Origin: Oceanospirillaceae bacterium
Lineage (GTDB): Bacteria > Pseudomonadota > Gammaproteobacteria > Pseudomonadales > Balneatricaceae
Length of the DNA: 40,570 nucleotides
Assembly: GCA_013373575.1 (NCBI GenBank)
Contig: JABXHP010000111.1
Location: forward strand, 1-40,570
Direction of reading: 5' to 3'
The number at the start of each line of letters is the position of its first letter. The first letter of the stretch is position 1. Position numbers and translations under genes: made by a program. The notes under the pieces are model-generated. The model was not told where the DNA came from, ran no database searches, and saw only the letters and a program-made list of their open reading frames with translations. This document shows positions 1 through 40,570 of this stretch, one piece after another.

Positions 1-332
1 ACCAACGTTTTACCCTCACCCGTGCGCATCTCGGCAACCTTGCCTTCGTGCAGTGTCATACCACCGATCAGCTGTACATCGAAGTGGCGCATGCCCATCA
101 CGCGCTTAGACGCTTCACGACAAGCTGCAAAGGCCTCTGGCAGGATCTTGTCTAGATCTTCGCCCTGCTCCAAGCGCTCGCGGAACTCTAGTGTCTTACC
201 TTTGAGCTCCTCATCACTGAGTGCTTCGAAGCTGGGCTCGAGTTCGTTGATGAGTTTTACGACCTTCCCCATGCGTTTAAGTTCACGATCGTTTTTGCTA
301 CCGAAGAGTTTTTTAAGAATATTTGTCAGCAT
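1..332 (-). CDS. secA: Preprotein translocase ATPase SecA, N-terminal part (runs off the window edge; not in the ORF track)
   Basis: Manual translation from ATG at 332: [21 protein letters not shown]...[47 protein letters not shown], which includes the SecA Walker A motif MRTGEGKT. Confidence 0.97.
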
Positions 333-490
333 GGTTTGGTCATCTAAGAGAAATCAATTTTTAAGTTATTGGGGGCGGCGAAGTGACAAATCAACCATCA
401 CTTAAAAATCATCCGCACCTAAGACATTGTATTCAGTCTGTGTTCTGCCTAGCGCTCTCTCTTGAAGCGATCTTAAAGAGAAGCTCGCAA

Positions 491-525
491 ACAAAAACAG
501 GGCCCGTAAAACGAGGCCCTGTTTT
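491..525 (-). terminator. Rho-independent terminator after lpxC
   Basis: Minus strand CAGGGCC-loop-GGCCCTG followed by TTTTTGTTT, about 20 nt after the lpxC stop. Confidence 0.8.
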
Positions 526-543
526 ATACCACAACTGGCGGTT

Positions 544-1458
544 TTAAACAGCCGCAGCGGGGCGCTGATAAGAGATTGGCGCCTTGTGCTCGTCTGTTTC
601 GAAGGTGACAATTTCGTAAGCAGACTCGTCCGCCAGCAGCGTGCGCAGCAGACGGTTATTGAGGAAATGCCCTGACTTATGTCCGTAAAACTCACCAATC
701 AGGCTCTTACCCAGCAGATAGAGATCTCCCACGGCATCAAGAATCTTGTGCTTTACGAACTCATCTTCGTAACGCAAGCCGTCATCGTTAAGGATGCGGT
801 AGTCATCGACTACGATTGCATTATCAAAACTGCCACCCAGTGCGAGGTTCTGTGAACGCAGGTATTCGATATCGCGCATAAAACCGAAGGTACGGGCCCG
901 TGCGACCTCTTTCACAAATGAGGTGCTAGAGAAGTCTAGCGCAGCTTCCATGGTTCGCTCTTTGAAGGCTGGGTGGTCGAACTCGATCTGGAAGCCCACT
1001 TTAAAGCCATCAAAGGGTCTAAAGATCGCCGCCTTACCGTCCGCCTCGACACGAACCTCTTTCTTGATACGGATAAATTGCTTAGGTGCATCCTGCTCAT
1101 CGATACCGGCTGACTGAACTAGGAAGACGAACGGCGCAGCACTGCCATCCATGATTGGCACCTCTTCGGCGCTCAACTCGATGTAGGCGTTGTCGATGCC
1201 TAGGCCAGCCAATGCGGAGAGCAGGTGTTCGATTGTGGCAACACGCACACCATCTTTAGCAATGTTTGTAGAGAGCGTTGTATCAGCAACATTGAGCGCC
1301 AGCGCAGGGATTTCGACAACTGGATCGAGATCTACACGGCGGAAGATAATACCGGTGTTAACCGGCGCAGGGCGCAGCGTCAAATAGACCTTTTGGCCAG
1401 AGTGCAGGCCTATACCGGTCGCTTTGATGCTATTTTTGAGCGTACGTTGCTTGATCAT
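544..1458 (-). CDS. lpxC: UDP-3-O-acyl-N-acetylglucosamine deacetylase
   Basis: MIKQRTLK start, TIEHLLSAL and [10 protein letters not shown] zinc-binding motifs, position after ftsZ. Confidence 0.98.
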
Positions 1459-1502
1459 TCGAAGCGGATACCAAACTTAAGTCTTAATAATCTTGCAATG
1501 AT

Positions 1503-1541
1503 AAAGCAAAACCCTGCTCGATAACAGTGACCGGCAGGGTT
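1503..1541 (-). terminator. Stem-loop or possible terminator between ftsZ and lpxC
   Basis: Minus strand AACCCTGC...GCAGGGTT followed by TTGCTTT. Confidence 0.45.
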
Positions 1542-1566
1542 AATCCCGAGTTTATTCAGTTTCAGT

Positions 1567-2751
1567 TCAGCGACGCGCGAAGGTCGGAATATCCAGTTCG
1601 TGCAGATCCAGAGTCGTTTTTTCTTGCTGCGGGCGGCCCAACAGAGCCTCCTTGCGATCGCGCGTGAGGATCTCTGGCAGCTCTATTTTTGTAAGGTCTA
1701 GCTCAGCACTCGGCTTTGCTGCTGCAGTACTCACCGCAGGAGTGCTAACGAGAACTGGAGACTCTGCCACTTCAGGTACCTGCTCGACGCGCTTTGCGCG
1801 GTCCAAGCCAGTGGCAACCACGGTCACTTTGATCTGCTCGCCAAGCGACGGGTCGATAGCCGTGCCAATGACAACCGTGGCATCATCAGCGGCATACTCC
1901 TGAACAATCTCACCGACTGCAGAGAACTCACCCAGGCTTAGGTCTTCACCTGCGGCTACGTTAACCAAAATACCTTTTGCACCTTTGAGACAAACATCTT
2001 CCAGCAGTGGACTGTTAACTGCTTGCTCAGCCGCCTCAACTGCGCGCTCATCCCCGGTAGCCAGCCCGGTACCCATCATCGCCATACCCATCTCAGCCAT
2101 CACTGTACGCACATCGGCAAAGTCGACGTTGATCATGCCGGGGTTGGTGATTAGATCTGCAATACCTTGAACGGCGCCCTTGAGCACGTCGTTGGCAACA
2201 CCGAAGGCATCCATCAAGGAGGTCTTGCGACCCAGCACTGGTACCAGCTTATCGTTAGGCAGAATGATGAGTGAATCGACTGCCTGACGCAGCTCTTCGA
2301 TACCCGCTTCAGCGACAGCGGTACGCTTTTTACCCTCAAACTTGAACGGGCGTGTTACCACTGCAACCGTCAGAGCACCCACTTCACGCGCTAGCTCGGC
2401 AATAATTGGCGCTGCACCTGTACCGGTGCCGCCCCCCATACCAGCGGTGATAAAGACCAGGTCTGCCCCCTTGAGTTGTTCACGCAGCAGGTCGCGGTTC
2501 TCGATAGCCGCTTGACGACCCACTTCTGGGTTTGCACCGGCACCCAGGCCCTTAGTCAGATCGGTACCCAGATGTAGCACTGTGCCAGCGCTGAGGCGCT
2601 GTAACGCCTGCGCATCGGTATTGGTGCAGAGAAACTCTACACCTTCCAAGGAACTGCTAAGCATATGCTCAACGGCGTTACCGCCGCCGCCGCCGACACC
2701 TAAAACTTTAATTCGCGCCCCGGATTGAATCTCTTCAACAAGTTGGAACAT
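1567..2751 (-). CDS. ftsZ: Cell division protein FtsZ
   Basis: [17 protein letters not shown], tubulin signature GGGTGTG, T7 loop INVDFADV, C-terminal DIPTF. Confidence 0.98.
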
Positions 2752-2846
2752 TTCTACCCCCTTCTGGTGCTACCCCCAAAATTTGTAGCACCAGTGATTT
2801 ACTGTTCGAGTGGTAGCTTCTGCGTCTACCAGCCCAGTCTTAAAAA

Positions 2847-3694
2847 TTATTTTTTCTTATCCGCCGAGTTTTCAGACGTTTCGCGCCAACGCACAGCCAC
2901 ACCGTTGGTGTAGCGGATATCCACTTCAACTACCTGATCAGCTCTGTCTGCTAGCTGTGCCGCGTAGACATCCAGAAAACGGCGTAGTCTGGGCATGAGC
3001 TCTTCGCGCCCAGCGATAATATGGATGCCGTTGTCTAACTCGATATTCCAAGCGCCGCGCGCCTCTAGGTCGAGGCCGATAATTCGCAAGCCGGAACGAC
3101 TAAAGAGCTGACTCAGATCGTGAAACTGCTGCATGATGCGAACCGTTTCATGAGCGGGGCCATTCAAGCGCGGTAGCGAAGCGTACTCGGGCTTGAGCTC
3201 GGGCCAAAAAATATCACCCTCATGATTCAGCAGTCCGCGGCCGCCCCAACGTGCCACTGGCACCTCCTCTGTCAGCTCAACTTCTAGCGCCGCCGGCCAG
3301 CTGCGTTTGATAGATGCTTCGTTGATCCATGGCTGAGTTACCAGGCTTTCATGTAACTGCTGCAGATCGATATCCAGCAGCGGCGCGTTGATCTCACGCC
3401 AGACCCCCTGCTCTACCGCACTTTTATCGATATGGCGTGTCGCCCCCTCAACAGCAACATAGCCAATCTGGCGATCAATCCAGCTGACATACTCACGGAT
3501 GCCCGCGTACCAGAGCGCCAGCACAACGCCAGCCAGTGTCAGAATAAAGAGCGGACGCCAGATCCATTCGCTCTCTTGCTGCACTTGGGCCTCCACCTCG
3601 ACTTCAGTCGATTCAAATAGCAGGTTGGCATCCACCTCCACCAGAGGTTCAATGCGCGCCTGATCTTTGCGGCTCCAAGGCAACGAAATGGTCA

Positions 3695-3695
<1 letters not shown>
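2847..3695 (-). CDS. ftsQ: Cell division protein FtsQ/DivIB
   Basis: Single TM segment, POTRA-like region (PWINEASIKRSWP), C-terminal VDIRYTNGVAVRW, position after ddl. Confidence 0.93.
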
Positions 3696-6055
<2,360 letters not shown>

Positions 6056-6066
<11 letters not shown>

Positions 6067-7132
6067 GGCAAACCTCCAAGCAAATATCTGCGACGCGCTG
6101 CCCGGCATCGGGGCGCCCCTGCTCACGCGCGCGCTCAGCCATAGCGAGCAGCTGTTCACGTGAATTGTGTTGTTTGAGCCAGTCGAGCAGGCGCTCGGCT
6201 GTTAAATCTCTCTGTGCTATCAGGTCAGCAGCGCCGGCATTTACAAGGTAACGGGCATTGGCTGTCTGATGGTCGTCGACCGCGTGGGGGAAGGGAACGA
6301 AGAGCGCAGCGACACCGGCGATGGCTATCTCTGACACGGTCAAAGCGCCGGCGCGGCATATTACCAGATCTGCCCAGCTGTACGCCTCATCCATCTGCTC
6401 AATAAAGGGGAGAACCTGAGCCTTCACACCGGTTTGAACGTATGCATTTTGCGTCACTGCGAGGTGCTTTTCACCAGTCTGGTGGATAACCTCGGGGCGC
6501 TCCTCTTCTGGCAGCAATGCCAACGCTTGCGGCAAGAGTTCGTTAATAGCTAGAGCACCAAGGCTACCGCCAACCACTAAAAGACGCAGTTTGCCTTGGC
6601 GCTCAGCAAAGCGCTCTGCAGGTGGCGCAAGGTTAAGAATTGGGCCCCGAATAGGATTGCCAACTACCTCGCCCTGCAGGCCTGTTTTAAAGGCATCGGG
6701 AAAAGCTTGTAGTACGCGGCGAGCAAAGCGACGCGACTGGGTATTGGTGACACCCGCAATGGCATTCTGCTCGTGAATTACCAGCGGGCAACCCTGTAGG
6801 TAGGCTGCGAGTGCGCCGGGCCCTGAAGCAAAACCGCCCATCCCCAACACCACATCAGGCTTGAAGCACTGTACAACTGAGCGCGCTTGCATCACCGCTT
6901 TAACCATCTTAAACGGTGCCAGCAGTAGGCTCAGTTTAGATTTACCGCGCACACCCTCTACCGAGATAGTGCTGAGCTTAATCCCCGCCTCTGGCACCAC
7001 GCGAGCTTCGATACGCTGCGCCGTACCGAGCCACTCTATCTCATGTCCCTGACTTCTCAATAGATCGGCCACAGCAAGCGCGGGAAAGACATGCCCGCCG
7101 GTGCCGCCCGCCATTACCAGAACCCGGCTCAT
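6056..7132 (-). CDS. murG: Lipid II GlcNAc transferase MurG
   Basis: [30 protein letters not shown] motifs. Confidence 0.97.
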
Positions 7133-8385
7133 GCGGCCCTCCCCTGCGCAGCGGCAGATTTGGTGACAAGACGCGCCCAGAGCAGCGCAATTCGACTTGG
7201 CGCACTCTTAATCCCCAGGCGTTGGCGCTTGAGCTCAAGGTCGATGCGCTGAACAATCGCGATCATACCAGCACAGACTAACAGCGAGGAGCCGCCGTAA
7301 CTCATGAGCGGCAGCGTTAGCCCCTTGGTTGGGAGTGCACCTACGTTTACGCCAATATTGATTAGCGCCTGACCCGCCAGAATAAAACCGAAGCCGTAGG
7401 CGACATACCCCATAAAGAACTGACGTTGACGTTCGGCTTGTCGGCCAATCAGGAAGATACGAGCAATTAGCACAACATAAAGAGCAACCACCACCAGCGC
7501 GCCGAACAGGCCTAACTCTTCAGCCAAAACGGAGTAGACAAAGTCCGTATGCGCTTCGGGAAGGTAGAAAAGCTTCTGTACGGAGTTACCTAAACCAGCA
7601 CCAAACCAATCACCTCGACCGAAGGCGATCTGCGCCTGCGAGAGCTGATACCCAGCCCCGTAGGGATCTGCCCAGGGGTCAGCGAAAGATTTGAGACGCG
7701 CCAGACGGTAGGGCTGCGCCAACGCCATCGCTCCTACCAGCGTCGATACGATAGTCACCAGCGTCACCAACTGCAGTGGCTTCATCCCACCGAGGAATAT
7801 CATCCCCATCACCGTAGCAGTTAGCACCACAATGGCGCCGTAGTCGGGCTCTAGATAGAGTGCAAATACATAGAAGGCGAGCGGTACAGCGGGTTTAATT
7901 ACCCCCCTCCAACTGGAGCGCACTTCATGCAGACGACGCACAAGATAGCCGGAGATAAACATCACCATACAGAGCTTGGCGATCTCCGATGCCTGCAGGT
8001 TGAAGCTCCCTAAACCGATCCAACGACGGCTACCATTAACCTCGCGTCCAATCCCCGGTATAAGCACGATAATAATCAATGCCAGTCCCGCAAACAGCAG
8101 AAAGACCGAAGAGCGCTCCCAGAGCCGCATCGGGATTCTAACCAGAATGGCCGCGGCAATAAGCGCAAGTACAACAAACAGCCCGTGACGGAAGATGAAG
8201 AAAAAGGGGCCGCCGAAGTTGTCTGACGCCACATCCATAGAGGCTGATGAGATCATCACAAAACCGGTGAGCATAAGCGCCAACATGCTGCCGATCATCC
8301 AAGGGTCAAACGGCAGAGTGCCCTGAGGCAGGCGCATCAGGGCTGGTTCGTTCACCTTAGATAGCGGCAGAGTGACCCGTTTCAT
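7129..8385 (-). CDS. ftsW: SEDS peptidoglycan polymerase FtsW
   Basis: Multiple TM segments; NGSRRWI, QASEIAK, LPEAHTDF, PTKGLTLPLMSYGGSS. Confidence 0.96.
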   Translation of the reverse strand: MKRVTLPLSKVNEPALMRLPQGTLPFDPWMIGSMLALMLTGFVMISSASMDVASDNFGGPFFFIFRHGLFVVLALIAAAILVRIPMRLWERSSVFLLFAGLALIIIVLIPGIGREVNGSRRWIGLGSFNLQASEIAKLCMVMFISGYLVRRLHEVRSSWRGVIKPAVPLAFYVFALYLEPDYGAIVVLTATVMGMIFLGGMKPLQLVTLVTIVSTLVGAMALAQPYRLARLKSFADPWADPYGAGYQLSQAQIAFGRGDWFGAGLGNSVQKLFYLPEAHTDFVYSVLAEELGLFGALVVVALYVVLIARIFLIGRQAERQRQFFMGYVAYGFGFILAGQALINIGVNVGALPTKGLTLPLMSYGGSSLLVCAGMIAIVQRIDLELKRQRLGIKSAPSRIALLWARLVTKSAAAQGRAA

Positions 8386-9731
8386 CAGAGCGCCTCCACC
8401 AGATCTATAAAGTGGTTACCGCGTGCTTCGAAGCCCGAGTACATATCGAAACTGGCACAGGCCGGCGATAGGAGCACCAAATCGCCCGCACTCGCCAGTT
8501 TAGCCGCTAAAGCGACAGCTTCCTCCATGCTACCCACCAGCTTCGTCTGTGGATGATCAATGTCGCTACTGAGCTTTTCGGCATCCTCACCGAGCAAAAT
8601 CAGCGCTCTGGCGTGTTGTTTCAGCGGTTCGGCCAGCTCGCTAAAGGACTGATCTTTACCCTGCCCGCCCGCAATTAGCACTAACTTCTCACCCGCAGCC
8701 AATGTGGCACCTAGCCCCTTAATTGCCGCCAGCGTTGCTCCCACATTGGTGCCTTTGGAGTCATTAAACCAGGTGACCTTTTGATGTTTGCGCACCCACT
8801 GACAGCGATGCGCCAGCCCAGTGAACTGGCTCAGCGTCTGTAACATCGAATCCAACGGCAGATTGACCGCCTCGCCCAATGCAAGTGCCGCAAGGGCGTT
8901 GGCAACATTATGCTCGCCGCGAATTTTGAGCTGCGCAACATCCAATAGTGGTTGAACGCCTTTTGCCAGCACCACCCCTTTATCGGAGCGTAACACCCCG
9001 TAGTGCCCCAGATCTGGCGCACCCAAGCCAAAGCTAAGCTGGGTGACATCCTTAGCCACCAATGGACGGCTGAGTGAGTCGTCCCGGTTGAATATTGCAA
9101 CCTGAGCGCGACGGTAGATACGGTGTTTGGCCTGATGGTACTCCAGCATATTGGCGTAGCGGTCCATGTGGTCCGCTGACAGGTTTAATACGGTCGCAGC
9201 ACGCGGGCGCAGCTCTGCACAGGTCTCTAGCTGGAAGCTGGAGAGTTCAAGCACATAGAGCTCAACATCTTTATCGAGTAGATCCAGTACGGGAATACCA
9301 ATATTGCCACCAACCGCAACATTGACGCCCGCTTCAGCTGCCATCTGGCCTACTAGAGTGGTCACGGTGCTCTTACCGTTAGAGCCGGTAATCGCAATTA
9401 CAGGCGCGTTAATTTCTCGCGCGAATAGATCGATATCACCCAGCAGCCTCGCACCACGGGCCAGCGCAAAATCGATAGCCGGATTGGCCTTCGCCACACC
9501 TGGGCTGATAATCAGCTCTGTAGCGGCACTCAACCAGTCAGCATCAAGTGGGCCGGTGCGCAATTCAACCTCGGGAAATTCAGTTTTGAACTCTGAGATA
9601 GCCGCCCCAGACTCGCGCGTGTCACAGGCGGCAAAAGCGAGTCCGCGGCGTTTTAGATAGCGCGCAACGCTGATACCGGTCTGGCCGGTACCGATGATAA
9701 TGCGGAATTGATCGCTGGTTATCAGTGCCAC
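8385..9731 (-). CDS. murD: UDP-MurNAc-L-Ala--D-glutamate ligase
   Basis: ITGSNGKSTVT, ELSSFQL, NDSKGTN, LSPACASFD motifs. Confidence 0.97.
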   Translation of the reverse strand: MALITSDQFRIIIGTGQTGISVARYLKRRGLAFAACDTRESGAAISEFKTEFPEVELRTGPLDADWLSAATELIISPGVAKANPAIDFALARGARLLGDIDLFAREINAPVIAITGSNGKSTVTTLVGQMAAEAGVNVAVGGNIGIPVLDLLDKDVELYVLELSSFQLETCAELRPRAATVLNLSADHMDRYANMLEYHQAKHRIYRRAQVAIFNRDDSLSRPLVAKDVTQLSFGLGAPDLGHYGVLRSDKGVVLAKGVQPLLDVAQLKIRGEHNVANALAALALGEAVNLPLDSMLQTLSQFTGLAHRCQWVRKHQKVTWFNDSKGTNVGATLAAIKGLGATLAAGEKLVLIAGGQGKDQSFSELAEPLKQHARALILLGEDAEKLSSDIDHPQTKLVGSMEEAVALAAKLASAGDLVLLSPACASFDMYSGFEARGNHFIDLVEAL

Positions 9732-9741
9732 AACCTACCCC

Positions 9742-10824
9742 TTAGCGCAGTTTCAGCGATGCCAGACCCACCAGCACCAGAATAAAGCTGATAATCCAGA
9801 AGCGCACAATGACGCGTGGCTCCGGCCAGCCCTTAAGTTCAAAGTGGTGATGGATAGGTGCCATACGGAAGATACGACGCCCCGTCAGCTTGAAGGAGCC
9901 AACCTGCAGGATGACCGAGACCGTCTCCAGCACGAAGATGCCCCCCATAATGAAGAGGACCAACTCTTGGCGCACAATAACAGCGACCACACCCAAGGCA
10001 GCCCCTAGCGCCAGCGCGCCAACGTCACCCATAAAGACCTGTGCCGGATAGGTGTTAAACCAGAGAAAGCCCAGTCCCGCTCCGATAATTGAGCCGAGAA
10101 AGATAATCAGCTCACCAGAACCTGCCACATATGGAATATTGAGGTAGTTGGCGAAGTTGACGTGACCACTGAGATAGGCGAATACCGCCAAGGCGCCGGC
10201 CACCATAACCGTTGGCATGATCGCCAGACCATCCAGCCCGTCGGTCAGGTTCACCGCGTTAGATGTTCCGACAATAACCAAGTAGACGAAGGGGATGAAC
10301 AGAATCCCCAGAGGCAGCGCGGTATCTTTGAGGTAAGGAATTAGTAACTGGGTCTCAATCGGTTCATCAGCAAGCATGTAGAGCGCCACCGCAGCGGCGA
10401 TACCCCCGATAGATTGCCAAAAATATTTCCACCGTGCAGGCAGGCCGCGCGAATCCTTCTCCACCACCTTGCGCCAGTCATCAACCCAACCGACTGCACC
10501 AAAAATCGCAGTTACCCCGAGTGTTATCCAGACATAGACGTTGGTTAGATCGCTCCAGAGCAGTGTGCTGATAGCTATCGCGAGAAGAATAAGTCCGCCA
10601 CCCATAGTTGGCGTTCCCGCTTTGCTTAAGTGCGATTGAGGACCATCAGAACGTACCGCTTGGCCAATCTGCTTCACCTGCAATTTACGAATCAATTTTG
10701 GACCGATCAGAAGAGAGATCGCTAGGGCTGTCAGTATTCCCATAATGCCGCGCATTGTGATGTAACGAAAAACGTTCAATGCGCTAAAATAATCGGCTAG
10801 ATAATCCGCCAAAAAAAGCAGCAT
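9742..10824 (-). CDS. mraY: Phospho-MurNAc-pentapeptide transferase (start moved to ATG at 10824, 360 aa)
   Basis: [36 protein letters not shown]; GGGAGG upstream of ATG 10824. Confidence 0.97.
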
Positions 10825-10825
10825 C

Positions 10826-12190
10826 TCAGACCTCCCTATCCAAAAGTGCAGTGACAACCTTATCCATGACAGCACTGCGTGAACCCTTAACCAGAATCGT
10901 GCCTCGTCTTATTGACTCTAGCTTCTGCAGCAACTCCAGTTGCGTCTCAAAAAATATCGCGTTTGCACCCTGCGCCTGAGCGGCTTCTACGCAGTGGCGC
11001 ATCAACTCACCCGTGGCAAAGAGGTTTTCGATGCCAGCTTTTGCGACGTAACGCCCCAACTCTCGGTGTTCCATATCCTCTCGTGGGCCCAGTTCTGCCA
11101 TAGCACCGAGCACCAAAGTGTGGGGACGCGGAAGCAACTTGAGGACATCCACTGCAGCCCGCATCGAGTCTGGATTAGCGTTGTAACTATCATCTATCAG
11201 ACGCAGTTTTTCGCTCAGTTGATGTGCCTGCAGGCGTCCCTTGAAGCCACGATACTGGGCCAACGCATCTACCGCATCAGCAGGATCGAGATTCAGTGCA
11301 ACCAAAGCAGCGAAGGCTGCGAGCGCATTGCTCACCATATGACGCCCCATCACGTTAAGCGTGACAGGGAAGACTCTACCGCGCACACAGAGGCGGAAGT
11401 TAAAACAACCATCCTCGCGCTGAACAAGCTTATCCGCCCTCACATCCGCACTGGAGTGAACGCCAAAGGTAAGGGCTTTGCGTTTCAACTGAGCTAGGCG
11501 CGCTGTCCAAGCAGAGCTGTGGGGGTCGTCGAGATTGACGATGCCGATGCCGCCTGGTTTAAGACCGGTGTAGATCTCCCCTTTAGCAACCACAATATTC
11601 TCTAGGCTGCCAAACCCCTCAACATGCGCTGCCATAGCGTTGTTCAGAATGGCCACATCGGGCTGTGCCATAGCGACTGTACGCGCGATCTCGCCAAGCC
11701 CACTGGCGCCGAGTTCTATCACCGCATACTCATGTTCGGGCGCTAACTCAAGCAGCGTTAGCGGTGCACCGATCTCGTTATTAAGGTTGCCGCGCGTTGC
11801 AAGTGTTGGTCCTAAGGAGGCGAACATCAACGCCAGCATCTCTTTAACCGTGGTTTTTCCGGCTGAACCAGTTACCGCAACGAGCGCGCCTTCATACTTC
11901 TGACGGTTGAATTTTCCGAGGCGGCCTAATGCGGCCAAGGTATCTGTAACCAGGATCTGACTGATCTGCGTAGACTGAGCTTGACTCACCAGCACCGCCT
12001 CTGCACCTGCAGATGCGACTTGCTCTACGAACTGATGCGCATCAAAACGCTCGCCTTTAAGCGCTACAAAGAGCGAACCCGGCGCAGCTTGGCGGCTGTC
12101 CGTTGTTATTCTCTCAATGGTCTTATCCATGCCCTGAAGCTCACCTTCACAGGCTCTAGCAAGTTCGCTTAGTGAGTATGACTGCATCAT
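10826..12190 (-). CDS. murF: UDP-MurNAc-tripeptide--D-Ala-D-Ala ligase
   Basis: [34 protein letters not shown] motifs. Confidence 0.96.
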
Positions 12191-13680
12191 GTGCGCTCTC
12201 CTGCACTCAGTACCTGCAACGCAACCTCTGCATCAGAAAACGGCAGACGTTCGCCCTTAATCTCTTGATAACTCTCGTGCCCTTTACCCGCCAACAGCAC
12301 GATATCCGCTGCGGTTGCAGCAGAAATAACACTCTCAATGGCGCGTTTGCGGTCGATCTCAGTCGTCACTTGCTCAGGGTTTTCAAAACCTGCAAGCGTA
12401 TCTTCCAGTATCTTCTGAGGATCCTCGTTACGCGGGTTGTCGCTGGTTAGCCAGACTCTATCGCTCCCGTCTTCTGCGGCAGCCGCCATCATAGGGCGCT
12501 TGCCGCGATCCCGATCGCCACCGCATCCAAACAGCACAAAGAGTTGCCCCTCTGTCAGATGAGCGCGGCAAGCAGCCAGCGCTTTCTCTAACGCATCAGG
12601 TGTATGAGCGTAGTCAACCAAAACAGTGGGGCCTTGCGGACTAGATATGCGCTGCATGCGCCCAGTTACAGGTTCGAGCGCATTGAGCGCAGTAGAAATG
12701 GTATCGACTGGGTAGCCAAGCTGCAGTAGCAGACCCGATACAAGCAGCAGATTGGCGATATTGAACTCACCGAGCAGATTCGACTCTAGCTCAAATCGCT
12801 GGGCTCCCAGTTTAATCTGCAGTCTCATGCCACTGGGGTGCAACTCTTTACTAATCAGTGCCACTACCTGGCTTTGGTCGGTCAGCGAGAAGCCGATGCG
12901 ATCCAACCCATGGCGTATGGACGCAAGAATGGTCGCAGGACGAGGGTCGTCAGCATTTAACACCTGGCGCCCAACATTGTATTCGTTAAACAACCGTGCT
13001 TTAGCAGCCGCATACGCCGCTTCGGTCCCGTGATAATCGAGATGGTCGCGGGTGAGGTTGGTATAACCAACCACATCAAATTCGACACCCTCTATACGCC
13101 CCTGATCAATCGCATGGCTGGAGACCTCCATCACCACAGCTTCAGCGCCTTGCGCCAGGAATTCGGCAAGCATGCGGTGTAGATCTACTGCATCCGGGGT
13201 GGTGTGGCTCGCATCACTGAGATTGGTGAGAAAACCGTTACCTAGGGTACCGATGAGCGCAGTGCGTCTACCGAGATGCTCAAGCGCCTGAACACAAAAG
13301 TGCGCAGAAGAGGTTTTGCCGTTGGTACCCGTAATACCGACAACCTTGAGCTTGCGACTCGGAGAGTGGTAGAAGCGATCTGCCAAAACCCCCAATCCCA
13401 GCCGTTTGGTTATCCAAGCGATGACAGGCACGTTAAGGATCAACTGCAGGTGCTCAGCCTCAGCCTGGCTAGCATCCAACAATACAGCCACAGCCCCTTT
13501 GGCAACCGCGTCCGCTGCGAACTCGGCACCCGTAGTTTTAAGACCGCGACGTGCAATAAACAGATCACCCGGCTTGGTGGAGCGACTATCTTGCGACAAG
13601 CCAGTCACTTCCGTCTTGTGCAAACACCCGAGTTCGGGCAGCAGCTCGGAGAGCGTCCAAGTTAGCGACAAACTATTCAT
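12187..13680 (-). CDS. murE: UDP-MurNAc-dipeptide--meso-DAP ligase
   Basis: GITGTNGKT, MEVSSH, DYAHTPDAL, DNPR (meso-DAP specificity motif), AGKGHE. Confidence 0.97.
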   Translation of the reverse strand: MNSLSLTWTLSELLPELGCLHKTEVTGLSQDSRSTKPGDLFIARRGLKTTGAEFAADAVAKGAVAVLLDASQAEAEHLQLILNVPVIAWITKRLGLGVLADRFYHSPSRKLKVVGITGTNGKTSSAHFCVQALEHLGRRTALIGTLGNGFLTNLSDASHTTPDAVDLHRMLAEFLAQGAEAVVMEVSSHAIDQGRIEGVEFDVVGYTNLTRDHLDYHGTEAAYAAAKARLFNEYNVGRQVLNADDPRPATILASIRHGLDRIGFSLTDQSQVVALISKELHPSGMRLQIKLGAQRFELESNLLGEFNIANLLLVSGLLLQLGYPVDTISTALNALEPVTGRMQRISSPQGPTVLVDYAHTPDALEKALAACRAHLTEGQLFVLFGCGGDRDRGKRPMMAAAAEDGSDRVWLTSDNPRNEDPQKILEDTLAGFENPEQVTTEIDRKRAIESVISAATAADIVLLAGKGHESYQEIKGERLPFSDAEVALQVLSAGERT

Positions 13681-15386
13681 TTCGCTGCCACCTGTACTGC
13701 CGGCTCGTGCCAGTTATCAGGCGGCACATTCATTAGCCGCAGCACGCCGCTCATCACCCGGGAGAAGACCGGGGCAGCAACCTCACCCCCGTAGTACTCT
13801 TGCCCTTTGGGGTTATCAACCATTACCACCATTATGATGCGCGGATCGCTGATCGGTGCGATACCTGCGAATACGGAGATATAGGCATCGTCAGCATAAC
13901 CGCCCGCTACCGCCTTATGTGCCGTACCGGTTTTGCCACCCACGCGGTATCCAGTTACAGCCGCCTTACGCGCGGTGCCCTTGGCGCTGATGACCGTCTC
14001 CATCATATGTAACACCTGATTTGCCACCTCTTTGGGCATCACACGCTCACCAAGTGGAGACTCAGACTGTTTATACAGCGAAACCGGCAGAAGCCGGCCA
14101 TCGTTAGCAAATGGGATATAGCTTTGGGCTAACTGCAGCGGTGTGACGGATAGACCATAGCCATAAGAGAGCGTCGCCTGCTCTACCTCTTGGCGCTCAC
14201 TTAAATAGGGCAGCACACCAGTTCGCTCGCCCGGAAAGCCGGTTGAGCTGGTACGCCCAAGCCCCATATTGGCCATAAGATTGCGCACTGAATCATGCTC
14301 GAGTGAGCGCGACAGTTTCACCACACCGACATTACTTGATTTGGTGATAATTCCAGTAATATCGAGCTCCCCATAGTTACGATGATCGCGGATAGACGCT
14401 CCGCGCACCCGAATATAACCTGGCGATGTATCAACGATATCGTCAATATTGTACTTGCCGCTCATTAGCGCTGCTGCCACGGTGATGGGCTTCATGGTTG
14501 AGCCCGGCTCAAACGTATCGGTCATGGCGCGGTTACGCAGCGCATCTGTACTGAGAACTGAGCGGTCATTGGGGTTGTATGAGGGCTGGTTAACCATCGC
14601 CAACACCTCACCCGTATGGGCATCTAGAATAACCGCGGAAGCTGAGTCAGCCTTGTGCGTCTGTACCGCATCTTTGAGCTCGCGGTAGGCGAGGTACTGC
14701 AAGCGAAGATCGATACTGAGCGCTAAGTCTTCACCCGGCATAGCTTGTTGCAGATTCTGCAGGTGTTTAACCGTGCGCCCCTTACGATCCTGCAGCACCA
14801 GTGAGCGGCCTGGTTCACCACGAAGCACCTCATTAAACGCCAGCTCTAGCCCCTCCTGCCCTTCACCATCCACATTGGTAAAGCCCACCAGATGAGTTGT
14901 GACCTCAGCGGCGGGATAGAAGCGTTTGAACGACTGATCCACATGCACACCTGAGATTCTTAAGTCAGAAATACGCTCAGCCACCTCTGGCGTGACCTGG
15001 CGCTTGATGTACATGAAGCGGCGCTCAGCGCTACTCTTCAGTTCAGCTAGCAGCTCTTGAGGATTCAGATCCAACAAGCGCGCCATCTGCAGAATATTGG
15101 GATTCTGAATATCGGTCTCTTTAGGATCGGCCCAGATAGTTGCCACAGGCGCACTGACCGCAAGAGGCTCACCGTTACGATCCGTAATTAAACCACGATG
15201 AGCTGGAGTTAAACGGGTACGCAGTGAGCGCGCATCACCCTGCTGCTGCAGGAATGCCTGCTCAGAGGTGTAGAGCGATACCATTTTGAAAAGGATCGCA
15301 CTGGCCACCAGGACCAGGAGAAATCCAACCAACCAGAGCCGCCAGCTACGAGCAGCGTGGATCTGTACCAACTGCTCATCTTTCAT
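13677..15386 (-). CDS. ftsI: Penicillin-binding protein 3 (septal transpeptidase)
   Basis: N-terminal TM segment, RGLITDRNG, STMK (SxxK), SSN (SxN), KTGT. Confidence 0.96.
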   Translation of the reverse strand: MKDEQLVQIHAARSWRLWLVGFLLVLVASAILFKMVSLYTSEQAFLQQQGDARSLRTRLTPAHRGLITDRNGEPLAVSAPVATIWADPKETDIQNPNILQMARLLDLNPQELLAELKSSAERRFMYIKRQVTPEVAERISDLRISGVHVDQSFKRFYPAAEVTTHLVGFTNVDGEGQEGLELAFNEVLRGEPGRSLVLQDRKGRTVKHLQNLQQAMPGEDLALSIDLRLQYLAYRELKDAVQTHKADSASAVILDAHTGEVLAMVNQPSYNPNDRSVLSTDALRNRAMTDTFEPGSTMKPITVAAALMSGKYNIDDIVDTSPGYIRVRGASIRDHRNYGELDITGIITKSSNVGVVKLSRSLEHDSVRNLMANMGLGRTSSTGFPGERTGVLPYLSERQEVEQATLSYGYGLSVTPLQLAQSYIPFANDGRLLPVSLYKQSESPLGERVMPKEVANQVLHMMETVISAKGTARKAAVTGYRVGGKTGTAHKAVAGGYADDAYISVFAGIAPISDPRIIMVVMVDNPKGQEYYGGEVAAPVFSRVMSGVLRLMNVPPDNWHEPAVQVAAK

Positions 15387-15732
15387 GTTGAATCAACCTA
15401 ATTTCTTCTGGGTCAGGCGCGCGCATCTGAATCTCGTCTGAAGCGAGTTTTTCAACTCTTGAGTTCGAGCCCCAAGCACTCTGCTCTAGGAGCAACTGGC
15501 CCCACTCGATACGGTAGTTGTTCTGTTCACGCACCAGCGTCTGGTGCTGGTGAAATAGACGGCGATACTCGTAGGAGCTGTAGATCACCGCCAGCGCAGA
15601 ACTGATCACCAAGAGCACTAGCAGGGTCAATGCAAGAAGCTGCTCAAAAATCTGTCCAAGCGAGAGCAGCGGCTCCTCTTTACGAGCAGGCTTCGCCGTT
15701 GCGAGTTCAAAATTAGGCAGGGAGAGATTCAT
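15376..15732 (-). CDS. ftsL: Cell division protein FtsL
   Basis: TM segment plus coiled coil with EWGQLLLEQS...RVEKLA...M, located between rsmH and ftsI. Confidence 0.93.
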   Translation of the reverse strand: MNLSLPNFELATAKPARKEEPLLSLGQIFEQLLALTLLVLLVISSALAVIYSSYEYRRLFHQHQTLVREQNNYRIEWGQLLLEQSAWGSNSRVEKLASDEIQMRAPDPEEIRLIQHER

Positions 15733-16667
15733 TTCAATTTCTCCGCCACGCGCATCACTGCACTGCGAGCCCGAGGGTTGTGCTTAAGTTCATCACCACC
15801 AGCTTTAATCGCTTTGCTAACCGCTTTCAGGCGGATGCGCAGCATGTCTTGGGTCACTGGAATCCCTGGCGGCAGATGCTCATCGCCCTTCACATGTGTG
15901 CGGATAAACCGCTTAACGATACGATCTTCGAGCGAGTGGAAGCTGATCACCGCCATGCGACCACCCACCGCGAGCACCTCAAGAGTTTGATCCAACACAG
16001 CCTCGACATCCGCAAGCTCACGGTTGATATGGATACGTATACCTTGAAAAGCTCGGGTTGCGGGGTTCTTACCCTTCTCCCACTTAGGATTAGCGGCGGC
16101 GACAATTGATGCGAGTCGCGCGGTTGTCTCTATCGGCTGCTCTTCACGCTCGCGCACAATTGCAGCAGCCATACGACGACCAAAACGCTCTTCACCGTAC
16201 TTGAACAGCACATCAGCAATTTCGGATTCAGCCGCAGAGTTAACCCACTCGGCAGCACTAGGCCCGCGTGTCGTGTCCATGCGCATATCCAGCGGACCAT
16301 CAGACTGAAAACTGAATCCACGGCTTGGGTCATCCAACTGCGGAGAGCTGACCCCCAAATCCATCAGAACACCCGCCACTTTGCCCTGCAGCTCGCGCTT
16401 GGCTATAAACTCATCTAGCTGAGCAAATGAGCCATGTTCAATCTCAAACCTTAGCTCATCACCAAATCGCTGATGCGCATAAGCAATGGCTTCAGGATCT
16501 TTATCGATAGCAATTAGGCGTCCTTTTTCGCTCAGGCGATCAAGAATCAGCTGGGAGTGGCCACCACGCCCAAAGGTGCAGTCTACATAGACCCCATCCG
16601 GGTCATGCACCAGCGAATCGACAGCCTCATTGAGAAGGACAGTGATATGGTTGAGCGGCTCACTCAT
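15729..16667 (-). CDS. rsmH: 16S rRNA m4C1402 methyltransferase
   Basis: HITVLLNE, DCTFGRGGHS, DLGVSSPQLD, ISFHSLEDR, NPRARSA. Confidence 0.97.
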   Translation of the reverse strand: MSEPLNHITVLLNEAVDSLVHDPDGVYVDCTFGRGGHSQLILDRLSEKGRLIAIDKDPEAIAYAHQRFGDELRFEIEHGSFAQLDEFIAKRELQGKVAGVLMDLGVSSPQLDDPSRGFSFQSDGPLDMRMDTTRGPSAAEWVNSAAESEIADVLFKYGEERFGRRMAAAIVREREEQPIETTARLASIVAAANPKWEKGKNPATRAFQGIRIHINRELADVEAVLDQTLEVLAVGGRMAVISFHSLEDRIVKRFIRTHVKGDEHLPPGIPVTQDMLRIRLKAVSKAIKAGGDELKHNPRARSAVMRVAEKLK

Positions 16668-16678
16668 GGTGTACCTCT

Positions 16679-17134
16679 CTATAAGGAGAGCGTTTGAAGT
16701 TCATCTGGCAGTCCTTGAGCCTGATCTGACTCAGCCAGATAATCGTCGCGCTGGGAGTTCCAGAGCTCTTCGCTCCAGATTTCGAATTTGCGTCCCTGCC
16801 CCAACATCACCAGTTTCTTGTCTAACTCGGCGTATTCACGTAGCGGCGCGGGTAGCAGTAAGCGGCCGCTCGCATCCAGCTCTAAGTCGGTCGCATGACC
16901 AATTAGTAAACGCTGGATGCGGCGCGCCGCGGGGTTAAAGCTTGGTAAGGCTTCAAGCTTCTTCTCGATCAACTCCCACTCAGGCAGCGGATAGAGAAGC
17001 AGGCAGCGAGCTTCGGTATCGATGGTGACGACTAGTTCGTTATCGCAGCAGTCAGCAATCTGCTCGCGATAGCGTGCCGGCATTGCCATGCGCCCTTTCG
17101 CATCCAGATTGATTTGATTAACCCCACGAAACAT
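16679..17134 (-). CDS. mraZ: Division/cell-wall cluster transcriptional repressor MraZ
   Basis: MFRG start, two DxxGR motifs (LDAKGR, LDASGR), first gene of the dcw cluster. Confidence 0.97.
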   Translation of the reverse strand: MFRGVNQINLDAKGRMAMPARYREQIADCCDNELVVTIDTEARCLLLYPLPEWELIEKKLEALPSFNPAARRIQRLLIGHATDLELDASGRLLLPAPLREYAELDKKLVMLGQGRKFEIWSEELWNSQRDDYLAESDQAQGLPDELQTLSL

Positions 17135-17220
17135 ATCGTCTCACTACTCCTGCCAGTAAAGCCTTGGAGCGCACTCTTGGTTAGCAACCTCGAGCAGCGA
17201 CTCCTATGGAAATTATCTCC

Positions 17221-17267
17221 CCCAAGAAATTTCCACATTGACCCACTTTGACCCACTTTTTACCACA
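17221..17267 (-). promoter_or_regulatory. MraZ operator: GTGG(G) direct repeats at 10-bp period
   Basis: Minus strand tGTGGtaaaaaGTGGGtcaaaGTGGGtcaatGTGGaaatttctTGGG; CCAC on plus at 17233, 17243, 17253, 17263. Confidence 0.85.
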
Positions 17268-17274
17268 CAATGAC

Positions 17275-17303
17275 ACTATAAGAGCAAAGTAGCCCTTTTG
17301 CAA
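17275..17303 (-). promoter_or_regulatory. Sigma70 promoter of the dcw operon
   Basis: TTGCAA-17 bp-TATAGT immediately upstream of the MraZ boxes. Confidence 0.75.
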
Positions 17304-17563
17304 CTTCGCCAGAGCGGTCTCCCTAGGCATTTAAGGAGGCACTACCGGAGCCGATAAAACAGCAGAGAAAGTGGATAATCTTTTTCTTTTTCAGACAGTT
17401 AGAACAGAAACGCCAATAGTATCCAGAAGCAATACAGAGACACTCGCATGGATCGGTGTCGTAAAGTGGGAGAGAAAAGACGAACAAAAAATCACCAGTT
17501 ATTAACCGGCAAACTCAACTAGTCTAATGATTTCAGCGAGATAGCAGCAAGAGGCAGGGATTT

Positions 17564-17600
17564 GTACAGTGAAGAGGAATTATTTTCATCTTCACTGCAC
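17564..17600 (-). other. 12-bp stem-loop after the DUF4432 gene (no U-tract)
   Basis: Minus strand GTGCAGTGAAGA-13 nt-TCTTCACTGTAC, starting 10 nt after the stop codon. Confidence 0.5.
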
Positions 17601-17610
17601 GCAGGGAAAG

Positions 17611-18759
17611 TTAACAGGCAACCAAGGGCTCAGCCAGAACCTCGGAAGATTGAGCCGCCTGAAGGGCTGCAACCTCTGCTTCGGCCGCTGCAACCGCAGC
17701 ATGATCCTGCAGAAAGTCGAACTGCAGGTTAAACAGGCGGCTCTCACCTGCACCGATTGAGGGAACCAGACCTAGATCGCGCTGATAGCGGCGGTTATAA
17801 GCGAAGCTAGTCCCCGGCTCCAACCCCACCACATACCCCTGCTCTGGAGTGTCGGTATTTTTCCACAATGTAAGGACTGGCAACTGATTAAGGTTGTAAC
17901 GCATAGCCACCCCCTTATCGGCAGCTGCGTTGCGCAACAGCGCCAGCGTATCACCCTCTGAATCACCTAGAGGCCGGATATTGAAGACCTCCTCATCAAA
18001 TCCAGCCGTTGGTGCGGGCATTGTGCTCCAAGTGTTAAGACCCTCCTTTGCGCGCTCATTGAAAGGCGAGAGCTGCTTCACCGGGACGCAGACCTCGGCA
18101 CCCTGTTCTAAAAGCGGAACTCCAAAGTTATTGTGGTAGATAATCTGGTACTCACGCGCAGAGGAACCGCGGTTAATCAGCTCATCACTGATTCGAAAAC
18201 TCGCTTCGCCAGGGAGAATATCGAGGTGCATCCACACCTCAAACTCACAGCGCTTGAAGCAGCGCTCATCGACACGTCCGGAGAGACGAACGCGATAGGG
18301 CGGAGCACTCTCGACCGAGAGACGAACGACTGATGCGGGAATATTCTGTATTTGACCATGGAGTGTCAGCATCTCACCCTGATCCTCCCCCGGGTGACCC
18401 GTCCACTGATAACCGCAACGAGCAACTAGCTCATTAAAGCCCTCAAGCCAGCCTATACCGCCCTGCTTACCGAGCTCCATATAGGCTGGATTGACCACCT
18501 CTTTTACTGGGGAGTCCCAACCAAGACGCAGATCGGCATACTGGGCATAGAGCACTCCCATTCCACGAGTCGGCGAAACTGTCAGCGTCATACCTCCAAC
18601 TCTAAGTGTGATAACCTCTGCCCCCTCCTGCTTACCGCCATGCAATATCTGATGGCGGCACTCAAAATCGACTGGGAAATCAAACCCGAGATCCGTAGCT
18701 TTTAGGGAGAAGTCACGCCGGGACACGCCCGCACGTGTGTCGGTAATCAGGTATTCCAA
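17611..18759 (-). CDS. Aldose 1-epimerase superfamily protein (DUF4432-like)
   Basis: LHGGKQEG, PTRGMG, LGWDSPV, LTLHG, YHNNFG, GYVVGLEPGT motifs recalled for this family; TTG start after AGGA. Confidence 0.8.
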   Translation of the reverse strand: MEYLITDTRAGVSRRDFSLKATDLGFDFPVDFECRHQILHGGKQEGAEVITLRVGGMTLTVSPTRGMGVLYAQYADLRLGWDSPVKEVVNPAYMELGKQGGIGWLEGFNELVARCGYQWTGHPGEDQGEMLTLHGQIQNIPASVVRLSVESAPPYRVRLSGRVDERCFKRCEFEVWMHLDILPGEASFRISDELINRGSSAREYQIIYHNNFGVPLLEQGAEVCVPVKQLSPFNERAKEGLNTWSTMPAPTAGFDEEVFNIRPLGDSEGDTLALLRNAAADKGVAMRYNLNQLPVLTLWKNTDTPEQGYVVGLEPGTSFAYNRRYQRDLGLVPSIGAGESRLFNLQFDFLQDHAAVAAAEAEVAALQAAQSSEVLAEPLVAC

Positions 18760-18768
18760 TTTACATCC

Positions 18769-19755
18769 TTAGAGTTGGTTGCTGCAGCTTGCGTTAGACT
18801 CAAGGTCAGACAGGTTCTGCGCCGTGGTCTCAGCGATATTAATTAACGCTTCCTGAGTCAAAAAGGCCTGATGCCCAGTAATGATAACGTTGGGAAAGGT
18901 GGTCAGACGCATCAACTCATCGTCCGCAATCACCTCGCCAGATAGATCTTCGAAAAAGAGATCCGCCTCCTCCTCATAAACATCCAGCGCCAGCCCTCCG
19001 ACCTGTAGCGATTTTAAACCACCGATAACCGCTTGGGTATCCACCAAACCACCACGACTGGTGTTAATGATAATCACCCCCTGTTTCATACTCGCCAAGG
19101 CTTCAGCACCAACAAGATGGTGGGTTTGCGGCGTAAGGGGACAGTGCAGGCTGATGATATCGGACTCAGCATAGAGCTTAGCAAGATCGACATACTCCAC
19201 ACCCATCTCAAGCGCCTCCTCACAGGGGTAGAGATCATAGGCGATCACCCTCGCGCCAAACCCCCTCAATATTTGGCAGAAGACCCGACCTATGGTACCC
19301 GTACCAATAACCCCTACTGTTTTACCGTGGATGTCACGCCCCACCAAACCATCTAAAGAGAAGTTACCTTCGCGTACACGGTTGTAAGCTTTATGAATAT
19401 GACGGTTTAGGGCCATCAACAGTGCCACAGCATGCTCTGCAACTGCATAAGGCGAGTAGGCAGGCACACGAACCACTGGGATACCTGCATTGGCTGCCGC
19501 ATCGAGGTCGACATTGTTATAACCAGCGCAACGAAGCGCTATCGCCTTTACGCCGAGCGAATCAAGCGACGCGATCACCTCAGCATCGACGCAATCATTC
19601 ACAAAGACCGAAATTGCATCGTACCCCTCAGCCAGAGCGGCGGTACGCCCGCTCAGATGCGCCTCCTCAAAGGCGATTTCATGACCTAGCTTAACCATCG
19701 CCTGACGCAAAAAAGCTCGTTCATCTTTACGTGCACTAAAAACCAAAACTCGCAT
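18769..19755 (-). CDS. ldhA: D-2-hydroxyacid dehydrogenase, D-lactate dehydrogenase-like (start moved to ATG at 19755)
   Basis: ALRCAGYNNVDL, VPAYSPYAVAEH, GTGTIG, LHCPL, NTSRG, LDVYEEE, TGHQAFLT. Confidence 0.88.
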   Translation of the reverse strand: MRVLVFSARKDERAFLRQAMVKLGHEIAFEEAHLSGRTAALAEGYDAISVFVNDCVDAEVIASLDSLGVKAIALRCAGYNNVDLDAAANAGIPVVRVPAYSPYAVAEHAVALLMALNRHIHKAYNRVREGNFSLDGLVGRDIHGKTVGVIGTGTIGRVFCQILRGFGARVIAYDLYPCEEALEMGVEYVDLAKLYAESDIISLHCPLTPQTHHLVGAEALASMKQGVIIINTSRGGLVDTQAVIGGLKSLQVGGLALDVYEEEADLFFEDLSGEVIADDELMRLTTFPNVIITGHQAFLTQEALINIAETTAQNLSDLESNASCSNQL

Positions 19756-19776
19756 AGAAAAATCACCCTGAAATGA

Positions 19777-19806
19777 ATAAAAAAGGGGCGCCATGCTCGG
19801 CGCCCC
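19777..19806 (-). terminator. Rho-independent terminator just upstream of ldhA
   Basis: GGGGCGCC-GAGCAT-GGCGCCCC-TTTTTTATT on the minus strand. Confidence 0.85.
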
Positions 19807-19850
19807 AGAGGGAAGTCTAGGAATGAGCCCGACAGGCTCCCGGATATATT
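19777..19850 (-). ncRNA. Putative small RNA or structured 3' UTR
   Basis: Short hairpin, then an unpaired CU-rich stretch, then a strong terminator; no family recognised. Confidence 0.35.
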
Positions 19851-19885
19851 AAGCTTGAATAGTAAAATGGATTAGCGCGAAGATC

Positions 19886-20164
19886 TCAGAGAAAGCGTTC
19901 GACCTCATCCACCCAACGCCGCCCTTGAGGTCGCTGACGCCGCTCAAAGCTCGAAACACGCATACGTCGCTCATCGCCGGAACGCCTATCGAATCCTCGA
20001 CGCCTATCGCTACCTGAGTAGGCGAACACCTGATTTTGCGAGTACCACTGCGCGGCGCTCTGAACCGAACTAAACTCTCGAGCTCCACTCAGCGAAACAC
20101 CTTTCCTGAGCCACATAAAGACCGTCTCGCCGGCACTGTTAACCGCCTTTATTAGATCAACCAT
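19886..20164 (-). CDS. Hypothetical 92-aa protein with tandem (D/E/G)RR motifs; candidate c-di-GMP binder
   Basis: YSGSDRRRGFDRRSGDERR...ERR...GRRWVD; co-oriented and 49 bp downstream of a GGDEF gene; purine-rich sequence before the ATG. Confidence 0.7.
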   Translation of the reverse strand: MVDLIKAVNSAGETVFMWLRKGVSLSGAREFSSVQSAAQWYSQNQVFAYSGSDRRRGFDRRSGDERRMRVSSFERRQRPQGRRWVDEVERFL

Positions 20165-20199
20165 CTTGCTTTCTCACACCAAATAGATCTGTCTTCTAA

Positions 20200-20210
20200 A
20201 GTATAGTTCA
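20200..20210 (-). promoter_or_regulatory. RpoS-type -10 element upstream of the 92-aa gene
   Basis: TGAA-CTATACT on the minus strand, about 35 nt before the ATG. Confidence 0.5.
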
Positions 20211-20213
20211 AGC

Positions 20214-21725
20214 TTATTCGCTAGCAACCTGGTTGCGGCCACCCTCTTTGGCCCGATAGAGCGCCTGATCGGCTCTATGAAACAGCCGCGCGCTCGTATC
20301 ACTTGATCGCGCCTGAGTTACACCGACCGAGACACGAATCGGGACAAGCTCACCCTCGTACTTAAACGGCGCCAACTCAACTGCTCGGCGAAGCTTCTCT
20401 GCTGCCTTCATAGCCCCCTGCGCTTCAGATTCTGCAAGCAGAACAACGAACTCCTCACCGCCGTAGCGCGCTAAAAAGTCAGACGCTCGCAAAACCTTGC
20501 GCAGCACCTTTGCAACCAGTTTTAGTGCGCGATCACCAATAAGGTGCCCCATCTTATCGTTGATCTGTTTGAAGTGATCGATATCTACCACCAACACAGC
20601 GAAGGGGATTTGATGCCGTTCCAAACGGCTCAATTCAGCGCGTAACTGCTCTTCATAGGCCCGCCTGTTTGGCAATCCGGTTAGATGGTCGGTCAGCGCC
20701 AGCTTATGTTCTAGATCGACTTGAGTGTGCGCACTTACGGCATCTCTCTCGACACTGACAAGCCGCTGCTGCAGTTGCGCGTACTGCTTTTCAATAAACT
20801 CAATGCGCGCTTCACGTCGCTGTTTGAACTCGGTAAAACCTTGCGAGAGTCCCTCCAGTTGATTGGCTATAAGCGCTTTGAGATCATTAAGATCCTCTGC
20901 GCCCTCAATGCCTGAGCGCATCTCCTCTATACCCCGGGTTAGCTTATCAGCCTCTTCTGTCTCACCCTCATTAAGCGACTTCGACTCTTCCTGGGACTCC
21001 TGAAGCGACTTATTTAGCTCAGCTAACTTCGCCACCATCGACTTGAGAAACTCGGAGAGCTGATCCACCTGAGCCCCCTTGCGCTGCTCAAGTAACTCTA
21101 CAATCGAGTGCAGTCGCTGAATCAAATCATCAGGTTGAGAGTCCTCACTCATCGCATCTGTAAGCTCTACGACAAGATCATGATCCTCAGGCTGCAAGGG
21201 TACGAGGTTCGCAATGCGCTTAATCGCTAGTATAAGCTCAACAGGAGGCGACGCGACTTCTGAGCTAGCTGGTACTCCATCGCTCTGCATCTGCTCAATG
21301 GCGTCGACCTGCATGAGCTGCAGAATCCGATCCAGATTAGCAGCCAAAGCAGCAAACAGATCATCAGACTCCTCAAGAGCACCGATCAACTGCGAAGCTA
21401 AACTGTCTCCTCCGTCACAGGCGAGTGACTGCCTCGCGAGCAAATAGCGTTTCAGAGTACTTAAAATTGAGTCAGAGAGGCGCTCACGATCGAGGGTGTA
21501 GACCCTATAACTGCGCTCTAGTTGGGTCAGTATCTGCCGAGCATCTGCAACATTGGCAGGTTCTGCCCAGCTCATCTCAGTCATGGAAGCGGGCAAATCG
21601 GTCTCGAGAACACTAAAAAGAATTCTCAGCGCGCGATTGAAAAGCACTTTTTGCTTCTCAAAATCGTTCTGAAGGTTAACCAACTCACGCTCTAGGGATG
21701 TGTACTCTTGCTGAAGATTATCCAT
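20214..21725 (-). CDS. Soluble diguanylate cyclase with long helical/coiled-coil N-terminus
   Basis: TDHLTGLPNRR, DIDHFKQIND, GHLIGD, I-site RASD, active site RYGGEEF, ADQALYRAKEGGRN; no TM segment evident. Confidence 0.93.
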   Translation of the reverse strand: MDNLQQEYTSLERELVNLQNDFEKQKVLFNRALRILFSVLETDLPASMTEMSWAEPANVADARQILTQLERSYRVYTLDRERLSDSILSTLKRYLLARQSLACDGGDSLASQLIGALEESDDLFAALAANLDRILQLMQVDAIEQMQSDGVPASSEVASPPVELILAIKRIANLVPLQPEDHDLVVELTDAMSEDSQPDDLIQRLHSIVELLEQRKGAQVDQLSEFLKSMVAKLAELNKSLQESQEESKSLNEGETEEADKLTRGIEEMRSGIEGAEDLNDLKALIANQLEGLSQGFTEFKQRREARIEFIEKQYAQLQQRLVSVERDAVSAHTQVDLEHKLALTDHLTGLPNRRAYEEQLRAELSRLERHQIPFAVLVVDIDHFKQINDKMGHLIGDRALKLVAKVLRKVLRASDFLARYGGEEFVVLLAESEAQGAMKAAEKLRRAVELAPFKYEGELVPIRVSVGVTQARSSDTSARLFHRADQALYRAKEGGRNQVASE

Positions 21726-21854
21726 CTACTCGCCTGATAACCCGTTCGGCTGTTCGGAAAATATCGGTAAGTAGAAGCATAGACACTTTTCGCTGCTTAG
21801 CCTGAAAAAATATTCAGGTGGACCGCCTAGGCGCAGGAGTAGAGGGAAAAAGTT

Positions 21855-22206
21855 GAGTCTGCCGATAAGCCGGGTTCTGTCGTGGACAGTCATTCATCTG
21901 GGACTAACATCACTGCTAGCCTCAAGCGACCTACCCGGACCCGGCATGGGCCATGCCTTAATGGGTCCCTATTTGGTCTTGCTCCGAGTGGGGTTTTCCA
22001 TCGCCGTAGAGTGTTGCCACCTACGCGGTGCGCTCTTACCGCACCATTTCAACCTTACCGGTAATCCGAGGATTACTTAGGCGGTATACTTTCTGTTGCA
22101 CTTTCCGTCGGCTCACGCCGCCCAGACGTTATCTGGCACTTTGCCCTATGGAGCCCGGACTTTCCTCCACTTCAGCGAACTGAAGCAGCGACTGCCTGGC
22201 AGACTC
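21855..22206 (-). ncRNA. rnpB: RNase P RNA, bacterial type A
   Basis: Minus strand contains GAGGAAAGTCCGGGCTCCATAGGGC, GAAAGTGCAACAGAAAG, GAGCAAGACCAAATAGG and ACAGAACCCGGCTTA; complementary ends GAGTCTGCC/GGCAGACTC; lies downstream of rsmI. Confidence 0.97.
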
Positions 22207-22222
22207 GGCGGCGATTCTAACA
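22207..22222 (-). promoter_or_regulatory. rnpB promoter: extended -10 with GC-rich discriminator
   Basis: TG-T-TAGAAT-CGCCGCC directly before the RNA 5' end. Confidence 0.7.
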
Positions 22223-22238
22223 CAAGCTCCGCCCAAAT

Positions 22239-23078
22239 TTAGGCTTTTTTATCGAGTAGCAACTGATACAGCGCCTTCTTATTTGCCCCGGTAATTTCAG
22301 CTGCAAGAGCGGCTGCGCGCTTAGGTGGCAATTCGGCAGCCAAAAGTGCAAGTACCCTCTCGGACTCTGCACTAATACCCGTCACCTCGCGCGCAGGCGC
22401 CCCCTGCACGATCACCACAAACTCACCGCGTTGCTGATTCGAATCCGCTTCTATCCACTCTATAAGCTCAGCCAGCGGTGCACCCTTGATGGTTTCAAAG
22501 GTCTTAGTCAGTTCGCGCGCAATCAGTACAAAGCGATCTTCCCCGAGGGTTAGTGCCATATCCTTAAGCGAGTCCACGATACGGTGAGTCGACTCGTAAA
22601 AGATCAGCGTCTGAGTATCTGCCGAGAGTGCACTTAGCGTCTGCTGCCGAGCACCCGTCTTAGCAGGCAGAAAACCCTCAAAACTAAAACGGTCTGAGGG
22701 CATACCGGAGGCGCTTAACGCGGCTACAAAGGCACAGCAACCCGGCACAGGAGAGACATCGTAGCCCGCTTCACGAACCGCCCGCACCAATATGAATCCG
22801 GGATCAGAAATAAGAGGTGTTCCCGCATCAGAAACTAACGCAACCTGCTGCCCTTGCGATAAACGATCTATAATCATTTCAGCACGTTGACGTTCATTAT
22901 GATCATGGACTGAAATCAGATTCGCTTTAATGTTAAAGTGCTGCAGCAGGCGCCCAGTGTGGCGCGTATCCTCAGCCGCAATTAGGTCTACTTCGGCCAA
23001 TATCTGCTGAGCGCGGGGCGATAGGTCCGCAAGATTACCTATGGGTGTCGCCACTACATGTAGTTTCGGCGCTGACAT
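22239..23078 (-). CDS. rsmI: 16S rRNA C1402 2'-O-methyltransferase (start moved to ATG at 23078)
   Basis: VVATPIGNL, AEDTR, SDAGTPLISDPG, ARELTKTFE. Confidence 0.96.
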   Translation of the reverse strand: MSAPKLHVVATPIGNLADLSPRAQQILAEVDLIAAEDTRHTGRLLQHFNIKANLISVHDHNERQRAEMIIDRLSQGQQVALVSDAGTPLISDPGFILVRAVREAGYDVSPVPGCCAFVAALSASGMPSDRFSFEGFLPAKTGARQQTLSALSADTQTLIFYESTHRIVDSLKDMALTLGEDRFVLIARELTKTFETIKGAPLAELIEWIEADSNQQRGEFVVIVQGAPAREVTGISAESERVLALLAAELPPKRAAALAAEITGANKKALYQLLLDKKA

Positions 23079-23122
23079 ATATTTCTTTCCATCCGTACAG
23101 ATCACAGGGTGTGAACTATAAC

Positions 23123-24979
23123 ATGACAGGCAACAGATTCAGGTTACTCTGGCAATCACTACTTACCGTAGCACTACTGGCAGGCTGTGCAGCGCCACCT
23201 CAGACCGGCCAAGCACCGCAAACAGATAAGCAGATGAGTGTAGAGCAATTGCTCGCCAGCGCTGCAGGGGCTCAACCCCTGCGTGCCGCAGAGCTTAAAC
23301 TGCAGGCGGCTAAGATTTTGCAGCAGCGCGGCGACTTCAGTGGCGCGGTGGCAGCACTAGACGGCGTTGATCCAAGTATCTTGCCGCCTAATTTGAGATT
23401 TGATGTCGCACGTGTACGCGCGGGTGCAGCGCTTGAGCGCAAAGACGCCGGACGCGCTCTGCAGTTCCTCGACTCAGCGCAGTTCCCCGGAATCAGCGCG
23501 ACACAACAGGTTGAACTGAGTCGACTGCGAGCTCAGGCGTATGAACAACAGAACAACTCACTGGCGGCCGCTCTTGAACTGATACAAGTAGCACGTACCG
23601 CGACCGGTGATGAGCTGAGCCAGGTAAATGACCTAGTGTGGCGTCAACTTCTGCAGGTTGATACCGAGGCACTGGTGGCGGCAAGCTTGAATAACTATGG
23701 ATTTTATGAGCAGGGATGGATAGAGCTAGCACTAAGCCTGTCAAAGCAGGCGGACCTCTCCACTCAGCGCGACGCTCTCATGCAGTGGCAACAGCTCTGG
23801 GGTGCTCACCCGGCTTACACTAACCCACCGCGCTCTTTGGCAGCACTGCTGAATGCTGATCTCATTACGCCGCAACGTGTGCTAGTCGCACTGCCCTTTA
23901 GCGGCTCACTTGCGGAACCTGCGCGAATACTCAGCGAGGGCATCAACGCCGCGCTTTATCAACGTAAGGCGCAGAACCTACCAGTTCCGACGTTAATAAC
24001 GCTAGACACTGAACAGATTACCTCAGCCTCAGAGATCCTCAATTATGCTCGGCAACAGCGCGCTGAACTGATTATTGGTCCTTTGAAGGGCAATTTAATC
24101 GATCAGCTCGCGGCTGATCCGACACTGCCAATACCGGTAATCGCTTTCAACCAGACGACCAACACCAACCCCAACGTCTACACTATCGATCTCTCGTCAG
24201 ACCAAGATATCAGACAAGTTGTAGAGCGCGCGGTTATTGAAGGCCGCAAACGCTTTGCCATCATTACACCGGCAGCGAACTGGGGCCAGAAAGCTCTCAC
24301 AGATTATCAGCAGGCGATCTTAGCGAACGAAGCTGAGATAGCCACCACCCTTCAGTATCAGAGCTCTGAGGATCTTTCAGCACAGGTTTCACAGATGCTG
24401 CACACTGATCTGAGCAAAAATCGCTACACCGAGATTCGCCAGACGCTTGGACAGAAAATTGAGTTCTCTGACCGTCCGCGCAGAGACATTGACGCAATTC
24501 TCATAACTGCCTCAGCCCAGGACGCACGCTCAATTAAGCCGATGCTCGCATTCCACTTTGCCGGCGACTATCCGGTCTACGCTACGTCACACTTATATGA
24601 CGGTGATCCTAACGCTGTGCGCGATGTAGACCTAAACGGCATCCAATTTCCTGATCTACCCTGGTTACTGCAACCTAACTCTGCTGTGAATCTACAACTA
24701 GGCAGCGAGCGCAGTGATACACAGAGCCGACTTGGACGCCTTTACGCGCTGGGCGCAGATGCGTTCACGCTCTACCCGTTCCTGCGACAGCTTGAGAGTT
24801 CTGATGAGATCTATTTTGACGGACTCACTGGACGCCTCACACTGGGTACAGATAAGCGTGTGAAACGAGAGCTCGTTTGGGCAGCCTTTGATGAAGGCAT
24901 ACCCGTTTTACTCGGACCACCAATAATACCTGAACCGACTCTGCCGGCAGACGAGGCACTTTTCGCTCCGAGCAACTAA
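23123..24979 (+). CDS. lpoA: PBP1a activator lipoprotein LpoA (LppC family; start moved to ATG at 23123)
   Basis: Lipobox LAGC, W...HPA, IIGPL, PVYATS, RLYALGADA, GLTGRL; divergent from rsmI. Confidence 0.9.
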   Translation: MTGNRFRLLWQSLLTVALLAGCAAPPQTGQAPQTDKQMSVEQLLASAAGAQPLRAAELKLQAAKILQQRGDFSGAVAALDGVDPSILPPNLRFDVARVRAGAALERKDAGRALQFLDSAQFPGISATQQVELSRLRAQAYEQQNNSLAAALELIQVARTATGDELSQVNDLVWRQLLQVDTEALVAASLNNYGFYEQGWIELALSLSKQADLSTQRDALMQWQQLWGAHPAYTNPPRSLAALLNADLITPQRVLVALPFSGSLAEPARILSEGINAALYQRKAQNLPVPTLITLDTEQITSASEILNYARQQRAELIIGPLKGNLIDQLAADPTLPIPVIAFNQTTNTNPNVYTIDLSSDQDIRQVVERAVIEGRKRFAIITPAANWGQKALTDYQQAILANEAEIATTLQYQSSEDLSAQVSQMLHTDLSKNRYTEIRQTLGQKIEFSDRPRRDIDAILITASAQDARSIKPMLAFHFAGDYPVYATSHLYDGDPNAVRDVDLNGIQFPDLPWLLQPNSAVNLQLGSERSDTQSRLGRLYALGADAFTLYPFLRQLESSDEIYFDGLTGRLTLGTDKRVKRELVWAAFDEGIPVLLGPPIIPEPTLPADEALFAPSN

Positions 24980-25018
24980 ACTTTCAGGCGTATCCTAAAT
25001 GCACTCAGGGAGGAGCGC

Positions 25019-25381
25019 ATGGAGAACCGAGAGAAAGGCCAGGCCTTTGAACGTATTGCCGAGCAGTACCTGAGGGCACATGGGTGTCATGTTTTGCAAC
25101 GCAACGCTACCTATCGCTGCGGTGAGTTAGATCTAGTGGTGACCGACGCTAGCCACTTGGTCTTTGTAGAGGTGCGCTTCCGAAAACACAAGGGCTGGGG
25201 TGGTGCTCTAGAGTCAGTCACCTGGCACAAGCAACGCAAGCTCATTCGCGCCGCACAGCTATGGCTTCTGCAAAACCCCCGCTACACGGACTCGACCTGC
25301 CGCTTCGATCTAGTTACCATCAGTGCAGCTGAGGAAGCGCCTGAGTGTGTATGGTATAAAGACGCATTCAGACCCTCATAA
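25019..25381 (+). CDS. yraN: YraN family (UPF0102) nuclease-like protein
   Basis: GELDLV, LVFVEVRFR, CRFD motifs; conserved position after lpoA. Confidence 0.92.
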   Translation: MENREKGQAFERIAEQYLRAHGCHVLQRNATYRCGELDLVVTDASHLVFVEVRFRKHKGWGGALESVTWHKQRKLIRAAQLWLLQNPRYTDSTCRFDLVTISAAEEAPECVWYKDAFRPS

Positions 25382-25416
25382 ACCATTAAGACTTAAAGGG
25401 GTAAAACAGAGGCTAA

Positions 25417-26007
25417 ATGGAACTCGAAGAGCGAATAATTGGCCATTTCCATAGCAGTATGGACATCTGTGCCCAAACCATTGAGCACTACACACCGCTC
25501 ATTGCAGAGGCTGCCGAAGTACTTCTGCCCTGCCTTGTCTCTGACCACAAAATACTCTGTGCAGGTAACGGCGTTTCTGCGGCTTTGGCGACCCAGTTCA
25601 GCGCTATGCTGATGAACCGATTCCGCCATGAGCGACCCGGATTACCCTGTGCCGTTTTAAGCGCGGATTCAGCGGTACTATCGGGTATAGCAAATGACGC
25701 GGGCTATGCAGAGACCTACGCCCGCCAAATTCAGGCATTAGGCCAAGCGGGCGATATCCTGCTAGTTATCTCACCCACAGGGCGTGACGCCAGCCTAGTG
25801 CAGGCGATTCAAGCTGCACATGACAGGGAGATGCTCGTTATAGCACTTACAGGGCGCGATGGTGGCAACATGACCGCTCTACTTCGCCCTGAAGAGATTG
25901 AGATCTGCATTCCTGCCGAGGATGATCCAAGCGTTCACTTCGCGCACACCCTCATACTGCACACCCTGACCGATTTAATCGAATATCAACTTTTTGGAGC
26001 TCAGTAG
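25417..26007 (+). CDS. SIS-domain protein of the DiaA/GmhA family with degenerate catalytic motifs
   Basis: KILCAGNGVS, NRFRHERPGLP, ANDAGY, ALTGRDGG; position between yraN and a BON protein. Confidence 0.85.
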   Translation: MELEERIIGHFHSSMDICAQTIEHYTPLIAEAAEVLLPCLVSDHKILCAGNGVSAALATQFSAMLMNRFRHERPGLPCAVLSADSAVLSGIANDAGYAETYARQIQALGQAGDILLVISPTGRDASLVQAIQAAHDREMLVIALTGRDGGNMTALLRPEEIEICIPAEDDPSVHFAHTLILHTLTDLIEYQLFGAQ

Positions 26008-26583
26008 ATGAAGAAACTGGCTATAGCCCTTATTGCGACATCAACCCTTCTTGCCGGTTGCTCAGATCTTATTAGCGCGACCCGTGAGGAGCCAATCCGT
26101 GAGAATGTGGGTTCTCGCACAGTCGGTAATTTTATTGAAGATGAAGCGATTGAACTCAAAGCGCTAGTGAATATCAGTAAAGGCTCAGCCCCGCTTTCGC
26201 AGTCACACATAAACGTAACCAGCTTTAACGGCCAGGTTCTGCTTACCGGCCAGGTACCAAACGAATCTATCAAGAACGAGGCAAAAAGCGTTGTTGAAAA
26301 GGTCCGTGACGTTAGAAAGATCCATAATGAACTTGAGATTGCAGGCCCGACATCGACTATCGTTCGTTCAAACGATGTCTACCTAACCAGTCGCATCAAG
26401 CTACAGCTCTTAGCTGACAAGGCTGTTGAGGGCTTGCGTATAAAAGTGGTTACGGAAAATGGTATTGTTTACTTGATGGGTCTGGTGAGCCAGTCTGAAG
26501 CGGATCGAGCCGTTAGCGTGGTACGCTCAGTTCCGGGGGTGCAGCGCATCGTCAAAGTATTTGAGTATGTGCCACTCCCTTAG
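26008..26583 (+). CDS. dolP: Dual-BON-domain outer-membrane lipoprotein DolP/YraP
   Basis: Lipobox LAGC, RTVG..IED, NGQVLLTGQVP, KVVTENGIVYLMG. Confidence 0.88.
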   Translation: MKKLAIALIATSTLLAGCSDLISATREEPIRENVGSRTVGNFIEDEAIELKALVNISKGSAPLSQSHINVTSFNGQVLLTGQVPNESIKNEAKSVVEKVRDVRKIHNELEIAGPTSTIVRSNDVYLTSRIKLQLLADKAVEGLRIKVVTENGIVYLMGLVSQSEADRAVSVVRSVPGVQRIVKVFEYVPLP

Positions 26584-26606
26584 CAGAGACCGGCTATTAA
26601 GTGGTT

Positions 26607-26636
26607 ACCTGAGCTCAGCAAGCTGAGTTCAGGTTT
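26607..26636. terminator. Long hairpin between convergent dolP and sspB
   Basis: ACCTGAGCTCAGC-AA-GCTGAGTTCAGGT-TT. Confidence 0.55.
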
Positions 26637-26687
26637 GCGATAAACTAGGTTGGCCGAGCGAGACCTTCAAATTCAGGAGAGGACTCT

Positions 26688-27146
26688 CTACTTAACGACT
26701 CTGAGACCCGGTTTTTGAGGCTTTTCGGATTTTGTAGTTTCGACCTCAGGCCTGTCGTCGGCAACCGGATTTAGCGGCTCTCCTTTCTCAAGAGCAGCCG
26801 CAACCTGAGCCTCTAGCGTATCTGCACCCGGCTCCATACCAAATCCCATACCCTGTCCATTTTCACGCGCAAAGATTGCTAGGATAGCTGCCGTGGGAAC
26901 GTAGACCTGCATCGGCACCCCACCGAAGCGAGCACTGAAACTAACAGCGTCGGCATCCATGTAGAGATCACGCACAGCAGAGGGAGCGATATTGAGGGTG
27001 ATCTGGCCATCTTTTACATAGGCCTCTGGCACAGTTGTACCAGGCACCTGAGCCGCAACTACCAGGTGCGGTGTCAGGTCGTTATCGATTATCCAATCGA
27101 AAAGCGCCCGTAAAAGGTAACCGCGGCTCGGTGTGATATCAGACAT
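26688..27146 (-). CDS. sspB: ClpXP adaptor SspB
   Basis: YLLRALFDWIIDNDLTPHL, FSARFGG, ARENGQG, C-terminal LRVVK ClpX-binding motif. Confidence 0.96.
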   Translation of the reverse strand: MSDITPSRGYLLRALFDWIIDNDLTPHLVVAAQVPGTTVPEAYVKDGQITLNIAPSAVRDLYMDADAVSFSARFGGVPMQVYVPTAAILAIFARENGQGMGFGMEPGADTLEAQVAAALEKGEPLNPVADDRPEVETTKSEKPQKPGLRVVK

Positions 27147-27160
27147 TGCGACAGCCAGAC

Positions 27161-27793
27161 TTAGTCGCGTAGCTCGCGTTCAACTTCAGACAAACTCTCC
27201 TGGAAAGACTCACGCGCGAACAGTCGCTCCATGTACTTAACCAGCGGTTTGCACTGTGCTTCTGGCAGTTCAATACCCATCGCAGGCAGACGCCAAAGGA
27301 TTGGAGCGATACAGCAATCAACCAGACTGAACTCTTCGCTCATGAAGTAGGGCTTCTCAGCGAAGATTGGAGAGATAGCAACGAGACTATCACGCAGCTC
27401 TTTACGCGCCTCTTCAATCTCTGCGTCAGTGCCCGATTTATTCAGAATGGTATCTGCATAGCGTGACCAATCGCGTTGAATACGGTAGATGTAGAGACGG
27501 CTCTCGGCACGTGCTACTGGATAAACTGGCAGCAGTGGTGGATGTGGGAAACGCTCATCGAGGTACTCCATCATCACGCCCGACTCAAACAGTACCAACT
27601 CGCGATCAAGCAGAGTCGGAAGGCTATTGTACGGATTCAGCGCCGCAACATCTTCAGGCAGCTCATCCTCGGTGCAATCAATAACATCAACTGCTACACC
27701 TTTCTCAGCTAGCACAATACGCACGCGATGGCTGTACTGGTCGCCAGCGTCAGAGAAGAAGGTCATCGAAGATCGTTTAGCAACTACGCCCAT
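27161..27793 (-). CDS. sspA: Stringent starvation protein A
   Basis: [43 protein letters not shown]. Confidence 0.97.
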
Positions 27794-27825
27794 TTAAGGT
27801 TACCCCATAAAATTTAACGGCAAAT

Positions 27826-27860
27826 ATAAAAAATCTACGCGACCCTCTCGAATCGCGTAG
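27826..27860 (-). terminator. Terminator after petC
   Basis: CTACGCGA-loop-TCGCGTAG followed by ATTTTTTAT on the minus strand. Confidence 0.7.
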
Positions 27861-27899
27861 TTATTGGTCTGGACCCTTGCGGGTCGGCACAGCGGATAC

Positions 27900-28676
27900 T
27901 TAGTGTACGTCTTTCCAGAACTCTCGCTTCAGGGCATATGCCAAGAAGAAGAAGAAGAACAGGAAGACGAGTACGTATGTACCTATACGGTGCGAGTCCG
28001 CTTTGGACGGCTCCGCCATGTAAGCCATAAAGTTTACCAGATCATAGATAACTTTATCGAACTCTTCAGTATCCAGCTCACCTGTACCACCATTGACACT
28101 CAGACAGCCTGGCTTGAATGTACCCGTAAGCGGGTCAACTTCACCACCAATGCCTTCATGCAAAAGCTCTTCATGCGAACAGGTCAGACGCTGATTACCC
28201 TGAAGGCGCTCAAGCACGTTTGGCATACCCACGTCTTTGAAAACCGCATTATTCACACCCCAAGGACGTGATGGGTCCTCGTAGAATGAGCGGAGGTAAG
28301 TGTATACCCAGTCCGCGCCACGCAGACGCGCTTCCAGCGTCAGATCTGGCGGTGGGTTACCGAACCATACCTTAGCGTCATCAGCAGCCATGCCGATAGT
28401 CATGTGCTCACCGATCTTCTTATCTTTATCGAAGATCAGGTAATCTTCTACCAGCTTGTTAGGGATCTCCAGATCCTGCGCAGCACGCTCAAAGCGCTGG
28501 TACTGAGCAGAGTGACACCCCATACAGTTGTTGACGAATGTTGCCATACCACGCTGCAGCGAACCTTTGTTGGTGTAGTCCAGCTCAATGTGGTCGAGTG
28601 GCATTTTGGCACCACCCGCAGCACTTGCCGTCATCGGCAAGAGTGCCATTACGATAGCGATCAAATACTTTTTCAT
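27900..28676 (-). CDS. petC: Cytochrome c1 (start moved to ATG at 28676)
   Basis: Signal peptide MKKYLIA..., heme motif CMGCH, PPDL, C-terminal TM segment and WKDVH. Confidence 0.95.
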   Translation of the reverse strand: MKKYLIAIVMALLPMTASAAGGAKMPLDHIELDYTNKGSLQRGMATFVNNCMGCHSAQYQRFERAAQDLEIPNKLVEDYLIFDKDKKIGEHMTIGMAADDAKVWFGNPPPDLTLEARLRGADWVYTYLRSFYEDPSRPWGVNNAVFKDVGMPNVLERLQGNQRLTCSHEELLHEGIGGEVDPLTGTFKPGCLSVNGGTGELDTEEFDKVIYDLVNFMAYMAEPSKADSHRIGTYVLVFLFFFFFLAYALKREFWKDVH

Positions 28677-29932
28677 TAGCCTGTCACCCTTTCCGGTACT
28701 GGTTTGGTTTTCTCTTTTGCGGTGTACCACGGCATCAGGATGAAGTATGCAAAGTAGAGTGCAGTACATACCTGTGCCAGCAGGGTACGGCCCGGAGTCG
28801 CGGGGATAGCACCCAGAACGCCGAGGATGACAAAACAGATAGCGAAGATCAGCAGAGCGACCTTGCTGTACCAGCCTTTGTAACGCATAGATCGAACAGG
28901 ACTACGATCAAGCCAAGGCAATACGAACAGGATCGCAATTGCCGCACCCATAGCTACTACACCCCAGAACTTCGCGTCCAACCCAAACAGCGGGAAGGTG
29001 ATCGCACGCAGGATGGCGTAGAAGGGCGTGAAGTACCAGACTGGCGCGATATGCTCAGGCGTCTTCAGCGGGTTTGCAGGCTCAAAGTTCGGCTTCTCTA
29101 GGAAGTAACCGCCCCCTTCTGGGAAGAAGAAGACCACGAAACAGAAGACAAACAAGAACACGACAACGCCAACTATATCCTTAACGGTGTAGTAAGGATG
29201 GAAAGGAATACCATCAAGTGGAATGCCGTTCTCATCTTTCTTGTCTTTGATCTCAACGCCATCAGGGTTGTTTGACCCCACTTCGTGCAACGCAATTATG
29301 TGCAGTACAACCAGCGCCAAAATAACGATTGGTAGAGCGATAACATGGAGTGCGAAGAAGCGGTTTAGCGTTATCCCCGAGATCAGATAGTCACCTCGGA
29401 TCCATTGCTGCAGGTCTTCACCAATTACCGGAATAGCACCAAATAGCGATACGATTACCTGCGCGCCCCAGTAAGACATCTGACCCCAAGGTAGCAGGTA
29501 GCCCATGAATGCTTCCGCCATTAGAGCGAGGTAGATAGTCATACCGAAGAGCCATACAAGCTCACGCGGCTTCTGATAAGAACCGTACATCATCCCGCGG
29601 AACATATGCAGATAGACGACAACAAAGAACGCCGATGCACCAGTAGAGTGGAGGTAGCGGAGTAGCCAGCCGTATTCTACGTCGCGCATAATGTACTCAA
29701 CCGAAGCGAACGCGCCTTCAGCCGAAGGGTTGTAGCTCATAGTGAGCCAAATACCGGTAACAATCTGGTTTACTAGCACTAGCATCGCCAGCGAACCGAA
29801 GAAGTACCAGAAGTTGAAGTTACGTGGCGCATAGTATTTCGCCAGATGATCATCCCACATGGCAGTTGCGGGGAAGCGATCATCAATCCAGCCCATGAAA
29901 CCTGGATTACCTTTATTACGTGAACCAGCCAT
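28676..29932 (-). CDS. petB: Cytochrome b of the bc1 complex
   Basis: NFWYFFGSL, RYLHSTGAS, GYLLPWGQMSYWG, RFFALH, PVWY. Confidence 0.97.
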   Translation of the reverse strand: MAGSRNKGNPGFMGWIDDRFPATAMWDDHLAKYYAPRNFNFWYFFGSLAMLVLVNQIVTGIWLTMSYNPSAEGAFASVEYIMRDVEYGWLLRYLHSTGASAFFVVVYLHMFRGMMYGSYQKPRELVWLFGMTIYLALMAEAFMGYLLPWGQMSYWGAQVIVSLFGAIPVIGEDLQQWIRGDYLISGITLNRFFALHVIALPIVILALVVLHIIALHEVGSNNPDGVEIKDKKDENGIPLDGIPFHPYYTVKDIVGVVVFLFVFCFVVFFFPEGGGYFLEKPNFEPANPLKTPEHIAPVWYFTPFYAILRAITFPLFGLDAKFWGVVAMGAAIAILFVLPWLDRSPVRSMRYKGWYSKVALLIFAICFVILGVLGAIPATPGRTLLAQVCTALYFAYFILMPWYTAKEKTKPVPERVTG

Positions 29933-30528
29933 TATGCAGTCTCCGTGTCTACGCCGATGATGAGCGTGTTGTCGCCTTCATAAGAGTGTGGCGGCACAAC
30001 TAGGTTAGTTGGCGCTGGTACACCCTTGAAAACACGACCCGAGAGATCGAAACGAGAGCCGTGGCATGGGCAGAAGAAACCACCAAGCCAGTCAGGACCC
30101 ATATCTTCAGGAGCCACTTCGGGGCGATAAGTTGGCGAACACCCAAGATGCGTACAAATACCTACCATCACCATGATCTCTGGACGCAGTGAGCGTGCAG
30201 GTGTGTTCGGCACGTATTCGGGCTGCTGCGGCTTTTCAGACGCAGGATCTGCCAGACGGTCGTTCAATTTCTCCAGATTTGCGAGCGCCTCGTCGCTGCG
30301 GCGTACAACCCATACAGGCTTACCGCGCCACTCAACGATCATCTGCTGACCTGGCTCTAGCTTGCTGATATCCGCAGTCACCGGAGCACCGGCAGCCTTA
30401 GCTTTGGCACTGGGATTCCACGAAGCAACAAAAGGCACTGCCGCACCGATCGCACCTACCGCACCAACGGCTGAGGTAGCTCCGATCAGAAGGCGACGTC
30501 GACCCTTGTTCACGCCGTCATTGCTCAT
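29932..30528 (-). CDS. petA: Rieske iron-sulfur subunit
   Basis: Tat motif GRRRLL, CTHLGC, CPCHGS. Confidence 0.97.
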
Positions 30529-30657
30529 CAACTAATCTCCCTTGAGTCCCCTTAACACTCTGCCAATCAGAATTTCGGGGGCTACATACTTTCGAAAACA
30601 TGAATTCGTTTTCCGGACTGTGCGGCTTATAACCTAATAGTCCGATCGCTGGCGCGA

Positions 30658-30686
30658 ATAGTAAAGAAAAGGCCTATTATTTTCAA
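30658..30686 (-). promoter_or_regulatory. Sigma70 promoter of petABC
   Basis: TTGAAA-17 bp-TACTAT. Confidence 0.6.
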
Positions 30687-30713
30687 GGTAAAACAGGGGT
30701 TTGTCCGACCAAA

Positions 30714-30727
30714 TTGAGCTCAATCAA
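30714..30727. promoter_or_regulatory. FNR/Anr-like box
   Basis: TTGAG-CTCA-ATCAA, a 9/10 match to TTGAT-N4-ATCAA. Confidence 0.55.
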
Positions 30728-30756
30728 TTACGACATTTGTGGAATAAGCTAAGAAC

Positions 30757-30785
30757 GAAAAAGCCCGAGCGGCAAGGCTCGGGCT
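30757..30785 (-). terminator. Terminator after rpsI
   Basis: AGCCCGAGC-loop-GCTCGGGCT-TTTT on the minus strand. Confidence 0.85.
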
Positions 30786-30815
30786 CTTCTGTGTTGCAGC
30801 GCAACAGGAAGCGAA

Positions 30816-31208
30816 TTAACGCTTCGAGAACTGTGGCTTCTTACGCGCTTTGCGCAGACCCACTTTCTTACGTTCAACTTCACGTGCATCGCGGGTAACG
30901 AAACCAGCTTGACGCAGTGTAGGACGCAGAGTTTCATCGTACTCCATCAGAGCGCGAGTGATACCGTGACGGATCGCACCAGCCTGACCGAAGCCGCCGC
31001 CACCAGTTACGGTAACGTATACGTCGAACTTCTCAACATTGTCAGTCAGCTCAAGCGGCTGCTTAACGATCATTCGAGCAGTTTCACGACCGAAGTACTC
31101 TTCGATAGTGCGGTTGTTAATAGAGATATTTCCAGTGCCTGGACGCAGGAATACGCGAGCAGTGGAAGTTTTGCGACGGCCAGTGCCGTAGTACTGAGTA
31201 GTTGCCAT
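30816..31208 (-). CDS. rpsI: 30S ribosomal protein S9
   Basis: [36 protein letters not shown]. Confidence 0.99.
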
Positions 31209-31221
31209 GTTCGCTTTCCCC

Positions 31222-31653
31222 TTAGATGTTCAGTTCTTGAGGCTGCTGTGCAGCATGCGGGTGATTAGCACCAGCGTACACTTTCAGCTTGCTGTACATA
31301 GCACGACCCAGAGGGCCTTTTGGCAGCATGCCTTTAACCGCGAGCTCAATAGTACGCTCAGGGAAAGTCTGCATCATCTTCTCGAAGTTAGCTTCCTTCA
31401 AACCACCAGGGAAGCCAGAGTGACGGTAGTACATTTTGTCGGCACGCTTGTTACCAGTAACGTGTACTTTCTCAGCGTTAACGACAACGATGTAATCACC
31501 AGTATCAACGTGCGGGGTGTATTCCGCTTTATGCTTACCGCGCAGGCGGCGAGCGATTTCAGTTGCCAGACGGCCCAGGGTTTTCCCATCGGCGTCAACA
31601 ACAAACCAGTCGCGTTTTACTTCGGCTGGCTTAGCACTAACAGTGTAAGACAT
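31222..31653 (-). CDS. rplM: 50S ribosomal protein L13
   Basis: [41 protein letters not shown]. Confidence 0.99.
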
Positions 31654-31790
31654 GATAATTTCCTATCTATAAACCTCGAATCAACCAGTGGGTTGGTCCC
31701 GGCTTACCTTATAATTATTGGTTGTAAGCCCACTAACTCATTGAATTAGCGTTTAGATACAACTTTCTAGTTACGACCGCCGTTATCAGC

Positions 31791-31805
31791 GGAGCGCGAA
31801 TTATA
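31791..31805 (-). promoter_or_regulatory. rplM -10 element with GC-rich discriminator
   Basis: TATAAT-TCGCGCTCC on the minus strand. Confidence 0.6.
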
Positions 31806-31899
31806 CATGAAAAGCCGAAATATAGAATAGTTGCAGATGCAAAATTTTGGTTAGAGTGCTGGAAGCGCCTATCACCCAGGGCCGAAGCCAACTGACTAC

Positions 31900-33018
31900 T
31901 CAGGCCCTGTGCTCACGGGCGAGGTACTCAGTGGACTGCATTTCAAGTAGGCGAGACTTGGTGCGCTCGATCTCGAAGTTGAGCTTACCCTCGGTATAGA
32001 TCTCGTGGATCGGTTTCTCGGCGGAGATGATGAGCTTCACACCAGAGTCGTAGAATTCATCGACGAGGTTGATGAAGCGGCGTGCGGCATCATCTCTAGC
32101 GCGGCCCAGTTGTGGAACATTGCTCAGCAGTACGGCGTGGTAAAGTTTTGCTAACTCTATGTAGTCATTTTGCGAGCGAGCGCCCTCGCAGATTGCGTCG
32201 AAGTCGAACCAGATAACATCCTCACACGCCTTGCGCGCGAGGATATGACGATTGTTGATCTCGATTTTAACGTTCTCTTCTAGCTCTTCCAAATCTGGGG
32301 CAAGGCTCTCGAAACTGGAGTTGAGGCTCACATCAGCTTGTGCATCAAGCGGCCAGTGGTAAAGCTCCGCCTGCTCTAGGGTACGTAGACGGTAGTCTAT
32401 GCCAGAGTCAACATTGACGACCTCGGTATATTTATTGAGCAGATCAATGGCGGGCAGAAAACGAGCGCGTTGTAGACCATCTTTGTAAAGGCCATCAGGA
32501 ACGATGTTTGAGGTCGCCACTAAGGACACGCCACGAGCAAAGAGCTCTTGCAGCAAGCTACCTAAGATCATTGCATCAGTGATATCGGAGACAAAGAACT
32601 CGTCGAAACAGATGATTCTGGTCTCAGCCGCGTATTTGTCAGCAATTGTGGTTAGAGGGTTCTTGGTACCGTCGAGGGCTTTTAGCTCCTGGTGCACACG
32701 CTGCATGAAACGGTGGAAGTGGGTGCGCATTTTGCGCTCGAACGGTAAGGTGTCGTAGAAGGTATCCATCAGGTAGGTTTTACCGCGGCCAACGCCACCC
32801 CAGAAATAGAGACCTTTAATTGGTGCAATCGACTTCGCTTTGCCGAGTTTCATCTTCGCTGTAAGGCGTGATATGCCGCTCCTCTTCGGACCATTTTCAG
32901 CGGCGACTAGTTCATCGAAGAGACGCTGTAGATGATTAACCGCCATCTCTTGCGTTGCATCGTAGGAAAAATCATCTCGCTGCAGATCTTTCTTATAACG
33001 CGCCAATGGGGTCGGCAT
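31900..33018 (-). CDS. zapE: Cell division ATPase ZapE (AFG1 family)
   Basis: GLYFWGGVGRGKTYLMD, HFHRFM, CFDEFFVSDITDAM, RRFINLVDEFYD. Confidence 0.95.
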   Translation of the reverse strand: MPTPLARYKKDLQRDDFSYDATQEMAVNHLQRLFDELVAAENGPKRSGISRLTAKMKLGKAKSIAPIKGLYFWGGVGRGKTYLMDTFYDTLPFERKMRTHFHRFMQRVHQELKALDGTKNPLTTIADKYAAETRIICFDEFFVSDITDAMILGSLLQELFARGVSLVATSNIVPDGLYKDGLQRARFLPAIDLLNKYTEVVNVDSGIDYRLRTLEQAELYHWPLDAQADVSLNSSFESLAPDLEELEENVKIEINNRHILARKACEDVIWFDFDAICEGARSQNDYIELAKLYHAVLLSNVPQLGRARDDAARRFINLVDEFYDSGVKLIISAEKPIHEIYTEGKLNFEIERTKSRLLEMQSTEYLAREHRA

Positions 33019-33084
33019 CTCGAATTCACCTCGTTCGATCGAAAAACTGCGCGCACTTTACTGCGCCTCGAGATGAAATTCAAT

Positions 33085-33798
33085 TCAGAAAAGGGCTGCT
33101 AATAGCGGTAGCATGATTGCCGTTATCAAACCCGTGAGCCCCATTGCAAGCCCCGCAAAGGCGCCAGCCAATGCACCTACCTCTAGCGCAAGGGCTGTGC
33201 CGAAGCCGTGAGAAGTAAGACCGAGGACGAAGCCTCGAGTCTCCTGATCCTCTACGCGCATCAACCTAAGCACCGATGGGACCAACAGGCTACCTAACAC
33301 GCCCGTTACCAGACAGAGCGCGGCGGAGAGCTCTGGATAGCCCCCTATCTTCTCTGAGATGCCTAGAGCTATAGGCGAGGTTACAGATTTTGGTGCAATA
33401 GAGAGCAAAGTCTCGATGCGCGCATCAAACAACCACGCCACCAGTACAGCAATAGAAGCCGCTGAGAACGCACCCACGACGCATGCGAGCAAAATGGGTA
33501 ACCAGAGTTCGCGAATGGTTTTGAAGTGATCAAAGAGCGGAACGGCGATTGCCACGGTAGCAGGCCCGAGGAGAAAGTGGATGAACTGGGCACCGCTAAA
33601 ATAGGTTTGATAGGGCGTCTCTGTCAGTAGTAGCAGCCCGATGAGCAGTGACATGCTCACCAAGACTGGATGCAGCAGCGGGGTGAAACCCGCCACTCTG
33701 TATAACTGCAGGGCCGCCGTGTAGATAGCTAAGGTAACGACTATCCACATCAGCGGCTGTGCCGCAAAATAGACCCAGAACTCAGTAACGTTATCCAT
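33085..33798 (-). CDS. lrgB: LrgB/CidB family membrane protein (start probably ATG at 33798)
   Basis: LLGPATVAIAVPL, PKSVTSPIA, SHGFGTA; hydrophobic. Confidence 0.9.
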   Translation of the reverse strand: MDNVTEFWVYFAAQPLMWIVVTLAIYTAALQLYRVAGFTPLLHPVLVSMSLLIGLLLLTETPYQTYFSGAQFIHFLLGPATVAIAVPLFDHFKTIRELWLPILLACVVGAFSAASIAVLVAWLFDARIETLLSIAPKSVTSPIALGISEKIGGYPELSAALCLVTGVLGSLLVPSVLRLMRVEDQETRGFVLGLTSHGFGTALALEVGALAGAFAGLAMGLTGLITAIMLPLLAALF

Positions 33799-34159
33799 TG
33801 TCACGCCCGACACTGCGACGCTGTCGTTTTATCAGCAGCGAAAATAATGTGGCGGTAATGACGGCAGCACCAAGCGAACTGACGACGAGCGCCAGAAGAA
33901 TAATCCACCACTCTGTCCGCAATAGCTCAAAGTGTAGCACCAGCCCAACACCCGCAGGTACAAAGAGTAGCGCTAGGTTTGCCAAGAGAGCCTCAGCTAC
34001 TTGGCGCAGAGACTGAGGAACCTGCTTACGATTCAAAAGTAGCAATAGTAGCATCACCATCCCGAGCACGGGACCGGGCACGGAGAGACCTAGCGAGACA
34101 ACGATTAACTCGCCAAAAAGCTGGAACAGCAGAACAAACAGTAGACCTTGTACTAGCAT
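33791..34159 (-). CDS. CidA/LrgA family holin-like membrane protein
   Basis: FQLFGE, VPGPVLGM, LLFVPAGVG; overlaps lrgB. Confidence 0.9.
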   Translation of the reverse strand: MLVQGLLFVLLFQLFGELIVVSLGLSVPGPVLGMVMLLLLLLNRKQVPQSLRQVAEALLANLALLFVPAGVGLVLHFELLRTEWWIILLALVVSSLGAAVITATLFSLLIKRQRRSVGRDNG

Positions 34160-34249
34160 TACCCTCTCCTTATGAGGACATCCTACTTAGCAACAGGCTG
34201 AATGACCACCACATTATGGAAATTAAATTTTCTTACTGTGGAATAAAGT

Positions 34250-34273
34250 AAAAAGGGCCAGCACCGCTGACCC
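34250..34273 (-). terminator. Terminator after the TolC-family gene
   Basis: GGGTCAGC-GGT-GCTGGCCC-TTTTT on the minus strand. Confidence 0.7.
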
Positions 34274-34320
34274 TATTTACCCGAACACTTCAGGCCACAA
34301 CCTAGCGCTAATGACGAAAA

Positions 34321-35679
34321 TTATTGGGCGGAGGAAACCTCTAGCATCTCGCTTCCCGGTAGCTCTCCCTCATCGTTACGATGCTCAGGATGCCCCGGCA
34401 CATTCAGCTCCAAGTAGTCTAGGAAACGACCTACACGCGTTAATAGCGTGTACCGAGCGAGCTGCTCATCCATCTGAGCTGAAATGAGCTCGTTTTGTGC
34501 GGTGAATAGTTCATTCTCAGCATCAAGCAGGTCAAGGAGTGATCGCTGTCCGATATCGAACTGTTTGGCGTAAGCATCACGCGTACCGCGCGCCTCACGC
34601 TCTCTTCGCTCTAACTCGGGAATCTGCAGATAGACAGACTCTAGATCATACCAGGCTATTTGAGCATCAGCCTCGAGGTCTCGACGATCCTTTTCACCTT
34701 GAGCACGAGCAACACCACCAAGGTGCTCAGCCTGGCGGATTCGAGCCTCATCAGAGCCACCGCGATAGAAGTTCTGCCGCGCACGAATCATCGCAGTTAG
34801 GGTGGAATCACGCTCTGCCACACCATTGGCACCCTTATTACTCGTCCAGTCCACCTCTAAGTGCACCTTGGGGTGCATGGCGGACTTAGCAACGCCTATC
34901 TGGCCTAGCGCGGACTCATGATCCGCAACCGCCGCGGCAAAACGCGGACTATTCATTGTTGCCAGATAGCGCGCATCTTCAGCGGTGTAAGGTAAGTGGG
35001 AACAGCAATCTTCATCAGGCATCACTAAATCACCGGGCTTGTAGCCAACCACCCGCTCAAAATTGATCTCAGACTCCCAGAGGTTCCCTTCCACTACACT
35101 GAGGTTGTAATTTGCTAGTGCGAGACGCCCCTTCGCTTGGGTCTCATCCGCCACACTACCAACCCCCATCTGCGCGCGCCGAGAGATTTTATTGTATGTA
35201 TCTTGGTGAGCCGCCAAGTTTTCTTTTGTTGACTCAAGCAGTTGGCGCTGACGTAAGACATCGATATAGACTGTCGCCACCTCAAGCGCTAGCCCTTCAG
35301 CGCGCTCCTCACTGCGCGCTGCCTCCGCTCTCGCCGCAGCAGTACTTGAGTCGACTTGAGACTTAGTTTCATAGCCATCATAGAGCATTTGCGAGAGGCG
35401 AAGGGCCGCTTCACGACGTGTGTACCAGTCATCATCATTCGATTTGTAGGCACGCTCAAGCCCTATACCAAGCGTGAGATCGATAGTTGGACGATAGCCA
35501 GCCTCGTCCATCTGAATAGTCTCTAGCGCAGCTGAATGCCGCTCAATTGCCCTAACCTGCTGAGGATGAGACTCAAGCGTCTCAACGATGGTCTCTTTTA
35601 GCGGCTTGCCGGATGCAGCGACAGGAATTAGTGCGGCCAGCACCACTGCCAATATCCGGCGATTAAAGGGGTTACTCAT
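34321..35679 (-). CDS. TolC-family outer-membrane channel, LapE/AggA-like (type I secretion)
   Basis: Signal peptide; AGYRPTIDL, LSQMLYDG, QFDIGQRSLLDLLDAENELF. Confidence 0.88.
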   Translation of the reverse strand: MSNPFNRRILAVVLAALIPVAASGKPLKETIVETLESHPQQVRAIERHSAALETIQMDEAGYRPTIDLTLGIGLERAYKSNDDDWYTRREAALRLSQMLYDGYETKSQVDSSTAAARAEAARSEERAEGLALEVATVYIDVLRQRQLLESTKENLAAHQDTYNKISRRAQMGVGSVADETQAKGRLALANYNLSVVEGNLWESEINFERVVGYKPGDLVMPDEDCCSHLPYTAEDARYLATMNSPRFAAAVADHESALGQIGVAKSAMHPKVHLEVDWTSNKGANGVAERDSTLTAMIRARQNFYRGGSDEARIRQAEHLGGVARAQGEKDRRDLEADAQIAWYDLESVYLQIPELERREREARGTRDAYAKQFDIGQRSLLDLLDAENELFTAQNELISAQMDEQLARYTLLTRVGRFLDYLELNVPGHPEHRNDEGELPGSEMLEVSSAQ

Positions 35680-35849
35680 TCTTGCGCGTCCTCGATGCTA
35701 CCCATCTCTCAGCACTACAACTGTCGCTGAGTCTGGGTTTTAGCATAGACCGAAATCTACCTTGTCGCCAATGCCGCCCATTAAACTGGAGGCAGTCAGA
35801 TAGCCTATCAATATAGACCAGCCGAAGGTCACGCAGGAAATTTAAAATG

Positions 35850-35876
35850 AAAAAAGCGGGCATAAAAGCCCGCTTT
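35850..35876 (-). terminator. Terminator after aceF
   Basis: AAAGCGGGC-TTTTAT-GCCCGCTTT-TTT on the minus strand. Confidence 0.85.
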
Positions 35877-35893
35877 ATTAAGGGATCTACTGC

Positions 35894-37849
35894 TCAGAGA
35901 ATGAGGCGACGTACGTCAGACAGTAGCCCATTCATCTCCGTCAGGAAGCGACCTGCGTCACCACCGTTGATGGCACGGTGGTCGTAAGAGAGGCATAGAG
36001 GGAGCATCAGACGAGGCTCGAACTCTTTACCATTCCAACGAGGTTTGATGTCCGCTTTAGATACCCCAAGAATAGCCACTTCAGGCGCATTAACGATAGG
36101 CGTAAAGCCAGTACCACCGATACCACCAAGACTAGAGATGGTAAAGCAGGCGCCCTGCATCTCGTTTGGCTTGAGCTTGCGATCCTTAGCTTTACCAGCC
36201 AGTTCAATCGCTTCATTCGACAGTTCGTAAATGCTCTTCTTATCAGCATCTTTAATGACAGGAACCATAAGCCCATTTGGCGTATCAACCGCGATGCCGA
36301 TGTTCACATACTTCTTGTAGACGATGTGCTCACCGTCAGCATCCAGAGAGGCATTGAACTTCTGATGGCGCGACAAACACACAGCTGCAGCTTTGATCAG
36401 GAATGGCAGCGGAGTGAGCTTAACGCCCTGCTTCGCAGCTTCATCCTTCATCTCCTTACGGAAAGCTTCCAACTCGGTGATATCAGCATCATCAAACTGA
36501 GTAACATGAGGAATGTTGAGCCAGCAGCGTGACATGTTGTCTCGAGTGATCTTATCGATCTTGCTCAGCTTAACTTTTTCGATCTCACCAAACTTGCTGA
36601 AGTCTACCGCTGGGATTGCCGGGATACCCGACCCGCCCGTGACTGCAGCGCCAGCCGGTGCTTCAGCCAGCTTCTTCAGTGCGCCTTTAACGTACGCCTG
36701 AACATCCTCTTTAACGATACGACCCTTACGGCCCGAGCCGCTAACTAGCGTGAGGTCAACACCATACTCGCGTGCGATTGCGCGCACAGCTGGACCAGCA
36801 TGAACTGAGCGGTTTTTCTGCTCTAGCGCTACAAGATCTGTCGCGGCAGCAGCTTTCGCTGGCGCAGCAGCAGGTGCGGACGCAACGGGCGCAGATACTG
36901 CCGCTGGAGCTGGCGCAGAAGCTACAGGGGCTGCTGCGGGAGCCGCACCAACAACTTCAAGTTCGAGTAGCAGGTCACCTTCGTTGACCTTATCGCCCTC
37001 TTTAATCTTCATCGACTTCACCACACCGCCTTTCGGTGCTGGAACTTCCATCGATGCCTTATCGGTCTCCAGCGCAATCAGACTATCGCCCTCTGCGATG
37101 GTATCGCCGTCCTTCACCAGAACTTCAATAACATCGACATCGGTCGCGCCACTGAGATCTGGAACGAGAACGTTCTCAACACCACCTGCGACAGGTGCTG
37201 CTGGCGCTGGCGCAGTCGCAGCCGAAGCAGGTTCAGCCGCTGGAGCCGCAGCCGCCGGCGCCGCCACTGGTGCTGCGCCTGCCACCTCGAGATCAATCAG
37301 CAGGTCGCCTTCATTAACTTTGCCGCCTTCGCTGATGTGAACGGCTTTGACTACACCGCCTTTAGGCGCAGGCACTTCCATAGAGGCCTTGTCAGTCTCC
37401 AGCGCAATCAGGCTATCGCCCTCTGCGAGGGTGTCACCAACCTTTACCATCACCTCAATCACATCAACGTCTTCAGCACCGCTCAGGTCAGGCACCAATA
37501 CCTGCTCAACAGCGGACGCCGCAGGTGCAGCTGCAGGTGCGGGCGCCGCTGCCGGTGCTGGCTCTGCAACAGGAGCTTCAGCCGCTGGAGCAGGTTCAGC
37601 TGCAGCCGAACCACCCACCTCAAGCTCCATCAACAGATCACCTTCATTGACCTGATCACCCTCTTTGACGGCGATTGATACAATTGTACCCGCTTGTTCA
37701 GCAGGGACTTCCATAGAGGCCTTATCGGTCTCCAGTGCAATAATGCTGTCACCCTCGGAAACTACATCACCTGGCTTAACTAGAACTTCGATTACATCGA
37801 CGTTCTCAGCTCCGCTCAGATCCGGGATGCTAACTTTAATTGTGCTCAC
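35894..37849 (-). CDS. aceF: Pyruvate dehydrogenase E2, dihydrolipoyl acetyltransferase with three lipoyl domains
   Basis: 3x ETDKASMEVP, Ala/Pro linkers, E3-binding HAGPAVR...GRKGRI, catalytic DHRAINGG. Confidence 0.97.
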   Translation of the reverse strand: MSTIKVSIPDLSGAENVDVIEVLVKPGDVVSEGDSIIALETDKASMEVPAEQAGTIVSIAVKEGDQVNEGDLLMELEVGGSAAAEPAPAAEAPVAEPAPAAAPAPAAAPAASAVEQVLVPDLSGAEDVDVIEVMVKVGDTLAEGDSLIALETDKASMEVPAPKGGVVKAVHISEGGKVNEGDLLIDLEVAGAAPVAAPAAAAPAAEPASAATAPAPAAPVAGGVENVLVPDLSGATDVDVIEVLVKDGDTIAEGDSLIALETDKASMEVPAPKGGVVKSMKIKEGDKVNEGDLLLELEVVGAAPAAAPVASAPAPAAVSAPVASAPAAAPAKAAAATDLVALEQKNRSVHAGPAVRAIAREYGVDLTLVSGSGRKGRIVKEDVQAYVKGALKKLAEAPAGAAVTGGSGIPAIPAVDFSKFGEIEKVKLSKIDKITRDNMSRCWLNIPHVTQFDDADITELEAFRKEMKDEAAKQGVKLTPLPFLIKAAAVCLSRHQKFNASLDADGEHIVYKKYVNIGIAVDTPNGLMVPVIKDADKKSIYELSNEAIELAGKAKDRKLKPNEMQGACFTISSLGGIGGTGFTPIVNAPEVAILGVSKADIKPRWNGKEFEPRLMLPLCLSYDHRAINGGDAGRFLTEMNGLLSDVRRLIL

Positions 37850-37886
37850 AAATGTTCTCCTTTCGGGCTGTGACTAGTTAGCCGAA

Positions 37887-40544
37887 TCAGAGCGTCCAAG
37901 GCGCTGCTTTTTCGGGGTTAATGTTGAACTTCGTAATCGCCTGAGCGACAACAGAGGCTTTGATCTTGCCCTCTTCCTGCAGCGCTTTAAGTGCTGCAAC
38001 TACTACATAGTGGCGATCAACTTCGAAGAAGTTACGCAGTTTTGTACGGGTATCTGAACGACCGAAACCGTCAGTACCTAGCACTTTGTAGCGGCGTGGA
38101 ATGTACTCGCGAAGCTGGTCAGCATACATACGCATGTAGTCAGTCGATGCAATGACAGGACCCTCATGACCTTTCAGACACTGCTCAAGGTAAGACTCGC
38201 GCGGCTCATCTTCTGGATGCAGAAGATTCCAACGAGACACTTCCATTGCATCACGCTTGAGCTCGTTGATCGAGGTGGTGCTCCATACATCAGACTCAAC
38301 ACCAAACTCGCTACGCAGAATTTCAGCACCCGCTTCTACTTCACGCAGAATGGAACCACAGCCAAACAGTTGAACCTTGAGGTCTGCCTTCTTGCCCTCT
38401 TTCAGGAGGTACATACCCTTAACGATGCCCTCTTCAGCGCCCTGTGGCATCTCTGGGTGCTGGTAGTTCTCGTTCAAGGTTGTGATGTAGTAGAACTTGT
38501 TCTCCTGCTCTTGGTACATACGACGCATACCGTCCTGCACAATTACCGCTACTTCATAGCCGTAAGTAGGATCGTAAGAGACACAGTTCGGGATCATCTG
38601 AGCCATCAGATGGCTATGACCATCTTGGTGCTGCAGACCTTCGCCGTTCAGCGTTGTACGACCTGAGGTCGCACCAATCAGGAAGCCACGAGCCTGAGAG
38701 TCACCAGCAGCCCAAGTCAGGTCCATTACGCGCTGGAAACCGAACATGGAGTAGAAGATGTAAAACGGCACCATGGTGCAGTTGTTGTTGGAATACGAAG
38801 TCGCACAAGCCAACCAAGCCGAGAAAGCACCCGATTCGTTGATACCCTCTTCCAGAATCTGGCCGTTCTTAGACTCTTTGTAGAACATAATCTGGTCAGC
38901 ATCGACAGGGGTGTACTTCTGACCACCCGATGAGTAGATACCGAGCTGACGGAACATACCTTCCATACCAAAGGTACGCGCTTCGTCTGGAACGATAGGT
39001 ACAACTCGCTCACCCATCTGTTTGTCTTTGACGATAACACTGAGTACACGGTTGAGCGCCATCTGAGTCGACAGTGAGCGCTCTCCGCTTGACTTCAGTT
39101 GGCCAGCGAAGGCCTCGAGAGCCGGAGTATCAAGTTTTTCGCACTCGGTGCGACGCACGGGGTAGAAGCCACCGAGGCGCTTACGCGCTTCGAACATGTA
39201 CTTCATCTCAGGTGAGTCTGGTGCTGGACGGTAGTACGGCACCTCTTTGAGTTTGTCGTCTTCAACAGGAATGTTGAACCGATCTCGGAAATCTTTCAGG
39301 TCATCAACACCCACTTTCTTCATTGAGTGAGTATCGTTTTTCGCTTCGCCTGACTTACCTGTACCGTAACCTTTAACGGTCTGCGCTAGGATGACAGTCG
39401 GCTGACCTTTATGTTCTACAGCGGCTTTGAAGGCGGCGTAAACTTTGTACGGATCGTGACCACCGCGGTTCAGGTTCATAATGTCGTCATCGGACATATC
39501 TTTGACCATATCCAGCAGTTCTGGGTACTTACCGAAGAAGTGCTCACGGGTGTATGCACCACCGTTCGCTTTCATGTTCTGCAGCTCGCCATCAACCACT
39601 TCGTCCATGCGCTTCTGCAACAAACCTGTTGTATCGCGCTCAAACAGAGGATCCCAGTGGCGGCCCCAGAGACACTTAATTACGTTCCAGCCGGCACCGC
39701 GGAACACGCCCTCAAGCTCTTGAACAATTTTGCCGTTACCGCGAACCGGGCCATCAAGGCGCTGGAGGTTACAGTTAACAACGAAGATTAGGTTTTCCAG
39801 ACCCTCGCGACCCGCCAGGGAGATAGCGCCGAGTGATTCAGGCTCATCACACTCACCATCACCGAGGAATGCCCAGACTTTACGATCACCACGTTTCACG
39901 AGGTCACGTGCTGAGAGGTAACGCATCACATGCGCTTGGTAGATCGCTTGAATTGGACCTAGACCCATAGAAACCGTCGGGAACTGCCAAAAATCGGGCA
40001 TCAACCAAGGGTGCGGGTATGAAGAGAGACCATTTCCATCAACTTCGCGACGGAAATTGTCCAACTGCTCTTCTGTTAGACGACCTTCGAGGTAAGCGCG
40101 AGCGTAAATGCCGGGAGAGATGTGGCCTTGGAAAAAGACCATGTCTGCATCCTGCTCACCCTCTGGGCCTCGGAAGAAGTGGTTAAAACCGATATCGTAC
40201 AGTGTCGCAGAGGATGAAAACGATGAAATATGACCGCCGAGGCCTTCATCGTTGTCATTGGCACGCATAACCATCGCCATAGCATTCCAACGAATGAATG
40301 AGCGGATGCGGCGCTCCATAAAGAGGTCGCCAGGAAGCGGTGGCTCATCTTTTGGGGAGATTGTGTTCTTGTAAGGTGTGGTCAGTACGGAGCTGTTATC
40401 TACACCAAGCTCTGCGGCTTTGTGGCCGAGTTTTGACAGGATGTACTTCGCGCGCTCGTTACCATCGCTTTTGGCGACGGATTCGAGTGCTTGCAACCAT
40501 TCGTCCGTTTCAATCGGATCGATATCGTTCGTTAAGTCTTGCAC
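37887..40544 (-). CDS. aceE: Pyruvate dehydrogenase E1, homodimeric type (start probably GTG at 40544)
   Basis: DIDPIETDEW, LSSYPHPWLMP, TPP motif GDGE...NCN, EGLQHQDGHS; AAGGGAG upstream of the GTG. Confidence 0.97.
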   Translation of the reverse strand: MQDLTNDIDPIETDEWLQALESVAKSDGNERAKYILSKLGHKAAELGVDNSSVLTTPYKNTISPKDEPPLPGDLFMERRIRSFIRWNAMAMVMRANDNDEGLGGHISSFSSSATLYDIGFNHFFRGPEGEQDADMVFFQGHISPGIYARAYLEGRLTEEQLDNFRREVDGNGLSSYPHPWLMPDFWQFPTVSMGLGPIQAIYQAHVMRYLSARDLVKRGDRKVWAFLGDGECDEPESLGAISLAGREGLENLIFVVNCNLQRLDGPVRGNGKIVQELEGVFRGAGWNVIKCLWGRHWDPLFERDTTGLLQKRMDEVVDGELQNMKANGGAYTREHFFGKYPELLDMVKDMSDDDIMNLNRGGHDPYKVYAAFKAAVEHKGQPTVILAQTVKGYGTGKSGEAKNDTHSMKKVGVDDLKDFRDRFNIPVEDDKLKEVPYYRPAPDSPEMKYMFEARKRLGGFYPVRRTECEKLDTPALEAFAGQLKSSGERSLSTQMALNRVLSVIVKDKQMGERVVPIVPDEARTFGMEGMFRQLGIYSSGGQKYTPVDADQIMFYKESKNGQILEEGINESGAFSAWLACATSYSNNNCTMVPFYIFYSMFGFQRVMDLTWAAGDSQARGFLIGATSGRTTLNGEGLQHQDGHSHLMAQMIPNCVSYDPTYGYEVAVIVQDGMRRMYQEQENKFYYITTLNENYQHPEMPQGAEEGIVKGMYLLKEGKKADLKVQLFGCGSILREVEAGAEILRSEFGVESDVWSTTSINELKRDAMEVSRWNLLHPEDEPRESYLEQCLKGHEGPVIASTDYMRMYADQLREYIPRRYKVLGTDGFGRSDTRTKLRNFFEVDRHYVVVAALKALQEEGKIKASVVAQAITKFNINPEKAAPWTL

Positions 40545-40570
40545 CAGCAATCTCCCTTGTGCACGTTCCT

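What the first reader, a model, noticed from the sequence alone, without database searches (positions are those of the whole stretch)
19886..21725. Diguanylate cyclase paired with a small tandem-(D/E)RR protein: candidate c-di-GMP source plus sponge/effector module
Seen: a 503-aa soluble GGEEF protein with intact catalytic and RxxD I-site motifs is followed 49 bp later, on the same strand, by a 92-aa ORF. Its C-terminal half is an array of di-arginine motifs: YSGS-DRR-RGF-DRR-SGD-ERR-x6-ERR-x4-GRRWVD (spacing 6, 6, 9, 7). Known: Arg-rich motifs stack c-di-GMP, for example the PilZ RxxxR loop, the RxxD I-site and the [YF]xGP[DE]RR motif of Caulobacter Cle proteins; YSGSDRR differs from the last only by P>S. 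Inference: the small protein has no catalytic domain and may be a stand-alone multivalent c-di-GMP binder that buffers, sequesters or relays the product of its neighbouring cyclase. Its ~45-aa N-terminal part (VFMWLR...FSSVQSAAQWY) could be a docking domain. I know no named family for it.
Basis: partly seen in the sequence, partly recalled or inferred. Interest (0 to 1): 0.8.

Follow-up and report, generated by a model that had tools for sequence, protein, structure and literature searches.

The report
Arginine-loop c-di-GMP binder family beside cyclase
A real, conserved 92-residue protein from an unnamed family of marine gammaproteobacteria carries an arginine-rich tail resembling the Caulobacter peptide that grips the signal c-di-GMP, so it likely binds and buffers that signal; it sits beside a c-di-GMP-making enzyme in only some related lineages.

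Summary
Observation confirmed (both genes are on the - strand). The 92-aa ORF is a real gene: it is under purifying selection against three orthologues, and its four [DE]RR units plus GRRxxD occur in 0 of 200,000 shuffles. It belongs to an unnamed family found in 45 of 151 genomes of its own family (1-8 copies each) and 0 of 399 other genomes of the class. Members have a predicted small beta-hairpin/helix domain and a YxGx[DE]RR...DRR...GRRxxD loop. The loop holds both contact elements (DRR and [R/K]RxxD) of the c-di-GMP-binding Cle peptide. It lacks the Cle spacing, second YxGP unit and receiver domain, so this is not a Cle protein. The 'paired module' holds only partly. The cyclase is a relocated DgcP-like enzyme that shares a terminator-bounded unit with the small gene in three related lineages. 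Orthologues at the same locus persist without it, some as tail-only peptides still under selection, and only 13 of 97 family members have a c-di-GMP enzyme gene next door. Best reading: an untested natural c-di-GMP binder (binding about 0.65; buffer role about 0.45). Docking on the cyclase is unsupported.

The parts
21850..22207 (-). rnpB (RNase P RNA, class A), upstream landmark of the locus
   Evidence: Rfam RF00010, 338 bits
20214..21725 (-). Diguanylate cyclase, 503 aa: helical N-terminal region (weak DGCcoil match, below cut-off) plus GGDEF domain; DgcP-like; moved out of the dsbA-ubiB locus
20478..20489 (-). RxxD I-site motif (RASD, aa 413-416)
   Evidence: alignment A5
20448..20462 (-). 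GGEEF active-site motif (aa 422-426)
19886..20164 (-). 92-aa gene of the unnamed arginine-loop family (four-repeat subfamily)
20021..20164 (-). N-terminal domain, aa 1-48: predicted beta-hairpin plus helix; L4, W18, A37, W40 conserved
   Evidence: AlphaFold2 block pLDDT 72-90; conservation
19907..20020 (-). Arginine-rich tail, aa 49-86: YxGxDRR, DRR, ERR, ERR, GRRxxD; low-confidence in the model; candidate c-di-GMP site
   Evidence: motif comparison with PMC7382256
19785..19806 (-). Intrinsic-terminator-like hairpin with T run after the small gene; similar hairpin in the other two cyclase-bearing lineages
18769..19755 (-). D-2-hydroxyacid (D-lactate-type) dehydrogenase gene, constant downstream neighbour of the orthologues; start at 19755 inferred from orthologues (ORF finder gives 19794)

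Best explanation
The 92-aa protein is a member of an unnamed, lineage-restricted family of small proteins whose arginine-rich tail likely binds c-di-GMP and would act as a non-enzymatic buffer (sponge) for it. Shown: the gene is conserved under purifying selection, the family exists, and DRR and GRRxxD are its most conserved residues. [quoted passage not shown] Inferred: the N-terminal domain is mainly a stabilising scaffold, because tail-only orthologues persist. Shown by synteny: in three related lineages a DgcP-like cyclase lies directly upstream, with a terminator-like hairpin closing the pair. Inferred: the two are co-transcribed, so the binder would damp, delay or set a threshold on that enzyme's output. 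The pairing is one lineage-limited arrangement, not a defining trait of the family. Odds: binds c-di-GMP about 0.65; does so mainly as a buffer about 0.45.
For: Invariant in 62 aligned members: L4, W18, R55, R61, G81, R82, R83, D86; G51, R54, D59, R60 at 90% or more. Among 97 members, 93 have GRRxxD, 74 have [YF]xGx[DE][RK]R and 20 the exact Cle unit [YF]xGP[DE][RK]R. PMC7382256 attributes most binding to DRR and [R/K]RxxD, shows the free peptide is unfolded, and shows a carrier-fused peptide sequesters c-di-GMP in vivo while the bare peptide was not detectable. Tail-only orthologues keep all four repeats and GRRxxD, with pN 0.18 versus pS 0.87 between two of them. Short family variants bring [DE]RR and RRxxD to about the Cle distance (L150, L151). 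All 9 genomes of the genus have the family and GGDEF genes. The hairpin after the small gene is present in the 3 cyclase-bearing lineages and not seen in the 3 cyclase-free loci examined. Excluding the window's own context, 8 of 121 adjacent neighbour clusters are c-di-GMP enzyme-type genes versus 1 of 82 at the second position.
Against: No binding data. The Cle spacer is 11 residues; here the spacers are 26, 20, 14 and 5, and only 11 of 97 members have one of 9-14. The second Cle unit's Tyr and Gly, important for affinity in PMC7382256, have no match in register; 0 of 97 members have the tandem Cle motif. Neighbourhood enrichment is weak: Fisher p 0.063, and binomial p 0.001-0.06 for assumed backgrounds of 1.7-3.5%; the relatives are rich in such genes (38-54 EAL genes each). 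The strong conservation of the folded domain, and of a C-terminal strand and helix in the long form, fits an effector with a partner at least as well as a passive scaffold. Many GGDEF-rich genera of the same family show no match.
Confidence: 0.45

Rival explanations
1. c-di-GMP-switched adaptor or effector: the arginine loop binds the ligand and the conserved N-terminal domain (plus the C-terminal helix in the long form) then engages a protein target, as the receiver domain does in Cle proteins.
For: Trp/Ala/Leu core invariant or nearly so across the family. The long form is predicted as a compact fold with the arginine stretch as an inserted loop (pLDDT 83.5, pTM 0.68). Paralogues are kept in up to 8 copies and a 5-gene cluster.
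Against: Tail-only orthologues persist under selection. The window's subfamily lacks the C-terminal helix. No constant neighbour suggests a target. The target is unlikely to be the flagellar switch: FliM was not found in 6 of 9 genus genomes that have the family, including a 99%-complete single-contig genome.
Confidence: 0.22
2. Dedicated partner of the neighbouring cyclase: the small protein docks on the enzyme and captures or relays its product locally, or relieves I-site feedback.
For: 49-bp gap, same strand and a shared terminator-like hairpin in three lineages. One lineage has a second GGDEF gene in the same unit.
Against: The full-length orthologue L180 and the tail-only orthologues sit at the same locus with no cyclase. 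The cyclase's N-terminal region was not found in G007, G008 or G001, which carry family genes. 28 of 30 cyclase loci have no family gene within about 1.5 kb. The three cyclase-bearing lineages form one moderately supported clade (82/86), so adjacency is a single event.
Confidence: 0.1
3. Nucleic-acid-binding or other-nucleotide-binding small basic protein; the resemblance to the Cle motif is convergent, and the cyclase landed here because the region after rnpB accepts insertions.
For: Net charge +7 with 16 Arg. The weak fold matches include ribosomal LX-like and dsRBD chains. A near-identical strain has foreign DNA inserted at the rnpB 3' end. Cle spacing is not met.
Against: Invariant acidic residues beside the arginines (DRR, RRxxD) match the guanine-reading contacts of the CleD structure and are not expected of simple basic RNA-binding tails (general knowledge). 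No basic residue is conserved in the folded part. Only one subfamily lies near rnpB.
Confidence: 0.2

Closest known systems
[quoted passage not shown]
   Same: First unit YxGxDRRR matches in register except Pro to Ser (exact YxGPERR in two orthologues); terminal RRxxD present; tail predicted flexible; can exist as a short peptide.
   Different: No receiver domain; no second YxGP unit; DRR-to-RRxxD spacer 26/20/14/5 rather than 11; one to three extra [DE]RR units; carried on an unrelated small domain; gammaproteobacterial, whereas 294 of 302 ARR hits in PMC5677366 were alphaproteobacterial.
DgcP of pseudomonads (polar, FimV-associated cyclase; PMC7033161, passages only)
   Same: Soluble long helical N-terminal region plus C-terminal GGEEF domain; weak DGCcoil match; relatives' orthologues lie between dsbA and ubiB. 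That Pseudomonas dgcP lies near dsbA is recalled, not tested.
   Different: 503 aa versus 670 aa; moved to the rnpB-ldhA locus; no direct sequence comparison with DgcP was run.
Phage nucleotide-sponge proteins (listing) as a functional analogy
   Same: Small non-enzymatic proteins that would sequester a nucleotide messenger.
   Different: No PHROG match; chromosomal; linear arginine motif rather than a folded pocket (pocket mode recalled).
UPF0339-type small proteins (PDB 3bid, 2k7i, 6q2z, 2k49)
   Same: Recur among the top weak fold matches to the N-terminal domain of both models.
   Different: Not significant (Foldseek E at least 0.19; Z at most 4.2, rmsd 5.9-7.7 A over 50-52 residues for 3bid); no Pfam match; no arginine loop.

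Membership tests
[quoted passage not shown] | N-terminal CheY-like receiver domain | tested here: not met
   No Pfam Response_reg hit in the window protein or 28 members; model has a hairpin and helix only
Cle ARR / CSP motif | [YF]xGP[DE][RK]R first unit | tested here: inconclusive
   Window has YSGSDRR (Pro replaced); exact unit in orthologues G006 and L177 and in 20 of 97 members, relaxed unit in 74 of 97
Cle ARR / CSP motif | Terminal [R/K]RxxD | tested here: met
   GRRWVD at aa 81-86; GRRxxD in 93 of 97 members, invariant in alignments A4 and A6
Cle ARR / CSP motif | Tandem repeat of [YF]xGPx[RK]R with 11 residues between DRR and RRxxD | tested here: not met
   0 of 97 tandem; spacer 9-14 in 11 of 97; window spacers 26, 20, 14, 5
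Cle ARR / CSP motif | [quoted passage not shown] | not testable with these tools
   Needs ITC or NMR
Active GGDEF diguanylate cyclase | GG[DE]EF motif and conserved metal/GTP-binding residues | tested here: met
   GGEEF 422-426; N353, D381, K386, D390 invariant in 29 orthologues; activity itself not assayed
Active GGDEF diguanylate cyclase | RxxD I-site five residues before the active-site motif | tested here: met
   RASD 413-416
DgcP-like cyclases | DGCcoil (PF20975) region | tested here: inconclusive
   25.5 bits versus cut-off 26.7 in the window; 35 bits in the 63%-identical orthologue
PilZ-domain receptors | PilZ beta-barrel following the RxxxR loop | tested here: not met
   No Pfam PilZ hit; only 6 residues follow the last motif
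UPF0339-type fold | Significant structural or profile match | tested here: inconclusive
   Only weak matches

The most novel reading that the evidence does not exclude
This is a natural, multivalent c-di-GMP sponge family that expanded to up to eight copies per genome in one clade of marine gammaproteobacteria. In this lineage a four-repeat member shares an operon with a relocated DgcP-like cyclase, forming a two-gene source-plus-sink unit that thresholds or delays c-di-GMP signalling without hydrolysing it, while tail-only descendants work as bare sponge peptides.
Probability: 0.25. Interest if true: 0.8.

Novelty: new variant of a known kind. Interest (0 to 1): 0.5.

Why it matters
c-di-GMP levels are usually explained by synthesis and hydrolysis. 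The sequestering peptide of PMC7382256 was engineered, and my searches listed no natural stand-alone counterpart from this clade. If these proteins bind, they extend the Cle motif to a new scaffold and to gammaproteobacteria. The family is also a ready-made test series: two-repeat long form, four-repeat form, tail-only form, with and without an adjacent cyclase. That makes the buffer-versus-effector question and the spacer rules of the motif directly testable with short synthetic peptides. Interest is tempered because binding is unproven, the cyclase link is lineage-limited, and the scan's own unchecked notes report similar arginine microproteins in other genomes.

Tried and rejected
Family libraries: no hit for the window protein in Pfam, NCBIfam or PHROGs; only scattered chance-level hits for 28 members in Pfam and 85 members in NCBIfam. 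PDB sequence search: one E 0.54 hit. ESM Atlas: no usable hit for two queries. Longer fused forms: none among 7,995 scored candidates, which is weak evidence. The 18 long proteins among the 28 phmmer hits match only aa 6-42; the four inspected are repeats sharing a 'WLRxGV'-like strand, so all 18 were dropped. Fold searches of both models gave nothing significant. Co-folding of cyclase, small protein and two c-di-GMP gave no verdict (score 0.00, mark 0.32) and is used neither for nor against. The first cyclase scan of genome contigs returned only generic GGDEF proteins. A viral-contig scan could not be run with alignment A2 and was not repeated. Metatranscriptome contigs cover the small ORF in 3 of 4 runs at depth 2-6, but similar scattered pieces lie on neighbouring genes and the runs were chosen for holding this stretch, so transcription is not shown. 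The sigma-70-like site at 20227-20200 is at chance level (3 found versus 1.7 +/- 1.4). The idea that the N-terminal domain is lost together with the cyclase was rejected by L180. A flagellar-switch target was judged unlikely. One order-level hit (G646, E 1e-4) is an unrelated protein with a similar tail. One class genome (G422) was not scored.

Full report
Observation. Both genes lie on the minus strand: a 503-aa protein at 21725-20214 and a 92-aa ORF at 20164-19886, 49 bp apart. The large protein has a GGDEF domain at aa 343-499 and a sub-threshold DGCcoil match, with GGEEF at 422-426 and RASD before it. The small ORF has [DE]RR at 53, 59, 65 and 74 and GRRWVD at 81-86. Six of 200,000 shuffles give four [DE]RR and none also gives GRRxxD. 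The order in the window is rsmI, rnpB, cyclase, small gene, D-2-hydroxyacid dehydrogenase (ldhA-like), DUF4432, mraZ (mraZ named from recall).

The small ORF is a gene. Against three orthologues, synonymous sites are near saturation (pS 0.72-0.85) while pN is 0.24-0.36. Six strain differences seen in RNA-library contigs all fall on third codon positions, four of them silent. Those contigs are too shallow and scattered to show transcription.

It belongs to an unnamed family. A phmmer search gave 28 hits: 10 small proteins and 18 long proteins matching only a short N-terminal strand, which were dropped. A profile of 28 sequences matched 45 of 151 genomes of the window's own family, with 1-8 copies each, and 0 of 399 other genomes of the class. 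A subfamily profile found 4 of 11 own-family genomes and one borderline unrelated protein among 400 other genomes of the order. Named homologues are hypothetical proteins from Marinobacterium and a 'Pontibacter sp. JAM-7' record. The window's genome has five copies. A tree of 62 members separates a long form (two [DE]RR units, C-terminal strand and helix) from the window's subfamily (three to five units, no C-terminal helix), SH-aLRT 98. AlphaFold2 predicts a beta-hairpin and helix for aa 1-48 with a low-confidence tail (mean pLDDT 71.4). The long form is a compact domain with the arginine stretch as an inserted loop (83.5, pTM 0.68). No fold match is significant, though UPF0339-type chains recur weakly.

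The motif. I read parts 1-3 of 7 of PMC7382256, and passages plus section 7 of PMC5677366; no supplements were opened. CleD's peptide binds an intercalated c-di-GMP dimer mostly through DRR and [R/K]RxxD, 11 residues apart, aided by two tyrosines and a glycine turn. It is unfolded when free and sequesters c-di-GMP in vivo when fused to a carrier. In this family G81, R82, R83, D86, R55 and R61 are invariant across 62 sequences. Of 97 unique members (including a few fragments), 93 have GRRxxD, 74 the relaxed first Cle unit and 20 the exact one. The Cle architecture is not fully met: 0 of 97 have the tandem unit and only 11 of 97 have a spacer of 9-14; the window's spacers are 26, 20, 14 and 5. 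So it likely works like a Cle ARR but is not a member. Short variants L150 and L151 bring the two elements to about the Cle distance, which links the family to that geometry.

The pairing. Among the 30 loci of the cyclase's best matches, 21 have ubiB and 20 dsbA within the 1.5-kb flanks, but only 2 (the window and G006) have the small gene; in the window's genome dsbA and ubiB are adjacent on another contig. The cyclase has therefore moved. At the rnpB-ldhA locus three lineages have cyclase plus full-length small gene: the window with strains L174-L176, G006/L178 (with a second, PAS-GGDEF gene), and L177 with L179 (two contigs joined by inference from an identical protein). L180 has the full-length gene with rnpB directly upstream and no cyclase. 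G007 and L182-L184 have tail-only forms of about 45-62 aa (starts uncertain), also without a cyclase. The tail-only forms remain under selection (pN 0.18, pS 0.87). A dehydrogenase tree groups the cyclase-bearing lineages (82/86) and the cyclase-free ones (80/77), so one gain or one loss explains the pattern and its direction is unresolved. A G+C-rich hairpin with a T run follows the small gene in the three cyclase-bearing lineages and was not seen in L180, G007 or L182. The scan's terminator count alone is at chance level (3 versus 2.2 +/- 1.6), so the weight rests on conserved position.

Family-wide context. I annotated 205 neighbour clusters representing 293 ORFs. Thirteen of 97 members have a GGDEF, EAL-type or HD_5 gene immediately adjacent. 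Without the window's own context this is 8 of 121 adjacent clusters (5 GGDEF) against 1 of 82 at the second position (Fisher p 0.063; binomial p 0.001-0.06 for backgrounds of 1.7-3.5%). Relatives carry 38-54 EAL genes each, so the higher background is plausible and the enrichment is only suggestive. All 9 genus genomes have GGDEF genes and the family; FliM was found in only 3 of 9.

Mechanism. I commit to a c-di-GMP buffer: the tail would fold round the ligand, the small domain would stabilise it, and in this lineage co-expression with the cyclase would damp or threshold its output (0.45). Rivals are a ligand-switched adaptor (0.22), a nucleic-acid or other binder with incidental neighbours (0.2), and a dedicated cyclase partner (0.1). 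Binding, co-transcription, translation and cyclase activity are all inferred, not shown.

Novelty. Paper searches (listings only, plus passages of PMC7033161 and PMC12564702) showed no description of this family. The library lacks most subscription papers. The scan's earlier AI notes list several similar arginine microproteins in other genomes but no sequence look-alike of this one; they are leads, not support. Verdict: new variant of a known kind, interest 0.5.

Noticed in passing
L174:188-3291 versus window 21874: A 98%-identical strain has foreign DNA, including a 699-aa helicase-like ORF (HsdR-like by recall), directly upstream of the cyclase, with a short copy of the rnpB 3' end left at the junction: a likely island integrated at rnpB.
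   Followed up: partly
L118 (G164:C1:3501503-3504020): Five divergent family paralogues in one cluster; pairs also occur in G110, G099, G170, G072, G085 and G107.
   Followed up: no
L169:1237-1641: An unrelated protein with a hydrophobic N-terminus and Cys motifs ends in DRR..DRR..DRR..GRRxxD, suggesting the tail is a portable module.
   Followed up: no
L152:3027-3206 (G169): A 60-aa stand-alone protein made almost only of [DE]RR units and GRRxxD, outside the window's genus.
   Followed up: no
L146:3011-3318 (G140): A family member split into two overlapping frames, N-terminal domain and tail (frameshift or assembly error).
   Followed up: no
G000:C126:7566-7904, C85:524-937, C57:22-390, C358:3616-3966: Four paralogues in the window's own genome; the C358 copy has a degenerate first motif and lies next to an HD_5 gene and an IS66 fragment.
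   Followed up: partly
window 17611-19755: The dehydrogenase and DUF4432 genes travel together, inserted between rnpB and mraZ in this clade and at another site in G001.
   Followed up: partly
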